From: Epithemia pelagica
Lineage: Eukaryota > Protista > Bacillariophyta
Direction: 5' to 3'
NCBI GenBank assembly: GCA_946965045.2
Contig: OX337235.1
Span: forward strand, 1,426,001-1,490,000
Length of the DNA stretch: 64,000 nt
Shown in pieces: positions 1 to 64,000 of the stretch (within the stretch, counting starts at the first letter, position 1; the number at the start of each line of letters is the position of its first letter). The notes beneath the pieces are model-generated. The model worked only from the letters and a program-made list of their open reading frames with translations. It was not told the origin of the DNA and did no database searches. A program made the position numbers and the translations under genes.

Positions 1-597
1 TAGAACGTGTGTGCAGAGGGTTTGCTTGGTTCCCTGACCTCTTTTTCCCTTCTGATAGTGGTGTCAAGTCTCTTCAACAAAAGAACAAAAAACGCCGCCC
101 GCACCATGTTGGAAGGGAAGTTTGGAGAGAGGGTATAAACAAAGATTTAGGGCTGGACAGGGTTTCCTAACAACTGTCGTCTATAACACTACGTTTCTCC
201 AACTCTCCGTCCCTCCATCCGTTGTGGCTCGTCGGTCGTCCGACAAAGATCCAGTCAGTACTGCGTACGACAAACCGGGCTGGCGGACGGACCATCGCGT
301 CACGCACCTTCAAACTTCAAACCTGCCACACCAAGATTCTTCGCGGCCATGGACGAGGACACCCTGAAATAAGGTACAGAAAGAAGAAGCAACAATAATT
401 GTTTTGCCTTTGGTGTGTTTGGAAGACGCCCAAGGAGCAAACGTGTCATCACCATCTCAAGGACGTCTGGTTCTCTTGCCTCCGAGAAAGACTACTCCAA
501 TCTCAACCTTTTTCGGAAGACGTGCACACAACCCAAACCACACGACAACCCTCTGTCATTCCAAGCAGTCTCTAGTCTATTGCACGACACTATTACC

Positions 598-2715
598 ATG
601 GCCGAAGCCGAGACCAAACCGGATCCTCCCAAAAAGAAGGAACGTCCAGCCCAACCACCACCGCCTCCCGCCATTTCGACTGCCTATGTCTTGGTCCGCC
701 ATGCCATTTCGTCCCTCCTGACTCCCGTCACCAGCAACAAGGACGTCCAAGCAACAGCATGGTTGGACTGTGCTCCATTTCAAGCCACCTTTCTCAAGGA
801 AACTCCGCGATTGACGGGGAAAGTGGGAATGACGGCTTCCAAAGCCGTGGCAGCCGTGACACCCCTCCTCGACGACAAGGCACAACACCTGTCTCCTCCA
901 CTGACGCCTACAATGTTGGTGGAAACCTTGCAAACGATACTGAATCGACTGGTCCACACCAACGACTATTCCTTGTCGTATTGTTCCGTCACGAAACAAT
1001 CCCTGCTCGAGCACTTTGGAGACGTGGAGGGAGCCAGTTTGTTGGAAGAATCGCACGTGGGCAAGAAGAGCAAAACCAAACCCACCGATTCCTTGACGCT
1101 CGTCTTGCTTCATCAAACAGACAATAACGACAATGACAGCAACCACAAAAAGCTCGTCTTTGCCTGTTTTGCTCCGGGCATTCCCTATGCATCACCCTCC
1201 ACCGCCTTGCAATCCATTGTGTTGGATGCCGCCCAATGCGATGTCAAGGCATCCAAAAAAGGATTGCTCGTGTCGGTCAAATGGGAAGCCATGCTGGCCC
1301 AAGAGGAATCGCCTGCTCTGGCCCTCCTCCAAGAGTCGGCCTTGCCCGCTACCGTACCAGTTCCCTCCGTGTCCATGGAAGGACAAGCACTCCTTCAACA
1401 AGTGCTGGAATTGCAGCAACAAGAACAACAAGCCAAAGAAGAAGCAACAGAAAAACAAGCAGCGGCAGCAACGCAACCACAAGAAATGAAGGTGGATCCC
1501 TTCAATGTCGAAGGAACGATTGATTACAACAAGTTGGTGGAACAGTTTGGATCCACCTTGATTGATCCAGACTTGCTGCAACGATTTCAAGCCTTGATTT
1601 CGTCCAAAGCGCCACAACCACAACCCTTGCATCGATTTTTGCGACGACAATTGTTTTTCTCGCATCGGGATTTGCATTCCGTGGTATCCTCCTTGGAACA
1701 AGGGACCGCACCCGTTTATTTGTATACCGGTCGTGGTCCGTCCTCGTCGGCCATGCATTTGGGACATTTGGTTCCCTTTTTGTTTACCCAGTGGTTGCAA
1801 CAAGCCTTGAATTGTCCCTTGGTCATTCAAATGACGGACGATGAAAAGTTTCTCTTCAAGGGAGAGTACGATGAAACGACGGGAGATAATTTGGACCATT
1901 TTGCGCAATTGACCATGGAAAATGCCCGAGACATTATTGCCTGTGGCTTTGATTACGACAAGACCTTTTTGTTTTCCGATTTGGAGTATGTGGGACGCAT
2001 GTATCCCAATATTTGTCGCATTTGGAAGGCTGTCACGACGAATACCGTCAACAACATGTTTGGCTTTGATGGGAGCAGCAACATGGGCAAAATTGCCTTT
2101 CCCGCCATTCAAGCGGCACCCTCCTTTGCCAGTTCCTTTCCCACCGTCTTGAATGTACCGAGTCGACGGGCGACGAATCAAATGTGTTTGATTCCCTGTG
2201 CCATTGATCAAGATCCCTATTTTCGCATGACGCGAGATGTCGCGCACAAGTTGGTGGACAAGACCATTCATCCATTGGGAGGCAAACCCGCCTTGATTCA
2301 TTCCAAATTCTTTCCACCCCTCCAGGGAGCCCAAGGAAAAATGTCGAGTAGCAATACCAATTCGGCCATTTTCTTGACGGATACACCCGACGAAATTGCC
2401 CAAAAGATTCGATCCTATTGTTTTTCGGGGGGACGGGAAACCAAGGCGGAACAAGAAAAGTATGGTGCCGATTTGGAAATTGATGTCGCCTACCAGTGGT
2501 TGCGTTTTTTCTTGGAAGACGATGACGAACTGGAACGGATTGGAAAGGATTACAGTTCCGGATCGGGAGAGTATTGGTCGACGGGCAAGGTAAAGGAACG
2601 TCTGATTGTTGTGTTGCAAGAACTCGTGATCCAACACCAAAAGCGAAGGGCCCAAATCACGGATGAAGAAGTACGAAAATGGATGACGGAACGGTGTATT
2701 GTACCCAGCAGCTAG
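598..2715 (+). CDS. WARS1: Tryptophanyl-tRNA synthetase, cytosolic/eukaryotic type, with ~300 aa N-terminal extension
   Basis: HIGH motif MHLGH after YLYTGRGPSS; QMTDDEKFLF; CLIPCAIDQDPYFR; KMSKS-type KMSSS. First ATG at 598 (the ORF track starts at TTG 415). Confidence 0.95.
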   Translation: MAEAETKPDPPKKKERPAQPPPPPAISTAYVLVRHAISSLLTPVTSNKDVQATAWLDCAPFQATFLKETPRLTGKVGMTASKAVAAVTPLLDDKAQHLSPPLTPTMLVETLQTILNRLVHTNDYSLSYCSVTKQSLLEHFGDVEGASLLEESHVGKKSKTKPTDSLTLVLLHQTDNNDNDSNHKKLVFACFAPGIPYASPSTALQSIVLDAAQCDVKASKKGLLVSVKWEAMLAQEESPALALLQESALPATVPVPSVSMEGQALLQQVLELQQQEQQAKEEATEKQAAAATQPQEMKVDPFNVEGTIDYNKLVEQFGSTLIDPDLLQRFQALISSKAPQPQPLHRFLRRQLFFSHRDLHSVVSSLEQGTAPVYLYTGRGPSSSAMHLGHLVPFLFTQWLQQALNCPLVIQMTDDEKFLFKGEYDETTGDNLDHFAQLTMENARDIIACGFDYDKTFLFSDLEYVGRMYPNICRIWKAVTTNTVNNMFGFDGSSNMGKIAFPAIQAAPSFASSFPTVLNVPSRRATNQMCLIPCAIDQDPYFRMTRDVAHKLVDKTIHPLGGKPALIHSKFFPPLQGAQGKMSSSNTNSAIFLTDTPDEIAQKIRSYCFSGGRETKAEQEKYGADLEIDVAYQWLRFFLEDDDELERIGKDYSSGSGEYWSTGKVKERLIVVLQELVIQHQKRRAQITDEEVRKWMTERCIVPSS

Positions 2716-2895
2716 GCATTCGAAGAGTGAAACGTTGGCAGTAAGCACCATGTCAGGGACAGAGACGTATCAGCATCACAGCATAGTGTAGATCTTACAC
2801 TTCTCAACTTTAGCTGAGCGAAAAAGTGTTTATGCAAGCAGCTACCTACTTTTAATATGTTGATCCATTTACATTGTAAGGCAAGTCGGTAGACG

Positions 2896-4185
2896 CTATC
2901 CAATAAAAGTCGACGTGTTTTGGGCAGTTTTCTGATCCACATAGTTGGAAAACAACGTTTGAAAACGTTGCACATCCTTTTCGGACCGATGAATACGCAA
3001 CAAATGCAAGAGGACCGTACTATACACATCCATTTTACCGGGGTAACAACTGTGCAAACAATCCCCGTCTCGACTTCGGTGACCATCCGGCCGCCGAATG
3101 TTCAAATGGTAGGCATCCAGTACATGGTAGTCCAAACCGGATCGATCGAGTTCGTCCAAGACCAGGAGGTTTTGACGTTGAAAGTGATGCCAGTTGTAGG
3201 TGATTTGAAGCGGAGAATATAAAGTCAAGTTGGCGACATGTTGCTCCATGGTAGCCATATCGTTGACGGGTTGGGTAAAGTTTTGGCACTGAACATGGCC
3301 TGGAACAGTCGTTCTCCAAACCAACTGACAGGTAATATTCATGCGATGACAGATTTGTTGCCATTGATGCAAATGAGGGAAGGTAATGGTTCGAAGGTCA
3401 TGGACCAAGGCTTCGTCCGAAACATAGTGCGCTCCTCGATTCACAACCAATATAACGGGAAAGTTGTCTCGAATCGATTCATTGACATGTTTCAAATACG
3501 GATCATTCCGATATATCAGAGAAGTTGGATTGCCTCGTCCACAGGCATTCTGCATGTGGTTGCGCTTCTCGGATTTACTCCTGTGCTGATCCATTTGATG
3601 GACATGTTCTCCCAGAAGCTGCAGTAGAGAAGAGTAGTGTTCCCACGACAAGGAGTCTCCAATAATGGAAAGAGTCGCATATTGCATCTTTTCACAAAAT
3701 TTAGTAGCATTCCAGGACGTCCATTCACAGGGTTGCGGTGAAAACGAACGAGCATCATCCGGTTGCCACTTCCACGCCCGAAAAGGTTTTGGGTAGTTTT
3801 TGCTAATTTCTTCTCCCTCTTCCGAAAAGCAACGCAGATGCTTGTTGTGGCTCACATAGGGTGGCTTGGACATCCATTCTTCGACCCATGAACCGGACTG
3901 GACTTGTTCACGCGAGCAGAACGGTCTGGTGCTCGCAGGGCGGGAGCTGTTCACGAGGACCGTCTCGGTCGACACAGAAATGACTGGCATTGATTTGTCA
4001 CTGGAACTTGATCGAACCGCCTCTCGATTATGAGGTGCATTCATTTGCTGGACAAGCACTCTTTCTTGATCTTGTTGTGCAGTCATTCTTGATAGAGTCG
4101 CATTCCACATCATACAGTAGAAAAAGAAAAGTCCCATAATACCGGAATATACTCGTAGTAGTAGCTTTCTTCGGTGTAACATCAT
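2896..4185 (-). CDS. TBL/PC-esterase (SGNH-like O-acetyltransferase/esterase) family, type II membrane protein
   Basis: N-terminal TM; C..G.WV and WKWQP..C segments; IIGDSL catalytic Ser motif; C-terminal DCLHSC (DxxH) motif. Confidence 0.75.
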   Translation of the reverse strand: MMLHRRKLLLRVYSGIMGLFFFYCMMWNATLSRMTAQQDQERVLVQQMNAPHNREAVRSSSSDKSMPVISVSTETVLVNSSRPASTRPFCSREQVQSGSWVEEWMSKPPYVSHNKHLRCFSEEGEEISKNYPKPFRAWKWQPDDARSFSPQPCEWTSWNATKFCEKMQYATLSIIGDSLSWEHYSSLLQLLGEHVHQMDQHRSKSEKRNHMQNACGRGNPTSLIYRNDPYLKHVNESIRDNFPVILVVNRGAHYVSDEALVHDLRTITFPHLHQWQQICHRMNITCQLVWRTTVPGHVQCQNFTQPVNDMATMEQHVANLTLYSPLQITYNWHHFQRQNLLVLDELDRSGLDYHVLDAYHLNIRRPDGHRSRDGDCLHSCYPGKMDVYSTVLLHLLRIHRSEKDVQRFQTLFSNYVDQKTAQNTSTFIG

Positions 4186-4863
4186 TCTTCAGGGTTTGAT
4201 TTTTGACTTCATCGTCTTCGCCACCACGGCAAGGATATCTTTTCCGCTCTCCGTCGTCATCCCTTTCACTCACACCTCACCCAAAGCGTCTCCCCCAAGT
4301 TGACCGTTCCACTACCACATTGGTCCGTAGACGCATGTGTCACACCAAATAGTGCGGAAAGAAGGCTCCCCATGCTTGTGGGAGCGTGGAGAGGGCATAA
4401 GTAGTTTTTGGTCGGAGCGGCTTTCTAACTAAGGACAGAGTCACACTGAATTATGCGCGCGCGGCGATACGTCCATGATTTAACGCTTCCTCGCCAAATT
4501 ACACGATTTCTTACGAAATGCTTTCTTTCTATCCTTAGGCGTATATGAACGCCAGCCGGATATCACCTACCGAACGACACGATCATGGCCTCCTCACACA
4601 TCGCCAATTCTATCCTCATATTTTTGGACCCTGGCAAGTAGGTGAAAAGCAACAAACACACTTTCGGCGCACCTCTCTTGTCTTGGATTTGGGGAGTGAA
4701 CGTGTCCAGGAGGAGGCAAGAATAGAAGGGTTCTAAGGTCATTCGTGCAAAGGAGGAATTTGGGATTGAAATCTTTGCGGGAAGCCGAGTTGTTGCAGGA
4801 CGACGATAATTGCCGCAGCAAACGGACATATTTGCCTTGATCACCATTTCATTCATTTTGGTA

Positions 4864-7800
4864 ATGTCATCTGACAATATCGTGCAACCAGACTGTCCTT
4901 CTAGCACAAAAATCATGAAAGAGGGATTGCGAGCGGTATCAGAGATCCCGGGTGGCGAGAGTCGAGAGGATGTATCGTATCGTGACGGAAGGGATGAGCG
5001 AGATGACGGGAACCATGATTCAACACCCAACCGAAAAAAATCCGTATCATCACAACAAGCAGCTGCAGGGGCACAACGGAAAGGCAAAAAGGCACAGGCA
5101 GAAGGTCAACATCAACAGCAGCATCAACAGCAACTCCCCGGGCGCTTCTATCCAGGCAGGCAGCCCCCACACGGTCATTTTCCGATGGGATCAGGAATGC
5201 CTCAAGGGCCTGGCCCATACGGAGGTCCGCCTTACCTCTACGCTGGAGGAAATGGCCACTACCCTCCCCCACCCTACCATCCGCACTTCCACTCCCAAAT
5301 GCCACCCATGCCCCATTTTAATGGAGGCGGCCCGTACCCAGCGCACGGAATGGGCAACCATCAACGCAATACAGGAAACGGAGGTGCATCAAACGGTCCT
5401 TACTCTTCTCATTATGGCAACCATTCTCATCCATACAACTCGAACATGGGACCCAATTCGTTTGGTTCCCATGGCATGCCACCGTCCTATCCCAACATGA
5501 GTACTTCGGACTCCGCATCCATGTCCAGCAAGGGAAGCAAGAGTAGCAAAAAGCGTACGATTGATGGAGTCCACGATACACAGCCGCCTATTCCCCCTAC
5601 GTCTGCTCCTCATGTGTACACCTTTCGTAGAACCGATAGCAACAGCAGCACCACATCTACGGTGACCGCTGGAAACAACACAAGCATTGAGACGCATGGG
5701 ACAGAAGAAAGCCACAGCCGTCACGAAAACCATCACCATACACGTACTGGCGACGCGCTTGGACCACCAGGTGGATACGACGATCACGACAGTTACCACA
5801 ATGAAGGTCGTCCAATGAGGACGCGATACCATCGACGTGATTATTCTGCCGATGCATCCACCACTTCGAGCCTCAGCGCCGGATTTTCTCTCGAATCGTA
5901 TGAAGGTCCCAGAGGTACGAACGACAAAACTACTAATCGTCGATGCTTTTTGTTTTCAACAGACTCTCACATGAATTCGACTCTTCGTACAAACAGATCC
6001 CATGGCAACAGATGCACCCATTCGAAAGTCGTCTCCTAAACGGCTGAAAGGTGGTGAGGGAGAGCCACTCCTGGTGGACACAAACATGCGTCCTCCTTCT
6101 GTGGCATCTCACGACGCTGATCAATCGACAAGATTCGAACAGCTTTCTATTGGTGTGAAAGAGGAACCTCCAACAACCAAGAGCGAGAGCAGCGACGAAA
6201 GCAGGAATCAAACACTCTTCCTGTCTCTTTCGACGTCACCCATCAACGCGAACGGAGCTGACATTGACGCCACACCAATCAGCAAGAACACAACAAAATT
6301 GTCCGACCTTAACAAGGCCAAGAGAAACAGCATATTCAAAAAGAAAGGAACCAGTGTTCTCCGAAGTCTGGAAGTCTCCACGTCCGATGTGGCTGCTCCA
6401 GCCAACAGTCCAACACCTCCCGTACACGGAGAGCTTGGAGATAGCGACACAATGACGGATGACCACAGTACTCTTGATCGTCATTTGAGAGGCCAGTCAT
6501 TTACTCCAGTGAACCACCTTCCAAGCAGCGCAAGTGAACAGGTCTCAAATCATGCGGATGGTCAGTTCTCCATTCCTCCAGCACTGTCATGGAGTATCGC
6601 AGGTGATACTCCTTCCCTGGGGGAACTTCAAGAGTGTGAATGGGAGGAAGAGAGCAAATCAAAACATGTTGCAACTGAGCAGAAGATAAAGCCAAGCTCA
6701 ACAGCCGACTCTCACGACGATACTGGAGACATGAGTATCAGTCCACATGACTTTCATTTGTGGAAGGAGGAGCACGAGTTGGTAGACCAAGCAATCGGGG
6801 GAGCTACCACTCCGTTGCCCGCTTTCTTTGATTCCAGGGGCAACGAAAGTAGCGAAAACCAAACGAACTATGAACCCAAAGCTACCAAGAAGCATCATGG
6901 GGATGATGCACGCCCAACATTCATAACCAGTACCAACCGTCACACTTCTCAACACGGTCGACCAATGCAATCGCAATGGTCAAAGCATGATCAAATGGGG
7001 CATACCATGCCTCCCACGCCAATGTACCCAAGCTCGGAATATCGAGATGACTGTTTCCCCATCGTACGAAGTCCATATGGAGGTGATCGTCGGGATCAAA
7101 TTGACGGGGCTGGGGCCTTTCCTTTCTTTCCTCATCCAGGTAATATTCATTCGAACGACAGGGTACGAAACCTACGTGGTCGGATGCCAGCGAACGCGCA
7201 TTTTCCTCCCATGCTCCATATTCCGCCTCCCATGACTGCACAACTCCCAATGACATCCCCCATGGCACTGCCAAATAAAGCTGGACTGTGGAGTCCACAT
7301 GGAGGTCTACCACCGATTAACAGTCCTCATCATCTGACTTCTCCAATGAATAGTATGTCTCAAACAAAGAGGAAGTGTGTTCCTCTGAAACCACCTATAC
7401 CGTCGAAATTCCAGGGTGATCCAGAAAAGGTGAAGAACGTGCCTGTTCCCGAGTTCACAAGTCTTGTCAACTTCCCTACCCATATGTCTCAAAAGCAAGC
7501 TGTTAATTTGCCTGAGGGAATGCGATGCTGTGTCATGTGTGGGAATGCATGCCCAGCATCGAATGGTGGAAAAAACAAAAAGAAGAAAGCTGGAGAAGGT
7601 GGAGGGCTTGCACAACGCAGCAGCAATAGCCAAGACTTGATCGGGGAGAGAGCCAATGGATATGCACAAATCCCAACACAAAACAAGGGACTCTGTACTT
7701 TATGTGATGTCAATGTGTGGGTTGTTGTCTCGAGTGGACTTGAAATAAAATGGTGCAAGGGCTGCAAAAACTTCCGACCATGGGCCGCCTTTGGTGACAA

Positions 7801-7915
7801 GGGTTTGGCTACCAAATGTTTACGTTGTCGTGAACGTCAGCGTGAAAAATATGCTCTGCAGAAAGAAGAAAAAGAAAAGGCAAGGAATCAAGCTGTTGTG
7901 AAATCAGCCAGTTAA
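4864..7915 (+). CDS. Low-complexity protein with C-terminal Cys-rich SBP-like zinc finger (putative transcription factor), 2 exons
   Basis: ORFs 4810-6039 and 6002-7915 join in frame through a GT-AG intron at 5915-5996. C-terminus CCVMC...CTLC...GLEIKWCKGCKNF...KCLRCRERQR, followed by a basic tail. Start could be ATG 4864 or 4915. Confidence 0.65.
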
Positions 7916-8479
7916 GAACGTTAAGGAACAAAGCGGTTGTCAAATCAGCAAGCTAATAACTATAGTATGAATATGGGGAAAGACAACCACATGGCTGCTC
8001 GTCAGTAGCAGCAGCAACCTTTAATAGCAAACAACTACTCCTACTGTGTTTTCCTTTATCTGGATGTCCTGATAGCACAGGACAATGTTTGTGTCCCACG
8101 TCCCAAGGCGTTGAACGATGAGCTTGTGATGCCGAATCTCTAATCAAGGATGTTTACAGCCATATCTATCTTTCCTAATTGACTCAAAAATTCTGTTGCG
8201 GAGGTGACGACTTGTCCGTGATGACGTTTCTATTCATGTTGCCGTCGACGTTCTTCCTTCCATGCGGCCTCATCGTAAAATGTATCGATCGTGTGAGCGT
8301 GGCCATTATGCTGGTTTTGCATCCACACCACTTATGTCGTGGCATGAACTCGGACGTCCAACTCAGCTGGAGTTTCACTCGATACCAATGGTGGGGTCAT
8401 GTTGCTAAAGGCGTTGGAAGAATGAATGACCCGTGAAATGTGGACTCATAAGTGGCTCGTCTTCGCTGACTGCCATTCG

Positions 8480-9970
8480 TCAACAAGAGGAGATGATCGA
8501 GTTATTGGAATATCGCTGTTGAGGTTCCACCATACGTGTCTCTTGGGGCAACCAGGTAGCCAGTCGTACATCTTTGAAGAGCAAACTATGAATTCGTCCT
8601 TTCGTAGCACCTGGTTGTAGATTCAACGATTTTGTAAATTCCTCAAAAACAGGTTCTGATGCATCTGTTTTCCGATATCCACACTTCTCGTACAGAGATA
8701 TCGCTCCATTATTCGTCACATCGACATGCAAATAGATGGTCTCTATTCTTTGTCTGACAGCATAAACGTGAATTGCATTGAGTAGAAGAGATCCGACACC
8801 TTGTCGCCGAAAAGCAGGGTGCACGGCCACCTCAGTCACATATATGATGGATGACTGAGGTCTCCGTCGACCGAGTTCAGTACCATAGAATTCGTGAAAG
8901 CTACATTCGGCAGTACCGAGAATACGACATCTTCCCTGGCCTTCACTATTGAAAGCAACAATACAGACAGCACCGCGTTTCCTCCGATGCGCAATGGCTT
9001 GACACGACCGCGAACAAAACTGACTACTTTGGTCCCCGGAGAAATCTGAAAAAACGGAAAGGCGTAAATGAGCAATATCAAAATCGTCCATCGGTGTTGC
9101 GATTCTAACAATCGTTCCGTCGTCTGAACCACACAAAGGAACAGAAACTGTCGGAGGCTGACGGGTGATAGTGGGCTCTCCAAGTATGCCCATTGCCGGT
9201 GGGGTCGAACACACTGGATAGTCCATGTATTCACGATGAATGCTTGAAGACTCCACGTGACTATCCAGTATCTCAGCAATCGCAGAATGAATTGAGGAAG
9301 AGGAAACCTTGCCAGAAGCCACGGCAGATTGCCTGGCTTTTGCGCCAGAAGAATTCGATGGAGTGAATACACCTCGAATGGCATTTCGTGTTCCATCAAA
9401 TAATTGGGATCCCCGCTTATGGCTAGTATTTGGAGTAATGCGATTAAAGCGCGAAGATTCTCTTTGGTCTCTAAACGTCCTTTCGGGCTCATTGGTTTCA
9501 CTTCCACGACCCATGAAGATGGAACGCTTATCCGCCTTTCTTCGCGCTGAAACACCTGAGCTGCCCCACTTGAAGAAAGGGCTTCGTTCACCAGTTTTAG
9601 GTTGAATCTCGTCCTGTGAACCATTTGAATTTGTGGGTTCATCGCGCGTTCCAAAATCGTTTCCAGATCCATCATTTTCCTCCACAAGAACGATCTGGAC
9701 AACCTCATTTTCCAATGTGGAAGTTATGGGGACAACATTTGATACATTGTCATTGGTTAAAAGCCGAGAATCTGTTCTACTTTTCTTTGGTTTAGAAGAT
9801 TCCAACGGAGATGGAGGGCATGAAGTAGTGTGGAGAGAGACGTTTCGTCTCCATGAACGAGCATGTAACTTGAGGCTAACGAAGCTCTGTGTGCCAACAA
9901 AAACCCCAGAAAGGATGAAAAGCACGGTGCAAATTGTAAGGCTGGAAAAGGGAACGGTTGGAGACCGCAT
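8480..9970 (-). CDS. GNAT acetyltransferase with probable bipartite plastid-targeting presequence
   Basis: YVTEVAVHPAFRRQGVG acetyl-CoA motif A; YLHVDVTNNGAISLYEKCGY motif B; hydrophobic signal peptide followed by TQS-FVS. First ATG at 9970. Confidence 0.8.
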   Translation of the reverse strand: MRSPTVPFSSLTICTVLFILSGVFVGTQSFVSLKLHARSWRRNVSLHTTSCPPSPLESSKPKKSRTDSRLLTNDNVSNVVPITSTLENEVVQIVLVEENDGSGNDFGTRDEPTNSNGSQDEIQPKTGERSPFFKWGSSGVSARRKADKRSIFMGRGSETNEPERTFRDQRESSRFNRITPNTSHKRGSQLFDGTRNAIRGVFTPSNSSGAKARQSAVASGKVSSSSIHSAIAEILDSHVESSSIHREYMDYPVCSTPPAMGILGEPTITRQPPTVSVPLCGSDDGTIVRIATPMDDFDIAHLRLSVFSDFSGDQSSQFCSRSCQAIAHRRKRGAVCIVAFNSEGQGRCRILGTAECSFHEFYGTELGRRRPQSSIIYVTEVAVHPAFRRQGVGSLLLNAIHVYAVRQRIETIYLHVDVTNNGAISLYEKCGYRKTDASEPVFEEFTKSLNLQPGATKGRIHSLLFKDVRLATWLPQETRMVEPQQRYSNNSIISSC

Positions 9971-10417
9971 GCTATTCAAGGAAGCGAATTTCAGGGGCAA
10001 AGAATCTCAACGAAAGGATCACCGAGTGGTACTGTCACCTCTCTCAGGTCGAATCTGATAACTTGCTCAGCCTTTGATGCAGATCGACCTGATTCTTTTG
10101 GCAACAAGAGAAGTTTGCCCGACGGTCGAATAATCAGAAACAGCAACGTCCATTGCTGTCGCTCCTTGTCGGGTTTGAGCTGTCTGTTGTTGACTCGTTG
10201 CAACAGAAGCGACCAGAAGAGATGACGACAGCAAAGAATACTTCTTTCGCTAGGAATATCGACGGCGGAGACAGAAGGCATAGCAGTATAGACACCACTT
10301 CAAAACTAACTCCATACCAGACTGTGTAGGTAGTTCGTCTCACATTTTTATACTACAGTATGAATTTATTGTACGACCGGGAAGTAGTTTCGTGCGAGTC
10401 GCGCGGTGTCCCTCTCG

Positions 10418-10458
10418 TGTGTGACACTTGTGCGACACTTGTGTGACACTTTGTGACA
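10418..10458. repeat. Four short TG(T/C)GACA(CT) repeats in the mini-element body (also ~10804-10844)
   Basis: gtgtgacacttgtgcgacacttgtgtgacactttgtgaca read directly. Confidence 0.8.
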
Positions 10459-10511
10459 TGGCTTCTAGGAATTTCTCACTACCTACACAGCTTGATAGGG
10501 AGTAAGTTTAC

Positions 10512-10685
10512 TACTTCCCTGTGTCTGGCCGTCCTCTCGCGTCGGGCGCGCCCGGCTTGTCGGGAGAATGACTCGACGGGCAATTGTCTTGTCGGGCGTG
10601 CGCCCTCCTCGGCCATTGCCCTCCTCGTCATTCTACCCTCCGCGCCGGGCGGTCCCTCCTTGAAAGGACTCGACACCGGGAAGTA
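10512..10685. repeat. Modular imperfect hairpin of mini-element copy 1 (copy 2: 10898-11071)
   Basis: Nested inverted pairs tacttccctgtgtc/gacaccgggaagta, cgcccggc/gccgggcg, agaatgac/gtcattct and gggcaat/attgccc. Confidence 0.85.
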
Positions 10686-11702
10686 TTAATACTAACTCCA
10701 TACCAGACTGTGTAGGTAGTTCGTCTCACATTTTTATACTACAGTAGGAATTTATTGTACGACCGGGAAGTAGTTTCGTGCGAGTCGCGCGGTGTCCCTC
10801 TCGTGTGTGACACTTGTGCGACACTTGTGTGACACTTTGTGACATGGCTTCTAGGAATTTCTCACTACCTACACAGCTTGATAGGGAGTAAGTTTACTAC
10901 TTCCCTGTGTCTGGCCGTCCTCTCGCGTCGGGCGCGCCCGGCTTGTCGGGAGAATGACTCGACGGGCAATTGTCTTGTCGGGCGTGCGCCCTCCTCGGCC
11001 ATTGCCCTCCTCGTCATTCTACCCTCCGCGCCGGGCGGTCCCTCCTTGAAAGGACTCGACACCGGGAAGTATTAATACTACCTACCATCTCTTATCTCGC
11101 TCTAGTAGGAGTAGGAGTAGGTAGGAGTACGATTTACTCCTAACTCCATACCTCTAGCTATGCAGGTAGTTCTGCTCACATTTTTATAGTAGAGTACGAT
11201 ATTATTGTACAAGCGGGAGGTAGTAATTACCGAAAATTCGCGCGATTCGCGCACAAACACGCCGGGCGAGCAAACCAAGGGGAAAGAGCGCACCACGAAA
11301 AACGGACGCAACGATGGCAACGACGATACCAACAATACACGAAGCGAGAGACAAGTATAAGAAAGAGCAAGTTGAATGTGAGAATAGGCACAAAAACAGC
11401 AATCAAACAGTATTCGAGACAAGTGAGTACTTACAGTTCTAGAAGGATCAACCATTGAATAATGGGATCACTGTGAATGCAACAGACAATTGGTTAGTCA
11501 AACAAGACAGAGGAAGGTCGAAAATACAGCCATGGTTACTCACCATACCAGCAACTAGGGCGACTGTTGGAAGAAGTAGAAAATACTGATAGTGGACAGT
11601 AGCAGCACTGTAAGTCTGTGCAAATAAGAAAAAGTTTGTGAGAAAAACATGAACATACAAAACAAACAAGCAGCAGGTGACGAAAACTCACCACCCAACC
11701 CA

Positions 11703-14700
11703 TCAAGAAGACCTTTTCTTGTGGGATTTCTTGTACTTGCGTGGATGGGAGGGCTGTTGGAACTGAACAGGTTGAAAATGGGGCTGCTGGATCATGGTTT
11801 GTTGCATGGTGGTCGGCATGATGGAAGGCTGTTGTGCGTAGTTCGGAGCAACCATCCCAAACTGCATTGAGGTCGTAGGCATGTACGGTTGTTGCATAAA
11901 CCCATTCATCATGGGCTGCTGTGTAGGGTAGGTGGGTTGCAACATCGTCGGCATTGGAGCAAGTGCTGGTTGTTGTTGTTGTTGTGTTACGATGAAAGAC
12001 GAGGGTTGTTGTTGTTGTGGGATGAAGGTAGGAGCAATCATACCATTCGAGCGGAACCCACCGTGTGGAGAATACATGGATGACGATGACGATGACAAAG
12101 AAGTGGGGGTGTTGCATTGAGGCATGTGCGAGGCGACAACTGACTTCGGCGGCTTCTTCTTTGGAGGAGGAGCCTGGGACTCAATCATGTTCGAGGCTTG
12201 TTGGCTGTTGGTGCCAAAAGCCTCCCAGTCAAATCCTTTGAAGAGAGAATCCGTCAAATCATCATCTTCTTCTAGAGTCAATGGTTGGAAAACTGCAGAC
12301 AACGCCTTCTTCTCGTGGTGAGACTTTGGTTTCGTTTCCACGGGTTCTGAAAAGAAAACAGAAGAATGAGAGAAGAAACAACGATAGCAATCAACCAAAA
12401 AATGGACTTACCTTGTTTGACTGTGACAGGCGAGGCATCGTTATACCAGTTTGCTTTTAAGACCGCGGCGTAGGATTCCGGTCCAAACTCTTGGTATGCA
12501 AAGTTTGCCTCATCAGTCTTGTGGCGTCCGAATTTGTTCACGATCTTTTGTGGAGCACCAGATTGTGCCACGTTGGAGATTCCGGTACGGCGGCCCGTCC
12601 GCGCAGTCGTTCGTTTCCAGTCTTCTAAGCCGCACCTCTTGAAGAGGAGCTTGGCATTTTCGTTCGGCCAGTTCTTGCCGAGTTGACCGATTGGGCGTGT
12701 CGGAGGCGGTCCTGTGAAACCATTTGCGACTGCTTTGTTGTAGCGAGCCATGGTTTCTTTCGACGTGTCTCGCACCAACATGGTGCCAGCCCACCACTTG
12801 TCATTCGCAGGAGAGGGACGAGCCTTGCGTTCCTTGTCCGAAGCAATATTGAGAAACAGTAGACCCGTCCAGCCAGGAGGTAGGGCGTGCTCGATCCAGT
12901 ACTGGAGTAATTTGTACGTGGACCACGGGTCGTCGGGGTTGTCGACAATCATATTGAGCTCGCGCCCGTCTTCAGCGTCAAGAGTGGGGTTATTCAATGA
13001 CAGCTTCGAGCATTTCTCGCGGCTACACTCTTTGAGTTTGTACGCGGGTAGGCCCGCCAACGAGCCATACTCCTCTGAAAGTGCGGGGATGTGGACTAAG
13101 TCTGCAACTCTAACTTTACAGGTCTGTAAGAAACGAGGCAAAAAACGTGAGAAATCACATGTCCGAAGAAACCAAACCAACAATCAGACAGTACTAACCT
13201 CGATGGTACCACGTGGACCGAAATCACGTTGGAACTTATAAACTACTAGTCGTAAAAGGTCGATGGGGACCGAAAAAGGATTCAGTTTCGGGTTTGCCTT
13301 GTTCCGAAACAGGTACTCGTCATTCTGCACAATCTTGGCTTTCTTCGGGCGGCGACCATAGTCCGGACGAGCCTCGGACTCTTCTTCAAACTGCTTTTTG
13401 CAATAAGCATGGTATGAACGGGGCAGGTTTTGAAGATCCAGACTCCCGTACTGAATGCCGTTGGTATGAAGCACAGAGAACACATGGTCCAGCATCTTTT
13501 TCAAAGCGTTCGGTTGATACACCTGCCCGGCCTTGGTGTACAGATTCAAGACGAAAACGTAAAGTACAAGATTCAGACACTTTGCTTTCTCCGGGGTCTT
13601 GTATCCTCGCAACAACGTAAAAAGACGGAGGGTTTGCTTTGATGGGTTATCAGGATCGGCGATGACTTCGGTGAGTTTGTGTAAGTCTTGATGTCGGGCC
13701 ATGATGTTCAGAAAGCGTTCGAATGTTCTTGCCTTCTCCCGCTCATACCCTGCCGTGTTCATTGACAGGTCAGAGAAATTTACGTTGCGAGCCCCGTCTC
13801 CATAGACGCGCTCGTTCGAGATCGTGGCATAAGAGGCCCATGCCTCAAGATCGTCGGGGGTATTGACTACCTCGGGTAGCGAGTTGCTCGAAAGGAAGTC
13901 AAAGGTCACCCGCCCTGTTGCTTCGTCGACAACAAGGGTGGACCGAGAAGACGCAGCTTGGGCAGCCATCTTTAGAGAGGGAGCAATGGGAACGGACGTT
14001 TCATTGGGAGGCACTTGCATCGACGCCCTGCAAAACACAGCAATCAACGAGACAGTTAGAACAGGAAGAAACATACAGACAATCCACTGCAAGTCAAAAC
14101 CAACGTACTGAGGGGCCACATTCGGAGCGATGGGAACGGAGGTTCCATTGGGAGGCAGAACAGAGGTTTCATTGGGAGGCGGAACGGAGGTTCCATTGGG
14201 AGGCACTTGCATGGACGCCCTGCAAAGCACATCAATCAACGAGACAGTTAGAACTGGATGAACCATGAAAGCAATCCACTAATGCAAAGCAAAGTCAACG
14301 TACTGAGGGGCCACAGCAATGGATTCCACATTCGGAGCTTCCAAAGTTCCAACAGGAAGAACAGCATCCCTGCAATACGAACAATCAAACAGAGTGAGAT
14401 GGGAACATGACAATACACAAAGAAACAACAATCATCAGTGACTTCTTACCAGTTCTGAGGAGGTTCGGACAGAGGAACCGGTGCAGGTTTCTTGTTCCCC
14501 TGTTTTGGAACAGGGATGTTGACGGATCGTTTCTGGAGGAGCGATGACAAAGGGTTGCTTTTCTTGCAAACAGTCGACGCAGCCTTGCTGGATTGACGAG
14601 TCTTTACAGCAGCAGGACGATGAGGCGGTGCGTTCTCCTTGTTTGCGGCGGCGGCGGCAGCGGCTTTGTTAGCGTTGCGAGTCTTCATGGCGAGCTTCCT

Positions 14701-15099
14701 TCTGCTTATCAAATGACACAACAAATGAGAAATGAGAAATGACAGGAAGAATGAGGATCGGTGTGACGGTCGAAGGAAATTTGAATCGGTAAGTGCGACC
14801 GGGAAGATTTCGACGCGAAAAGGAAGACGACCATGGTCGAAATTGACGAAAAACGGGCCAACGAGCAAGAACAAATACGACAATCAAACAAAAACTTACA
14901 GTTTGCTCGACCTTTTGAGCATCCAGGAGTCAGAGGAGTTACTGTGCTCCTCTGAGCTCCCAGTGCAAAGATCAATCCGCTCAACCCACCTTCCTTCCCA
15001 ATTGTTCATGTTCTCGGGTTCGTCAAAGAGGTACATGTAGGAAGTTGACGAGTCCGAAGACTCAGAATCAGACTCCGAGACCAAATCAATGATGTTCAT
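11703..15099 (-). CDS. Tyrosine recombinase (Crypton/DUF3504-like), 7 exons, ~937 aa, Q-rich C-terminal tail
   Basis: Phase-consistent GT-AG introns at 14702-14899, 14370-14449, 14220-14303, 14028-14108, 13124-13198 and 12347-12411. Catalytic-type motifs: GPRG (R), ARTGRRTG (HxxR position), FGRHKT (H/W) and NFAYQE (Y). The start may instead be ATG 14688 (MKTRN). Confidence 0.8.
14028..14305 (-). repeat. Tandem duplication of an intron+exon unit (~192 bp period) inside the recombinase gene
   Basis: Introns 14028-14108 and 14220-14303 share long stretches (caatcaacgagacagttagaac, caacgtactgaggggccaca). Both downstream exons begin ASMQVPPN(G/E)TSVP. Confidence 0.85.
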
Positions 15100-15387
15100 G
15101 CTATTATACACACCAATCAAACACTATTCTATAGGAAGAGAGCCACTTGGAATGGTAATGCCATTGCTGTCGGTCTTCCTTCCTAATTTCCGGATCGAGA
15201 GGAAAGGGAGGTCGACGAGATCTCTGGGGACTGGGGCCTATATAATCCGAGGAACGGAAGGTTTTAAAATTACTTAGAGACGAAAATTTCCTATGCGACT
15301 TCCAAATTTCATCAACGGACATGTCCTCTCTATTAAATATAGAGAGGTGAGCAGAACTACCTGCATATCTAGGTATGGAGTAAGCAG

Positions 15388-15563
15388 AATACTCCCCTGT
15401 ATTTTTCAGTCCTTTCTCGTCGGGCGCCCGGCTAGTCGGGAGAATGACTCGTCGGGCACGTGTCTTGTCGGGCATGCGCCCTCCGTGCCACGTGCCCTCC
15501 TCGTCATTCTACCCTCCACGCCGGGCGACCCTCCTCAAAAGGACTGATATACCGTGAAGTATT
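15388..15563. repeat. Modular terminal hairpin of the autonomous element
   Basis: GTCGGG at 15419, 15435, 15451, 15467 and CCCTCC at 15479, 15495, 15512, 15529; the spacers on the two arms are reverse complements. Confidence 0.9.
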
Positions 15564-16058
15564 CCTACTACTCCTAGGAGTACGAATTACGAATACCTTT
15601 CTGAAGAGGAAGAGCAACTTACCATTTTAGTAGATTAAATACTCCTAGGAGAAGCATTACTACGAGCATGGTGAGCACGAAATGTCGATCAATCTAGTAT
15701 TCTGTGTTCTGAGAAAGTAAAAGAAGGGCACCTGAGATTGCCTCTATGTTTGACTTGGACTCACAACGTGCCAGTCAAGGGAACCACTGGCGCTTTACAA
15801 CTGACTTTAGCGTGTTGCTGTCTCCGTGCATACAAACTATCATTCTCATCTACGTGTTCACCTTCCCTCCATAAATGTTGTAGGACTTGAAAATATTATA
15901 GGAGTATTCGTCCTGACCAGTCAATACGACGTTTGGACCTACGAGTTCTGGTTCTAAATTCGAGCTTGTCCCAATGACGACGATGCGTCGACACACGCAT
16001 ACGCAAGTGAAGCGTTCTATCTTCTATAGCGTTGAATGTCAACCCCAAGCTGAACAAA

Positions 16059-17669
16059 TTAATTGTGATGATGGTGAAGATGGCCTTCGTTATTCACACG
16101 ACGCTTCCGTTTGTTCCTTTGCTGCCTTTGGCGTTCTTCTTCCACGGCAGCCTTTTCATAAACCGAGTCCAGCTTGTGGGTGCGACCACGTTGTTGCCTC
16201 GCCCACCAGGTGTATCGTTGTTCCATTTCGGATTGGGTGGTAGACATGCGAAGAAAATGAAGAAGTAGCTGACTCATCACATCCATTTTCCCTGGATAGC
16301 AATTATGCAAACAGTCCCCTTGGTGACTGCGATGTTCATCGGGACGCAAAACGTTGAGGTAGTATGCATCCAAAACACCATATGACAGCGAAGATCTAGT
16401 AGACGACATGGAAGTGACGGGCGGTCCAAATTGCTTTTCAAGTTCGAGCAATAGTAACTTGTTTTGCGCTTGATAGTCGTACCAGTGGTAGTTAATAGCT
16501 CGAGGGTTGTACGCATAGTTGCTCAAATTGGCAATCCATGTTTCCATTGTTGCAAGGTCATTAACGGGTTGATCGAACTCGGCGCACTTTGGATGGCCAG
16601 GGACGCTTGTTCTCCAAAACAAGTGACACCGGATTCCATGCACTTGTTGGCATTGATGGAACCAATTACGGACAATTGTCCAATTTGGTTCCATTTCTTG
16701 CATCAGTCTTGTATCATTGACGTAGTGTGCTCCTTTGTTTAAGACCAAGATGGAAGGAAAGTCGTCTTGGATTGCACTGCTCAAATTCAGTAACCGATCA
16801 TCACGTCGGAACACCAACCGAACTGTTTTGGAGACCGATGTCTCGTGTGCACCATCAAACTGTGTTTCTGGACAGACGGAATGCACGATATTTTGCTGGA
16901 GCATTTTGCTTTGATGCTGAAATCCCTGACGAATGGGATGTCCAGACAACAACTGGACAAGACTACTGTAGTGCTCCCATGACAAGGAATCGCCAACAAT
17001 CATGACTGTTGCGTGCTTTGCAACACTGCAAAAGGTAGTCTTGCTCCAAGTTGTAAAGTGACAATCTTCGCGTTGTGGTTGCCATTTCCAAGAAGGAAAT
17101 GGCTTCTGTTTGTAGTACGACTTGTTGTAGCAGCTTAAGTGTTCTGTCGTAGAAATGTACGGAGCACCGTCTACGAGTAGAGAAGGTACCCATTTCCCTT
17201 TAATTACGTCTTCTCGTCCACAGAGAGCCAGATTGGATGCATTGCTTTCCAAGGGAACAATTGGTTGAAGGTTAATATCGCGTACAGCCCTTGTTTCTTC
17301 TTCGTTGGAAAGCTTGTCGATAGCAAAACGGTGAGAGCCCTGGATGGTTTCTTTTACCAGATGATAGTGATCGGTATCCAACTTTGAAGCTTCTTGACCA
17401 GGGTTATGATGCTTGCTGGTCGGTGACGAGAGAGAGAACAAGGGCATTGCGGCTCTGGTCGGTTGAGAGGGCATTGTTCTCTGAACAGTATCATTCCGTC
17501 CTTCTTGTTTCCAATCATGCTTCATCCAGAGGATTGTTTGATTGATGTTGGTCCACAGAACATATACGATGGAAACCGTCAAAAGTGTGTAGGTCCAGGA
17601 TCTCTTGAGAAGTCTCATGACACAATTGTGAACAAGAATTAACCTTGACCTGCTTTCTCCGTCGCTCAT
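16059..17669 (-). CDS. TBL/PC-esterase family protein, paralog of 2896-4185
   Basis: TM; KGKWVP; WKWQP..C; IVGDSLSWEHYSSL; DCLHNCYPGKMDV. These motifs nearly match the first paralog. Confidence 0.75.
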   Translation of the reverse strand: MSDGESRSRLILVHNCVMRLLKRSWTYTLLTVSIVYVLWTNINQTILWMKHDWKQEGRNDTVQRTMPSQPTRAAMPLFSLSSPTSKHHNPGQEASKLDTDHYHLVKETIQGSHRFAIDKLSNEEETRAVRDINLQPIVPLESNASNLALCGREDVIKGKWVPSLLVDGAPYISTTEHLSCYNKSYYKQKPFPSWKWQPQREDCHFTTWSKTTFCSVAKHATVMIVGDSLSWEHYSSLVQLLSGHPIRQGFQHQSKMLQQNIVHSVCPETQFDGAHETSVSKTVRLVFRRDDRLLNLSSAIQDDFPSILVLNKGAHYVNDTRLMQEMEPNWTIVRNWFHQCQQVHGIRCHLFWRTSVPGHPKCAEFDQPVNDLATMETWIANLSNYAYNPRAINYHWYDYQAQNKLLLLELEKQFGPPVTSMSSTRSSLSYGVLDAYYLNVLRPDEHRSHQGDCLHNCYPGKMDVMSQLLLHFLRMSTTQSEMEQRYTWWARQQRGRTHKLDSVYEKAAVEEERQRQQRNKRKRRVNNEGHLHHHHN

Positions 17670-18214
17670 TGTTGTACATTCCACAAAGTTTGTTGAATGT
17701 CGTGACTTTTGTAGATCTCAACTCTGTCTACAACTCCGAATCGAAGTAATTAACAGGTGGAGTCTGTTTCGCAGGACAACTTTCAAATGTACGACCAGCA
17801 ACGGCGTCCATCGTCAAAAATGTGGGAAAAGGATCTAATTATTATCTTGTGATCGATGATCGATCCGTGGAAATTCGGAATCCGAGGCAGTCCGCCATAC
17901 GTACGCTGGCCGATCCTATGTGTGTTTGGTCTTGGTCGTAGTGACACTTCTGCAGAATTGGAAAAAAGGAAGATTTACTATGAAATTTTGTCTCTATTTT
18001 TTCTACCTAGCTATGACAATTGCGCTTGAAGCGGGTAGGTAGTACAATGGCGATGGTCTATGGCCAATGCACCACGGAGTAAACATCAACAAAGATCCAA
18101 TTGGAGTCATGTGTGGAAGTGCGGTATGGCGAATGAGAGTTCATGATGTCTTACCAACAAATATCTTGAGCTTGAAAGTTAGCTAGTTGCGAGAAATGAG
18201 AACAGTGCGCACGA

Positions 18215-20908
18215 TCAGGTTGGAATGACAGGCGGCAAAAACAAGGCACTGCGTCGTGATCGCGGTTGTCGCTTGTCCCCCGTCGGATCGTTTGCTCCAT
18301 GAGATCCGTCGACCCATATACATCCCGTTTTATTCGCAGACTTTTGATCCACACCATATGTCCAGTGTCGTGTTTTGCACTCAAAGTTATTTCCCGATAT
18401 CAGTTGTGCCCATTTCGCAAAGCCACCCATATTGTAGGATATGCACCGACCCATGGACATTATGTAAAGGTCAACAAAGATATCAAAGAACTCCGAAGGC
18501 CTCGTGTTTTTCCAGTCATTCACTTTATCCAAGTGTATCGGAGCCGGAGCATCCACGCGAGCTCTGATAGGGGTATGCTTCTCCCTACCATAGTTGACCG
18601 CCACGTCGCGAGCATGAGCGGAATCGGATGAGAAAAAGAAGGGACCACCAGGTCTCAAATTTGAAAGACAATTTAAAGCATTCTGTGTCCAATTGCGGAC
18701 CAGGTCCAAGTCTCGTCCCTGATGCTCGATCCCGTACAACGCACGAAGATGGGCAACACCAAATTCACCCGGCTGGAGTTCAAGCCTGTCGAGTTCCTCT
18801 TCAATCCGGGTGGCCAGCATTGGTACTGGTGTAAAAAGTGAAAACCAGCAGTCACGATACACGGAGCGAAATGTCGTCAATGAGTTTGTCTCAGAACGTG
18901 TGGCCTGCGAATTGTAGTACGCACTTCCGTGATCATTGGCCTGAAGTCGAGTTTGCACAATGATTGCGCTTTGATTTTGAGCAACGGACACAAGCTTTTG
19001 GACGGTGGTATATGCCTTACTTTGTAAATGAGGGACCAACCACCTAGGCATGCGCCAGTCCATTCCTCCACGTGGAGGAAGGAGAAAGTCTTCTAAATGT
19101 TTTGGTTTTTCCCAGTACACAAATAGAATTCGTTTGTTTTCGGCAGCAAGTCGGATCATGAAGGGAATAGAGCGCAGCCGATCAGCCGTACCCCCACAAT
19201 GAGGAGCTAGTGCAAGACATTCCATTACCAAAAACCGAAACTGGAACCAGTTTTTCTCATTTAACATAGTGCGTTGTTGCTTGTGCCAGCGAAAATACGA
19301 TTTCATCCATGCTGGCAGGTTTGGAGAAGCCTCCAACAAGTCTAACGATGCGTTTTTGTCGTCGACAATTGGAAAGTCTTGGAGCTTGGCCAAAGCTCTC
19401 TCCTCTTGGTTATGATGTCCTGCTGCAAGATTCATGAGCACATCGTGAGATGCCATAGGTGGAGCAAACAACTCGGACGCTTCAATAGGCATGTTGTCAT
19501 GAGCGCTCTCATACGGTGAGGTCATTACCAGCGTACATTCTGAGACGCCCAAAGCGGTATGGTGTTGCATGGCACAGGATGCGTTGTAGCTCAGATACGA
19601 GGCAAATTTCCCATATCCACCCATACCATACGTCACGCACTGACTCAACGAAAGGAGATAAAGGTCAACGAAAGCATTGTAGTATTCACTGGGCTCCCGA
19701 TTCCTCCAGTCGGTGGCCTTGTCCAAATGCAAGGGTTCCGCTTGGTCCCGTCCTTTACGAACAAGTACGTTCACTCCCATTTGAGCTCCATAGCGTTGGG
19801 CCCAGAGGGTCGCGGCTCGATTGTCAGCTGCAAAGAAAATTGGTTCATGAGGCCCCAGTTGCGAAGAGCAATTCACGGCATTTTGAGTCCAAAAGGTGAC
19901 AAGTTCAGGATCACGGTCCTTGACGGCATACAAGGCTCGTAGGTGAGCGGCCACATAATTGCCAGGCCTCAAATGAATCTCGTTGAGAAGGCTGACAATT
20001 CGTCTCGACACTCCTGGAGAGGGAGTGAAGAGCACTTTCCATGCATCGCGAGTCACCTCAGAAAAAGTCTTTTCACTAGTCCGTTTTGCCTTGTCAAAAT
20101 AGATGGATCCATGATCATGAGACTGGAAACGGCAAGTCACAACAGTCAAGTCGGTACCAACAAGAGAAAGGAGATCCTCTTCCGTTGCCCCAAAGTTGGC
20201 ATGGGAAAGGAGCTTGTCTTTTAAACGTGACGGAACCCTCCAATCCATGCCTCCCACCGGAGGCACAAGAAACTCTTCTAGTGCACACGGTCGACCCCAG
20301 TAAATGAAAAAGAGCCGTCGAGATTTGGCTGCCAATCTCAAGAGAAATGGCATGGCAGACAAGCGATCCGCTGTTCCACCACATTTTGTGGATTTTTCAT
20401 GACACATGAGAATCATGAATCGAAACTCTTTGAACTTGTCGAAATCTCCCATCGACATTAATAATCGCGATTGTGTCTCTTTGTGCCAGCGAAAGTATGC
20501 CTTCATCCATTCAGGCAAGGTTGTTTCCCCTTCCCAAAGGTCGAAACTATCAACCGTGTAGTTTGCAGATGGTTGAGCAAATGATTTCTTGACGAGGTTC
20601 CCACGAGTGACTTTTGTATTATGTGGAAGTGAAACATGAACATGACCTGTCTTCGAAGCACCTGTTAGACTTTCCTCCGCACCATTCAAGAAGGATTGCA
20701 TCCGAACAAGCACCATGGCGTATATGGCCAGAAACCATCCAGACACAAACAAAATAGAACGCAAGGCGGAGCACGGCCTCCGCATCATTCTCATTCTTTG
20801 GTACTCTGAAGAATGATATTCGCTGTCACTTTTGCTGATAACTGTTCCAAGACGACGCATTTGAATAGAAGAGACCCATCCCTCTCGTCGAAAAAGTGTC
20901 ATGGTCAT
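18215..20908 (-). CDS. Type II membrane protein with two tandem GT-B fucosyltransferase-like domains (GT23/NodZ/O-FucT-like)
   Basis: Two ~400 aa repeats, each with WMKxYFRWHK, CGGTADRL, motif I AHLRALY, motif II FF(A/S)(A/S)D and motif III FVDLY. Start codon uncertain. Confidence 0.65.
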   Translation of the reverse strand: MTMTLFRREGWVSSIQMRRLGTVISKSDSEYHSSEYQRMRMMRRPCSALRSILFVSGWFLAIYAMVLVRMQSFLNGAEESLTGASKTGHVHVSLPHNTKVTRGNLVKKSFAQPSANYTVDSFDLWEGETTLPEWMKAYFRWHKETQSRLLMSMGDFDKFKEFRFMILMCHEKSTKCGGTADRLSAMPFLLRLAAKSRRLFFIYWGRPCALEEFLVPPVGGMDWRVPSRLKDKLLSHANFGATEEDLLSLVGTDLTVVTCRFQSHDHGSIYFDKAKRTSEKTFSEVTRDAWKVLFTPSPGVSRRIVSLLNEIHLRPGNYVAAHLRALYAVKDRDPELVTFWTQNAVNCSSQLGPHEPIFFAADNRAATLWAQRYGAQMGVNVLVRKGRDQAEPLHLDKATDWRNREPSEYYNAFVDLYLLSLSQCVTYGMGGYGKFASYLSYNASCAMQHHTALGVSECTLVMTSPYESAHDNMPIEASELFAPPMASHDVLMNLAAGHHNQEERALAKLQDFPIVDDKNASLDLLEASPNLPAWMKSYFRWHKQQRTMLNEKNWFQFRFLVMECLALAPHCGGTADRLRSIPFMIRLAAENKRILFVYWEKPKHLEDFLLPPRGGMDWRMPRWLVPHLQSKAYTTVQKLVSVAQNQSAIIVQTRLQANDHGSAYYNSQATRSETNSLTTFRSVYRDCWFSLFTPVPMLATRIEEELDRLELQPGEFGVAHLRALYGIEHQGRDLDLVRNWTQNALNCLSNLRPGGPFFFSSDSAHARDVAVNYGREKHTPIRARVDAPAPIHLDKVNDWKNTRPSEFFDIFVDLYIMSMGRCISYNMGGFAKWAQLISGNNFECKTRHWTYGVDQKSANKTGCIWVDGSHGANDPTGDKRQPRSRRSALFLPPVIPT

Positions 20909-21266
20909 CGTCGTCACATTTTCCGGTGTCTCATTTTTGTTTGCGCGGGCGTCGATCTTTTCACGCCTACCTGGCGGTCAACGGAAACACAGGAAAGGAG
21001 AGGTAGCTATCTGTGTGTGTGTGAGTGATAGGGATAGACTATGGCTATTCCGAATTCGCAGTCAAGGTGCCTCTAGATGAGCACAAAGGGACCTTTCGAA
21101 GTCTCCTTTGAGATTTTGAGCAGCGGAATATGGATACATCAATAAACTATTTTATAGAGAGGGCGATCCAAGAGGGATACCGAGGTAGCACCGCCCAAAC
21201 AAGCAATCTGCAAGAAAACAAGTGACAGCGCAATCGCTCAAGGGCGTCTGTGGACGCGGTCCTTCT

Positions 21267-22694
21267 TTACGTCATGCGCCCTGGTACCGTCGAATCATCA
21301 TCTCCGTCAAGGTATCCGTTTTGGTCGGCACCATCCATGACAGCCAGCGCCGATTTGACAACCCAGTCAAAGACATCCCCACCACCCTTTATAGCGGTTG
21401 ACTTGGATACAGTGTCGCTGTCGAGGCGGTCCCAAATTTCTCCCTGTCCCATTCCGGTCTGAATACGGTGTTTACGGCCATCGCGTTCATCGTCTTCAGG
21501 AGGCGTACCACGCTGCCAGTCGTTCTTCCATGTGACGGGGTCTCGTCCTGGTCGTTGAGGATCGTGGACACCACCATCGGGAATGTAGGGATCAAACTCT
21601 TGCACCGACTGATCATCCTTGTGTTTAATTTCTTCAATGTTACGAGCAGGTTCATCCCATTCAGGAGGTGGCATTGGTTCCTTGGGAGGAATGGGTCGGA
21701 GTGCATGGCTATTATTCGGTTTTTCAGGAGGAATGTATTCACCACCGGGCCAGCGGCGTTTGGTATCTTCCTCTTCTGGGACTGCGTAGTTGAATCCGCG
21801 GGCTCGGCGACCATCTCCGTCCGAGTATTCGTCATCGTCGTACCCACCACTTCGGTTTTTGCCTTCTTCGTCGTAGTCATCGGGATCATCGCGGTAGCCT
21901 TCGGGGTTTCCATCGGCACCAACGGGACCAGGCATTCCTCGCTCCATATGAGGAGCTTGTTCTTGGAGAGGTGTTTCCAGCCATTCTTCTTTTCCAGGAT
22001 ATTCTGTCTCGATGATTTCTTCTTCTTGTTCTTCCTTACGACGACGGCGTCGAATAATACAGCAACAGCAGCAGCAAAGAAGCAACAAGAGAATAGTTGC
22101 AATAATGGGGGCAAGGAGGTTCCAGTTGGATGCATCAGCAGTGGCTCCAGAACGGGGATCTAAGGGTGGTGGAGGCACGACAAACGGCGGGGGTTCGTCA
22201 AAGGGAAGCAATTTGATGGAGCAGTTGGTTCCAGGAAGAGTTCCGTACGTGAGCAAACAGACGTTGTCCAAGAAGACATTTTCCGGTTCCGTGGCAAGTT
22301 GCGCACTATTCCTTGCGCCGGAGGTGGAGAGACGGGCATTCTTGCCAATGCAACACGCCATGTCGTTCTTGTTGTCCACGCCACCGGCGCTTTGTTGGTG
22401 GGTTGCGCACTGACAGGCCAAACTATTGTAGTTTCCCTTTTGTCCCAAGGTCAGTCTCGGCCAAAAGATACACCTCCTCGCAGCAGTATCTGCCGTGAAA
22501 GTTTCATACTCCTTCATACTAAGACCACCATCGCCATCCGTGTCCGCAACCAACATGTCTTCGTAGCAACCCGTAAAGTTCACACCTTCAAAGGGACGGA
22601 TGATCCTGGCTGGGTCGTATTGTGATACATTCGTCCCATAGGGAATGCACGTAATATTGTCGACAGCGACACAAGGATCAAGGTAGGCACTCAT
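21267..22694 (-). CDS. Single-pass membrane protein with Cys-rich ectodomain containing an EF-hand-like loop and acidic/Pro-rich cytoplasmic tail
   Basis: 475 aa ORF; DTDGDGGLSMKE loop; TM LLAPIIATILLLLLCCCCCCII followed by RRRRRK. No signal peptide, so the 5' end may be incomplete. Confidence 0.6.
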   Translation of the reverse strand: MSAYLDPCVAVDNITCIPYGTNVSQYDPARIIRPFEGVNFTGCYEDMLVADTDGDGGLSMKEYETFTADTAARRCIFWPRLTLGQKGNYNSLACQCATHQQSAGGVDNKNDMACCIGKNARLSTSGARNSAQLATEPENVFLDNVCLLTYGTLPGTNCSIKLLPFDEPPPFVVPPPPLDPRSGATADASNWNLLAPIIATILLLLLCCCCCCIIRRRRRKEEQEEEIIETEYPGKEEWLETPLQEQAPHMERGMPGPVGADGNPEGYRDDPDDYDEEGKNRSGGYDDDEYSDGDGRRARGFNYAVPEEEDTKRRWPGGEYIPPEKPNNSHALRPIPPKEPMPPPEWDEPARNIEEIKHKDDQSVQEFDPYIPDGGVHDPQRPGRDPVTWKNDWQRGTPPEDDERDGRKHRIQTGMGQGEIWDRLDSDTVSKSTAIKGGGDVFDWVVKSALAVMDGADQNGYLDGDDDSTVPGRMT

Positions 22695-23727
22695 TGTCCG
22701 TAACTACACAGAATCAAGCACATGCTTGTAAGTGCACAGCGTCAACCCAATCCAAAACCACTGTAAAGTGTTCTCTGGGGCGTTTTCACGCGAAAAAAAT
22801 TGACCACTTCAATTCATCCACTTTGACAACCAACATACCTTTTATCTTATCGTTCTGGGACGTAGTTCCTTGTTCGTTCTCTATGGTTTCCACAGCAACC
22901 CTGGGGTATTGCGTCAATCCTTGTTGGAAATGGGATGAAGAGTGTTTTTCCCATCAAGATTGACGGTCTTGGTTATGTAAGAAAGAGATTTGTATGGGTA
23001 TAGTGCCACCTACATGATATTACATATGCCTCATGTCTTGACGCAAAATCCCATCAAACTTCTCGGATGGAAAATTTGGCGCAATGCGAAATCAAATCTG
23101 GGATCTCTCTAGAGGAACTGGGTAGAAAGTTAGACCTTTTCGAAGAACTAATGATGCTAATATGTACGATCTTACCTACTAGACGTTAATGGATCTTACT
23201 GCTAATTGTTCTTGCACGAGATCAGTTTCATTTCATTTGTTAGATTGATAAGATGACTAAGAGTCTTGTAGTACCCCGATCATTGAAATTTCCCATTTCC
23301 CCAGTCAGTTGTCCCCCAGTCCCACAGCGAAAGCAGGGTCATTAGTCATTACCTTTATTTTGTAGAACATGGTTGGACTCAATCGTGCCAGTTCACTTCT
23401 ATGGATGCTACCCTCATTTTTTCAGAATCTCAAGATAGTTTTTCCTCCGTCCAGTTTGGTCATTTTACTTTGATCTATCCCTTCCAGGAAGCAAAATATC
23501 ACCCAATTCTACAACCTTTTCAAGTTCCAATTAGTGGCTGACACTGGAGGTTGCTTCCGTGTCATTGATTGGATTCACTTGGGGGAAACAAGTACAAGAA
23601 GTCGTGGACAAGCCCAGTATCTTGAACGCAATGCGCCGATACGGATGTGGGATACGAGTAAAGACTTTAGAAGTGTGACAGAGTTCTTTGCTTATAGTCC
23701 TGCGTTGTGATGGGCCGTATCCATGTC

Positions 23728-26293
23728 CTACGCCGTATGGACATCAGTGGTGGCCGAGTTCATTTGGTTTTGGGAGGCCATTTCCGTCTCGGACGCTGGT
23801 TCGGTTGTGCTCTTCTCCACTCCACTGGCGCGGCGTCCTGACATGAGAACACACAAGACACCAACCAGCACAACTCCAAACACGCATCCAATCACAATGC
23901 CAGCAATGGCACCCGCTTCCAAGTCATCACTGCTTTCGCTCGTTTCGGAAAACTCGCATTCAAACTCGTAGAGTGAGATGGTACCACTAATGGCACCACC
24001 AAACATGATGGCAGTCTTGCCCGTCGGAGAGACGGTGTGGTCCAAAAACAAGATCGTTTCCGAGTCAATGTCACCAAGAGTTTTCTCGTTGTACGCCAGC
24101 GTGGGACTGAGGTTCTCCGACGCGGGGGACAGATTGAAAACCTTCAAGAGCTTGGGATCTACAATACTGCTGATATCATAGAGGAGACACATCCCGTTGT
24201 TCTCGCCACATCCGACCATGACGAGACGATCGCACGCCACACCAACCGCCACAGCCTCCACGGCAGGTCCGTCAGACAAAGATTGCTCTCCCACAGTGTC
24301 TTTCATTGGACAAGGTCCTGCTTGGCCGTCACCTCGATCATCACATCCTTCATCCCCGGGATCATTTCTGCCAAGAAAAAAAGGTGAGCGGCTGCAAAGT
24401 TATACACACAACTGACGGTGGAAAAAGTCAAAACTTACTTGGCATCGTAATCCTCTTGGTTCTCTGTAAAAACCTTATAGGCAGGGTCATCTGGGGTAAC
24501 AAACTCTTCATCTTGGATCGCATTGTGTGCCCAGGGAAAATCACGGCATGTCCGAACCTCAAACTCGGACCCCTGAATCACCATCATACAACCTGGGGTT
24601 TAAGGACGTCATTCGAGGCACAGCAGATCATACAAAACCGTTACTTACCGAATCCCAGATTTCAGTTACGGCTCCAGTGGATGCAACGCGGGAGATTCCA
24701 ATACCACGTCCACCAAAGCCAACAATTCTGCTCATTTCGGGTTGGGTGAAGTCAGTTTCATAGTTTACGGCTGAGGATCCGATCGTGAGTTCAAACCCAG
24801 AAGCACACCAGCCCCCCGCTACCGTATCCTCATTGCAGTCCTTGTTGAAGTTGGCCGAGCATCCGCTGTTGACGTTGTTGGGGTCAAAGAATGAAGGGTC
24901 CGCCTTAAATCCAGGGAAAGCGAACGACGTTCCATTGAGAACATCTTCGGCATCGTAATTTTCTTCGAATTCGCCCAAATCAAAGTCAGAGCCCTCCTCT
25001 GCTGTGATGACGTAGTTGACTCCGTCAACTTCTACTGTGGCAATGCCGTCAGGTGTCCTTCCAAGAAATAGGCATGAGTTAATGAGGAACGAGCCAGTTG
25101 AGGTCAACCGACTGCATCCACCTTCTTCGAGTAGATCCACGCCTTTTCCTAGTCCCGTCGTGGCCGTCATGGGTTTCAGACCGTATCCTTCAATGTTCAG
25201 AACCTCTCCATTCTCGGGATTGACAACAAGCAGGGCAGAGTTGTCTTGGAGATTCACATAGAGCCTCGAATGATCGTGACTAAAGGCCATGAATTCAGGA
25301 TCCATGGCAATGGCTGGATCGTAGTTCGCAATCAACTCATCCCATACAGAGTTCTCGGTGATCACACCAGAAATTTGATTCCAGTAACGCATGGCATTCC
25401 GCGTGAGGGGCATGTGGACCCGTGCGTTCAAAAGTTGGGTGTCCGTGAAACCACTGAACGAAACCTATGAAACAAAGATTTCCCGTCCACGACGAAGGCA
25501 CGTATGAGTTAAGCAAGATGTTGTGGCATTCATTGCCAAACAAGACCAACGACCCTTACCGTTCTGACGTCAGGAACTGTAGATGGGTCATCTTCTTGGA
25601 AGTTTGAAACGATATGGACTGATCCAGCACCGTCCAAGAGTGACTGAGCTTCATTTTGATTTGCGACTGCAAGGTATTTGCAGTCATCGGACAGTTGGAG
25701 AGCGTCTGGAGAGTTACCGGCATCAATCTCCTTAATCACTTCAGGGATGCCTGGATTGCTACGATCGATGGCACGAAACATAATCACTTTGTTCTGTGCA
25801 AAACGAACACAACAAAGTCAGGGGATCAAGAATGTGGACAATATGTCGGTGTGAGATCAGTTCTGCTTACATAATCAGAGAGAGAAATGAACAAGATTCC
25901 TCGTTCGGAGCAAATGGCAATGTCACGAATATCAGAATCGTAGGACTTTAGATCAAGAGAATACTCTGTCACAGTGCCAGGCTGAGTTTCAAAGTCCACA
26001 ACAGCAATGTACTCCCCTGCTTCTGACTGAGAATAGATGTACTTGTGCTTTGTATCGTAGGCCCAATGTTCCGTTGCTCCAAAGCCGTATCCGAATCCCT
26101 CCCACGGTTGGTCAGTAGCTGCTTGTCTTGGTTCCCTTGCAAGATCCGGGCCGTAGGGAATGTATGTTCGACTGCTCAACTTCAGATACTCTCCTTTCAA
26201 ATTGTTTCTGCCAATGTTCTTCGTATCAAATTTGACGGCGGCACCATAGCCGACAAAGCAGACCAAGATGGCTTTGGTAAGGATGAACATCAT
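23728..26293 (-). CDS. Secreted/single-pass beta-propeller protein resembling the choice-of-anchor I domain (about 5 exons)
   Basis: Signal peptide. ORF pieces 25826-26302, 25530-25787, 24628-25431 and 23728-24306 are separated by GT-AG introns. Motifs DPEFMAFS..SRLYVNLQDNSA, PDGIATVEVDGVNYVITAEEG and DGPAVE; C-terminal TM. Confidence 0.6.
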
Positions 26294-27206
26294 GTCGTTC
26301 ACTTTTTATCCGTATCTGTTGGGTTTCAGTGAATCTCAAGAAAATGAATGAGAGCAGATAAGGAACGTCAAAAAGTGGATCTTTGCGAGTTGGAATTTGG
26401 ATCAGGTATCCTCCTCTTCCCTGGCGTCCTTTATGCGTTCGTTTTTGAAAAACTGTAAAGTTCCTTGTACCTTGTTTCCTACATGCACACCGCGACGCTT
26501 GGAAAGTTCAGTCGAAGGGAACTCTGAATCTCGATGTGTTATGCCCAGGATATGGTCCGTGTCTCAAATTCATAAGCCTCCTATCAAAAGCGAATCTCTT
26601 GAGATTCATTCGGTTGTTGACGTAGGTTGTAACCTAGCTAGAGGATTAGGACTCATACTCCTGACGATAGTATGAGTAGATTCTAGGTTCTACCTAGGTA
26701 CTCCTACGGTAGGTAGTTTGCTTGACCTCCTTCAAAGGAAAAAAGTGAAGGGCTGATTTCATAACTCGTTCCCTGCAAAACGCTCCCATGTCTTGGAAAC
26801 CGTTTATTTCATGGTACGAATGTTGGTCGTGAAGACCAGCTCTACGGAAAGCCCTGGGACTGTAGCCAGGGTTCGTCAAGAAGCTGGAAGGTAATCATCT
26901 GTTGTGCTCAGTGAGGCCGATAAAATCACCGACACTGGACAAAAAGAGCATTTTCTCAAGCAATCTTTTCTTGGGGACCTCCAAGACCAATGCTGTTGAA
27001 TTGATACAACTGACCGACCGAGTAGCAATTGCCATTAAAACATGACGTTTGCTGAGTCTTGACCACACAGAACAACTGTACATGTAGTCTTCGGAGACGT
27101 GATCGTCTGTAGTCTTCGGAGACTTGCTCGTCCAGAGTTGTCGTTTAGCTTTTGTGCGGAAACCATCACCAAGGAGCATAATCAAACGGTAGAAGCAGTC
27201 ACGTGG

Positions 27207-28481
27207 CTATTGATTGGGATGTGAAGGGATGATCTTGTAGTGGAAGAGACTGAGGAGACGCGGGTCCAGGTTTTTCTCTGCAAAGGCAAGATCCTGGGTG
27301 GTCATGTTTCCCATGTCGCGTCGCCGACCATTTTTGTATTGTATCATGGCTTCGATCAATCCTGTCTTGTTTTTTCCATGTATAGGAGACTTGTCTTTCG
27401 CTGATTCCTTCACGTAGTTGAATGACTTTTCGCTCTCATCAACAGTCTCAGCCGTTCCAGTTTCAAGACCAAAGCCCAAGAGTTTGCCTCCGGCACAGGC
27501 ACATACTTTCTCTATGACGGCTCGAGGGCGAAAGATCAAATCTTCGTATCGCACAATCACTCGTGGCCAAGAGGCGTTCAAATAGGCACCATAGAAGTCA
27601 TTAAAGTGGTGTGCCATACTCAGGTGTCGACGTACGGTATCGTTGTTGTACTTCACCTGAACAGGGATGGACGACACGCTTCGGAGCAATTCCGAATCTG
27701 TCTCGACAGGGACTAAGTTGGGACAGCGGTTGTTGCTCTTGGGCCATCTCATGTGGTATTGATGTCGACACATGGCTGTCATCCAAAAATAGGGATCTCG
27801 GATTGTCACAACTGGCAGTACATTGTTTGTGTCAATTCCTCGCTCGTTTTCTGCCCGATGCAGCTGTCGATACGTTTCGTTGTCCACAGGAGAGTGTTTT
27901 CCGTAAGGTACCTGCCATCTCACACCACGGTTGATCCTTCCATACTTTTTCACCCGCTCCACCATGTAACAGTTCTTCCACAAAAGAGTCGCCAGAAGGT
28001 TGGTACCAGAATTGAACGTGCCCGCAACCGAAATCATATGCTCGGCTGGATCGGGTGAATTTCGAAATTGTTCACAAGTCTCTAGTCCAACAATGCGCGG
28101 CGTGTCGCCATATTCTTCGAGAATATAGTTCCAGGAGGGCAACAATGCCAGTTTCTCTTGGAGCGATGCATCTTGCTCTACAAAGTAACCGGCATGGGAA
28201 AGAAGTCTTTTCAAAGGATCATGCGCCGGTGATGGATCCAAGCGGTTCCGTTTCCGAATGTTCTCTTGAGATTTCGTCGATGCAAGTTGCGAACTCGTGA
28301 ATGCGTAGACCCACAGAGCGATGAGAAACGTACTGAACACAGGAACCATCCTCAATGCTATCAAATAGTGCAGTCGTTTTCGCCGACGGTGCGATACGGC
28401 TCGTTTCCGACGTCGTGCTTGCGTCCCATGTCCAGAATTTGGCAGTCCTTGTGTCGTCTGCGCCCTTTGCCGATTGATCAT
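27207..28481 (-). CDS. Sulfotransferase-like type II membrane protein
   Basis: TM; AGTFNSGTNLL (5'-PSB-like P-loop); VTIRDPYFW (3'-PB-like); VRYEDL. Confidence 0.7.
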   Translation of the reverse strand: MINRQRAQTTQGLPNSGHGTQARRRKRAVSHRRRKRLHYLIALRMVPVFSTFLIALWVYAFTSSQLASTKSQENIRKRNRLDPSPAHDPLKRLLSHAGYFVEQDASLQEKLALLPSWNYILEEYGDTPRIVGLETCEQFRNSPDPAEHMISVAGTFNSGTNLLATLLWKNCYMVERVKKYGRINRGVRWQVPYGKHSPVDNETYRQLHRAENERGIDTNNVLPVVTIRDPYFWMTAMCRHQYHMRWPKSNNRCPNLVPVETDSELLRSVSSIPVQVKYNNDTVRRHLSMAHHFNDFYGAYLNASWPRVIVRYEDLIFRPRAVIEKVCACAGGKLLGFGLETGTAETVDESEKSFNYVKESAKDKSPIHGKNKTGLIEAMIQYKNGRRRDMGNMTTQDLAFAEKNLDPRLLSLFHYKIIPSHPNQ

Positions 28482-28762
28482 AACCGCTCAAAAAGCTTCA
28501 AAGTTGATATACGAAGATCTGTACCCTGGAGTATGGTTCATCAGAAACACGCAGGTATGTCATCATCTACACGACGCCATTGCCAAGAAAAATTAACCAG
28601 GCCGCACACGAAATAATGACCGAACATCCGGGTACGTTGATCGACAGCTACCCTCCGAAATTCGTTTAGTCGAAGTGGCAATTCCTCCTCTAGCTAGCAG
28701 GACGATCCTGTAGAAATGGTTGTGAATGATCAATACTCCTAGAATAGATGGGTATTATGATG

Positions 28763-29656
28763 TTAAGAGATAGCGACTGGTGCAGTGTGGCGATATTCGA
28801 CACATCCGCTGTCATCACTTGGTCCTTGATATCCCCAAGTCTCACGACGATTCTCCAGGCCCAAGGAGCGACGAGACAGGAAAAGAATCCATCTCAAAGG
28901 TTTTGACTGGCCAACCAGGTTCGAAGCAAAAGTCAAGCATGAGCTTCTGGCCACGCTCAAACGCTCGGGAAAATCGTCCAGTCCAAACAGGATATCAACG
29001 CGGTTCTGGTTGCCGTTGTAGTAAACGCTGCAATGGACATCCTCGCTGCCAAACCACTCCAGAGCAAACTCCGCAAAGCGAGATAGAGGGGAGGAAGCTC
29101 CTGGCTTGAGTTGCACATACCCGCTAAGATTTTCTACCTGTAAATCCCTCTGGCGAACAATGGGTACTGCTACCGAGTACCCATTGTTCGCCAGAGGGAT
29201 TTGCAGGTAGAAAATCTTGTGCGAGCCCTTCACTTTCGATCCAATACGGGGAAAGGAATTGTACCAGTGTCCATCGTGGAAGTACTGAACTTCGAGTTCG
29301 TGATTATTAGCGCTGTTGCGAACGCTCGACCGGGACAGGGACGTGGTAAAAAAATTACCATTGTCTGCTTTTTTTACTGTGTCCAACCAGGAGTCAAAGA
29401 TCTCCGCCAAATACTTGCGTTCGAATTTGACTTTTTGAGAGTCTGAGAGGCTTGTGTCATTCGTAAGAGACAAACGAATTGGCGGGCTAGGAATCTCCAA
29501 ACCAAGCATGTCCCTGGTCCACACCGGAAACCCCACGAATTGAACAAACTGTGCATGTTCCTCCGCATCAAAAACACTGCGGTAATGCTCATACCATTCT
29601 CTCTGTCGCTTCTGCTCTTCCGTCTCCTTCTGGGTGTCACTCTCCAAACTCATCAT
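28763..29656 (-). CDS. Hypothetical protein
   Basis: Long ORF with globular-looking composition; first ATG at 29656; no motif recognised. Confidence 0.5.
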   Translation of the reverse strand: MMSLESDTQKETEEQKRQREWYEHYRSVFDAEEHAQFVQFVGFPVWTRDMLGLEIPSPPIRLSLTNDTSLSDSQKVKFERKYLAEIFDSWLDTVKKADNGNFFTTSLSRSSVRNSANNHELEVQYFHDGHWYNSFPRIGSKVKGSHKIFYLQIPLANNGYSVAVPIVRQRDLQVENLSGYVQLKPGASSPLSRFAEFALEWFGSEDVHCSVYYNGNQNRVDILFGLDDFPERLSVARSSCLTFASNLVGQSKPLRWILFLSRRSLGLENRRETWGYQGPSDDSGCVEYRHTAPVAIS

Positions 29657-30108
29657 TGCTGATGCTGTTGCTTGTTGGTGTTGCTTGCCTCTGCAGTTGT
29701 TGTTATTCTTTGCTGATGCATGGTGCGGTAACGACGAAGAATGGAAGGTACACGTTCGATCAATCCCGTGGCCACAAGGGTGGCCCTTGCTTTGCGAAAT
29801 TGCTTCCAACAATTCGTGACTGGAACTTGTTACCTCTGTCCAGTCTATCAGTCCTACATGTCGAAACCACCAACAATCACAATCAGAAAAATCACTTTAG
29901 TCCTAATCTCACAATCTAGATATTGTCCTATCCGTCATCTGCAGTTCCTCTACTAGTTTCAAGTGTTTCACGGCAACTTCATCAAGAGCTTAATCACCTC
30001 CTTTGATCAAGTTGCCCTATGCCTATGGTCTATATTCGTTGCGTTATACCTATATAACTATATTTTGAGTGCGAGTATCATTCTGGGACCAATGAATTCT
30101 TTCCGTCT

Positions 30109-31088
30109 TTAGAGCTCCTTCTTCTTGAGTGCTTGAGGCATGTCCTCGTTCAGACTGACTCTCAAATAGCAGACGACATACCAAGTCAACATGCCAAAGG
30201 GGATGAATCCATCGTAAACGAGATGCCCATAAAGCTTGTCCTTGACAAAGGAAGTGCACTGAGTGCTCTCCATCCAACCCACAAGCGTCACTGGGATTCC
30301 GACCAAGATGGGGTTCACTGCATACATAAAGTCCTTTTCCTGTTTCTTGCGTGACAATTGGTTGATGGACTGCACGAGCATCAATACCGTTTGCACGTAG
30401 GTAAAGCCAAAGTACTGGGGCACAAACATTTGTCCGAGCAACGAAGCTAGAGAAAGTCCCACAATGGACAAGGAACTCAGGTTGGGAGCCGAGGCCTTAA
30501 TCAAACCAAGCCAAAATACGAGCAATGGAGCTTGCAACTGAAGAATTTCCACGGGAGTCTTACTCTCCATGTACTCAAGACCCGTAAGTTGGCTATCTTC
30601 AACAAGCTCATTTCCTTGTTCTCTCATGATTTTGCCGACATGTCCATGTCCTAGTCCATGTGCAAAAATGCCCACAATTCCGGGAAAAAACAGTTCATTC
30701 GCCCGTTCCATTCCCGGCGTTTTGCTAAGTCCAAGGTATACGAGGCCAAGCACGACTGCTGCAATAGTATCAAAGTACAGGCATGCATCGTGTCTACCGT
30801 TTCCAAACAAAGTTTAACGACAAAAATCCAGTCTGAGAAACCATGAACAAAACGGCAAAGTACCATGAATTATCATCAAACTCCCACTTACGAGTTCCAG
30901 TGGGGGACATCTTTGTTCGCTACACAGAAGCCTTCCTCCTTCCATTGTTTATCAAAGAAGGTGTTATTTTCGTCGGCTGCGTAGCGCGCCACAACGCCAG
31001 CGAACAATAGGGTGCTAATTAGCGAAACGACGTGTGCGCCATTGCCGATGGACGCGAATACAGGGTCATCCATTGGAAGGAAGCTCAT
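30109..31088 (-). CDS. Multi-pass membrane protein, 2 exons
   Basis: ORFs 30888-31088 and 30109-30810 join through an intron at ~30792-30890 (gtaagt...tag), giving WNS-HDACLY. Several hydrophobic segments; His-bearing motifs HGLGH and HLVYD. Confidence 0.65.
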
Positions 31089-31740
31089 GGTTCACGATTT
31101 CAGATATCGGGTCAGATTGTTCTTTTTTTTTGGTTTACGAGGAATGTTTTATTATTTTACGGTCTATAACAATTGGACTCCTAAGCGGTGGGTTCGCAAA
31201 GGAGGGGTGTTTCGTCCGTGACAGTAAGGAACTGTGCCAGAGGGGCGGGGGAGTAGATGGGAGTGACCGGAGCAAAACATGGTGTAGCCAGATTTTGCAA
31301 CTGAGTGGTTCTTGTTTTTCTCTTTGTTTGGTGTTGTCGTATTGCGGCGATGTTGTTGTTGGCATGGGTTGCCAGTGCAGAAACGATTGCGTGGCCAAGG
31401 GAGGCTTTTGCATAGTGCCCGATTGAGTAGATATGTGCTTCTGGGTACGAGAATTTTTTTGTTTTGCTGTTGGCGGCGGTAAGGAGGTTCTTGTTGAAAC
31501 CCGCCGCTGTGAATTGTTGCAGTCTGAGACTGAGAGACTGATGATGATGTGGTCAGTTCGCTTACACCTCTCATCTGTTCGCTTTCCGTAATGATCCCAG
31601 ATCAAAGTCGATCCCAGTGCCCGTCCAGCCCAGTTTCCACCCGATCCTCCCAACATTTTTGTCGGGGTATCTTTTGGGGGTTCGCTTTATGACAACTCGT
31701 CTCGGCAAAAGAGCATTGATAGCAAAAGTCACAAGCAACC

Positions 31741-32688
31741 ATGTCTGCTTCAGATGTATGGATCGATTTCGTGGCCGGATGGTGCTCAGGTGCTACGGCC
31801 GTGATAGCATGCCAACCGATTGACACGATCTTAACCAGATATCAAGCGGGTTTGGCCGCCCAACAAATAGGGCAAAGTGCGTATGGTTCGGTGGCTTCTG
31901 CTGGCTACAGACGCACAATTACTACAGCATTGTCTTCGTCAACCTCTGCTACCGTGGGAAGTTGGGTAGTTCGTGACATGGCGCAGTCTTTGGCCAAGGC
32001 GGACGGGTGGAAAGCCCTCTGGCGTGGATCTTCGCCAATGATAGGATCTGTACCAATTCAAAACGCAATGCTCATGGGAGGATATGGACTTGGCCGACGT
32101 TATTCCGAAGAATATGTGCCCAATTACCGCTTAACCGCTATTTTTGTGGGTGGATGTACGGGTGGAATCCTTCAATCGTTTCTCATGTCGCCCGTCGAAC
32201 TCGTCAAAGTCTCGCAACAATGCGCAGGGAAATCACTCAAGGTGGCAGGTCGAGAGGTCCTATTGAATATGCATCAAGTAATGGCATGGAGAGGGTTGGG
32301 GGCGACCTTGCTCCGTGACGGAATTCCCCATGGGGTTTGGTTTGTTGCCTATGAAGCGACCAAGCAACGATTGCACCAAATGGGTGAGGAGGCACATGGA
32401 TCGATTCTCTTCCACAATCGAGCCTTGATTCCATTGACATCTGGTGCTGTCGCGGCCACGGTTGCCTGGGCAGTTGGATACCCGGCAGACTTGATCAAAA
32501 CCAGGATTCAAACTAGTCAAGCCAATTTGGGGATTGTGGAAACCGCACGCCTCTTGATCAAAGAAGCCAATGGCCATGTTGTGACGGGCCTTTACAAGGG
32601 ATTTGGCTTGAAACTGCTCCGTGCCGTGCCTGCATCCATGATTGGCTTTACGACGTACGAACTGGTTGCATCCTGTCTTGTGTTTTAG
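31741..32688 (+). CDS. Mitochondrial carrier (SLC25) family protein
   Basis: Three carrier repeats with PIDTILTR, PVELVKV and PADLIKTRIQ signatures; GIPHGVWFVAYE; GLYKG...LLRAVP. Confidence 0.9.
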   Translation: MSASDVWIDFVAGWCSGATAVIACQPIDTILTRYQAGLAAQQIGQSAYGSVASAGYRRTITTALSSSTSATVGSWVVRDMAQSLAKADGWKALWRGSSPMIGSVPIQNAMLMGGYGLGRRYSEEYVPNYRLTAIFVGGCTGGILQSFLMSPVELVKVSQQCAGKSLKVAGREVLLNMHQVMAWRGLGATLLRDGIPHGVWFVAYEATKQRLHQMGEEAHGSILFHNRALIPLTSGAVAATVAWAVGYPADLIKTRIQTSQANLGIVETARLLIKEANGHVVTGLYKGFGLKLLRAVPASMIGFTTYELVASCLVF

Positions 32689-33479
32689 CAACAGCAATTG
32701 TTTTGTCATGGACAACTTGTATCTTATACCAAAGAAGGTCATGGAAAATGGTGAAATCCGCAGTTTCCTTGCGTCGGAATGTACTATGTCAATTAACCTG
32801 CCCATACTACAGTCATTGGCCAAACACATGGTTGCTTATACACACCGCCTAAGGACGCTGTATGAATGTCGTCCGTGGATTGTCTTGATATCTTGTGCTG
32901 GTTGACAAACTTTTTGAGTTCACGTTGGACTACATTGGGTCCAATCAGGATCAGACCTCTAAAAAAGACAATCTATCATGATAGAACGCAAAGTCTTCCA
33001 TTAGGATGTGCATTGAGTCGTTCATCGTAAGGGGGGCGAGGTTCAACTGACACTCTATTCGTACCCACTGGTAAAGAATGCCCCTCCCTCATTTCTAGTA
33101 GGAGAATGGGCACGTTATAATTTATAATGCCTGGTGGATGCAATAACACGCTTGTCCTTCTTCCACGAAACGTTGCATCGACGAGTTGGCGATCCCTTCA
33201 CTCCAAAGAATGCACGTCGACCCTAGATCTAGAGCCGTCAGTTTCGCTACGAATTTGCATATAATCCAGTTAGCTTATTTTGGTTTGGTTTGGCTGAAAG
33301 AGAAGGGAAGTACCTTACATGGACTGTGTAGCAGCGATATCAAAGAATGTGAAAATGTGAATGAAAAGGGAGAGTCGTTCTCTCCGTGAAATGAAATATA
33401 CTTGGTGTTCAAGTTTGTGATGATGATATGTCCATATTTTATGTTCCACAACGTCCTCAGAAGTGAAATGCATTGTGTT

Positions 33480-34349
33480 TTAGTCTTCATCCACTCCACT
33501 TCCAAGCAGATAGGACGCCAAGAATCTCCACAAGATGAGGACCGACGCGGAATCCACGATATAGTCCATATCTCCACGTTTCAACATGTAAAAGTGGTCG
33601 CATCCACAAAGTTTTTGGCTCATGAGAACAATGCCAAACAGCAAGGCGCAAGAAGTCAACCAGGTTTGGACTGTGACAGTCAAGGCTCGTTCGGTACTGC
33701 AATCCAGTGTGTTGCGGAACGAAAAGGCTTGATGGAGCCATCCGGCCAGGATCCAACAGGCAATCAACAGACAGGTCGCAGCTCCCATTGGTTCCAACAG
33801 AGGACTGTATTGATTCACCAATTGATTGGATAAGTTGATTTCAAGAACGTGATCTGTGTACGGCGTATTCAAATCCAACCAGACCGGAGTTTGCAAGGAG
33901 GGAGATTGCAAGGCACCCCCACTCGACACTTGTGCCGCTGCGGCACTACTCAAATGATGCATCGGATCGGCCAAGGTCTCTCGAACCATCATACGAGCCA
34001 CAACTTGACAAAAGAAGTGATCCGAAATGCCATAGACACACAGTGAAAGCAAATCACCAATCATGACAAAAATGTCTTCAGGCGCGGGAGGTGGTTTCCA
34101 ATACGTGGATCGTAGATTGTCCATCCACAGAGCACCATCGTTGCTGTCTTCTCCCACATTGTTGCCCTCGTTATGGGTGGCATCCGACATGTGCCGAACT
34201 GTTGCCGTCGTCGATGATGCGATGCATGGCATCGGTCTTTGGTTCAGAATCGAAAACGCCGAAATCCCTGGAAGACCCCACAACAGAAAAGTGCCAATGA
34301 CGGCGGTCATTGTCCAGCGCGACAGTATGGAGGGAGATGATCTTCCCAT
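33480..34349 (-). CDS. Probable plastid-targeted membrane protein of unknown function
   Basis: Signal peptide ending ISA-FSIL (ASAFAP-like) and several C-terminal hydrophobic helices. Confidence 0.6.
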   Translation of the reverse strand: MGRSSPSILSRWTMTAVIGTFLLWGLPGISAFSILNQRPMPCIASSTTATVRHMSDATHNEGNNVGEDSNDGALWMDNLRSTYWKPPPAPEDIFVMIGDLLSLCVYGISDHFFCQVVARMMVRETLADPMHHLSSAAAAQVSSGGALQSPSLQTPVWLDLNTPYTDHVLEINLSNQLVNQYSPLLEPMGAATCLLIACWILAGWLHQAFSFRNTLDCSTERALTVTVQTWLTSCALLFGIVLMSQKLCGCDHFYMLKRGDMDYIVDSASVLILWRFLASYLLGSGVDED

Positions 34350-34897
34350 GACTTTGTAAGCTGTCTATTTGGGAAACGAAGTGAGGTTTGGCTTTGGTCA
34401 AGTCGATACCAATTGGAAATTGGAACAACACTGAAAGCGTAAAGCGAGGTCTGTGCCTTCAATCAAGAAAATACACCATCGTCGTGTCTTTGACAACAGG
34501 AGTTCCAACCAAAAAGAACAAGAACATTGGCAGACGCACCTCCTGCCACTGTAGCCACGTCAGATGACTTCTAGGAGGTCGCGTTTAGGTGCGGTTTGAA
34601 AATGATCTTCCCGCTATTGAGTCGCTTCAATATTCTCCGAAGTTGCATTCACAAGATACGAGCTACCTCACTCCAAATTCCAACCTCCTCTAACCTGCTA
34701 AGTACTCGTACCTCGTCCTGTTTGCAAGTGTCAAGTGAACATGATCGACTTATTCAGATCTTCGGGGCGAAAAAGACGTCCTAGAGAACGCATCATAACC
34801 GCTAATGAATGAAATAATTTCATAAAAGGCTTACATACGGTGTTACTACTCCAGGCCCCACAGAATCAATCTTCCCAAGCACTACAAGACCCACCGT

Positions 34898-35638
34898 TTA
34901 GTCCTCCTTTTTCTCTGGGGGATACACAACTTTGAAGAATGAAAGTTCACTGATCATGTCACGGTACGCCTTTAACTTGGGATGTGGTTCAAACAACTCG
35001 GATGCACATTTGGCAGCCGAGGCCGTCACCAAATCATAGGCCAAGACAATATCGGCCGCCGTCAACGTTTTGCCCAACAGATAGGGTCCCCCATATTTGG
35101 TCAACGCTTCCTCGTAGGTCGGAACAACCACGTTGTGCCATTCCTGTTTCTTTTGGTCAAACACTTTTTCGACCGAAGGTGGAAAGAGGAGATGGACTGC
35201 GACATGATAGGCTGTGGCCGGCCCGAAATGCAAAAGCTTCAAAAAGTCGGCCCGTGTTTCATCGCCTGGAGCCGGATACAGTGTGTGTTTCTCGTCGTAT
35301 TTCTCCAACAAGTATTGGACCATGCCACCCGATTCCGTCAGGCTGAGCGAACTTGACGGGTCATGAAAAAAGGGGAGACGTTTCTGAGGGTTAAGTTCCG
35401 TCAGGACCGGGTCATTTTTCAGTTGATCCCACGATACATTCTCGACTTGAACGAGTGCACCAGGAGATGTGTCCTCATCGTCGTCCGCCTTTCTCTTGTT
35501 CCCTGCCAATGAATCTCCAGTATTCGAGGGATACGCGACAACCCCCAGCTCTACCAAGACGCCTAGAGGACGGCAGGAGGAAAAGTTGGGAGCATGGTAC
35601 AATGTGGGTTTCGTCGGTGTTGAAAGAGAAGTAGTCAT
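34898..35638 (-). CDS. Glutathione S-transferase
   Basis: LYHAPNFSS; NPQKRLP (cis-Pro loop); LTESGGMVQYL (SNAIL-like); GPYLLGKTLTAADI N-capping box. Likely ATG at 35638. Confidence 0.85.
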   Translation of the reverse strand: MTTSLSTPTKPTLYHAPNFSSCRPLGVLVELGVVAYPSNTGDSLAGNKRKADDDEDTSPGALVQVENVSWDQLKNDPVLTELNPQKRLPFFHDPSSSLSLTESGGMVQYLLEKYDEKHTLYPAPGDETRADFLKLLHFGPATAYHVAVHLLFPPSVEKVFDQKKQEWHNVVVPTYEEALTKYGGPYLLGKTLTAADIVLAYDLVTASAAKCASELFEPHPKLKAYRDMISELSFFKVVYPPEKKED

Positions 35639-35925
35639 TGCGTGAAGTAAGACTTTTTGGATGGCGTTCATATGGATAATGGCATCAAATCTTTGTTCAG
35701 AATCGGCTGCCAAAGCTTTCTTCCAACGGGTTCTTAGGGTTGAGTTCCGGGTGTGCAGTGTTGTGCGGCGCGCCTCCATCGCGCGCCTTGCGACCAGCAT
35801 CAACAAAATCAGTCGCCGATATCCCGCTCTCACGATTTTCATTGATACGCTGTTGTGCCTCTTCAATGATTGATATCCTGCTTGTTGGGCTTGCATAGAC
35901 CTTTTCTTCCAAGCGGAAGGCTACG

Positions 35926-37488
35926 ATGGCTTCCAATATAGTATATCATCGCGCGGTCGCCCGAGCGACCAGCGATGATGGAGGCCCCGTTATTTCGTCG
36001 GCACAGCAACTTCACCATCGTGAGGGCAATTACAACTCGTATCTCCCTCGACCATCCATGAGTCTCCGTCTTCGCCGGAAAAAGAACCATCGATCATCTT
36101 TCCGAATCCATGCCATTTGCATGTTTATCATGGTGGTGACTTTCGTGGTTGTGGCTTGTGTCTTCTTTATTGGTGTTTTTGTCTCGCACCAGCAAGACAA
36201 TGATATCAAGAATCGATTGGCGGCGCTTCATGGACGAAGAAACAAGATTCCTAGACACGCAACGGATGAGCAGCGTCTTTCATTGCAGGATCTCTTAGCT
36301 CATGGTCGGAAGTTTCGGCGTGACACTGGACAATCACGAGACAAACCGCTGATGCCGGTTCACCGATACACCACCATGCGGGAGAATCCTTTGTCACCAC
36401 AAGGGCAACCAGGATTTGCTGCCGATACCAGCGTAATACCCTTTGTGATTATGGTTTTTGCGCGTGTGGATTATTTGCAGCAAGTATTCGATTCCATCCG
36501 TGGTTCGGATTTTCCAAAAGAACGGGTTCCCATTATCATTTCCCATGATGGACGTGTCCCAGAAATGATGGATTATGTGGACTCGCTTGTCCAGGACAAG
36601 GAATTTGACATCATTACGCTAGTGCATCCTTTTTCTTGTTATGAACACCCGCATAGCTTTCCTGGCAATGACACGAGTCTGAATGTGGAATATGGGGGAG
36701 ATTCCTACGGCAATCCTCGAAGCGAGTGGGCAACCTGTTGTAAACATCACTTCACATGGATGCTCAACGCGGTCTTCAGTCTTGACCAGATGAAGCATAT
36801 CGATACCTTTTTCTTCCTTGAAGAAGACTACCTTGTATCGAAAACTATCTACACGTCTCTTTGTGTAGGACTCAATGTAATGCTTGAGACTGAAAAGGAC
36901 ACGATGAATGGATATTTTGGGTTGGCCATAAACTCCAGCAATGCGATCATACCAACCGATCTACTTCCTCCGTCGGGCCCCTTTCAGTGGACGGTCCTGC
37001 CTTTCCGATCTGGTCCCATGACAATGAATCGAAACGCATTTGCCTTATTGAAGAATCGTTCGAACGAGTACTGCACACACTACGATGAATACAACTGGGA
37101 CTGGACATTTTATCATTTGATGCACGACGGGTTGTTGCCATCTTCCGTTTTGGTACCCTGGAGGGTTCCTTTGGTGGAACACATTGGAGTGGTGGGAATG
37201 CATACTGTCCACGCATCGTACCAAGATTTGCTTCGACGGCGTTTCATCCGAAACAAGAGGTTTGCTCAGAGTGATGCGAATGCGGATGTCAATGTTTTTT
37301 TGTCGAAACATTGGGAACCGACCAATTTGTCCCACCATATATATCTTTTGCCCCGTCGTGTTCCCTTTCACAAACCAAGTGGTGGTTGGAATCATCCGGC
37401 AGATCACAGACATTGCATGGATTTGTTTGATTCGGAGCGCAACGTCATAGCAAACAATTCATCACGGAAAAATGAGGTCATGACATGA
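35926..37488 (+). CDS. GT16 / N-acetylglucosaminyltransferase II (MGAT2)-like glycosyltransferase
   Basis: Type II TM; VFARVDYL; HPFS; KHHFTW; FLEEDY; YDEYNWDWT, resembling the MGAT2 YDDYNWDW motif. Confidence 0.7.
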   Translation: MASNIVYHRAVARATSDDGGPVISSAQQLHHREGNYNSYLPRPSMSLRLRRKKNHRSSFRIHAICMFIMVVTFVVVACVFFIGVFVSHQQDNDIKNRLAALHGRRNKIPRHATDEQRLSLQDLLAHGRKFRRDTGQSRDKPLMPVHRYTTMRENPLSPQGQPGFAADTSVIPFVIMVFARVDYLQQVFDSIRGSDFPKERVPIIISHDGRVPEMMDYVDSLVQDKEFDIITLVHPFSCYEHPHSFPGNDTSLNVEYGGDSYGNPRSEWATCCKHHFTWMLNAVFSLDQMKHIDTFFFLEEDYLVSKTIYTSLCVGLNVMLETEKDTMNGYFGLAINSSNAIIPTDLLPPSGPFQWTVLPFRSGPMTMNRNAFALLKNRSNEYCTHYDEYNWDWTFYHLMHDGLLPSSVLVPWRVPLVEHIGVVGMHTVHASYQDLLRRRFIRNKRFAQSDANADVNVFLSKHWEPTNLSHHIYLLPRRVPFHKPSGGWNHPADHRHCMDLFDSERNVIANNSSRKNEVMT

Positions 37489-37535
37489 GGAATAGCAAAC
37501 AATTCATCACGGAAAAATGAGGTCATGACATGAGG
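37447..37535 (+). repeat. 45 bp tandem duplication spanning the GT16 stop codon
   Basis: atagcaaacaattcatcacggaaaaatgaggtcatgacatgagg occurs at 37447 and 37492. Confidence 0.9.
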
Positions 37536-38875
37536 GATGAATTGACTGGCGAACGATGCTCTATCTTTTTATGTCGCTACGAAAGGGCTGTTGAACTTGC
37601 TTTTGCCTAGTAATGGGTTCGTCACCGCTCTTCATCAGTTGACAGAGTAGTAAGGAATCCGTAGGGCATGTGCCATATTGAACGGCAGGTTTTACTTCGA
37701 TCTGTGACTGTAGACACAAGAAAATCCGACAACTAATACAAGACAGCGAGCATTTCGATATCCATACATTTCGACGTTTTACGGCGAAACATTTTGTTAT
37801 CCCTACATTTCTACGACGGATCACAGCTCTGCAGTGGAACGCATTCTTCTTCGGAACCATTCTGTTCATTTGCACTCGGTTTCCCACATTTCTGTTGTAT
37901 GTCGGCCGAGCGGGTAGGTATTTCGAATATTCTTGGGGAATTATAGGCTGATCATGATTGCGCCAAAAAGAGCCAATATTCGCCTTTCTATTTGCCCATG
38001 AGCAGATTTTTATGTCTCAAAACTGTGCTTACTTCATTTCTCTATCGCTATCATCGTGGGAATGAAGCTTGACAGAGAGGTACGGATTCTGGTAGAAGAC
38101 AGACCCTAACGCGTCACCAATGACGTTGTAATGCGTTACAGACAAATATACACAAGGAAAATTGCCAAGCATGGCACGTTCAACTCATCTTGATGGTGAC
38201 TCTATAAGTCATTGGTCTTGCGTTGGCTTGTTCTGTTCCGGAGGACGCCAATCTTTGCCATTTCGTGAGAATTGTACGACTTTGTTGCTCCAGCTGATAG
38301 ATGATGTGAAGACAACCAAAGTGGTATTCAACAAAATACAGGAACTTGTGAAATGGCATTTGCTCAATGTCTCTGTGATCCATTGTCATAGATGGTACGA
38401 CCAGCTTTGAAGAGAAAAAAAAACGGTGTAACCGAAGTTTTGTCGAACTCAGTGACGACGCTCAGCTTGGTCCCACTCTGCCATGAAATCAATCGCAGGG
38501 ACACAAAAGGCGAGATATCCGGAATGAGTGATAGAACCGCGAAATGCGGGCATGTTCCCAAGTTATATCTCAAATCGTCATTTCATGACGTAAACAATTC
38601 TCCACGATGTGGGTGGAGTCATGTGCACCGGGTCCTACAGTCTAATCTCTGAGGCAACCGCGTAAGTTCTTTCACAGCCTGAACAGACAAGTGATATGAT
38701 AGTCGGAGCTGACTCATGTTGTCCGTGGTATATCTCACCAGGACATGAAACAGTTCAAGCGTTGTGGACAATGACATCTATTGCTGTTCACATGGCGAGC
38801 CAAACCAAACCTATACAATCGAAAATGACGATGGACGACTTGTATACAATGTGCCCTACTTCATATATTGCCTTG

Positions 38876-40181
38876 CTATACATCTCCATACGAACCAGTG
38901 TCTTGGGAGCTTCGACCTGTGACTTGGAGTGATTCTGGCCCACTTTTCTCGTCCGTAGCCATACTTTGGCCACTGTGTCGACTCACATCATCTTGGAGGC
39001 ATTCTCGAAGTTGTGGACTTTCACCTCCCAACAGATCCTCTTTCCCTGGGAAATTATTGGTCGGAACCTCTTCATCTCCAGCATTCGTTTGATTCGACTC
39101 ACCGGCGTCGCAACAATCAGAGTTGACTCGGGGAGAGGTGTAACAGCTATCATAATCAGACAGTGATGCCTCAGTCGAATCTGAAGAGTCCGCCTCGATA
39201 GCGTCACTTTGTGCGCTCAATGAAGAGATACTGCTCCGGTCTGGACTCAAGAGACCCAAGGTAATGCTTGAAACTTTGATAGGAGCTATCTGGTTGACAA
39301 AAAATGGAAAAAGTGATGGATTGCTGGCGGCTTCAACATCACAGCCGCTTTCACCAGCTACAAAGCTTGTCTTCTCTTCATCTTGGAAGCTAGCAGTCAT
39401 GGACGAAACAGGCGAGAGAAGCCTCTCTCCATGAAACAATCGATTATGTTCCCGATGGGCACAACCACTAGACGAAAGGACTTGATTCGGCTCTGGATCG
39501 ATACTGCAAACATGACTATGTTTTGCAAAAGTTGACTTCGTCGACAGCGACGTTCCTTGAGCTTTTTGCGGCGACGCATCTATCCTTGCATTTTTATCTT
39601 TTCGTGGGCGTTTGCGAGAATCAACGAACCACAGAGCCATCGCACATAGAGTGACCAACCCCGCAACTGCCACCAAAAGGGAGGGAAGTGCTGTGTAGGC
39701 CATTCCAAGCTCACGGTCGTTCTCAGGCATGGTGGCCTCCGCAGGGAATTCATCCTGTGACAGGCGCCGGTGCTGCCTTTCCGTAAAGTCTCCCTTTGAT
39801 TAAACACAATGGGTAATAAGATCACAAATTAAGTGCCCATCTGTTGATACAATCTCATGTCAGACAACTTACTTGCTGATAGAAAATCCAGTCTTCTTCG
39901 TTGTCCCCCCAGAACTCCTCCAAGTTCATACCAGATTCATTCACTTCACTCTCAATCACGTCATTAACAGGATCAGGACCCTGCCTCCCACTGGTGCTTT
40001 GCGGCGATAGAATCAAGTCTTCGATCTTTGACGAAAAGTAGGGATCGAGAGAAATCAAACTGACTTCTTCAATCTCATAAGGCGGAAAGGGGAAGGTTGA
40101 AAAAACAAAGACAACCGCCGTGACCCCAAGTAAAATAACTGAGGCAGCGCTCGAAAGACGAAGGAATTCCAAACCATTCAT
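38876..40181 (-). CDS. Membrane protein with Ser-rich tail, 2 exons
   Basis: ORF 39855-40181 splices (intron 39794-39872, phase 0) in frame into ORF 38876-39730. N-terminal hydrophobic segment plus internal TM. Confidence 0.55.
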
Positions 40182-40665
40182 TGTACTTCATCTGAATGGA
40201 GGCCTTTTTTGTGAGCTCGTGGACCAACTTTACCGTCATCATAAAAAATGATGACGACTCCTTCCATTCCTGGAGTGAACGCTGAAAATCGTCTTGGTGA
40301 GCTAGATTGGATCGTGATTCGGCGACCCACATCATCGAACATCGAAGGAAGAGGGTTGAGTATTGAATACTTCTGTTGAATAAAAAGGGTTGGGAGTTTG
40401 GAGTTGGCTCCGTTTGAGAAATGGCCGAGGTGACTCCGCGCAACATTTTGGGAAGCGTCTCGCCGCGCGCGATAAGATGTGCGTGACAGTGACAGAAGAG
40501 ACCGCATCCGCGGGACGCATAATTTCATTTTTCTCCTGTCACAAAATCTGAAGTTCCAGGTTTGTGTTTGTGGTGTCGGTCATTTCTTCTATTTCGACTT
40601 TGTACATTCATTCTTTCCTTCCCATCAAAGGCCCTTTTGAATCTCTTATACCTGTCTATCCAACC

Positions 40666-42041
40666 ATGAAGGGACTATATTCAGCAGACCTTTTTATTCT
40701 TGGAATCTCGACTGTTTCCGCCTTTGACGTTGTTTCCATTGCCAACATTAAGATGACGATGACAAGTGGTGCTACATCTGACACTGATGTTCGTCCAACA
40801 GAAGTTCTGGCAAGCGCCGACAAAGTAAGTAGTACAAACATTTCATATGTGATGGTCTTACCTGAAATAGACTCTTACAGCTGAAACCTGGCGTCGTGTA
40901 ATTCTAGTTTCTCGACCTGATGCTAACTCAGGAATACGGTGATGACTATGTACGGGTTGCGACTTCGGTGTTTTCCCAAGGAATCACAGCTGTTGGTGTA
41001 TCCGGCGGCTTTGTCGATACCATGGGACTTAGTGGATCGGTCTACTTTGAAGACGGAACTGGTCCTTCGTTCGATCTTCTGTCTACTGTGATCGATAATG
41101 CATTCAAAGAAGACTACGAAGTCTTCTTCGAGATCCTTTCCGAAAGCTCAGATCCGTTTCTCGCATCACTCGAATCCGTCAATATTAATGTGGAAAAGGC
41201 GGACACAAGTGAAGATACGCAGTCTGGTCTCAGCACATGGGTCGTTGTTGCCATTGCGGTCGGTTCTGCTGTTTGTTCCGCGGGTTTCCTCTGTCTATTG
41301 TGTATTTGCTGCCTAGGTGACCCTGAAGATGAAGACGAGGACATTACGGCTGTCAAGAAAACCAGTTCTTCTGGATCGGGCGAGACACATGTTAAGACCT
41401 CAACAAAAGCTTCTGATGAAGTGGCGTCGGACATCGACGTGGAGAGTATCCATGGAGCTCAACTCCGCAACAATCAGGAAAACATGGATGTACAATCAAT
41501 CACATCTCAAGACTCGTCCAAGTTTACTTACAACCCCAGAACCGAAATGACGGAGGGTGGATTCACTTTCCAATCGTGCTATTCCCAAGAAGTGCGTTCA
41601 TCCAACATCGATGCTGACCTCTGGAAATATGGAGGAATTATCCCTGATGGTGCTGCAGACGGCGTCGAGGTACCCTTCGGATCAGACATTAGTGCCATTG
41701 AAGCAGGGAAGGATGGTCCTCACGAAATCGATATCTTAGAAGCCGACTCAAGATCATTGACAACAGCAGGAAGTCTATTTCTTCATCCTACTGACGTGAT
41801 GAGTCCACATGAACGGAGTCAGGCGACAGTTGGGACATATGGAGGCATGTCGCTGGCTATGTCCGAAGTTGGAATTGGTATTATTGAAGATGAAATCGAA
41901 CCTACGAGAACCTTATCTAAAAGAAGGACAAGAAGCGAGAAACAGTCTTCGTCCAGACAGATTCGGCCGAGTGGAACAGCCCAGGGAATTAACGATGATC
42001 TGAACGATTTAGGAGAGATGGTGGCTGCACACCGAGGATAA
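40666..42041 (+). CDS. Type I single-pass membrane protein, 2 exons
   Basis: Signal peptide from ATG 40666; phase-0 intron 40825-40907; TM WVVVAIAVGSAVCSAGFLCLLCICCLG; acidic Ser-rich tail. Confidence 0.65.
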
Positions 42042-42758
42042 TAATGACCGTCGTCCTGAAGTTTAGAGGTCAATCGCACACAAAGGCCAGGCTCACGATG
42101 GACCACTGGTGAGCTGGCAAAAAAGGGTCTTTAGCTTTGATACAGAAGACGGGTCTAACAGACAATGTGAAGATGTGCTCAGAAGCAACTGTTGATGCGG
42201 GTGATGTGTGATCTCATTTGCCTCTTCTCTGTACGGTATGTCGGAACAATTAAATGTAGATGTGAGTATTTTCCGAGGGCGGTGATGTGTTGGTGCTAGC
42301 CCAGAGTAGTTGACTTCAATACTTCCTTGTACTCCTATGACGCACTCCTCTCTCTCTACTCTAGCGAGGGGAAGATTAGAGGAATGTGAAGCAGAAATAT
42401 TCGCTAGTCTAGTGTGCCGTTAAAATGAGCAGGAGGACGTCGGCGCGCGTTGGCAGTTGCTCGCTTCGGATGTAACACTTAGATAAGATAAAGAAATATT
42501 TAAGCCTCCGCACATGCACGGAAGGATCGATCGCGGATCGCGGACAGGTATAGCCTCACAATATCATTCACCGATCGAACGACAGATATTTTCCATTCTA
42601 CCTTGCGACAAGGGAGACAAGGTCCACTTGAGCGATCAGCAACGAAAGATATCCACTCATTTCCCGGTTCTGAGGTCTACTACCCGGAATCATCAGCTCA
42701 TTCATTGACAATAATCCCCTCATCCTAAGTCTTACTGGGCCTTTCGTCCTCTTCCACG

Positions 42759-45700
42759 ATGAGGCTGTCAATTTTGATGGTACTATGCTTCCTTGCGGCG
42801 TTCAAGCATGTTCGCTGCGCTCGTTTGGGCAGCGAGAAACAGATTTACCCAATCAAACAACGAAAGCTGGTAACCACAGTCATTACAGAGAATGAGTTGC
42901 AAGATTTTATGCTGACTTTCTCCTTTGACAGTCCTCCAAAGCGCCTTCAGCCTTTCTCTATCGATCTCAGAACCACCGACGGGGCCCTTCCCATTTCCGC
43001 CCTTAACCTTGTTGCCGAAGCAATGAATCAATTTGTTCAAGATATTCTTCAAGGACAATTTTTGCAGTACCAAGAAGTGAAGACAGTAAACACAATAATT
43101 TTGGGACAAAATGCTTTCGACACTTTTGACGGAAGCACCCTTGAGACAGCGATCAATGTAACATTCAACACGGAACCGTCTCCACCAACGTCGTTGGTAG
43201 AACAAACATTAGAATCGTTGATGACCGACCAACGTATGGATGAATATGTCAGCATTCTTAATGGTCTGGCCGGTCTTGCCGCGACAGAGTCGGAAGCACG
43301 AGATTCTCTCGAAAATGTCACACAGGCCTCCAGAACGAGTCTGTCTTCGAATGAAGTGGAAGGCATTCGGGCTACTGGATCTGGGGAAGACGGTGAGTTC
43401 CGAGCGGAAGTAATTGTTGTTGTTCCCGCAATTATAGCTACAGGTCTGCTACTCGCTGGAATGGCTTTACTGGTTTCAAAATTGAAGAAGAAAGAAGATG
43501 ATCCAGAAGCTGTCAGCGAAATTAGGAAGGTTGACTTATTGGTAGATGATGAAGAAAGCGATATTTTCAGCTTCGAGGCTGCACTTTCACCCTCGCATTC
43601 GGAGGATGCTTTGAGTCCGGAGACAGTTGCGTCCATTGAGACGCCAGAAAATAAAGTTTTCGTTGAAATCGACTCTGAGGCACAATCCCCAGGAGGACGT
43701 TCTCTTCTCAGTTTCTTTTCTGGTGTACTTGGCGAACACAGACCTCTGGGCGAGGCCGAGAGACAAAAGAGGCAATCCATGCAGGCACGAGCTAAAACAA
43801 AGCCGATCATTACACCCTCAGCTCGCTTGTCTCCACTACTCTATGCTTTCTCTGATGACGAAGAAGAAGACCTACTCAGTAGCTCAGAGAGTGGACTCAC
43901 AAGCGACAGCATGCAGGAGTCTCCATCACCGAGTCAGCCGTACGACGCAATCACATTGGATGAGCTTTTGGTTGAGAAATACTCGACTCACGACGATGTC
44001 GACATCGTTTCTCCTGTTCACGGTATTACAAGTCCTGCATGGAGCGCTAGCAATGGTCAACCACTAGAGGTGTCTACAAACCAAGACCAGCGAACGATTA
44101 TTGCAGCTGCACCAAGTCCTCTTGTCAGCCCGAAGCCTGCATATTACGCGCAATCACCAAAGAAACCATCGCCGTTGATCTCGCCAAAGCCTCCTTTGTA
44201 TAAGGCATCTCCTAATAGTAAAGCTCCAGCTGTAACTGCTGCAAGCCCGCAAAAGCCCGCTAGCAGCACCTCCGTTTTTGAAGGCTGTCCAGACATGTGG
44301 TCAGTCGTGTCCCCAAGCAGTGCTCTGAAACTAAACAATGCAGGAACCGATTGCTGTCCGACACCTCGAAGTGTGAACAAAGCAGCAACCCATGTACCTC
44401 CGAATGCATCAGATCAGTCGAGAGGCTCAAGATCCGCCATTCCACTCGCTAGCGCACCACCACGTGTCAGTAGATCGGCACAAAAAACAAGTCCACAAAA
44501 ACGAACGGATACCAGCCCTGCTCCCAATGGCACACCGCCCAGAATAGATCGGGGTTCACCATCATCAAGCCCCCAAAGACGCGCGGACGTGAGTCCTGCT
44601 GCGCATGACGTAAAACAAAAAACAAACCGAGACGTTTCATCGCAGGAACGCGCGGACGAAAGTCCTGCTGCGAACGATGTGGTTCATGGATTCATCAGAG
44701 CGAAAAGCATGAGCCCGCCGAAAAGGAGTCAGAAACAGTCCGCATCAACTTCAACAACTCCTCGATTCCAGCGAAATGTAAAGAGCATGAGCCCACCAAA
44801 AAGAAAAGCTTCTGTTCCCAGCCCAGAAACTCAATCAGTCGAAATTTGGGGTCAAAAGAAGCTCTCTTCCCCTAGGACAGCGAAGTCACCAGGCGACGAC
44901 CCTGGCATGAGAACAGCCGGTCCTGTGACAGGTATGAATCGTTGGTCGTCGTATTCGTCAGACAATATCACGGTCAAAGCGAAGAACGGTTCGATGCGCC
45001 AAGCGACCACGCCTATGGTCCACGGAGAAAAGTTGTCTTCGAAAAAGCCTGATCCATGGAAAGATTCCTCGAGTCATGGATCTGATCCTTGGAGCTCAAG
45101 TGTGTCGCTTAGTGCTGACCCTTGGGATGAACGGGTGAGTGTCAATCACGCAACAACAGCAATGAGATTATCACGATCCGCAAGTCCAAGGTATTCGCAT
45201 CAACCAGCAGTCCAACCACCAAATGAGATCTGGGAACGTCCTGAGTTCGTCCGTTCTCGAGAGTATTCTGAACGATTCACAAAATCTGAAAGTCCTTCCA
45301 AAAGAGTGAAGCGTTCGGGAAAACAGCCACCGGTAGAAATATGGAATCAGCCTCTGTTTTCACAAGAAAAAATGTCTCGTGATATACTGTCGGAGAACCA
45401 AGAAATTTCACAGCATAGCCGTCTTAGTGGTGCTGCACGGGCAAGATCTGAAAGTCCAAAGACTTCAGTATCACGACATCAACATATCAATAATACAAAC
45501 AGTGATATCTTGGACCACAACGCAGTATCTCGAGCTGGAATCTCGACCCATCTTTCACCCTTGGCGACACAAGGACAGCCAACTCCACAACAGCGAGCTC
45601 CCCATACCACTCCACACAAATGGAGCTTCGAGTCTGTTGTTACCGCCGCCGCCAAAGCTGCGTCCTCTGTCGGACTATCTTTTGGTGAGCCCCGGTACAA

Positions 45701-46892
45701 TGAAGACAATGGAAATGTTGGAGATGTTGAACGTCCATTCGCGGATGATGTCAGCTATGGCTCAGATGACAAGGTTGACTTCCAAGATCATTACTCAGCA
45801 TCGAGAGACGTTGAAACTTTAAGCGAAACAGCATCCACTACGTATTCTCCAGAAATGGCATACATCGCCGCAAATAGCGCGGTCCAGAGTAGGCGAAAAG
45901 GAAGAAGTTTACCTGCAAACTTCGCTGATGGTTCGGGAGCCCGAGCATACTCGCCGGGATGGCTTTCAAGAGCACGCGCCGGGCTGAGAAGAAGTAGCCC
46001 AAGGAAATCAATTCGCAGCCCAGTTCATGACAAAGCAACACAAGGAGAAGTCGCCACAAAGAGGCTGAGAACATCAGATGAACCGTTGCGACGAGTGTCA
46101 AATACGAAGGCGTTGAAAGAGCGATCACCGAGAGGTCGTCGCCATGCCCGATATTCGGCTGTTGACGGAAGCACTGATTATCAAGCAATGCTTGAACATC
46201 GTGATCCGAACATGTCATCATTCGATGCTGTTTCGCTGAGTGACTCTGCGGACTCTAGTCCAATGGACTCCAGGACACCGCGATCTATAAACGGAAGCTA
46301 CTTCCCAAATACTCCGATGTCCTTAGACGATTCGGCCCTCGACTCACGAGATGGACAGAAGCTTTTGATGGATCTGGTATGGCTAGAGAAGAAAATTGCA
46401 GGCCAGAGACCCGATGGCGCACAGAGACCATCGTCGCCTTTTTCGTTTGACAATTCGTCATACACGGGTCTGTCTGAACTTTCACAGACACAACAACATA
46501 TATCGCAGCTTGATTCAATGTCCTTCACGTCTCTCGATGGGAATGTCGAGTCAGAAGTAGAATCCGTCGATCCAAGGCCAGGACCAGATATTGGTGCAAT
46601 GTCGTCAATAGTTTGCAGAGACTGCTATGCTCCTCCCGGAAAACTTCGAATTATAATTCATTCAACAAAAGATGGCCCAGCGGTACACACCGTGAAAAAG
46701 GGAAGTTCACTTGAAGGTCATGTATTCCCGGGTGACTTGATTGTGAGCATAGATGACAACGACACGAGAGCGTTCACAGCGGAACAAGTGATGAGGATGA
46801 TGGCTGCTCGAGAGGGAGAAGAAAGGAAGATTACTGTTCTCCACTTTGAAAAAGACAGTAATCCTGGGGCAAAACGTCAAAGAAAGGCGTAG
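42759..46892 (+). CDS. Large type I single-pass protein with low-complexity cytoplasmic region and C-terminal PDZ domain
   Basis: Signal peptide; TM at ~aa 215-240; C-terminal APPGKLRIII..GPAVHTVKKGS.LEG.VFPGDLIVSIDD (PDZ-like). Confidence 0.75.
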   Translation: MRLSILMVLCFLAAFKHVRCARLGSEKQIYPIKQRKLVTTVITENELQDFMLTFSFDSPPKRLQPFSIDLRTTDGALPISALNLVAEAMNQFVQDILQGQFLQYQEVKTVNTIILGQNAFDTFDGSTLETAINVTFNTEPSPPTSLVEQTLESLMTDQRMDEYVSILNGLAGLAATESEARDSLENVTQASRTSLSSNEVEGIRATGSGEDGEFRAEVIVVVPAIIATGLLLAGMALLVSKLKKKEDDPEAVSEIRKVDLLVDDEESDIFSFEAALSPSHSEDALSPETVASIETPENKVFVEIDSEAQSPGGRSLLSFFSGVLGEHRPLGEAERQKRQSMQARAKTKPIITPSARLSPLLYAFSDDEEEDLLSSSESGLTSDSMQESPSPSQPYDAITLDELLVEKYSTHDDVDIVSPVHGITSPAWSASNGQPLEVSTNQDQRTIIAAAPSPLVSPKPAYYAQSPKKPSPLISPKPPLYKASPNSKAPAVTAASPQKPASSTSVFEGCPDMWSVVSPSSALKLNNAGTDCCPTPRSVNKAATHVPPNASDQSRGSRSAIPLASAPPRVSRSAQKTSPQKRTDTSPAPNGTPPRIDRGSPSSSPQRRADVSPAAHDVKQKTNRDVSSQERADESPAANDVVHGFIRAKSMSPPKRSQKQSASTSTTPRFQRNVKSMSPPKRKASVPSPETQSVEIWGQKKLSSPRTAKSPGDDPGMRTAGPVTGMNRWSSYSSDNITVKAKNGSMRQATTPMVHGEKLSSKKPDPWKDSSSHGSDPWSSSVSLSADPWDERVSVNHATTAMRLSRSASPRYSHQPAVQPPNEIWERPEFVRSREYSERFTKSESPSKRVKRSGKQPPVEIWNQPLFSQEKMSRDILSENQEISQHSRLSGAARARSESPKTSVSRHQHINNTNSDILDHNAVSRAGISTHLSPLATQGQPTPQQRAPHTTPHKWSFESVVTAAAKAASSVGLSFGEPRYNEDNGNVGDVERPFADDVSYGSDDKVDFQDHYSASRDVETLSETASTTYSPEMAYIAANSAVQSRRKGRSLPANFADGSGARAYSPGWLSRARAGLRRSSPRKSIRSPVHDKATQGEVATKRLRTSDEPLRRVSNTKALKERSPRGRRHARYSAVDGSTDYQAMLEHRDPNMSSFDAVSLSDSADSSPMDSRTPRSINGSYFPNTPMSLDDSALDSRDGQKLLMDLVWLEKKIAGQRPDGAQRPSSPFSFDNSSYTGLSELSQTQQHISQLDSMSFTSLDGNVESEVESVDPRPGPDIGAMSSIVCRDCYAPPGKLRIIIHSTKDGPAVHTVKKGSSLEGHVFPGDLIVSIDDNDTRAFTAEQVMRMMAAREGEERKITVLHFEKDSNPGAKRQRKA

Positions 46893-46973
46893 CATGTGGG
46901 ATATTGTAACATGTAGTATTAATAAGGTGAATTAAATTTCATAACAAATGAAATAGCAGACTGGTTGTAGATA

Positions 46974-47799
46974 CTAGGCTCGATCGCTCTCGTCTTCGTC
47001 CACGAGCCTTTCCTTTTTACTTCTTCGACTTTCTTCGTTTGTGGTTTCACTCCCTCGGTACAAATATTCTTCAACAAAGTCATTCACCAAGTAGAAAACA
47101 CCAAGCAAACACCTGGCAAGAAAGGATTGTTGTGAGTGCATGCATAGACTTACGGTCTTCATGGCATGTGTGCCACTATCAATCGACTTACCATACACCA
47201 CGGACCAAAATATGCAATGTGTGACCCAATTGCCTGTTGACCATCATCAGGTACCCTGCCGCACAGAGTGTGATGGTTGTCCACGCGTAAAAGTCATTGG
47301 CCATTCTCTCCCAGAAACCAGCATGATCGGGGGATCGTCCACAAATGGGGAAAAGACTTCCAACAGAACAGACCGACAAGATTCCTGACAAGAGCCACAA
47401 GTGACCTGCGATGAGATTCAAGACCTCATATGCTTGGAGTTCCACTTCCTCCTTGTTGTTGAACATTTGATCAGACCACGCACTGGCGAAGAAAATTCCT
47501 TGGAAAATGCATGACGCTGCAAAGACCATGGACTGGAGAAAGTTCATGCATGGTCCTTTTCCATACCGGATGTGCGGAAGCTTTCGTTTCGTTTTCGGGA
47601 AGGTATTCAAGTCGATTATTATCTCGGGCAACACATGGCAGGTAAGAAATGCCCAGGAGAATAGTTCTACGACCAGCACGTGCACGGAATTCCTGTCTTT
47701 CCAATAAGCGATCCCATAGGTCAAAACTGGAATGGATGTACCCAGGGCAAATAGGGTTGAAGAGTTCAAATGCAAGGATAGGATTCGCCGCAGCCTCAT
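46974..47799 (-). CDS. Multi-pass membrane protein, 2 exons
   Basis: The hydrophobic ORF 47188-47922 ends at a gtaagt donor (~47191) that can splice to the acceptor at ~47115 in ORF 46974-47201. Start uncertain. Confidence 0.5.
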
Positions 47800-49630
47800 G
47801 CTTTCGGAACTTTTGTTCAGAGGGGCTTGGCTGAGCCCGAAGATTGTGGTAAAAAGGGGGGTTGTGTTAAACTGAAAAAGCACTGCGGTGCCGTCGCTCC
47901 GACTACTTTCTCTCCTTACCAACCAATGGCTGTGAGTTGTCTCGGCGTTGCTCCAACGCTCATTCTCCTGCCAACAGCGTCATCGTCTTGCTATTGGGGG
48001 TGCACCGGATCTGAACTGCGAAAGATGTTACTTAAATGAGAAATAGTGAGCATATCGCTGAATCTGCGCTGGGGAATTCTGAATTTTGAATATTTAGGGC
48101 AAGACATCCGTTGAATGGAAAGAGAACCTAAGTACATGAAATGCAACACAGAAAATGCACGTGCTTAATACGAGTATTTAAAAAGGTTCTAGCGCGCGTC
48201 GAGTCTTGTCCTAGGATAATCAACAAATATAAAAAAGAGCACGCCGTCCCACAAATCCTTCATTCTCACAAACCAAACTTTCGTGCCGCTCCAACCTGCA
48301 AGTCGCTGTAGAATAGAAGTGGCAATGTTCTTGATTTTCAAATTGATGTTCCCACCTCCGACATACGAGCAACTACGTTTTTCGGAATCGCTATTCGCTA
48401 TGAGGATATGATGTGGTTTGTGGATGCATCTCTAGTGTTTCAGGATAGCAATCATAGCGCTCAACATTCCACACGATGGAGGAGCAAGACATTACTTCTC
48501 GAAGATAAAAGGGCAGTAGAAATTAAGACGAAAAGTGAGATTTCATCCGAGTCATATATCAGAAAAGAAATGGTTTGCAGTCTCGAAAGATTTTTGGTGC
48601 TTCTCCGTCCATAGTTCTTAGATAGGTGCGTCAACCAACGGTCAACGGATCATTGTGGAGTCCCTCGTAACATAGACGACAATCTTTTCCCTTCACACTC
48701 AACGGAAAGCCAGAGTGGAGTGTGGGTTAGTTGCACTTCTCTATTTCTGTTGCCAGTAGGTGGGCGATTCAGTTTCCTAACCCATGATTTAGACCTGGAA
48801 ATCTGGCCGTCAATGTGATTTACAAGTCCGCGTGCGTTGACGGTTGTGGGTTTCCTCCGATCACTGACCACGAATAGATCATTGATGGCATGGAGAAAAA
48901 CTCCTCGCAGAAGGGAAATGTCGTGCGCACCGGAAAACGCAAGGTCAGTGGAATCGATCCCAATAACCGGCCAACGGAACGAGGAGTCGTCAACACTTTG
49001 GTCGACTGTGCGTTGTAAGTTACGGAAGGGGCAATAGACTTCGTTTGGGGGCTGGATTTCCTCTGTATGCTCCCCAAACTTGGCGCTTCTCGCTGGAGGC
49101 ATCTACAATATTCTCCAGCTTACAGGGCGCAGTGTCCCCCTGCCCCGTTCGCGTTCGCGTAGGCAGCCCCGTAGGCAGTGGTGGCAGTAGAATTAGGCAT
49201 AACAACAGTCTATGGCAACACATGCGTGCTAGATCTTCCTGGAAGGAAGCCCAACAAATACAAGAGGAGACAAGAAACTTCGAAGTCCGCCCACGTTTCA
49301 CTTTCTTCCCTGGGGAATTTGAGCTTGGGTAAGGCTCCTTCCTCTTCCTCAACAACGACTAGACGCAATAGCACGAGAGGAGAAGTCTTGAACAAGATAG
49401 AAGATTGGAATCAAGTCTGGTGACTAAACCGACAAGGTATCCCTGTCGCACCTCCTTGGTAATAGCGGATGGAACAACATCTCCTTGTAAACTAGCTTGG
49501 TGGTTTGAATGGAACCAAGTGCCTGCACAAGCGCTCATCGAATATCGCTTTGATCTGGACTTTCATTGACACAGTGTTCCTGTTTCGCATCAGATCGTGG
49601 ATTTCCCATTGAATATATTGAGTCGTGACC

Positions 49631-51577
49631 ATGAGGCCTCAGCTGCGCCATGGTGCTCAACAGTCATCACCTCTTTGGGAACGTCGTGGTGAAGAGTCAC
49701 TTCCAAGTGGCACCTTGCAAGACAATACAACGTCCACAATCGAAACAGGAATCGCCCCTTCGGGCCTGAGAACAGGAAATTCCACTGTAACGCCCAATTT
49801 ACCTGGAGATGTTGCTGCTTCCTCGGACGATCACATGTCGGTAAAAAGTTTGATGATTTCCATTATTGCCGTTGTGCTCGTTTTCTGGTGCGCCTTGCCT
49901 CGAAGCGAACAAGGAAGAAGCTCTCGAGAAGCCGCACGTCGAAGACGAGAAAGACAAGCCTTGCGACAGCGAAATCGTCGAGAGAATGATACGCCGCAGA
50001 ACCGGGAGCGTCGAGCAGAACTGGTGAATCGGTCACTGTGGGTTCAAAAAGTCATCAAGGAAGAAGGGCAACAATTAACGCTCGGTCCTCCCGACGCAGA
50101 TACTCTGGCACCCTCAGAGGACGGAGAAGAACACGACAACGATAGCCATTCGAGAGGACGCGAATCAATAGACAGTTATGGTGAAGAAGTGAGCACCTGC
50201 ATTATCTGTCTTGAACCATTTCGTGTGGGGGATGTTGTGGCCTGGAGTAAAGATTTGAATCGCCCTGCATCTTCTTCGCCCTCTACCCCTCGTACAGCTC
50301 GGGAAGAGGATAGCACACAGCAATCTCCTGCTTCACAATCCTTGACCTCAACGGTCGATGACTCCCCCGGCTATTCTACAGATGATTTCTCTCCAACCTG
50401 TAAGCATGTATTCCACAAGGACTGCATAGCTTCTTGGCTGCAAAATCCAAAACATGATGATTGTCCTGCGTGTCGTGTGAGAATAGTCTATGAACCTCCG
50501 AAATCCAGCAACCGCAGAAATGCGAGCATACAGCCTTGTGATTCCGATGATTGCGAGGAGGAAGACGACCCGGAACAAGGTGGTTTGAGCAGTATGGCCT
50601 TTGTGGTGGTGCGTGGACTCGTTTCCAGAGCCCGGCGTGCAAGTTATACGTTGATTGGAGCAAGTGTGCACGCTGATTTGGAAGATCTCGATGATAGTGA
50701 TGACGATGCGGAATCCTTTGAAGACGAACACAGCAATGTTGGAATGGAAATGGTGGCTCCAGCCTCTTCTAAATTGTCGCCATCCACAGGCAATCGACAC
50801 TTGACTCCCCTTGGACGAGCCGCTGCAAACACCACTAGACTCAGCTTGCCACTGGAGTCACCGCTGCGAAGGGTGGCGTCGAGTGGTGGTGACCGAAAGC
50901 CACAACCGTTGTTGAGACGGCGTTCGTTTGGATCTATGAAATCGGTGGATGATCGATCAGGAGGTGTAGGCAGCAACAGTAACTCCATCGGTGGTCTGTC
51001 AGCCGCCATGAAGTCTCCTCCGTTTGGTGGGGGAGGATTACCACCTCCTGCACCGTTGCGCCGAACACTTTCGGCAGGTACAGTTGTGTGCAATACTTCG
51101 GAAGGTTCCATTACGCTGCACGTGAAACCCGAAGCACCGATCAGGGTGTTGCCATCATTAAGTCCTCGCTTGAGTACTCGACCCGTCTGGTCCCCTGCGG
51201 CGGAACGCGCTCTCAGTCAGACACTGGAAGATCGATTGCATAGTGCTGCTCGCCCATCGCCATTGTCGAGTCGACGTGTCGTCTCCATGTCGGGCTCATC
51301 GGCCACCGAAAGCCCTGGAGCAGTCACTACAAACAGCAACAGCAGTCCCCGGGCACATCGAAAAGTGTTTCGGAAGCAAGAATCACTAGAGGACCAAGCG
51401 GCGTCCAACTCGTCGTCTTCTGCTATGCCACCATCACCACCCCTGTCCCTTTCAGGCTCTAGAACGAGTGGACGACGAAAGAGCGGCTATTCGCTCTTGC
51501 CCACAGCTACTGCGTCGTCCTCGCAGCCTTCGTCGTCCTCGACGGGGACGCTGACACACAGTAATGAAATTGTGTAG
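49631..51577 (+). CDS. TM + RING-H2 E3 ubiquitin ligase (ATL-like)
   Basis: TM segment; CIICLEPFRVGDVVAWS...CKHVFHKDCIASWL...CPACR. Confidence 0.85.
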   Translation: MRPQLRHGAQQSSPLWERRGEESLPSGTLQDNTTSTIETGIAPSGLRTGNSTVTPNLPGDVAASSDDHMSVKSLMISIIAVVLVFWCALPRSEQGRSSREAARRRRERQALRQRNRRENDTPQNRERRAELVNRSLWVQKVIKEEGQQLTLGPPDADTLAPSEDGEEHDNDSHSRGRESIDSYGEEVSTCIICLEPFRVGDVVAWSKDLNRPASSSPSTPRTAREEDSTQQSPASQSLTSTVDDSPGYSTDDFSPTCKHVFHKDCIASWLQNPKHDDCPACRVRIVYEPPKSSNRRNASIQPCDSDDCEEEDDPEQGGLSSMAFVVVRGLVSRARRASYTLIGASVHADLEDLDDSDDDAESFEDEHSNVGMEMVAPASSKLSPSTGNRHLTPLGRAAANTTRLSLPLESPLRRVASSGGDRKPQPLLRRRSFGSMKSVDDRSGGVGSNSNSIGGLSAAMKSPPFGGGGLPPPAPLRRTLSAGTVVCNTSEGSITLHVKPEAPIRVLPSLSPRLSTRPVWSPAAERALSQTLEDRLHSAARPSPLSSRRVVSMSGSSATESPGAVTTNSNSSPRAHRKVFRKQESLEDQAASNSSSSAMPPSPPLSLSGSRTSGRRKSGYSLLPTATASSSQPSSSSTGTLTHSNEIV

Positions 51578-51764
51578 CCTAGTCTTCCATTGATAAATGT
51601 TTTGGTTTTTGTTCACAACATGAATGGTCTAGCGTTTGAGCTATAATGTTCAAGTTTCTCATAACGGTAGGTAGTTTATGCGACAATGTTGTATCTACGG
51701 GTTTAAAAATAGCGCCAGGATGGTGGCACTGGAATGCGAGGAAACAATGTATAACGTAGTCGAA

Positions 51765-52946
51765 TCACGCTTCGTTTTCCTCCTCCATGATTCTTGGCTG
51801 TTCGGTTTCCTCCACCATGATTCTTGGCTGTTCGGTTTCCTCCACCATGATTCTTGGCTGTTCGGTTTCCTCCACCATGATTCTTTGCTCTGCGATTTGA
51901 TTGGAGGTGGTGCCATCTACATCCTCTTGATCGGCCATACTACTATCCTCCTCGCCTCTTTGCTGGCCGTTTTCCACCCTCTCGAGATCATCGTCGTCTG
52001 CACGATGATCCGGACTGTGTGCAGAGTCCCCAGTTTCCAAAGAGCTATTTTCCAAAGTTGTGTAGTTCCCTCCATCACATTGACTCCCTCGCATCTTTTC
52101 CAACTCACTTCGCGTTGGTTCACTTGTGGCAATTTCCATCAACTGTTGCCACTCCGATTGTGGGATATGGGATGGTCGTGTATCGGGCAGATAGACCACA
52201 CCATGTTCCGAGCAATAGAAACAGGGCCGCGTTCTCAGATTCATGGCCGACACCAGTGTATTGACCTGCTTGAGTGCCATGGCACTGTTGGTGATTCTTC
52301 CACTTCTCGACCTCCGCAATGTGTCTTTATCAATGGGAAGGAAATCGGTTCGGCAAAAGGGACAGCCTTCGTTCTGTAACAACCATTCCTTGATACATGC
52401 ATGATGAAAGACATGATTGCAGGATGGATTGGGCGACCACGAGACAATGTCACCAATGGACAATTCATCGTAGCAAATCGGACATTCCCCTCCATTACTG
52501 CAGGTCTGACTTTCCGATATCGTTGAAGAACCATTTTCTTCATCCGACTCTTCCATGCCGACTGTATCCACAGTCAATGTTCGTTCCTTCAAGTACTTGG
52601 CCCGACGCTGTTGTGCCGTCTCGGAAGATGAACCACCGCAAACGGAAGAACAGAGACTTTCTTCATGACGTTGAATTTTCCGTGAGATGATCCAGGATTC
52701 AACTTGACTGTACCGCGATGCATTGCAGGCACTTGTTGTGGTGGGGGTATCTTGGGGTCGAGCCAGAGTGACGGCACCTGCTCGAGCGGCAGCCATTCGA
52801 CGTTCGAATCGTCGTCGTCTTCGACACCGTGAAATACAAATGGCCATAAAACAAACTCCAATTACGGCAATCGCAAAGCTGGCCATTAAAAGGGCACCCA
52901 AGGGCGAAATTCCTTGTTCCTCGTCCTCCTTGTCGGTTGTTGCCAC
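51765..52946 (-). CDS. TM + RING-H2 E3 ubiquitin ligase (ATL-like); 5' end uncertain
   Basis: CPICYDELSIGDIVSWSPNPSCNHVFHHACIKEWLLQNEGCPFCR. The ORF begins at GTG with no nearby in-frame upstream ATG. Confidence 0.85.
   Translation of the reverse strand: MATTDKEDEEQGISPLGALLMASFAIAVIGVCFMAICISRCRRRRRFERRMAAARAGAVTLARPQDTPTTTSACNASRYSQVESWIISRKIQRHEESLCSSVCGGSSSETAQQRRAKYLKERTLTVDTVGMEESDEENGSSTISESQTCSNGGECPICYDELSIGDIVSWSPNPSCNHVFHHACIKEWLLQNEGCPFCRTDFLPIDKDTLRRSRSGRITNSAMALKQVNTLVSAMNLRTRPCFYCSEHGVVYLPDTRPSHIPQSEWQQLMEIATSEPTRSELEKMRGSQCDGGNYTTLENSSLETGDSAHSPDHRADDDDLERVENGQQRGEEDSSMADQEDVDGTTSNQIAEQRIMVEETEQPRIMVEETEQPRIMVEETEQPRIMEEENEA
51781..51884. repeat. 30 bp coding tandem repeat (~3.5 copies, RIMVEETEQP)
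   Basis: tccaccatgattcttggctgttcggtttcc repeated with period 30. Confidence 0.9.
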
Positions 52947-53663
52947 ATTCGACAGATCCTCATCTTGTCGTCGATATCTTTGTTCACAGATGATGCCAAT
53001 AATGGAGGCTTTTCAATGTGGATGAGGAAGGAAGGTGTACGGAGTGAGACGGATGGAACAGGAAACTCCGTCGATGCCCATCAATGATCGGATTTCATTG
53101 AGGGGAATGACTTTGTCGGCAGTCGGCATGCTGATTGATGGTCCACGACGAGAACGAGAAAACCACGGAGGGAATCGACAAACGAACGCCACTCCCCAGT
53201 GTGTGCGTCTGATCGTGACCGATCACCCAAAAGATTTCTAAAGTGCAGGGTGTACTCTCGAAAAATTAGTGAAACGCTCGAAACTATTCTGAAGTTGCTT
53301 CCGTCTCCTAAAATGGACAGAAAGACGGGCCGTCGTCGTCAGTCCATGGCCACGAAACCATACCGTAACGTGTGAACAGTTACGTGATCGCAAAAAATGA
53401 GAGACTCTCCACACAGACACATGATAAGTGATAAGCACCCCCTCTAGAATCTGTTTTAAAGAGTCACTACCTCTCCTGAATGCTGGAAGCTGGAATCCTC
53501 ATGAGTGCTACCGGACCAACCATTCCTGTTCGATGGTCACACCTCAAGCTAGAGTCGAAAAAGGATTTTCCGAAGGTCCGAAGGACTACCTAGGTAGTCG
53601 ATCGTCTCGGCCGCACAAGAAAGAACTTGGTGGTGTTAATTGTTGGTTCCGTAGATTCTTGAT

Positions 53664-55373
53664 TTAGATGGATGCAAATAGCGTTGTCTCCGGAAGATCA
53701 TCTTCCGTCGACGGAACAGAGGATACTTCTACGCACTCTTCCCCGTGTTCCAGTGAGCTGTTGGTATCCATCACTCGAGTGACTGTTCCGGATTCGGCCG
53801 CCTCCAATTCATCCACTCGTATTCTTTCTTCTGTATCGGTTGTTGCAACCGCACTCTCTGCCGGATGGTTCCTCTCGTCATCATCATCATTGTGGACTAC
53901 TGAGGTGGGTGATTCGGTGGTTGTAGTAGTGGGTGATGGGGATTTCAAGGGTCCTTCGGGATGATCCCAGCTATCACCGTCCACGCGTTGCGGTGAACTC
54001 CGTGTCGCTGGTTGGTCACAAGGACTAGGACCATTGTCATGGCGTTGGCCTTCCTCATTGTCTACCGAGTGTGGATCGTCAGGATTGAGTTCCACTGTAG
54101 ATGATGAATGAGGAGAAACCACCTCAATCGAATCTAGGGGTTCACTCGTCACGGGCGGCGTTTCCTCGTGGTCCGCATCCTGACTCGACAAGGACAGGAC
54201 GTGCCCCTGGTCGTCGTCATTCTCGTCCTGACTACGATTGGTACTTTCGTCCAGTTCCGAGGATCGATGCAGATAGGTTTTGATGTGATATTCCGTCTTG
54301 CGTTGTTCGGCCAAGGTGGCTCGATCGACGGCCGAAGTGCGCATGCGATGGACCAATTCTTTTAAATCGCGATCGGTACAATTGATGCGAGACGGAACGG
54401 TCAACAAGCCTTGCGTTTGACAAAAGATGGTTGTGGCCGATCGTTGATTGTGTTGCCGTTGAAACTCTTTGAGGCGTTGTTCCTTACTTTCACTCGTTGT
54501 GTTGTTGTTGTCCGTATCGCGGTGGACCAAATCGGTCGGAATACACACTTTGCGACAAAAGGGACACCCAGTATTGCGCAACAACCATTCCTTGATACAT
54601 TTGTGATGAAAGACATGGGAACATTCACTTTCGTTGGGAGAGAAGGTGACAATATCACCCACTTGAAACTCTTCAAAACAAATGGGACATTCCAAAGCCC
54701 CCATGGTCGAACACGTGGGGACAATCTCGTCCAAAAACAAGGATGATGAAGGTTCCAAGTCCGTGGACGACGTTGGTTCCACCGTAGCCATCTCTGTAGT
54801 ACACGGAATACATACAGGTGTCTTGCTGTCGGTAGAAGTCATCTTCTTTTTCTTCTTCTTTTTGGCGGCATGGGTTGGATGACAATATCCGTCTTGTCCA
54901 GGATTCTTCTTTCGTTGGTCGGCCAACACGTGAAGACAGTTTTCGCAGAATTCATCATGTTCCATGACTCGTTTGTTGATCATCCAAACCTCAATGGTTT
55001 CGTATCGTTTTTCAATGCGTTCTCGCAAGGCTTCTTCGTCCAACAAGGTGGGCAACCGTCGTTCTCCACCCAAAAGCTGTTGCATGTGACGACGACGATA
55101 CATCATATGCACCACCAAGAGAATTAAAATAATGGACAGTAACATGAGCAAGGCTGCTAGCATCCACACACCGGCTTTGGTAAAGGTGGCTTCACTCTCT
55201 TCACCACCTTGTTCTTCTCCATTATTGCTGGTTCGAATGGGAGGAAGGCTGGTATGATTTCCTCCTTCAATGGCGTCATTCATTCGACGTAGGGACGACC
55301 GTACTGGCCAGGCTGCGACAGGGTTGGCCCAGTTGCCCATTTGGTACTCGTCGGGGTGATGGGCATTGCTCAT
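53664..55373 (-). CDS. TM + RING-H2 E3 ubiquitin ligase (ATL-like)
   Basis: TM GVWMLAALLMLLSIILILLVV; CPICFEEFQVGDIVTFSP..CSHVFHHKCIKEWLLRNTGCPFCR. First ATG at 55373. Confidence 0.85.
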   Translation of the reverse strand: MSNAHHPDEYQMGNWANPVAAWPVRSSLRRMNDAIEGGNHTSLPPIRTSNNGEEQGGEESEATFTKAGVWMLAALLMLLSIILILLVVHMMYRRRHMQQLLGGERRLPTLLDEEALRERIEKRYETIEVWMINKRVMEHDEFCENCLHVLADQRKKNPGQDGYCHPTHAAKKKKKKKMTSTDSKTPVCIPCTTEMATVEPTSSTDLEPSSSLFLDEIVPTCSTMGALECPICFEEFQVGDIVTFSPNESECSHVFHHKCIKEWLLRNTGCPFCRKVCIPTDLVHRDTDNNNTTSESKEQRLKEFQRQHNQRSATTIFCQTQGLLTVPSRINCTDRDLKELVHRMRTSAVDRATLAEQRKTEYHIKTYLHRSSELDESTNRSQDENDDDQGHVLSLSSQDADHEETPPVTSEPLDSIEVVSPHSSSTVELNPDDPHSVDNEEGQRHDNGPSPCDQPATRSSPQRVDGDSWDHPEGPLKSPSPTTTTTESPTSVVHNDDDDERNHPAESAVATTDTEERIRVDELEAAESGTVTRVMDTNSSLEHGEECVEVSSVPSTEDDLPETTLFASI

Positions 55374-55958
55374 CTTGCCACTGTCACTCTCCCGGAAAAA
55401 ATGACCCGAACAATCACCAAGAGAGAGTCGATTCAACGGATGTGGCGATGGCGGTGCTGTGTCTACCAAAGGCGTTGACCCTCTCTGGAACGTCCAGCAA
55501 TTTGGCGCGTCCAATTTTTGGCACCTCCTGTGTTAGAAAGATGTGTGACTTGCCACCACTCAGCCGTCCAAACTAGAGTGTATGACCCGGCCTGGCTTGC
55601 AGCGATGGCACTGTTTACGAGAAGGATTGGATTTCTTTGGCCGCGATCGACGCAACAGACAGGACAGATGAGGTGCATCCGTAACCAACGACATGCATAC
55701 TTTCTTTTGTCGGTCGTGTATGTTGGATGCGTGTTTGCCCCATTTTGTGCATAAGTAGTGGGGATCGTTCTTATTCGTGGTCTTGTAATCCTTCTTATTG
55801 TGATAGGGCCCATGTTCCAAATTTGTCCGTGGTCGCCTTTCCGTTGGGGTTGTCGTTGACGGGCGTCCCCCAAAACTTCTCCCCCAAATGAATGAAAGGA
55901 CTCAACAGCGACCAACAGGATTTCTGCCGACACAAAAACTCTACATCGACGATCGACC

Positions 55959-56573
55959 ATGGACGCCCTTGGCGCGTACGGCTCCTCCTCAGAAGACGAC
56001 GAGGATGACAATACCAACAAGCCAAGTTCCCAAAACGTCAAATCTGATCACGGTTCAACGAAAAGCGTACTCCACCTGCTTCCATCGGCGCCCGGCCTGG
56101 AGCCGGATGCACACGATGGGACTTCTACCAGTGCTGCAGCGGAAAGTTGGATTACCACCTGGCCCCATTCCGGAGAAACTCAAGCCATGGGACGCGACAG
56201 TTACTTGAGCTTGTTTCACCAACAAGTCATTCAGAAACAACAACAACAACAAGACGAATTTTCGACCTTGGATTCGTCCAAACAGCACGGTCAACCGTGG
56301 GAAAAGCTCCTCCCTCCACCTGCTGATCCTACCACCGAGGGTCATTGTTATGCTCAAGTATTGGACCACGAGTTGTTGCAAGACTTTTCGAATCCGCGAT
56401 TTATGGAGTTGTGTCGACAAACCTTGGAAATTCCCGAATCGGACCAATTGGGATCCATGGTGCTTCCGGATACCATGCAGTTCCCCTGGGAATCCAATCT
56501 GCTGGAACGCATGGAAGAACACGAAACGCAACTGAGACTCCAACAGCAGCAACCACCACCACCTCCGCCATGA
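55959..56573 (+). CDS. HCNGP / SAP30-binding-protein-like
   Basis: N-terminal ALGAYGSSSEDDEDD and DFSNPRFMELCRQTLEIPESDQLGS resemble the HCNGP family pattern as I recall it. Confidence 0.55.
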   Translation: MDALGAYGSSSEDDEDDNTNKPSSQNVKSDHGSTKSVLHLLPSAPGLEPDAHDGTSTSAAAESWITTWPHSGETQAMGRDSYLSLFHQQVIQKQQQQQDEFSTLDSSKQHGQPWEKLLPPPADPTTEGHCYAQVLDHELLQDFSNPRFMELCRQTLEIPESDQLGSMVLPDTMQFPWESNLLERMEEHETQLRLQQQQPPPPPP

Positions 56574-57064
56574 ATTGGGCTTTACATTCCAGCTCGTAAA
56601 GTTGATTGAGAAGCGAAATGCCGTTTGGCGGACGAACTCAACCGGTGGGCTTTCATGGCCGTGCCCTCGAGAAGAAAGCAGCCAACTATCGTTGTTCCTA
56701 CTCCTACAAAGGACAAAGGAAGGCATTTCTCTCCATTACGAGTGCTCTTTTCCAGGATTCAAGATTTGTCAAAAAATGATTTGCATCTATTCAACGGAAT
56801 CCAATTGGATTATTAAAAAACATAGCATGTAGTAACTAGTTTACAGAATGTGTTAACGATCCACAAGTGAAAGAGAACACCAGAAAATAACATTGTATCG
56901 CTTCAAGTTCAGCGGTAGCAATTGTTTGTGTGGACAATGATTGGTTGTGTTGTGTGCTGGCGACAGGTTCCTCAACTGGTTTTGCCGCGTGGGTTTTTTC
57001 ATTGAATTCCTTCTTCTGGAGCAACACACTTTCTCACCGCCTCGGCCGCCGTCCCTGTAGGCAA

Positions 57065-58207
57065 TTAAACACTTATTTCATCCATGGGACGACTTTCGTC
57101 GTTGCCAGTGGCAGAACAAGGCATTGGACCCGTGCCACTTGTTGATTGACGTTCGGGAAGTATCAAGGGACGAGCGGATCCTGTGGTACTATCGTCATCC
57201 AAGGAAGATTCGGATGGTTCCTCCGCATCATTGTATTCATTGTTACTGTCAGAACTCGGCTCCATGACTTCCAGGTCTTCAATTTCCGTGTCACCCTCTC
57301 CCATGTCGTCGCACGTCACAGATTCGAGATTCATTCGATTGCCCCGTCGACCAGAAACATCGTGTGGTTCCACGCGACAGGCTGTCGCCGCTTTCAAAAT
57401 TGTAAACATTTCACGACTACACTTGCTGGGTGCCTCAAAGCAAACCAGTCCATCCACGATGCAGTAATATGAGGTGGCAGCCAACTTTGCTCTTTTTCGA
57501 CAAAGTTCTTTTAACACTGGGCGGTCCAAGGGATATCCCTCTTCGTCAATGGGAAGAATCAGTTCACGGCAACACGGACAGTTGCCCGATTGCAACATCC
57601 ACTCCTTTATGCATTCGTGGTGGAATACATGTTTGCATGTCCCGTCAAGATCTGGACTCCACGACACAACATCGTCTACTTTGAACGGTTCCATGCAAAT
57701 TGGACATTCTTTTTCGTCGGAACACGCCTCGACGTCACTATCCGCAGTATGTGCAGTGTCCGAGGAATCAAAGGAAGAGGATACTTTAACAGGTGACGAA
57801 GGACCATCGGATGGGTCATTGGATGATGACCGGTTCATCATCTTTTTTATTTTGTCACAACCAGCCGTATGCGGTTGAACTCTCTGATAATAATGTAGAG
57901 CGATAATCAAAAGCAGGTGAGTTTGGGATCATGGAAGAATGCGTACGGTAGAGGCTCGGGCAAAACTGACCTTGGTAATGAGCCATCCTTCAATGGTTTG
58001 ATAGCGCCGCTCTTTTCGGTCTCCATCGTCCTTGGGCGCTCGTCGTCGACGCCACCAATCGAGAAACGGCGGCATGAGTAAGTAGACAAGGGTGATGAGT
58101 AGTACGACGATCAGTATGACCAAAAGCACAATGACCAGAATATTTCTTTGATTGTATGTCAACAGGGAATTTTCGTGATCACTGCTCCCGCTGTTTCCAG
58201 TTGACAT
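57065..58207 (-). CDS. TM + RING-H2 E3 ubiquitin ligase (ATL-like), 2 exons
   Basis: Exon 1 carries the TM; phase-0 intron 57884-57970; CPICMEPFKVDDVVSWSP...CKHVFHHECIKEWMLQSGNCPCCR. Confidence 0.85.
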
Positions 58208-59386
58208 AATGAATTATGCAGTCTCACAGTGGTTTTTTGTTTGTGGTTGTCACCCCCGGTCACAAATCGCGAAACGGTGCTGTTTTGCCGCTGTGGTTGT
58301 GTGTTGTCTCAAAAGGCCTCTTTGACTAGAAAATGGCTCAATACGAAGCCACCCTTGTCACAGTCAAAAGGACCCAATCGACAATTCAGGCAGGCGGGTT
58401 TTGCGAGTGATCCAATGGAAAGATTGATGATTGGGGGAATGACCTCCACGACGCACCGCGTCTTGTGTGAAACAGAAATCTGCGACGACACGAAACCCCA
58501 ACCTCCATGACATTCCCGCTAAAAGTGGGCCTGGATCCTTGAGGTTGGTAGAGCCGACGTGCTCTCAACCCTGACAGTCGTTAAGTAAGCTATGTCGTGC
58601 GGTTATATAGATGTCGATGGTATGTCGCTCCCCCAAACAGAACGTTATCCTATTTAATGAAGTTATCCCCCAAGCACCTTCGCTATGGTTTGTTACATCT
58701 GGAATCTGCAAGCTCATTTTTTCAAAGACCCGCAGAGAATGTCGGTAGGTAGATGATCGGACCTGGGTAGGTAGGTAGATTCCTCCCCATTGATGAAATG
58801 GCGATAAGCGACTCTTTCACCGGATTGGTTGCTACTCCTACGCATCATCATGCATCCAAGACGATACATAGAGATATTCTAGCTAGAGGTACTCAAACGG
58901 ACAACTCGTCTTGGGCGTCTCTTTCTCCTTTGAGTAGGTAGGAGCAGGAATCACCTTGCCACTTGCCATGGATAATCTCCATCTCTTAGGATAGAAGGTC
59001 AACAAACGAAAGCAATGTTGATTGAGAGACTATCGTCACAAACGTAGATAAACTATGAGATAGTGGTTGGCAAAAGACCTTGTCACTTTCGTCGAATCAT
59101 ATTGAAGGATATACTAGCTCCCGACTTTCTTCTGAAGTCTCCTCCGACGATAGAATTCAACCCCTGCGGCTGCTGGATTCAGGACAACATCCTCCAATCA
59201 AGGGCATTAACCCAAACTAAAACACAGAGAGACAGGCCATGATTCGTCTTATCAACAACACTATTAGAATGTACTTTGCTTACATTTAAACACAGAAGCG
59301 CACGGCTTTTGTCCTTGCCATCACAAACTATATCATGAATGATGAGTGTACCCACTGCTTGCTGTCTGTGTAGCGCTACCATACTG

Positions 59387-62305
59387 CTAGGGATCCACTC
59401 CCGTCCCTCGGCTGCTATTGCCTTCGTCCACGGAGTTATTGGAGGAAAGAGGATTGTCCCAAACAATCTTGGAGCGGTCCAGAGTATAATAGTAATAGTT
59501 GCCACTGGTGGCATCCATTGCCTTGGCCCATCCGATTGCCAATAGTTCATCGTCCGTCGGTACTACGGACATGGTGCTTGCTGATGACGCTTGAACCGAC
59601 ATGAAGGCTGAATTCTCGTCTTCCTCGGTCGTCGACGCCGCCAACTTGGTGGACGCCTTGGTCATGGAAGGCGAGTCGTTGGCAAATTGCTGTCCAAACA
59701 AGGTGGAGCCTCCTTCCGTCATATAGGCAGAAGACCCATCTTGTGAGTACTCCATGGAAATGGCAGATTCGGCCACGTCAAAATCCGTGCCGCCGCCGCC
59801 CCGTTTGTTGGGACTAATGGGTGTGACGGGAGTCATTTTGTAATGCGACGACTTGCCTTTTCTGCTTCCCGCAGATTCCCCACTTTGTACCTTTTGCAAA
59901 AGCTGTTCTTGACGTTTTCGTTCTTGATCTAGTAATTCCTTTGGTGACTGCTTGTCTTTTTTCTTTTTCGTCCATCTTGATTGTTGCGCATCTGCCCCTT
60001 CCTCTGGCTTGATTGGTTGGGCCCAGTCGTCCTCTGAAAATCTTTGTTGCCCCTTGGTGACATTGGCGTGCATCACCGTTGTACCAGACAAGGCCATCGA
60101 GGCCGGAAAGTCGGAGGTACCAAACTCTCCCGACATAACCATGGGGTTGGTACTGCTCGTTTGGTTTTCTGATTTCCAAGAAGAGCTCTTGGTCTTGGGT
60201 TTGGATCTTGAAGATCTCGAAGACCTGGAGGACTTGGCTCCAATACTCTTTTCCGATGCTTCATCGGTCTTCTTTTCTTCGGAACTTCCCGAGCCACGGT
60301 TCCCGTCCATTTCACTGGCCGCTTCCGATGTTACTGTTTCGACTTTGGGGACATTGGACGAATCTCTCTGTTCGTCACTGGCGGATGGCAATTGATTCAA
60401 CGTTTGTCCACTGCTCTTGTAGTCTTGAGGTTCTTCTGGTTCTGTTATTCTCGAGGACTGTCCGGGGGAAAATTCTTCTTGTCGTTCCGGTTTTCGTTCT
60501 TGTGGTGCGTGACGATGATGCTGTTGTTGTTGTTGCTGCTGTTTGGGTGCTGCTTGCTGGTGCCTTTGTTGTGGCGCTGTCGAACGAGGGTTGTGTTTTT
60601 CGTCCACTGACTGGGGAGTTCCCAAACCTGACGCGTGTTTTCGAGGACTCAGAGCCGCGCCATCTTGAATGGTCTTTCGAATCGTATTGGCCGTGACTTC
60701 GCGTGCCATGAATCCTTCGGCCGTCGGATCGGTGCAGCCACAGGCCATGGCGAGCAACATATTGGGTGTGACCAGCTTGGGAATGGCTTCGCTGCTCCAC
60801 TCTTGTCGTTTGCGATCCCAGGACTTGTTCATGACATTTTCGAGGAGAGATCGTGTCATTTTTGTTGTGTAGGGCGGATCAAAGTTGGGCGCAAAGTAAT
60901 TGGTTGCCATGCCATTTCGCATGAGGTAAATGCCGTGCGGGTGAGCCACCTCTTCGGGAGTGGCACCTCCTTCCACATAGGACAATTGCGGATCGAGCAA
61001 CTGCGGACCACGTTCTTTCCAACCTTCAATCACTTGTTTGGCGTTGGCAAAGTATCGGTTCATGTGCTTCACAGTCTTCCACTTGACTTTGCGAGCCATG
61101 GTAATGGAAAAGGGTCGTTTCATCCATCGCGCTCCCAGAGAGTAAAAATACTCGTAGAGCTGATTGTGCATAAACTCGAGGCACCAATTGGGCCATTCGT
61201 CGGGAGGGGCATCGTCATTGCGTTCACAATCAAAACGGACCACAAGGTCCGGTGGACTAATGCCATTAACTGACAGGGACTCGGGGAGGACTGCCATGTG
61301 AGGAATGAAAATCTCTCCCGAGGCTAACGAATGAATCACTTGTTCCACATGCCCCTCCGATTCGCAATTGATGTGAATAATGGGTATATGGACCACGTCT
61401 GGTGAAGGAATTTTCTCGTGGTTGGGTGCCTTTTGGCCCTTTGGTGAGTGTGGCCCATCGTCAAAGCCCGACTCGTCAATGGCCGCCGGTGGTCCCCCTC
61501 GTTCTCCCCCTCCAGCTCTCCAACCGGAAGGATCCGTGCTGGACACATATTTGTAACTTCGATCTTGCAATTCATTAAAGTCAAATGCCGTTTGTCGGGT
61601 CACCGTTTCTGGATGACCGACCCCCGAATGCCTTCTACTAAGAGACAAGCCAATCGTGACCGCATACGGACCGAGGGGCACCATATCTTCCTCGAGTTCT
61701 CCATACCCTCGACCATCTTGCAACGATCCGGGTCCCATCATACCACCATTGGTCGTCGCTCCCGCGGCTGGATTGACACACGCGTTGCCGGCTGTTTCAT
61801 CGCCCGTGACGGCAAAGGCCAAGGACGACAAGACACTGGGGGCCCCTACACCTCCGGGGGCTCCGACCGGTCGCGATTCATCTTCGACCATGTCTTTGTT
61901 GGATCGTCGCGAATGAGCCGCCTGTTGTGCCTTGAGCAATTGTTTCTCTCGAGCCGCCATTTCGGACTGTTTCATGGTCTTTGGATTGTCCGTGACTTCG
62001 GAAACGAGCGCACGAGCCAACATGGCGGACGCCTTGTTTTTGGGCTGATCCATATCAATGGCGGCCCTTCCAAAGAATTCTTCCTTCTCCTCGGGCGAAG
62101 AGATGCACATAATGTCTGCCTTTTTCAGCAAGCGATTTGCCAGTGTCACATCTTCGTATTCGGCTGGATCTGTTGTATCAATACTCCCGCAAAAGGTCTT
62201 TTCCAGAATGGCCGAGCCCGGAAAACTCTTGTACTTCTCTTTATCACTAATCGAGATTTTCCGGGGGGTCTCTTCTTGCAATTCAGCCGATGGTTGATTT
62301 CCCAT
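59387..62305 (-). CDS. Putatively N-myristoylated protein with central uncharacterised globular domain and C-terminal WW domain
   Basis: MGNQPS fits MGxxxS; GWAKAMDATSGNYYYYTLDRSKIVWDNP is a WW pattern. Confidence 0.7.
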   Translation of the reverse strand: MGNQPSAELQEETPRKISISDKEKYKSFPGSAILEKTFCGSIDTTDPAEYEDVTLANRLLKKADIMCISSPEEKEEFFGRAAIDMDQPKNKASAMLARALVSEVTDNPKTMKQSEMAAREKQLLKAQQAAHSRRSNKDMVEDESRPVGAPGGVGAPSVLSSLAFAVTGDETAGNACVNPAAGATTNGGMMGPGSLQDGRGYGELEEDMVPLGPYAVTIGLSLSRRHSGVGHPETVTRQTAFDFNELQDRSYKYVSSTDPSGWRAGGGERGGPPAAIDESGFDDGPHSPKGQKAPNHEKIPSPDVVHIPIIHINCESEGHVEQVIHSLASGEIFIPHMAVLPESLSVNGISPPDLVVRFDCERNDDAPPDEWPNWCLEFMHNQLYEYFYSLGARWMKRPFSITMARKVKWKTVKHMNRYFANAKQVIEGWKERGPQLLDPQLSYVEGGATPEEVAHPHGIYLMRNGMATNYFAPNFDPPYTTKMTRSLLENVMNKSWDRKRQEWSSEAIPKLVTPNMLLAMACGCTDPTAEGFMAREVTANTIRKTIQDGAALSPRKHASGLGTPQSVDEKHNPRSTAPQQRHQQAAPKQQQQQQQHHRHAPQERKPERQEEFSPGQSSRITEPEEPQDYKSSGQTLNQLPSASDEQRDSSNVPKVETVTSEAASEMDGNRGSGSSEEKKTDEASEKSIGAKSSRSSRSSRSKPKTKSSSWKSENQTSSTNPMVMSGEFGTSDFPASMALSGTTVMHANVTKGQQRFSEDDWAQPIKPEEGADAQQSRWTKKKKDKQSPKELLDQERKRQEQLLQKVQSGESAGSRKGKSSHYKMTPVTPISPNKRGGGGTDFDVAESAISMEYSQDGSSAYMTEGGSTLFGQQFANDSPSMTKASTKLAASTTEEDENSAFMSVQASSASTMSVVPTDDELLAIGWAKAMDATSGNYYYYTLDRSKIVWDNPLSSNNSVDEGNSSRGTGVDP

Positions 62306-64000
62306 GATGATGATGATGTGGTAATTTCCAAACTATCAAAATAATTCTAAAACCAACGCAGTGAGTCAACACAATGGAGATAATGGGGGATCGAGGCAAG
62401 TTGCTGTGTTGATTGTTCGAGGTTGCGATACAGGTGCTGGTACCCCGATGCTGCCGCTGCTACTGCTTCTTTGCAGCAGAGACAAAGGAAACAAAATTGC
62501 CTCAAAGTTGCTGTCAAAGGTAGAGAGATGGGTCTTTCTCTCCACGACAACAACAACGACAACAATCACCCTCCTCCTGTTGTTCCAAAGGAAGACGCAC
62601 TGTTTGTTGTACAAGTCTTAAATCTTCTTGAGCACGTCCAATGATGGTGTAGGTGAATCTTGAGATTGATGATCCAAAGGTGCACACACTCGGAGGACAA
62701 CGACAAGAGTCAAACAGAAAAAAAAGAGATGAGAGAGCGCTCGACCTTTTTCGCGCCTTGACGTTCGTCGCCGTTCCGGCTATGGGCCGAGCGCGAGTAG
62801 GTTTTCGGCTCGGTAGTCTTTCACCAGCAAAGTAAAATGATCGCGCCGGGTGAGACGGGTGTTTTGCGAGCCGTCAGTCGTGAAGTCCACTTAGAGCGCC
62901 AAATTTAGTGAGCGTTGAAGATCCGACGAATCTCGCCACGCGCGGATAAGGAAAGTTTATGTAGATGCGCGTGCTCGACGACGAGCGACGAACGGACAGC
63001 GCCAGGCGCAACGTCCCAACTGGAGCACAGCAGTACTATGTCCAGATTCTCTGTAGCCTGGAGAGTAGAATTTGAGGCGGTCGCTTGTCTACCGGAATTG
63101 CAGTCCCGGACAACCGCAATCACGAATATAGTAACCAATTGTAGCGCTATGTAGTCTACCATCACAACTTGACAGCTCCTCTATCTCGGTTCTACTTCTC
63201 TAGAGAGGCGTGCATTGTTTGGATGTATGCTTTTCAATTACCAAACCGAATATCAACTATGGCTCTGTGGAATTGACGATTTCAAATATGTTTGACGGGG
63301 GACCGGCGAAGGGTGGAAGCAAGATAAGACCTGGTTCTCAACCCTTTCGCACCCAAATAGACTTGTGTAGGGAGGCAAGAAGTCTTTGGGGCAGCGGTGA
63401 TCCGTAAACATTCCTGAAATATGGCATCAAGGAGATGTGGACTTTTTTATAGGAGTAGCTATTGGATTAAAAGTTCTAGGATGTGTTTTCGTCGCATGCC
63501 GTCGTGTGAACAACAAAGTCTTCCATCAATGGATGCCCAGACACCCTCGTCCCGCCACAAATGTGAGATTTTAACGACGCTTCTGTCCAATGGTGTCTGT
63601 CCACATTTGGCTAAACCAACATCCTTTAGTATGCACCTCCCATCCATGGACATGCCGGGTAGCAAGCAAATTCGTGCCTACCGATACTCCAAGTACGTAT
63701 CCATCGTGATGGCGCACCCGTGACTGGTGATTCCCTCCCAAAAAATGAGGCTCAACGGTCCAATTCGTGCAAGGTGTCACAGCATCTTTTAGGGTCGCAC
63801 CCTTGCGAAACGACTGTTTGTTCTTGACAAAACGGTCCCGAGGTGCTCCGTTCGTGCCGAAGGACTCCATGTACAAGAGCAAGAGATTTCGACGACAAGG
63901 CAAAAAACAAACGAGGTGACAACCTGTGGTTCATGCCATAATCATACCATCTTGTTCCAAGCAACGAGCCACGATGGATCCAGAAGGAAGCAAAAACAGC

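What the first reader, a model, noticed from the sequence alone, without database searches (positions are those of the whole stretch)
11140..15570. Crypton-like tyrosine-recombinase transposon with asymmetric inverted repeats and a terminal hairpin
The element has one YR gene and no RT/RNaseH, so it is not DIRS-like. Cryptons are generally described as lacking TIRs and having only short direct repeats. Here the left terminus (11143-11179) is inverted against a subterminal site (15347-15381; perfect 21 bp + 10 bp), followed by ~180 bp of hairpin upstream of the recombinase gene. That layout recalls Helitron2/Helentron asymmetric TIR + hairpin ends, but the enzyme is a YR. In the 386 bp relative both inverted-repeat copies read TGTGTAGGTAGT, whereas both copies here read TATGCAGGTAGT, so the pair co-evolves. 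This is the best candidate in the window for an undescribed system.
Basis: partly seen in the sequence, partly recalled or inferred. Interest (0 to 1): 0.85.

Follow-up and report, generated by a model that had tools for sequence, protein, structure and literature searches.

The report
Diatom Crypton transposon with split palindrome
This is a recently mobile jumping gene of the Crypton type, cut and pasted by a tyrosine recombinase; its odd "inverted repeat plus hairpin" ends are two parts of one long conserved palindrome that becomes whole only when the element's ends are joined.

Summary

**What it is**
- The element holds one seven-exon gene on the minus strand, giving a 937-aa protein.
- Both protein domains fold like a tyrosine recombinase, and R..K..RxxR..H..Y is conserved.
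- It has no RT, DDE or HUH gene, so it is a Crypton-type element.

**Evidence of recent mobility**
- A second copy (L001) is 99.2% identical and sets the ends.
- The other haplotype (L009) lacks the element.
- L009 also lacks the neighbouring 386-bp dimer, leaving a single ACTA at that site.
- The crossover repeat is CTA on the + strand (TAG on the gene strand).

**The "asymmetric IR + hairpin"**
- It is one palindrome of about 245 nt, cut off-centre by the crossover.
- Across six junctions from five sequence lineages there are 90 paired columns. Sixteen have changes on both sides.
- A T·T mismatch sits at the crossover in all of them.
- The hairpin is built of GACGAG/GGAGGG boxes that also occur in distant relatives from other organisms.

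**Verdict:** a new structural variant of a known kind, not a new system. Earlier follow-ups in this scan (s1-235302, s1-235320) reported the same split palindrome on other DNA of this genome.

**Unexplained**
- The empty allele lacks 36 bp more than expected.
- How the palindrome is used is unknown.

The parts
11140..15570 (-). Autonomous element, 4431 bp including both CTA repeats
   Evidence: 99.2% identical to L001:3382-7808 over window 15571-11140, with unrelated flanks. Absent from the other haplotype L009 and from contigs of three runs.
11140..11142 (.). Left copy of the crossover repeat CTA (TAG on the gene strand)
   Evidence: Junction comparison of the window copy, L001, L007, L005, L008 and the short dimer.
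15568..15570 (.). Right copy of the crossover repeat CTA (ACTA with 15567)
   Evidence: Same comparison.
11143..11188 (.). Terminal arm of the palindrome (3' end of the element on the gene strand)
   Evidence: Pairs with 15338-15387. Co-varies with it across lineages.
15338..15387 (.). Subterminal arm of the palindrome, between the hairpin and the gene
   Evidence: Carries CTT where the terminal arm has the crossover CTA, in all lineages.
15388..15567 (.). Inner hairpin of the palindrome: four GGAGGG-type boxes facing four CCCGAC(G)AG boxes on the gene strand
   Evidence: 86-90% identical between lineages whose coding DNA is about 66% identical. The same box vocabulary is in L013 and L012.
14900..15099 (-). 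Exon 1 (start codon at 15099); acidic Ser-rich N-terminus
   Evidence: Splice model gives one open frame of 937 aa.
14450..14701 (-). Exon 2
14304..14369 (-). Exon 3
14109..14219 (-). Exon 4 (part of a 192-bp exon+intron duplication)
   Evidence: (D3).
13199..14027 (-). Exon 5: core-binding domain and the first catalytic Arg (GPRG)
   Evidence: Arg invariant in 10 relatives. Model best matches the Cre N-terminal domain, Z 8.0.
12412..13123 (-). Exon 6: catalytic domain (K, RxxR, H, Y)
   Evidence: Seven differences from L001 in this exon, none changing the protein.
11706..12346 (-). Exon 7: Q/P/M-rich tail with basic end; the range includes the stop codon at 11706-11708
10305..10690 (-). Non-autonomous 386-bp element, copy 1
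   Evidence: Keeps the 84-nt 3' end and the 220-nt hairpin + arm of the family, with unrelated filler.
10691..11076 (-). Non-autonomous 386-bp element, copy 2, head to tail with copy 1 through one ACTA
   Evidence: 99.7% identical to copy 1. Both are absent from L009, which has a single ACTA (joint 10304->11077, 4 shared letters).
11077..11126 (.). Host DNA between the two insertions (starts with the ACTA repeat)
   Evidence: Present in the empty haplotype L009.
11127..11139 (.). 13 bp next to the left end that are absent from the empty haplotype
   Evidence: Unexplained.
15571..15590 (.). 20 bp next to the right end that are absent from the empty haplotype
   Evidence: Unexplained.

Best explanation
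A young, probably still active Crypton-type DNA transposon of a diatom, and next to it two copies of its 386-bp non-autonomous relative.

Shown: the element encodes a single two-domain tyrosine recombinase.

Inferred mechanism:
- The recombinase excises the element as a circle by recombining the two CTA repeats (TAG on the gene strand) at its ends.
- It re-inserts the circle at a genomic TAG, usually G-TAG, so that one repeat comes from the target and one from the element.
- The cis-acting site is an imperfect palindrome of about 245 nt that spans the joined ends.
- Because the crossover lies off-centre in one arm, integration leaves about 45 nt of that arm at the 3' end. The rest (hairpin plus the other arm) stays at the 5' end, upstream of the gene.
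- Resident ends remain good targets, which gives head-to-tail arrays.
For: Protein.
- Six GT-AG introns give one 937-aa frame.
- It aligns over residues 236-717 with full-length diatom relatives.
- The catalytic-domain model (pLDDT 84) has only tyrosine recombinases and type IB topoisomerases in its top 18 structural matches. Cre scores Z 6.5.
- The N-terminal model best matches the Cre N-terminal domain, Z 8.0.
- The family profile hits only XerA in the PDB, aligning RxxR, H and Y.
- K, R, R, R and Y are nearly invariant and the first Arg is invariant; the His stands in the conserved RHK.

Mobility.
- The second copy is 99.2% identical with the same ends and unrelated flanks.
- Both copies keep the open frame.
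- All 7 differences in the catalytic exon are silent.
- The other haplotype lacks the element and lacks the dimer precisely.
- Contigs of three runs show the same joints.
- Introns are kept in both copies, so copying is through DNA.

Site.
- The natural head-to-tail junction folds as one palindrome (z -7.1).
- In six junctions there are 90 consensus pairs, 16 with changes on both sides, and 95% of cells are paired.
- The ends are more conserved than the coding DNA.
- The same layout is found at L004, L005, L006, L007 and L008.
- In L008 a short and a long element share a single TAGT.
Against: - No circle junction was seen, but only contigs were available and they drop rare forms.
- No expression data exist for this organism.
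- The empty haplotype lacks 36 bp more than a clean CTA crossover predicts.
- The repeat is only 3 bp in the two long copies, because the fourth base differs.
- Pfam does not recognise the protein and Foldseek gave no significant match. The fold call therefore rests on moderate Z-scores plus motifs.
- The contig ctg1345l of the ENA assembly starts inside short copy 2 (window 10980). The dimer could therefore owe something to an assembly join.
Confidence: 0.8

Rival explanations
1. The palindrome works as folded DNA. One strand, or an extruded cruciform, forms a hairpin that the recombinase recognises by shape, as integron integrases do with attC and XerCD with the CTX phage genome. The mismatch at the crossover and the purine-purine loops would then mark the strand and the cleavage point.
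For: - A T·T mismatch at the crossover (GGAGT-T-AG facing CT-T-ACTCC) is kept in all lineages, including the 45% relative L006.
- Of 128 mismatched cells other than G·T and A·C, 113 are purine-purine on the gene strand and 15 are pyrimidine-pyrimidine.
- In the boxes these mismatches are tandem GA/AG steps clamped by GGG:CCC.
- The gene strand folds 1.5-4.3 kcal/mol better than its complement in three elements.
- The box pairs recur in distant relatives from other organisms.
Against: - There is no excess of G·T over A·C pairs once the alignment is made without favouring pairs (27 against 19).
- The same pattern fits double-stranded protein sites placed as direct repeats inside an inverted scaffold.
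- Arms can be kept alike by repair or conversion without any folding.
- There is no experimental datum.
Confidence: 0.2
2. The element is mainly an extrachromosomal circular plasmid, like the yeast 2-micron circle with FLP and inverted repeats, that integrates now and then. The palindrome would serve replication, copy-number control or a junction promoter.
For: - Size of about 4.4 kb, a single recombinase gene and inverted repeats.
- A conserved TATAAAAAT lies just inside the 3' arm and points across the junction.
- Internal contig depth is about 1.6 times that of the flanks.
Against: - There is no replication gene.
- The extra depth is explained by at least two chromosomal copies.
- Copies have diverged by 0.8% with a CpG-decay pattern typical of chromosomal DNA.
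- No circular contig was found.
Confidence: 0.1
3. The inverted repeats are ordinary TIRs of a cut-and-paste element moved in trans by a DDE transposase, and the recombinase is cargo.
For: Inverted repeats and a short MITE-like relative.
Against: - One repeat is 230 bp inside the element, not at its end.
- The flanking repeat is a constant TAG present once in the empty site, not a variable duplication.
- Every relative with these ends carries the recombinase.
Confidence: 0.03
4. A DIRS-like retroelement that lost its reverse transcriptase and kept inverted repeats and a complementary internal region.
For: Recombinase plus inverted repeats. The N-terminal model also matches the ALOG domain, which to my recollection has been traced to DIRS1-type elements (not checked here).
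Against: - There is no RT, RNase H or methyltransferase.
- Six introns are retained in both copies.
- No relative among the loci fetched has an RT inside the element.
Confidence: 0.02

Closest known systems
CryptonS elements of stramenopiles (Kojima and Jurka 2011, PMC3212892)
   Same: Recombinase-only DNA transposon. The host group includes a diatom. The gene has introns. Short terminal direct repeats match the target. Copy number of the autonomous form is low.
   Different: CryptonS is described with 5-6-bp repeats, mostly TATGG, and no inverted repeats. Here the repeat is TAG(T), TATGG lies 6 bp inside the 3' end in this lineage only, and a conserved split palindrome of about 245 nt is present. 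Sequence relationship could not be tested because Repbase was not available.
Fungal Cryptons / CryptonF (Goodwin model, as summarised in PMC3212892 and PMC13465315)
   Same: Proposed circle excision and integration at a short shared sequence. No target-site duplication.
   Different: No GCR1_C domain. No Pfam match. Long structured ends. An abundant 386-bp derivative.
Integron attC sites and the CTX phage attachment site (from general knowledge)
   Same: A tyrosine recombinase paired with an imperfect palindrome whose mismatches are conserved.
   Different: Those systems are bacterial and proven to use folded single strands. Here folding is only an inference, and the palindrome is several times longer.
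DIRS1-type elements (ITRs plus internal complementary region)
   Same: Recombinase and inverted repeats whose parts become contiguous in a circle.
   Different: No reverse transcriptase. Introns are retained. The repeat layout differs.
Helitron2/Helentron ends
   Same: Asymmetric inverted repeat plus a subterminal hairpin; tandem arrays.
   Different: No Rep/helicase. Insertion uses a constant 3-bp shared repeat. The enzyme class is unrelated.
Starship elements (Captain recombinase, DUF3435)
   Same: Eukaryotic recombinase-driven elements with short direct repeats and sometimes asymmetric TIRs. A circular intermediate was recently reported (bioRxiv 10.64898/2026.09.21.753150, abstract only seen).
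   Different: Starships are giant cargo carriers of fungi. No DUF3435 match here.

Membership tests
Tyrosine recombinase superfamily | Two-domain fold (core-binding plus catalytic) | tested here: met
   Catalytic model: the top 18 matches are all recombinases or topoisomerase IB, with Cre at Z 6.5, rmsd 3.4, 132 aligned. N-terminal model: Cre residues 37-132 at Z 8.0, rmsd 2.5.
Tyrosine recombinase superfamily | Catalytic R, K, H/R-x-x-R, H/W, Y | tested here: met
   R in GPRG is invariant. K37, R175, R178, R200 and Y210 are nearly invariant, and H201 stands in the conserved RHK. The profile alignment to XerA puts RxxR on HxxR, H on H and Y on Y.
Pfam Phage_integrase (PF00589) | Score above the curated cut-off | tested here: not met
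   No hit for the window's pieces. 2 of 23 relatives hit weakly, best E 0.0021. The remote relative P0068 passes.
Pfam DUF3504 / DUF3435 | Match to the family model | tested here: not met
   No match. QRICH1 (structure 9hjt_H; to my knowledge, not checked here, a DUF3504 protein) is a structural match at Z 6.1 and 6.6, no better than Cre.
Crypton (order) | Encodes a tyrosine recombinase and no RT, DDE or HUH enzyme | tested here: met
   One gene fills the element. No Pfam domain in the minus-strand ORFs tested.
Crypton (order) | Short direct repeats that reflect a sequence shared with the target, not a duplication | tested here: met
   Constant TAG at six insertions. The empty site of the dimer has one ACTA.
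Crypton (order) | No terminal inverted or long repeats (descriptive feature in PMC3212892 and PMC13465315) | tested here: not met
   45-50-nt arms and a 180-nt hairpin, conserved in all relatives.
Crypton (order) | Circular intermediate | tested here: inconclusive
   No end-to-end joint in contigs of three runs. Contigs drop rare forms.
CryptonS | TATGG-type 5-6-bp termini | tested here: not met
   The ends are TAG(T). TATGG lies 6 bp inside and is not kept in L004 or L005.
CryptonS | Recombinase groups with CryptonS; conserved C-terminal region | not testable with these tools
   No Repbase sequences at hand. Of the ten hits whose sources were looked up, the named ones are two diatoms and one green alga.
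DIRS / Ngaro / VIPER | Reverse transcriptase and RNase H | tested here: not met
   Introns are retained in both copies.
Helitron2 / Helentron | Rep (HUH) and helicase protein | tested here: not met
   Absent.

The most novel reading that the evidence does not exclude
The long palindrome is used as folded DNA. The gene-strand hairpin would be stabilised by tandem G·A pairs in conserved (GAS)n boxes clamped by GGG:CCC, and marked by a T·T mismatch at the cleavage point. It would be the real substrate or licensing signal for the recombinase. That would be the first eukaryotic transposon working like an integron attC site or the CTX phage site.
Probability: 0.2. Interest if true: 0.85.

Novelty: new variant of a known kind. 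Interest (0 to 1): 0.6.

Why it matters
- **Defined ends.** Crypton ends have been called cryptic, because the only mark described is 4-6 shared bases. How the recombinase finds its own DNA is unknown. This lineage offers a large, conserved, co-varying site with a fixed crossover.
- **A testable system.** It has two intact young copies, a precise empty allele, head-to-tail arrays and a seemingly abundant 386-bp derivative. These are the materials needed to test the circle model at the bench.
- **A new cis-element.** The box module of the hairpin is conserved in relatives from other organisms that share under 40% of the protein. I found it described nowhere.
- **Annotation.** TIR-based tools would misplace the ends or file the short form as a MITE of a DDE family.

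Tried and rejected
- **Pfam on the raw ORF pieces:** nothing.
- **phmmer of the catalytic exon against the PDB:** nothing.
- **Foldseek against the PDB:** no significant match, though QRICH1, SSV1 integrase and Flp are in the list.
- **Rfam on 10200-15700:** nothing.
- **Circle junction in reads:** the only "goes back" joints link the centres of different hairpin copies, not the element's ends.
- **Wobble test for strand-specific folding:** G·T 27 against A·C 19 once pairs are defined without bias. This is not informative. The earlier 27 against 7 was an artefact of the folding program.
- **Empty allele of the L001 copy:** two neighbour-gene look-ups returned only the filled contig.
- **Diatom plasmids of Cylindrotheca:** the search listed only plastid-genome and unrelated papers. 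I opened none and dropped the lead.
- **The 16-bp repeat TAGGAGTACGA(T/A)TTAC at 11122 and 15575 as a long shared core:** not supported, because the empty allele contains no copy of it.
- **A loxP-like core at the joined ends** (GGAGT, 10-11 nt, ACTYC): the boxes are there but are only 5 nt long, so I do not lean on them.
Full report
**Observation.**
- Positions 11143-11179 match the reverse complement of 15347-15381 in perfect blocks of 21 and 11 nt. Shuffled ends never gave more than 12.
- The tool extends the pair to 11137-11188 / 15338-15387.
- The stretch 15404-15551 is a strong hairpin on either strand, with z -7.7 and -8.6.
- Both arms of the 386-bp relative read TGTGTAGGTAGT. Both arms of the long element read TATGCAGGTAGT.

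**Gene and protein.**
- Six GT-AG introns of 65-198 nt join seven minus-strand exons into one frame of 937 aa.
- Residues 236-717 align with full-length relatives across the exon 5/6 join. One relative comes from an Entomoneis paludosa record with MMETSP-style identifiers and one from Cylindrotheca fusiformis.
- The family is small. Only 80 proteins out of 1.84 billion representatives match at E <= 0.001. Pfam does not see it.
- The fold is nevertheless clear.
  - The catalytic exon (model pLDDT 84) has only tyrosine recombinases and type IB topoisomerases among its 18 best structural matches. Cre, XerA, an archaeal Xer and QRICH1 score Z 6.1-6.5.
  - Exon 5 (pLDDT 76) best matches the N-terminal domain of Cre at Z 8.0, then ALOG, QRICH1, IntI and XerA.
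  - The family profile hits one PDB sequence, XerA. Its RxxR aligns on HxxR, and H and Y align on H and Y.
  - K37, R175, R178, R200 and Y210 of exon 6 are nearly invariant, with H201 in the conserved RHK.
  - The Arg of GPRG in exon 5 is invariant in ten relatives.
- The Z-scores are moderate. The call rests on their consistency together with the motifs.

**Ends and mobility.**
- A second copy (L001, another 2-Mb contig of ENA assembly ERZ21939226) is 99.2% identical over window 15571-11140 and unrelated beyond.
- Both copies keep the frame (937 and 936 aa). All seven differences in the catalytic exon are silent, which argues for selection on the enzyme.
- A contig carrying the same left and right neighbour genes (L009, ctg1336l; 98.7-99.3% identical) is the other haplotype, and it is empty.
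- In L009 the two 386-bp copies are missing exactly, and one ACTA is left.
- Contigs of three public runs from one study show the same two joints: 10304->11077 with 4 shared letters, and 11126->15591.
- On the gene strand every insertion examined ends in GGAGT-TAG. The 5' junctions read flank-TAG(T).
- These insertions are the window copy, L001, L007, L005, the L008 short and long elements, and the dimer. The L004 element shows the same 3' end. The base before the 5' TAG is G in 5 of 6.
- The repeat is therefore a constant shared sequence, as in the Crypton model, and not a duplicated target.

**One palindrome, not three features.**
- At the natural head-to-tail junction of the two short copies, the subterminal arm, the hairpin and the terminal arm fold as one structure of about 245 nt (z -7.1).
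- I joined the ends of five elements in silico and added that natural junction. This gave win-long, L007 (83% protein identity), L008-long and L005 (about 60%) and two copies of the short family.
- The consensus structure has 90 pairs. Fifty never vary, 16 change on both sides, and 95% of cells are paired.
- The variable core reads TATGCAGG, TATGTAGG, TGTGTAGG, TATAAAGT or TATGAAAG, always the same in both arms.
- Related sequences can inflate such counts, and the arms could be kept alike by repair. The symmetry is nevertheless maintained while the sequence drifts.
- L006 (45%) has the same layout with a different sequence.
- The ends are 81-90% identical between lineages whose most conserved coding DNA is 66-67% identical.
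- One asymmetry is fixed everywhere. The terminal arm has CTA (the crossover) where the inner arm has CTT. A folded strand would therefore carry a T·T or A·A mismatch at the crossover.

**The hairpin's boxes.**
- On the gene strand the left arm carries GAGGAGGG-type boxes and the right arm carries CCCGACGAG-type boxes.
- GGG pairs with CCC, and the rest face each other as tandem G·A/A·G steps.
- I counted mismatches on an alignment that does not favour pairs. Of 128 cells other than G·T and A·C, 113 are purine-purine and 15 are pyrimidine-pyrimidine.
- The gene strand folds 1.5-4.3 kcal/mol better than its complement in three elements.
- The same box pairs stand upstream of the recombinase gene in metagenomic relatives from other organisms. 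These are L013 (27% protein identity, intronless) and L012.
- I cannot say whether these boxes are protein sites on duplex DNA or elements of a folded strand.

**Neighbours.**
- The 386-bp element keeps 84 nt of the 3' end and 220 nt of the 5' end around unrelated filler.
- Summed contig depth over it is two to three orders of magnitude above the flanks. This points to a large family, but the tool warns that the figure is not a copy number.
- In L008 a short and a long element lie head to tail and share one TAGT. Arrays are therefore a trait of the family.
- In the window the dimer and the long element are separate insertions 50-60 bp apart, because the DNA between them is in the empty haplotype.

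**Mechanism.**
- Shown:
  - a tyrosine-recombinase fold and motifs;
  - DNA-level copying, since introns are kept;
  - polymorphic insertions;
  - a constant TAG repeat, with one copy at the only empty site that is clean;
  - a conserved palindrome across the joined ends.
- Inferred:
  - excision as a circle by recombination of the two TAGs;
  - integration at G-TAG;
  - resident ends acting as preferred targets.
- Open: how the palindrome is read.

**Comparison with known elements.**
- The closest kind is CryptonS of oomycetes and Phaeodactylum. It is described with 5-6-bp repeats, mostly TATGG, and without inverted repeats (PMC3212892).
- A 2026 paper still states that Cryptons lack TIRs (PMC13465315).
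- My searches found no account of a Crypton palindrome.
- Membership in CryptonS could not be tested without Repbase.
- Two earlier follow-ups of this scan (s1-235302, s1-235320) describe a split palindrome and TAGT repeats in other Crypton copies of this genome. I reached the same reading independently before reading them, and tested it here.

**Unexplained or uncertain.**
- The empty haplotype reads GGTAGGA|GAATACC. It therefore lacks 11127-15590, which is the element plus 13 bp on the left and 20 bp on the right.
- Three readings remain:
  - an older 36-bp indel in a repeat-rich site that resembles the element's own GGAGT/ACTCC boxes, which I think most likely;
  - a deletion after excision;
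  - flanks carried in from a donor site.
- The ENA contig ctg1345l begins at window 10980, inside short copy 2. The dimer needs raw-read confirmation, though its two copies differ at one base.

Noticed in passing
window 11127-11139 and 15571-15590; L009:13290-13345: The empty haplotype lacks 36 bp more than the element. The missing flanks hold two near-identical 16-mers (TAGGAGTACGA(T/A)TTAC at 11122 and 15575) and a 14-bp perfect palindrome TACTCCTAGGAGTA at 15569-15582. A similar motif lies 70 bp downstream at 15640.
   Followed up: partly
window introns 14702-14899, 14370-14449, 14220-14303, 14028-14108, 13124-13198, 12347-12411: All six introns carry (T/G)TGATTG. In introns 2-4 it lies 13-17 nt before the 3' AG. 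It may be the branch site of this organism, or a shared origin of the introns.
   Followed up: no
window 11140-15571 against L001:3382-7808, with L007 as outgroup: Of 12 changes assigned to the window copy, 9 are CpG to TpG or CpA. This is the pattern expected if the copy is cytosine-methylated.
   Followed up: partly
window 15040-15099 (minus strand): The protein starts with IIDLV followed by an acidic Ser/Asp run. This looks like a SUMO-interaction motif. Some CryptonS elements carry a Ulp1-type peptidase (PMC3212892).
   Followed up: no
window 13989-14280: A 192-bp tandem duplication copies an exon start together with its intron, giving the repeated peptide ASMQVPPN(G/E)TSVP.
   Followed up: no
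L004:1681-3847: An element with 29-nt TIRs (93% complementary) and a gene hitting Pfam DDE_1 sits inside the hairpin of a related Crypton, cutting off its outer base.
   Followed up: no
L008:2972-3350 and 3347-7930: A 380-bp non-autonomous copy lies directly head to tail with a 4.6-kb autonomous element of another lineage, sharing one TAGT. Its arm core differs by one base from that of the short family.
   Followed up: partly
L012:1429-8591 (JGI metagenome contig): A relative with 36-nt inverted repeats (94%) 7.1 kb apart, an array of CGACGAGGAGGG / CCCGACGAGGAG boxes at 1540-1700, and several extra ORFs. It may be a cargo-carrying form.
   Followed up: no
L013:1-160 and 3387-3475: An intronless 935-aa relative from a metagenome has the same box hairpin upstream of the gene and a second 35-nt-arm hairpin downstream of it.
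   Followed up: partly
window 10980: Contig ctg1345l of ENA assembly ERZ21939226 starts here, inside short copy 2. The window therefore comes from a join or from another assembly version.
   Followed up: partly
window 11180-11230 (minus strand): A conserved TATAAAAAT lies just inside the 3' arm and points across the end. It could drive transcription into the hairpin and gene only in tandem or circular forms.
   Followed up: no

Follow-up and report, generated by a model that had tools for sequence, protein, structure and literature searches.

Cryptons have been described as transposons without terminal inverted repeats, long repeats or conserved structural features (PMC3212892, PMC3627910, PMC12130899), and the literature that we searched holds no description of hairpin, palindromic or structured Crypton ends like those reported here. 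The element analysed in this study lies in a stretch of 64,000 nucleotides of DNA (hereafter the window) and resembles Cryptons, and CryptonS in particular, in having a single recombinase gene with the corresponding fold and motifs, in lacking a reverse transcriptase and in residing in a stramenopile host; it also resembles Cryptons in its short terminal direct repeats, here TAG or TAGT. CryptonS elements, known from oomycetes and a diatom, have reported TATGG termini (PMC3212892), which the TATGG-containing terminus of the present element resembles; this terminus and the stramenopile-type host are the only indications of an affiliation with CryptonS. What distinguishes the element from Cryptons is a conserved terminal hairpin of about 190 nt (hereafter the rod), together with a palindrome that is split between the two ends and rebuilt when these ends are joined.

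Integron attC sites are roughly 60–140 nt in length. The rod resembles attC (IntI, structure 2a3v) in being an imperfect palindrome in which the strand would be chosen via non-Watson-Crick features, in having the crossover at the foot of the stem and a site split between the ends of the integrated unit, and in belonging with a tyrosine recombinase, IntI being among the fold matches described below (Z 8.8). It differs from attC in its length of 190–290 nt, in its tandem G.A mismatches, which occupy paired positions and are not extrahelical bases, and, as judged by reading the sequence, in having neither the R''-L''/L'-R' boxes nor the GTTRRRY core; it belongs, moreover, to a eukaryotic, intron-containing element whose recombinase has its nearest fold matches in Cre and Xer, and its use as a single strand is only predicted. 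An earlier note on this DNA had called the hairpin reminiscent of attC, and the resemblance holds for the palindrome, for the strand asymmetry built from mismatches and for the split crossover site, but it extends to none of the defining sequence features of attC, which is taken here as an analogy and not as a sign of membership.

In the CTX phage, single-stranded attP(+) forms a forked hairpin that provides a duplex-like target for XerCD, with mismatches in the overlap region. The rod is similar in having a T.T opposition at the first base of TAG; the phage system differs in being bacterial, in using a recombinase of the host and in having a short hairpin. DIRS1-type elements have a tyrosine recombinase and an internal segment complementary to their termini, encode reverse transcriptase and RNase H, and are far longer. 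The present element is like them in its tyrosine recombinase, in the internal complement of its terminus and in the special structure that arises on joining of the ends, but it contains neither reverse transcriptase nor RNase H and, at 4.4 kb, is too small. Other parallels are found in IS200/IS605 and Helitron2 (PMC3627910), whose subterminal hairpins required in cis, terminus complementary to a subterminal segment of the other end, and compensatory changes all recall the element; these systems differ in using HUH/Rep enzymes and short hairpins, and no HUH/Rep gene is present here. The G.A or purine zippers of human satellite III, (GGA)n (PMC11014236), share with the rod the GA/AG steps flanking a G-C pair, or a G.G in one related family (L005, see below); they belong to tandem satellite repeats and not to a transposon end, and the motifs of the rod are known here from the sequence alone.

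The element, its recombinase and its mini derivatives

The autonomous element and its gene have the following features.

11140–15570, minus strand: autonomous Crypton-type element of 4431 bp, with CTA (TAG in gene orientation) on both flanks
13199–14266, minus strand: upstream coding exon, an ORF of 360 aa that ends in recombinase box I (...RDFGPRGTIE), aligned with intron-less relatives
13124–13198, minus strand: intron of 75 nt (GT..AG), from reading of the sequence; it splits the recombinase domain, and relatives are continuous there
12278–13123, minus strand: catalytic exon of the recombinase, with the conserved K, RTGRRT (HxxR position), RH, and Y nine residues downstream

A second autonomous copy (L007:3382-7808) is 99.2% identical over 11140–15571, and because it is nearly identical but has different flanks, the limits of the element can be set at 11140–15570. 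The coding capacity is filled by one intron-containing, multi-exon gene for a tyrosine recombinase. After the intron, the catalytic exon continues with TCKVRVADLVH..., a place at which the intron-less relatives have no break. Box I (GPRGTIE), K, RTGRRT, RH and Y can all be aligned between these relatives and the protein encoded in the window, the H of HxxR being R in the window recombinase. The spacing of the conserved K, RTGRRT, RH and Y is that of R292, W315 and Y324 of Cre.

A family profile search found 164 relatives. An AlphaFold model of one of them, the intron-less P0013 (P0013:470-750), which was built from a 57-sequence alignment headed by P0013, reached a pLDDT of 88.5 and matched the Cre catalytic domain with Z 12.5 over 163 residues (rmsd 3.5 Å). 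XerA/XerH (Z 10.8), the Tn1549 integrase (9.2), IntI (8.8) and Flp (8.7) were also matched, and only tyrosine recombinases and type IB topoisomerases stood at the top of the list of fold matches. The model matched QRICH1 as well (Z 9.0), a protein that carries the Crypton-derived DUF3504 domain. The description of this Crypton-derived domain is that of Kojima and Jurka (PMC3212892). Language-model neighbours of the protein include PF00589 clusters and diatom proteins, and Pfam gave a weak PF00589 match for the relative P0022; no ORF of the element of at least 80 aa matched Pfam, and searches of PDB sequences and PDB profiles with the window recombinase exon found no match to any solved chain. 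There is no HUH/Rep endonuclease ORF in the element, whose sole conserved protein is the recombinase, and the Pfam scan revealed no reverse transcriptase or other transposition enzyme among the ORFs of the 4431-bp element.

Because the modelled relative has the recombinase fold (Cre, Z 12.5) and there is no room for a reverse transcriptase, the element is classified as a Crypton, with the fold match resting on P0013. The profile relatives and the match of the relative's model to Cre bear out the view in the earlier note that this is a tyrosine-recombinase element. As in Cryptons, there is a tyrosine recombinase, no reverse transcriptase, and short terminal direct repeats without a conventional target-site duplication; contrary to the description of Cryptons as having no terminal inverted repeats or structured ends, the element carries the rod, about 190 nt long, and 47 nt of terminal sequence that are repeated in inverted orientation.

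Several repeats were observed apart from these ends. The upstream coding exon contains a 100-nt direct repeat (13989–14088 and 14181–14280, 88% identical, 192 nt apart), through which ...PPNGTSVP... and ...CRASMQVPPN... are repeated in the 360-aa ORF as an internal N-terminal duplication. Elsewhere in the window, a 30-nt unit (TTCGGTTTCCTCCACCATGATTCTTGGCTG) occurs four times in tandem at 51771–51920 and is probably a coding repeat, and a 65-nt segment is found at 52351–52415, 54553–54617 and 57567–57631 (69–100% identical, 2.2 and 3.0 kb apart), the dispersed copies suggesting a small gene family or a repeated exon.

Near the autonomous element lies a pair of mini elements.

10309–11080, minus strand: head-to-tail dimer of a 386-bp non-autonomous mini element, units 10309–10694 and 10695–11080, a perfect duplication

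The rods of the two units lie at about 10498–10694 and 10884–11080, and their box arrays at 10541–10659 and 10927–11045. The mini copy mentioned in the earlier note is present with the same array, but there are two copies arranged as a head-to-tail dimer. The parts that minis have in common with autonomous elements are an 83-nt downstream end and an upstream end of about 216 nt that includes the rod, and nothing else. In the three runs, the k-mer depth of the mini was about two orders of magnitude above that of the flanks, which, depth not being the same as copy number, indicates a high-copy family. An empty site was also found: contigs of two runs skip exactly 772 nt, corresponding to both minis, with a 4-nt overlap ACTA. 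At L002, another mini stands head to tail with an autonomous copy, and this tandem fits a circle integrating into the resident copy's own site, which would give such an arrangement. The Crypton has been recently mobile. Contig joints that go back (15484 to 11027) were considered as evidence of circles and rejected, because their simplest explanation is assembly paths through the shared hairpin repeat.

Other observations concern the middle of the minis and the flanks of the elements. In their middle, the minis have a segment of their own (10405–10458, and 10791–10844), made up of four short GTGTGACACTT-like repeats for which the autonomous element has no counterpart. Between the dimer and the autonomous element lie 62 bp (11078–11139) of degenerate TAGGAGTA-like repeats resembling the element's own terminus, and TAGGAGTACGA(T/A)TTAC is found on both sides of the autonomous element (11078–11139 and 15571–15590). 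A contig in all three runs skips 11127–15590 (4464 nt), which is 33 nt beyond the length of the element and could reflect an old footprint, a divergent allele or a paralogous site.

Architecture of the rod and the junction of the ends

The structured upstream end and its partner at the other terminus are as follows.

15419–15534, minus strand: four-module core, four GGAGGG facing four CCCGAC, with GAGGA/GACGA loops in modules 1 and 3
15380–15570, minus strand: complete rod as present in the integrated autonomous copy, from the fold and the arm-against-arm alignment
15338–15384, no strand assigned: inner arm of the split palindrome, an inverted BLAST match to 11140–11186 that can pair with it only once the ends are joined
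11140–11186, no strand assigned: downstream terminus (in gene orientation) and outer arm of the split palindrome, ending in ...GGAGT-TAG

Read on the plus strand, four GTCGGG boxes (starting at 15419, 15435, 15451 and 15467) and four CCCTCC boxes (starting at 15479, 15495, 15512 and 15529) occupy 15419–15534 with a period of 16–17 nt, just as the earlier note had described, and the spacer pairings that it named are present. Such box pairs occur far above chance: in the window, GTCGGG-N8-14-GTCGGG has 5 matches against 0.04 expected and CCCTCC-N8-14-CCCTCC has 9 against 0.01, and every GTCGGG or CCCTCC pair lies within one of three hairpin copies (15419–15534, 10541–10659 and 10927–11045). The minus strand is the sense strand of the element's gene, and the boxes there read GGAGGG/CCCGAC; in gene orientation, four GGAGGG face four CCCGAC in every copy.

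Folding had been suggested as a check of the hairpin. As single-stranded DNA, and under a nearest-neighbour energy model that has no explicit treatment of tandem G.A, the 141-nt core (15405–15545) folds with −40.6 kcal/mol on the plus strand and −44.6 kcal/mol on the minus strand (z −6.9 and −7.8 against shuffled sequence), and the mini copy folds more weakly (z −2.5 and −2.1). The full fold-back on the minus strand runs from about 15380 to 15570 (about 190 nt) and reaches −57 kcal/mol with z −8.75 (fold of 15355–15573, minus strand), so that the limits of 15388–15563 assigned previously are too short. This rod spans from the terminal TAG (CTA on the plus strand, 15568–15570) to an invariant CTTACTCC segment near 15380, and an alignment of arm against arm gives 68–71 Watson-Crick, 4–5 G.T and 17 G.A pairs.

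Two observations touch on hairpins and their assembly. No hairpin in the window is stronger than that of a 43-nt inverted repeat at 29126–29218, 98% complementary with a 7-nt spacer, which reaches −57.8 kcal/mol when a frame of 160 nt is folded; its sequence is unrelated to the Crypton rods, and it possibly represents a fold-back element or a terminus of some other transposon. In all three runs, 15432 is joined to 15550 by a contig that omits 117 nt of the hairpin core; this joint could stem from a copy elsewhere in the genome that has lost the hairpin, or from the assembly passing through the inverted repeat.

The boxes had been described as pairing only through GGG/CCC and leaving regular bulges. 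Each box in fact pairs through its outer G-C as well as through GGG/CCC, and the mismatch is confined to the middle two bases, which are T.C/C.T on the plus strand and G.A/A.G on the minus strand. In modules 1 and 3, GA dinucleotides lie just outside the boxes too, on both arms, and the "5 × 5 loop" drawn by the folding program is GAGGA over GACGA, that is, tandem G.A, one G-C and tandem G.A; the loop of module 2 is G(T/C)GGA over GAC(T/A)A, and a 4 × 4 loop lies beside the innermost box. The regular bulges, when viewed on the minus strand and not on the plus strand as before, are probably stacked G.A pairs, which one DNA strand alone can form.

All copies, in gene orientation, start with TAG-TAGGAATAC or TAG-TATTAATAC and end with GGAGT-TAG; TAG stands on both sides of every copy, and a single TAG is common to neighbouring tandem copies. 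The last 47 nt of the element (11140–11186) are an inverted repeat of 15338–15384 (47 nt at 89%, BLAST), and because the other terminus is repeated in inverted orientation just inside the rod, joining of the ends lengthens the palindrome. The natural mini–mini junction (10440–10745, minus strand) folds as a single rod, about 245 nt long (z −7.2), whose stem contains TAG; GGAGTTAG lies opposite the invariant CTTACTCC, and a T.T is left at the first base of TAG. Tyrosine recombinases usually need a dyad of 11–13 bp (PMC3212892), and the duplex junction around TAG contains no such dyad, only a weak GGAGT-N10-ACTTC inverted repeat, which could be a duplex core site at the joined ends. The symmetric partner of the TAG-side sequence is the other arm of the rod.

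Conservation, covariation and strand asymmetry

The box array occurs, besides 15419–15534, in the two minis and, at other places of the genome, in five diverged relatives, and the same rod is found in eight copies from at least five sublineages, whose recombinases are 54–82% identical. In the alignment of these eight copies (A1), which represent seven distinct sequences from one assembly of the same genome and, being few and related by descent, give cell counts that are not independent events, 89% of the cells are paired over 76 pairs. Both sides are changed in 13 of the 76 pairs, against 7.0 ± 1.5 in shuffles (0/500) and 2–5 in slid controls, and the covariation that the earlier note had proposed to examine is thus present in these copies. 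The innermost stem occurs as CACGTG/CACGTG, AACAC/GTGTT and CAAT/ATTG, and it changes on both arms between autonomous and mini copies, as had been noticed; six doubly changed pairs are in the outer stem, and the G.A columns are nearly invariant beside the varying stems. These comparisons support the view that the structure of the rod is evolutionarily maintained. The earlier note had gone further and read the compensatory changes as selection on a folded structure; that a structure is maintained stands, but covariation between the arms is not sufficient, because symmetric binding of a protein to the duplex, or gene conversion from arm to arm, gives the same pattern, and the strand-specific G.A bias is needed in addition.

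This bias is seen in several counts. On the minus strand of this copy, the mismatches are 17 G.A versus 1 C.T (binomial p 1.4e-4), and over four rods unrelated in sequence they are 54 G.A, 8 A.A and 6 G.G versus 3 C.T, 3 T.T and 1 C.C. Stem changes on one side only gave G.T in 13 pairs and G.A in 8, versus A.C in 2 and C.T in 1 (21 versus 3; p 2.8e-4), with a small bias towards G.T in that the set of stems was derived from one copy; in a count over whole arms including flanks, G.T is not in excess of A.C. At the middle position of GAGGA/GACGA, the two arms carry complementary and not identical bases, as folding predicts but a direct-repeat binding motif does not. Of the two strands, it is the sense strand that gives the better fold in nine of nine rods, and likewise in L129, L131 and L005. 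As discriminators, the type of mismatch, the one-sided changes and the complementary middle base point to one folded strand.

Rods were also found beyond this family. In the L005/L006 family, whose recombinase is 45% identical, a rod lies at the same relative place with an unrelated stem sequence and with GA loops, namely GAGGA/GAGGA, GAGAA/GACGA and GACGAGGA/GACGAGAA. A separate observation is that the inner rod of L006 (L006:3461-3620) is the reverse complement of L005:3581-3740, with the purine loops on the antisense strand there; the loop GAGAA/GACGA has turned perfectly paired (GAGAA/TTCTC), the recombinase ORF is truncated, and the change looks like an inversion or an arm-templated repair of the palindrome. 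Three more distant relatives come from other samples; all of them matched the family profile, and their identities were measured to the long relative P0013, which served as the alignment reference.

P0038 (L129/L130), about 21–24% to P0013, two metagenome assemblies: rod on the sense strand, with its end about 110 nt upstream of the ATG
P0077 (L131), about 22–25% to P0013, another sample: rod on the sense strand, with loops of the type GACGAGGA/GACGAGGA and z −5.4 versus −3.9 for the antisense strand
P0066 (L132), about 18–19% to P0013, JGI metagenome: hairpin of 23 bp without mismatches, then GA-rich sequence; a clear GA rod is absent

The apex of the P0038 rod is GAGGAGGG-CGAAG-CCCGACGAG, and the L129 and L130 contigs are identical over their overlap. 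The hairpin of L132 (L132:120-182) has a purine-rich loop of 16 nt and lies about 1.5 kb upstream of the recombinase gene. Sense-strand rods with GA loops are accordingly found in two of the three distant relatives from other samples, and because L132 has no GA-zipped rod, the architecture of the end varies within the clade. The GA rod is thus old and widespread in the clade, though perhaps not universal in it. A metagenome-wide search for the pattern GGAGGG-N-GAGGAGGG-N-GGAGGGCG gave at least 120 loci, none of which, among the matches listed, has a facing CCCGAC; these loci are GC-rich chance matches.

Proposed mechanism, rival explanations and significance

We propose with moderate confidence that the rod is the cis-acting recombination-site structure of the Crypton's upstream end, and that it is probably used as a folded single strand. 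On the sense strand, Watson-Crick stems of 8–9 bp would alternate with GGG/CCC clamps and GAGGA/GACGA motifs, so that an almost uninterrupted helix could form from this strand, while its complement would be burdened by destabilising T.C/C.T mismatches. The TAG at which cutting and rejoining would take place is located at the base of the rod. Once a circle or tandem has brought the ends together, the other terminus would pair just inside the rod, giving a palindrome of about 245–290 nt with TAG within the stem; the full site would accordingly be split between the ends and rebuilt on their joining, as attC is between cassette ends. The rod would serve in cis as the recognition and recombination site of the recombinase, which may use it as a folded single strand in the manner of integron attC or CTX-phage attP, with the G.A motifs marking the correct strand and providing regularly spaced protein contacts. 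Candidate sources of single strands in the nucleus are replication and transcription. A wider proposal can be put forward only tentatively, and we regard it as possible but doubtful: a eukaryotic Crypton clade, represented in this diatom-type genome and in unrelated metagenome samples, might transpose via a folded single DNA strand, with the purine-zipped rod as the target of the recombinase. In this proposal, tandem sheared G.A pairs with the period of 16–17 nt would zip the rod on one of the two strands only, and the TAG crossover would be offered to the enzyme within a stem.

Covariation of the arms would equally be predicted if the rod were a duplex platform in which the boxes are arm-type sites, arranged around a centre, for non-catalytic domains of the recombinase or for a host factor, the covariation then arising from symmetric binding or gene conversion; possibly, the palindrome extrudes as a cruciform in the excised circle. 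The conserved boxes at regular spacings of 16–17 bp and the weak inverted repeat around TAG at the joined ends suit such a platform, and tyrosine recombinases bind four-way junctions, of which the base of a cruciform is one. The two types of box, however, are not inverted copies of each other but differ at the same two of six positions in all modules and in nearly all copies, so that a duplex model needs two separate sequence readers, and the biases for G.A over C.T (54 versus 3) and for G.T over A.C (13 versus 2 pairs) are left unexplained. Gene conversion would erase the mismatches, yet they have been kept across lineages with recombinases of 54–82% identity, and in a cruciform the pyrimidine-mismatched strand is costly. 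We therefore consider a duplex or cruciform platform fairly unlikely.

The strand bias itself could be understood if the rod were a structured RNA, namely a 5' leader, transcribed for example only from the joined circle or tandem form, that regulates or assists the recombinase: the purine-rich strand is the gene-sense strand in four of four rod families, the sense strand is with RNA parameters 11–26 kcal/mol more stable than the antisense strand in eight of nine rods, G.U-type states are tolerated, and tandem G.A pairs are common as protein-binding RNA motifs. This leader appears distinctly unlikely to us, because the rod begins at the terminal TAG, so that no internal promoter is possible upstream of it in the integrated form, because minis retain the rod without the gene, because the crossover inside the joined rod ties it to DNA recombination, and because the window segment 10000–16000 had no match in Rfam 15 up to E = 1. 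A search for RNA runs containing the element gave none. Very improbable in our judgement is a rod that the recombinase does not recognise and that is a by-product or directed to the host, as a hairpin serving replication or priming, a precursor of small silencing RNA or a mismatch-protected palindrome; although long palindromes are unstable, mismatches lessen this instability, and mini elements bearing hairpins are typical sources of small RNA, such a role predicts neither one type of mismatch on one strand, nor invariant G.A columns, nor a fixed position of crossover.

Other candidate structures were tried and rejected. A G-quadruplex from the four GGG tracts would have loops of 13–14 nt, and the tracts are absent from other rod families; a protelomerase-like hairpin telomere is at variance with the apex, where a perfect palindrome is not conserved, one lineage having GCATGC and the minis GCACGC; and a flip-flop of the rolling-hairpin type disagrees with the same orientation of eight of eight family copies, a partial inversion being found only in L006 of the other family.

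No class of eukaryotic DNA transposons is less well understood than Cryptons, whose mechanism has been argued by analogy only, and the reported lack of features at their ends has made annotation difficult. The rod offers a structural signature by which Cryptons and the non-autonomous elements derived from them can be found, and it gives a testable hypothesis of substrate recognition, in which a folded single strand is set against a duplex. Natural long DNA helices with periodic tandem G.A pairs also matter to the study of nucleic-acid structure and may prove useful in recombinase engineering. If the rod is indeed used as a folded single strand, it would provide a eukaryotic parallel to the single-strand tyrosine recombination of integrons and filamentous phages (attC and CTX attP), and G.A-zipper DNA would be newly used as a protein-recognition code.
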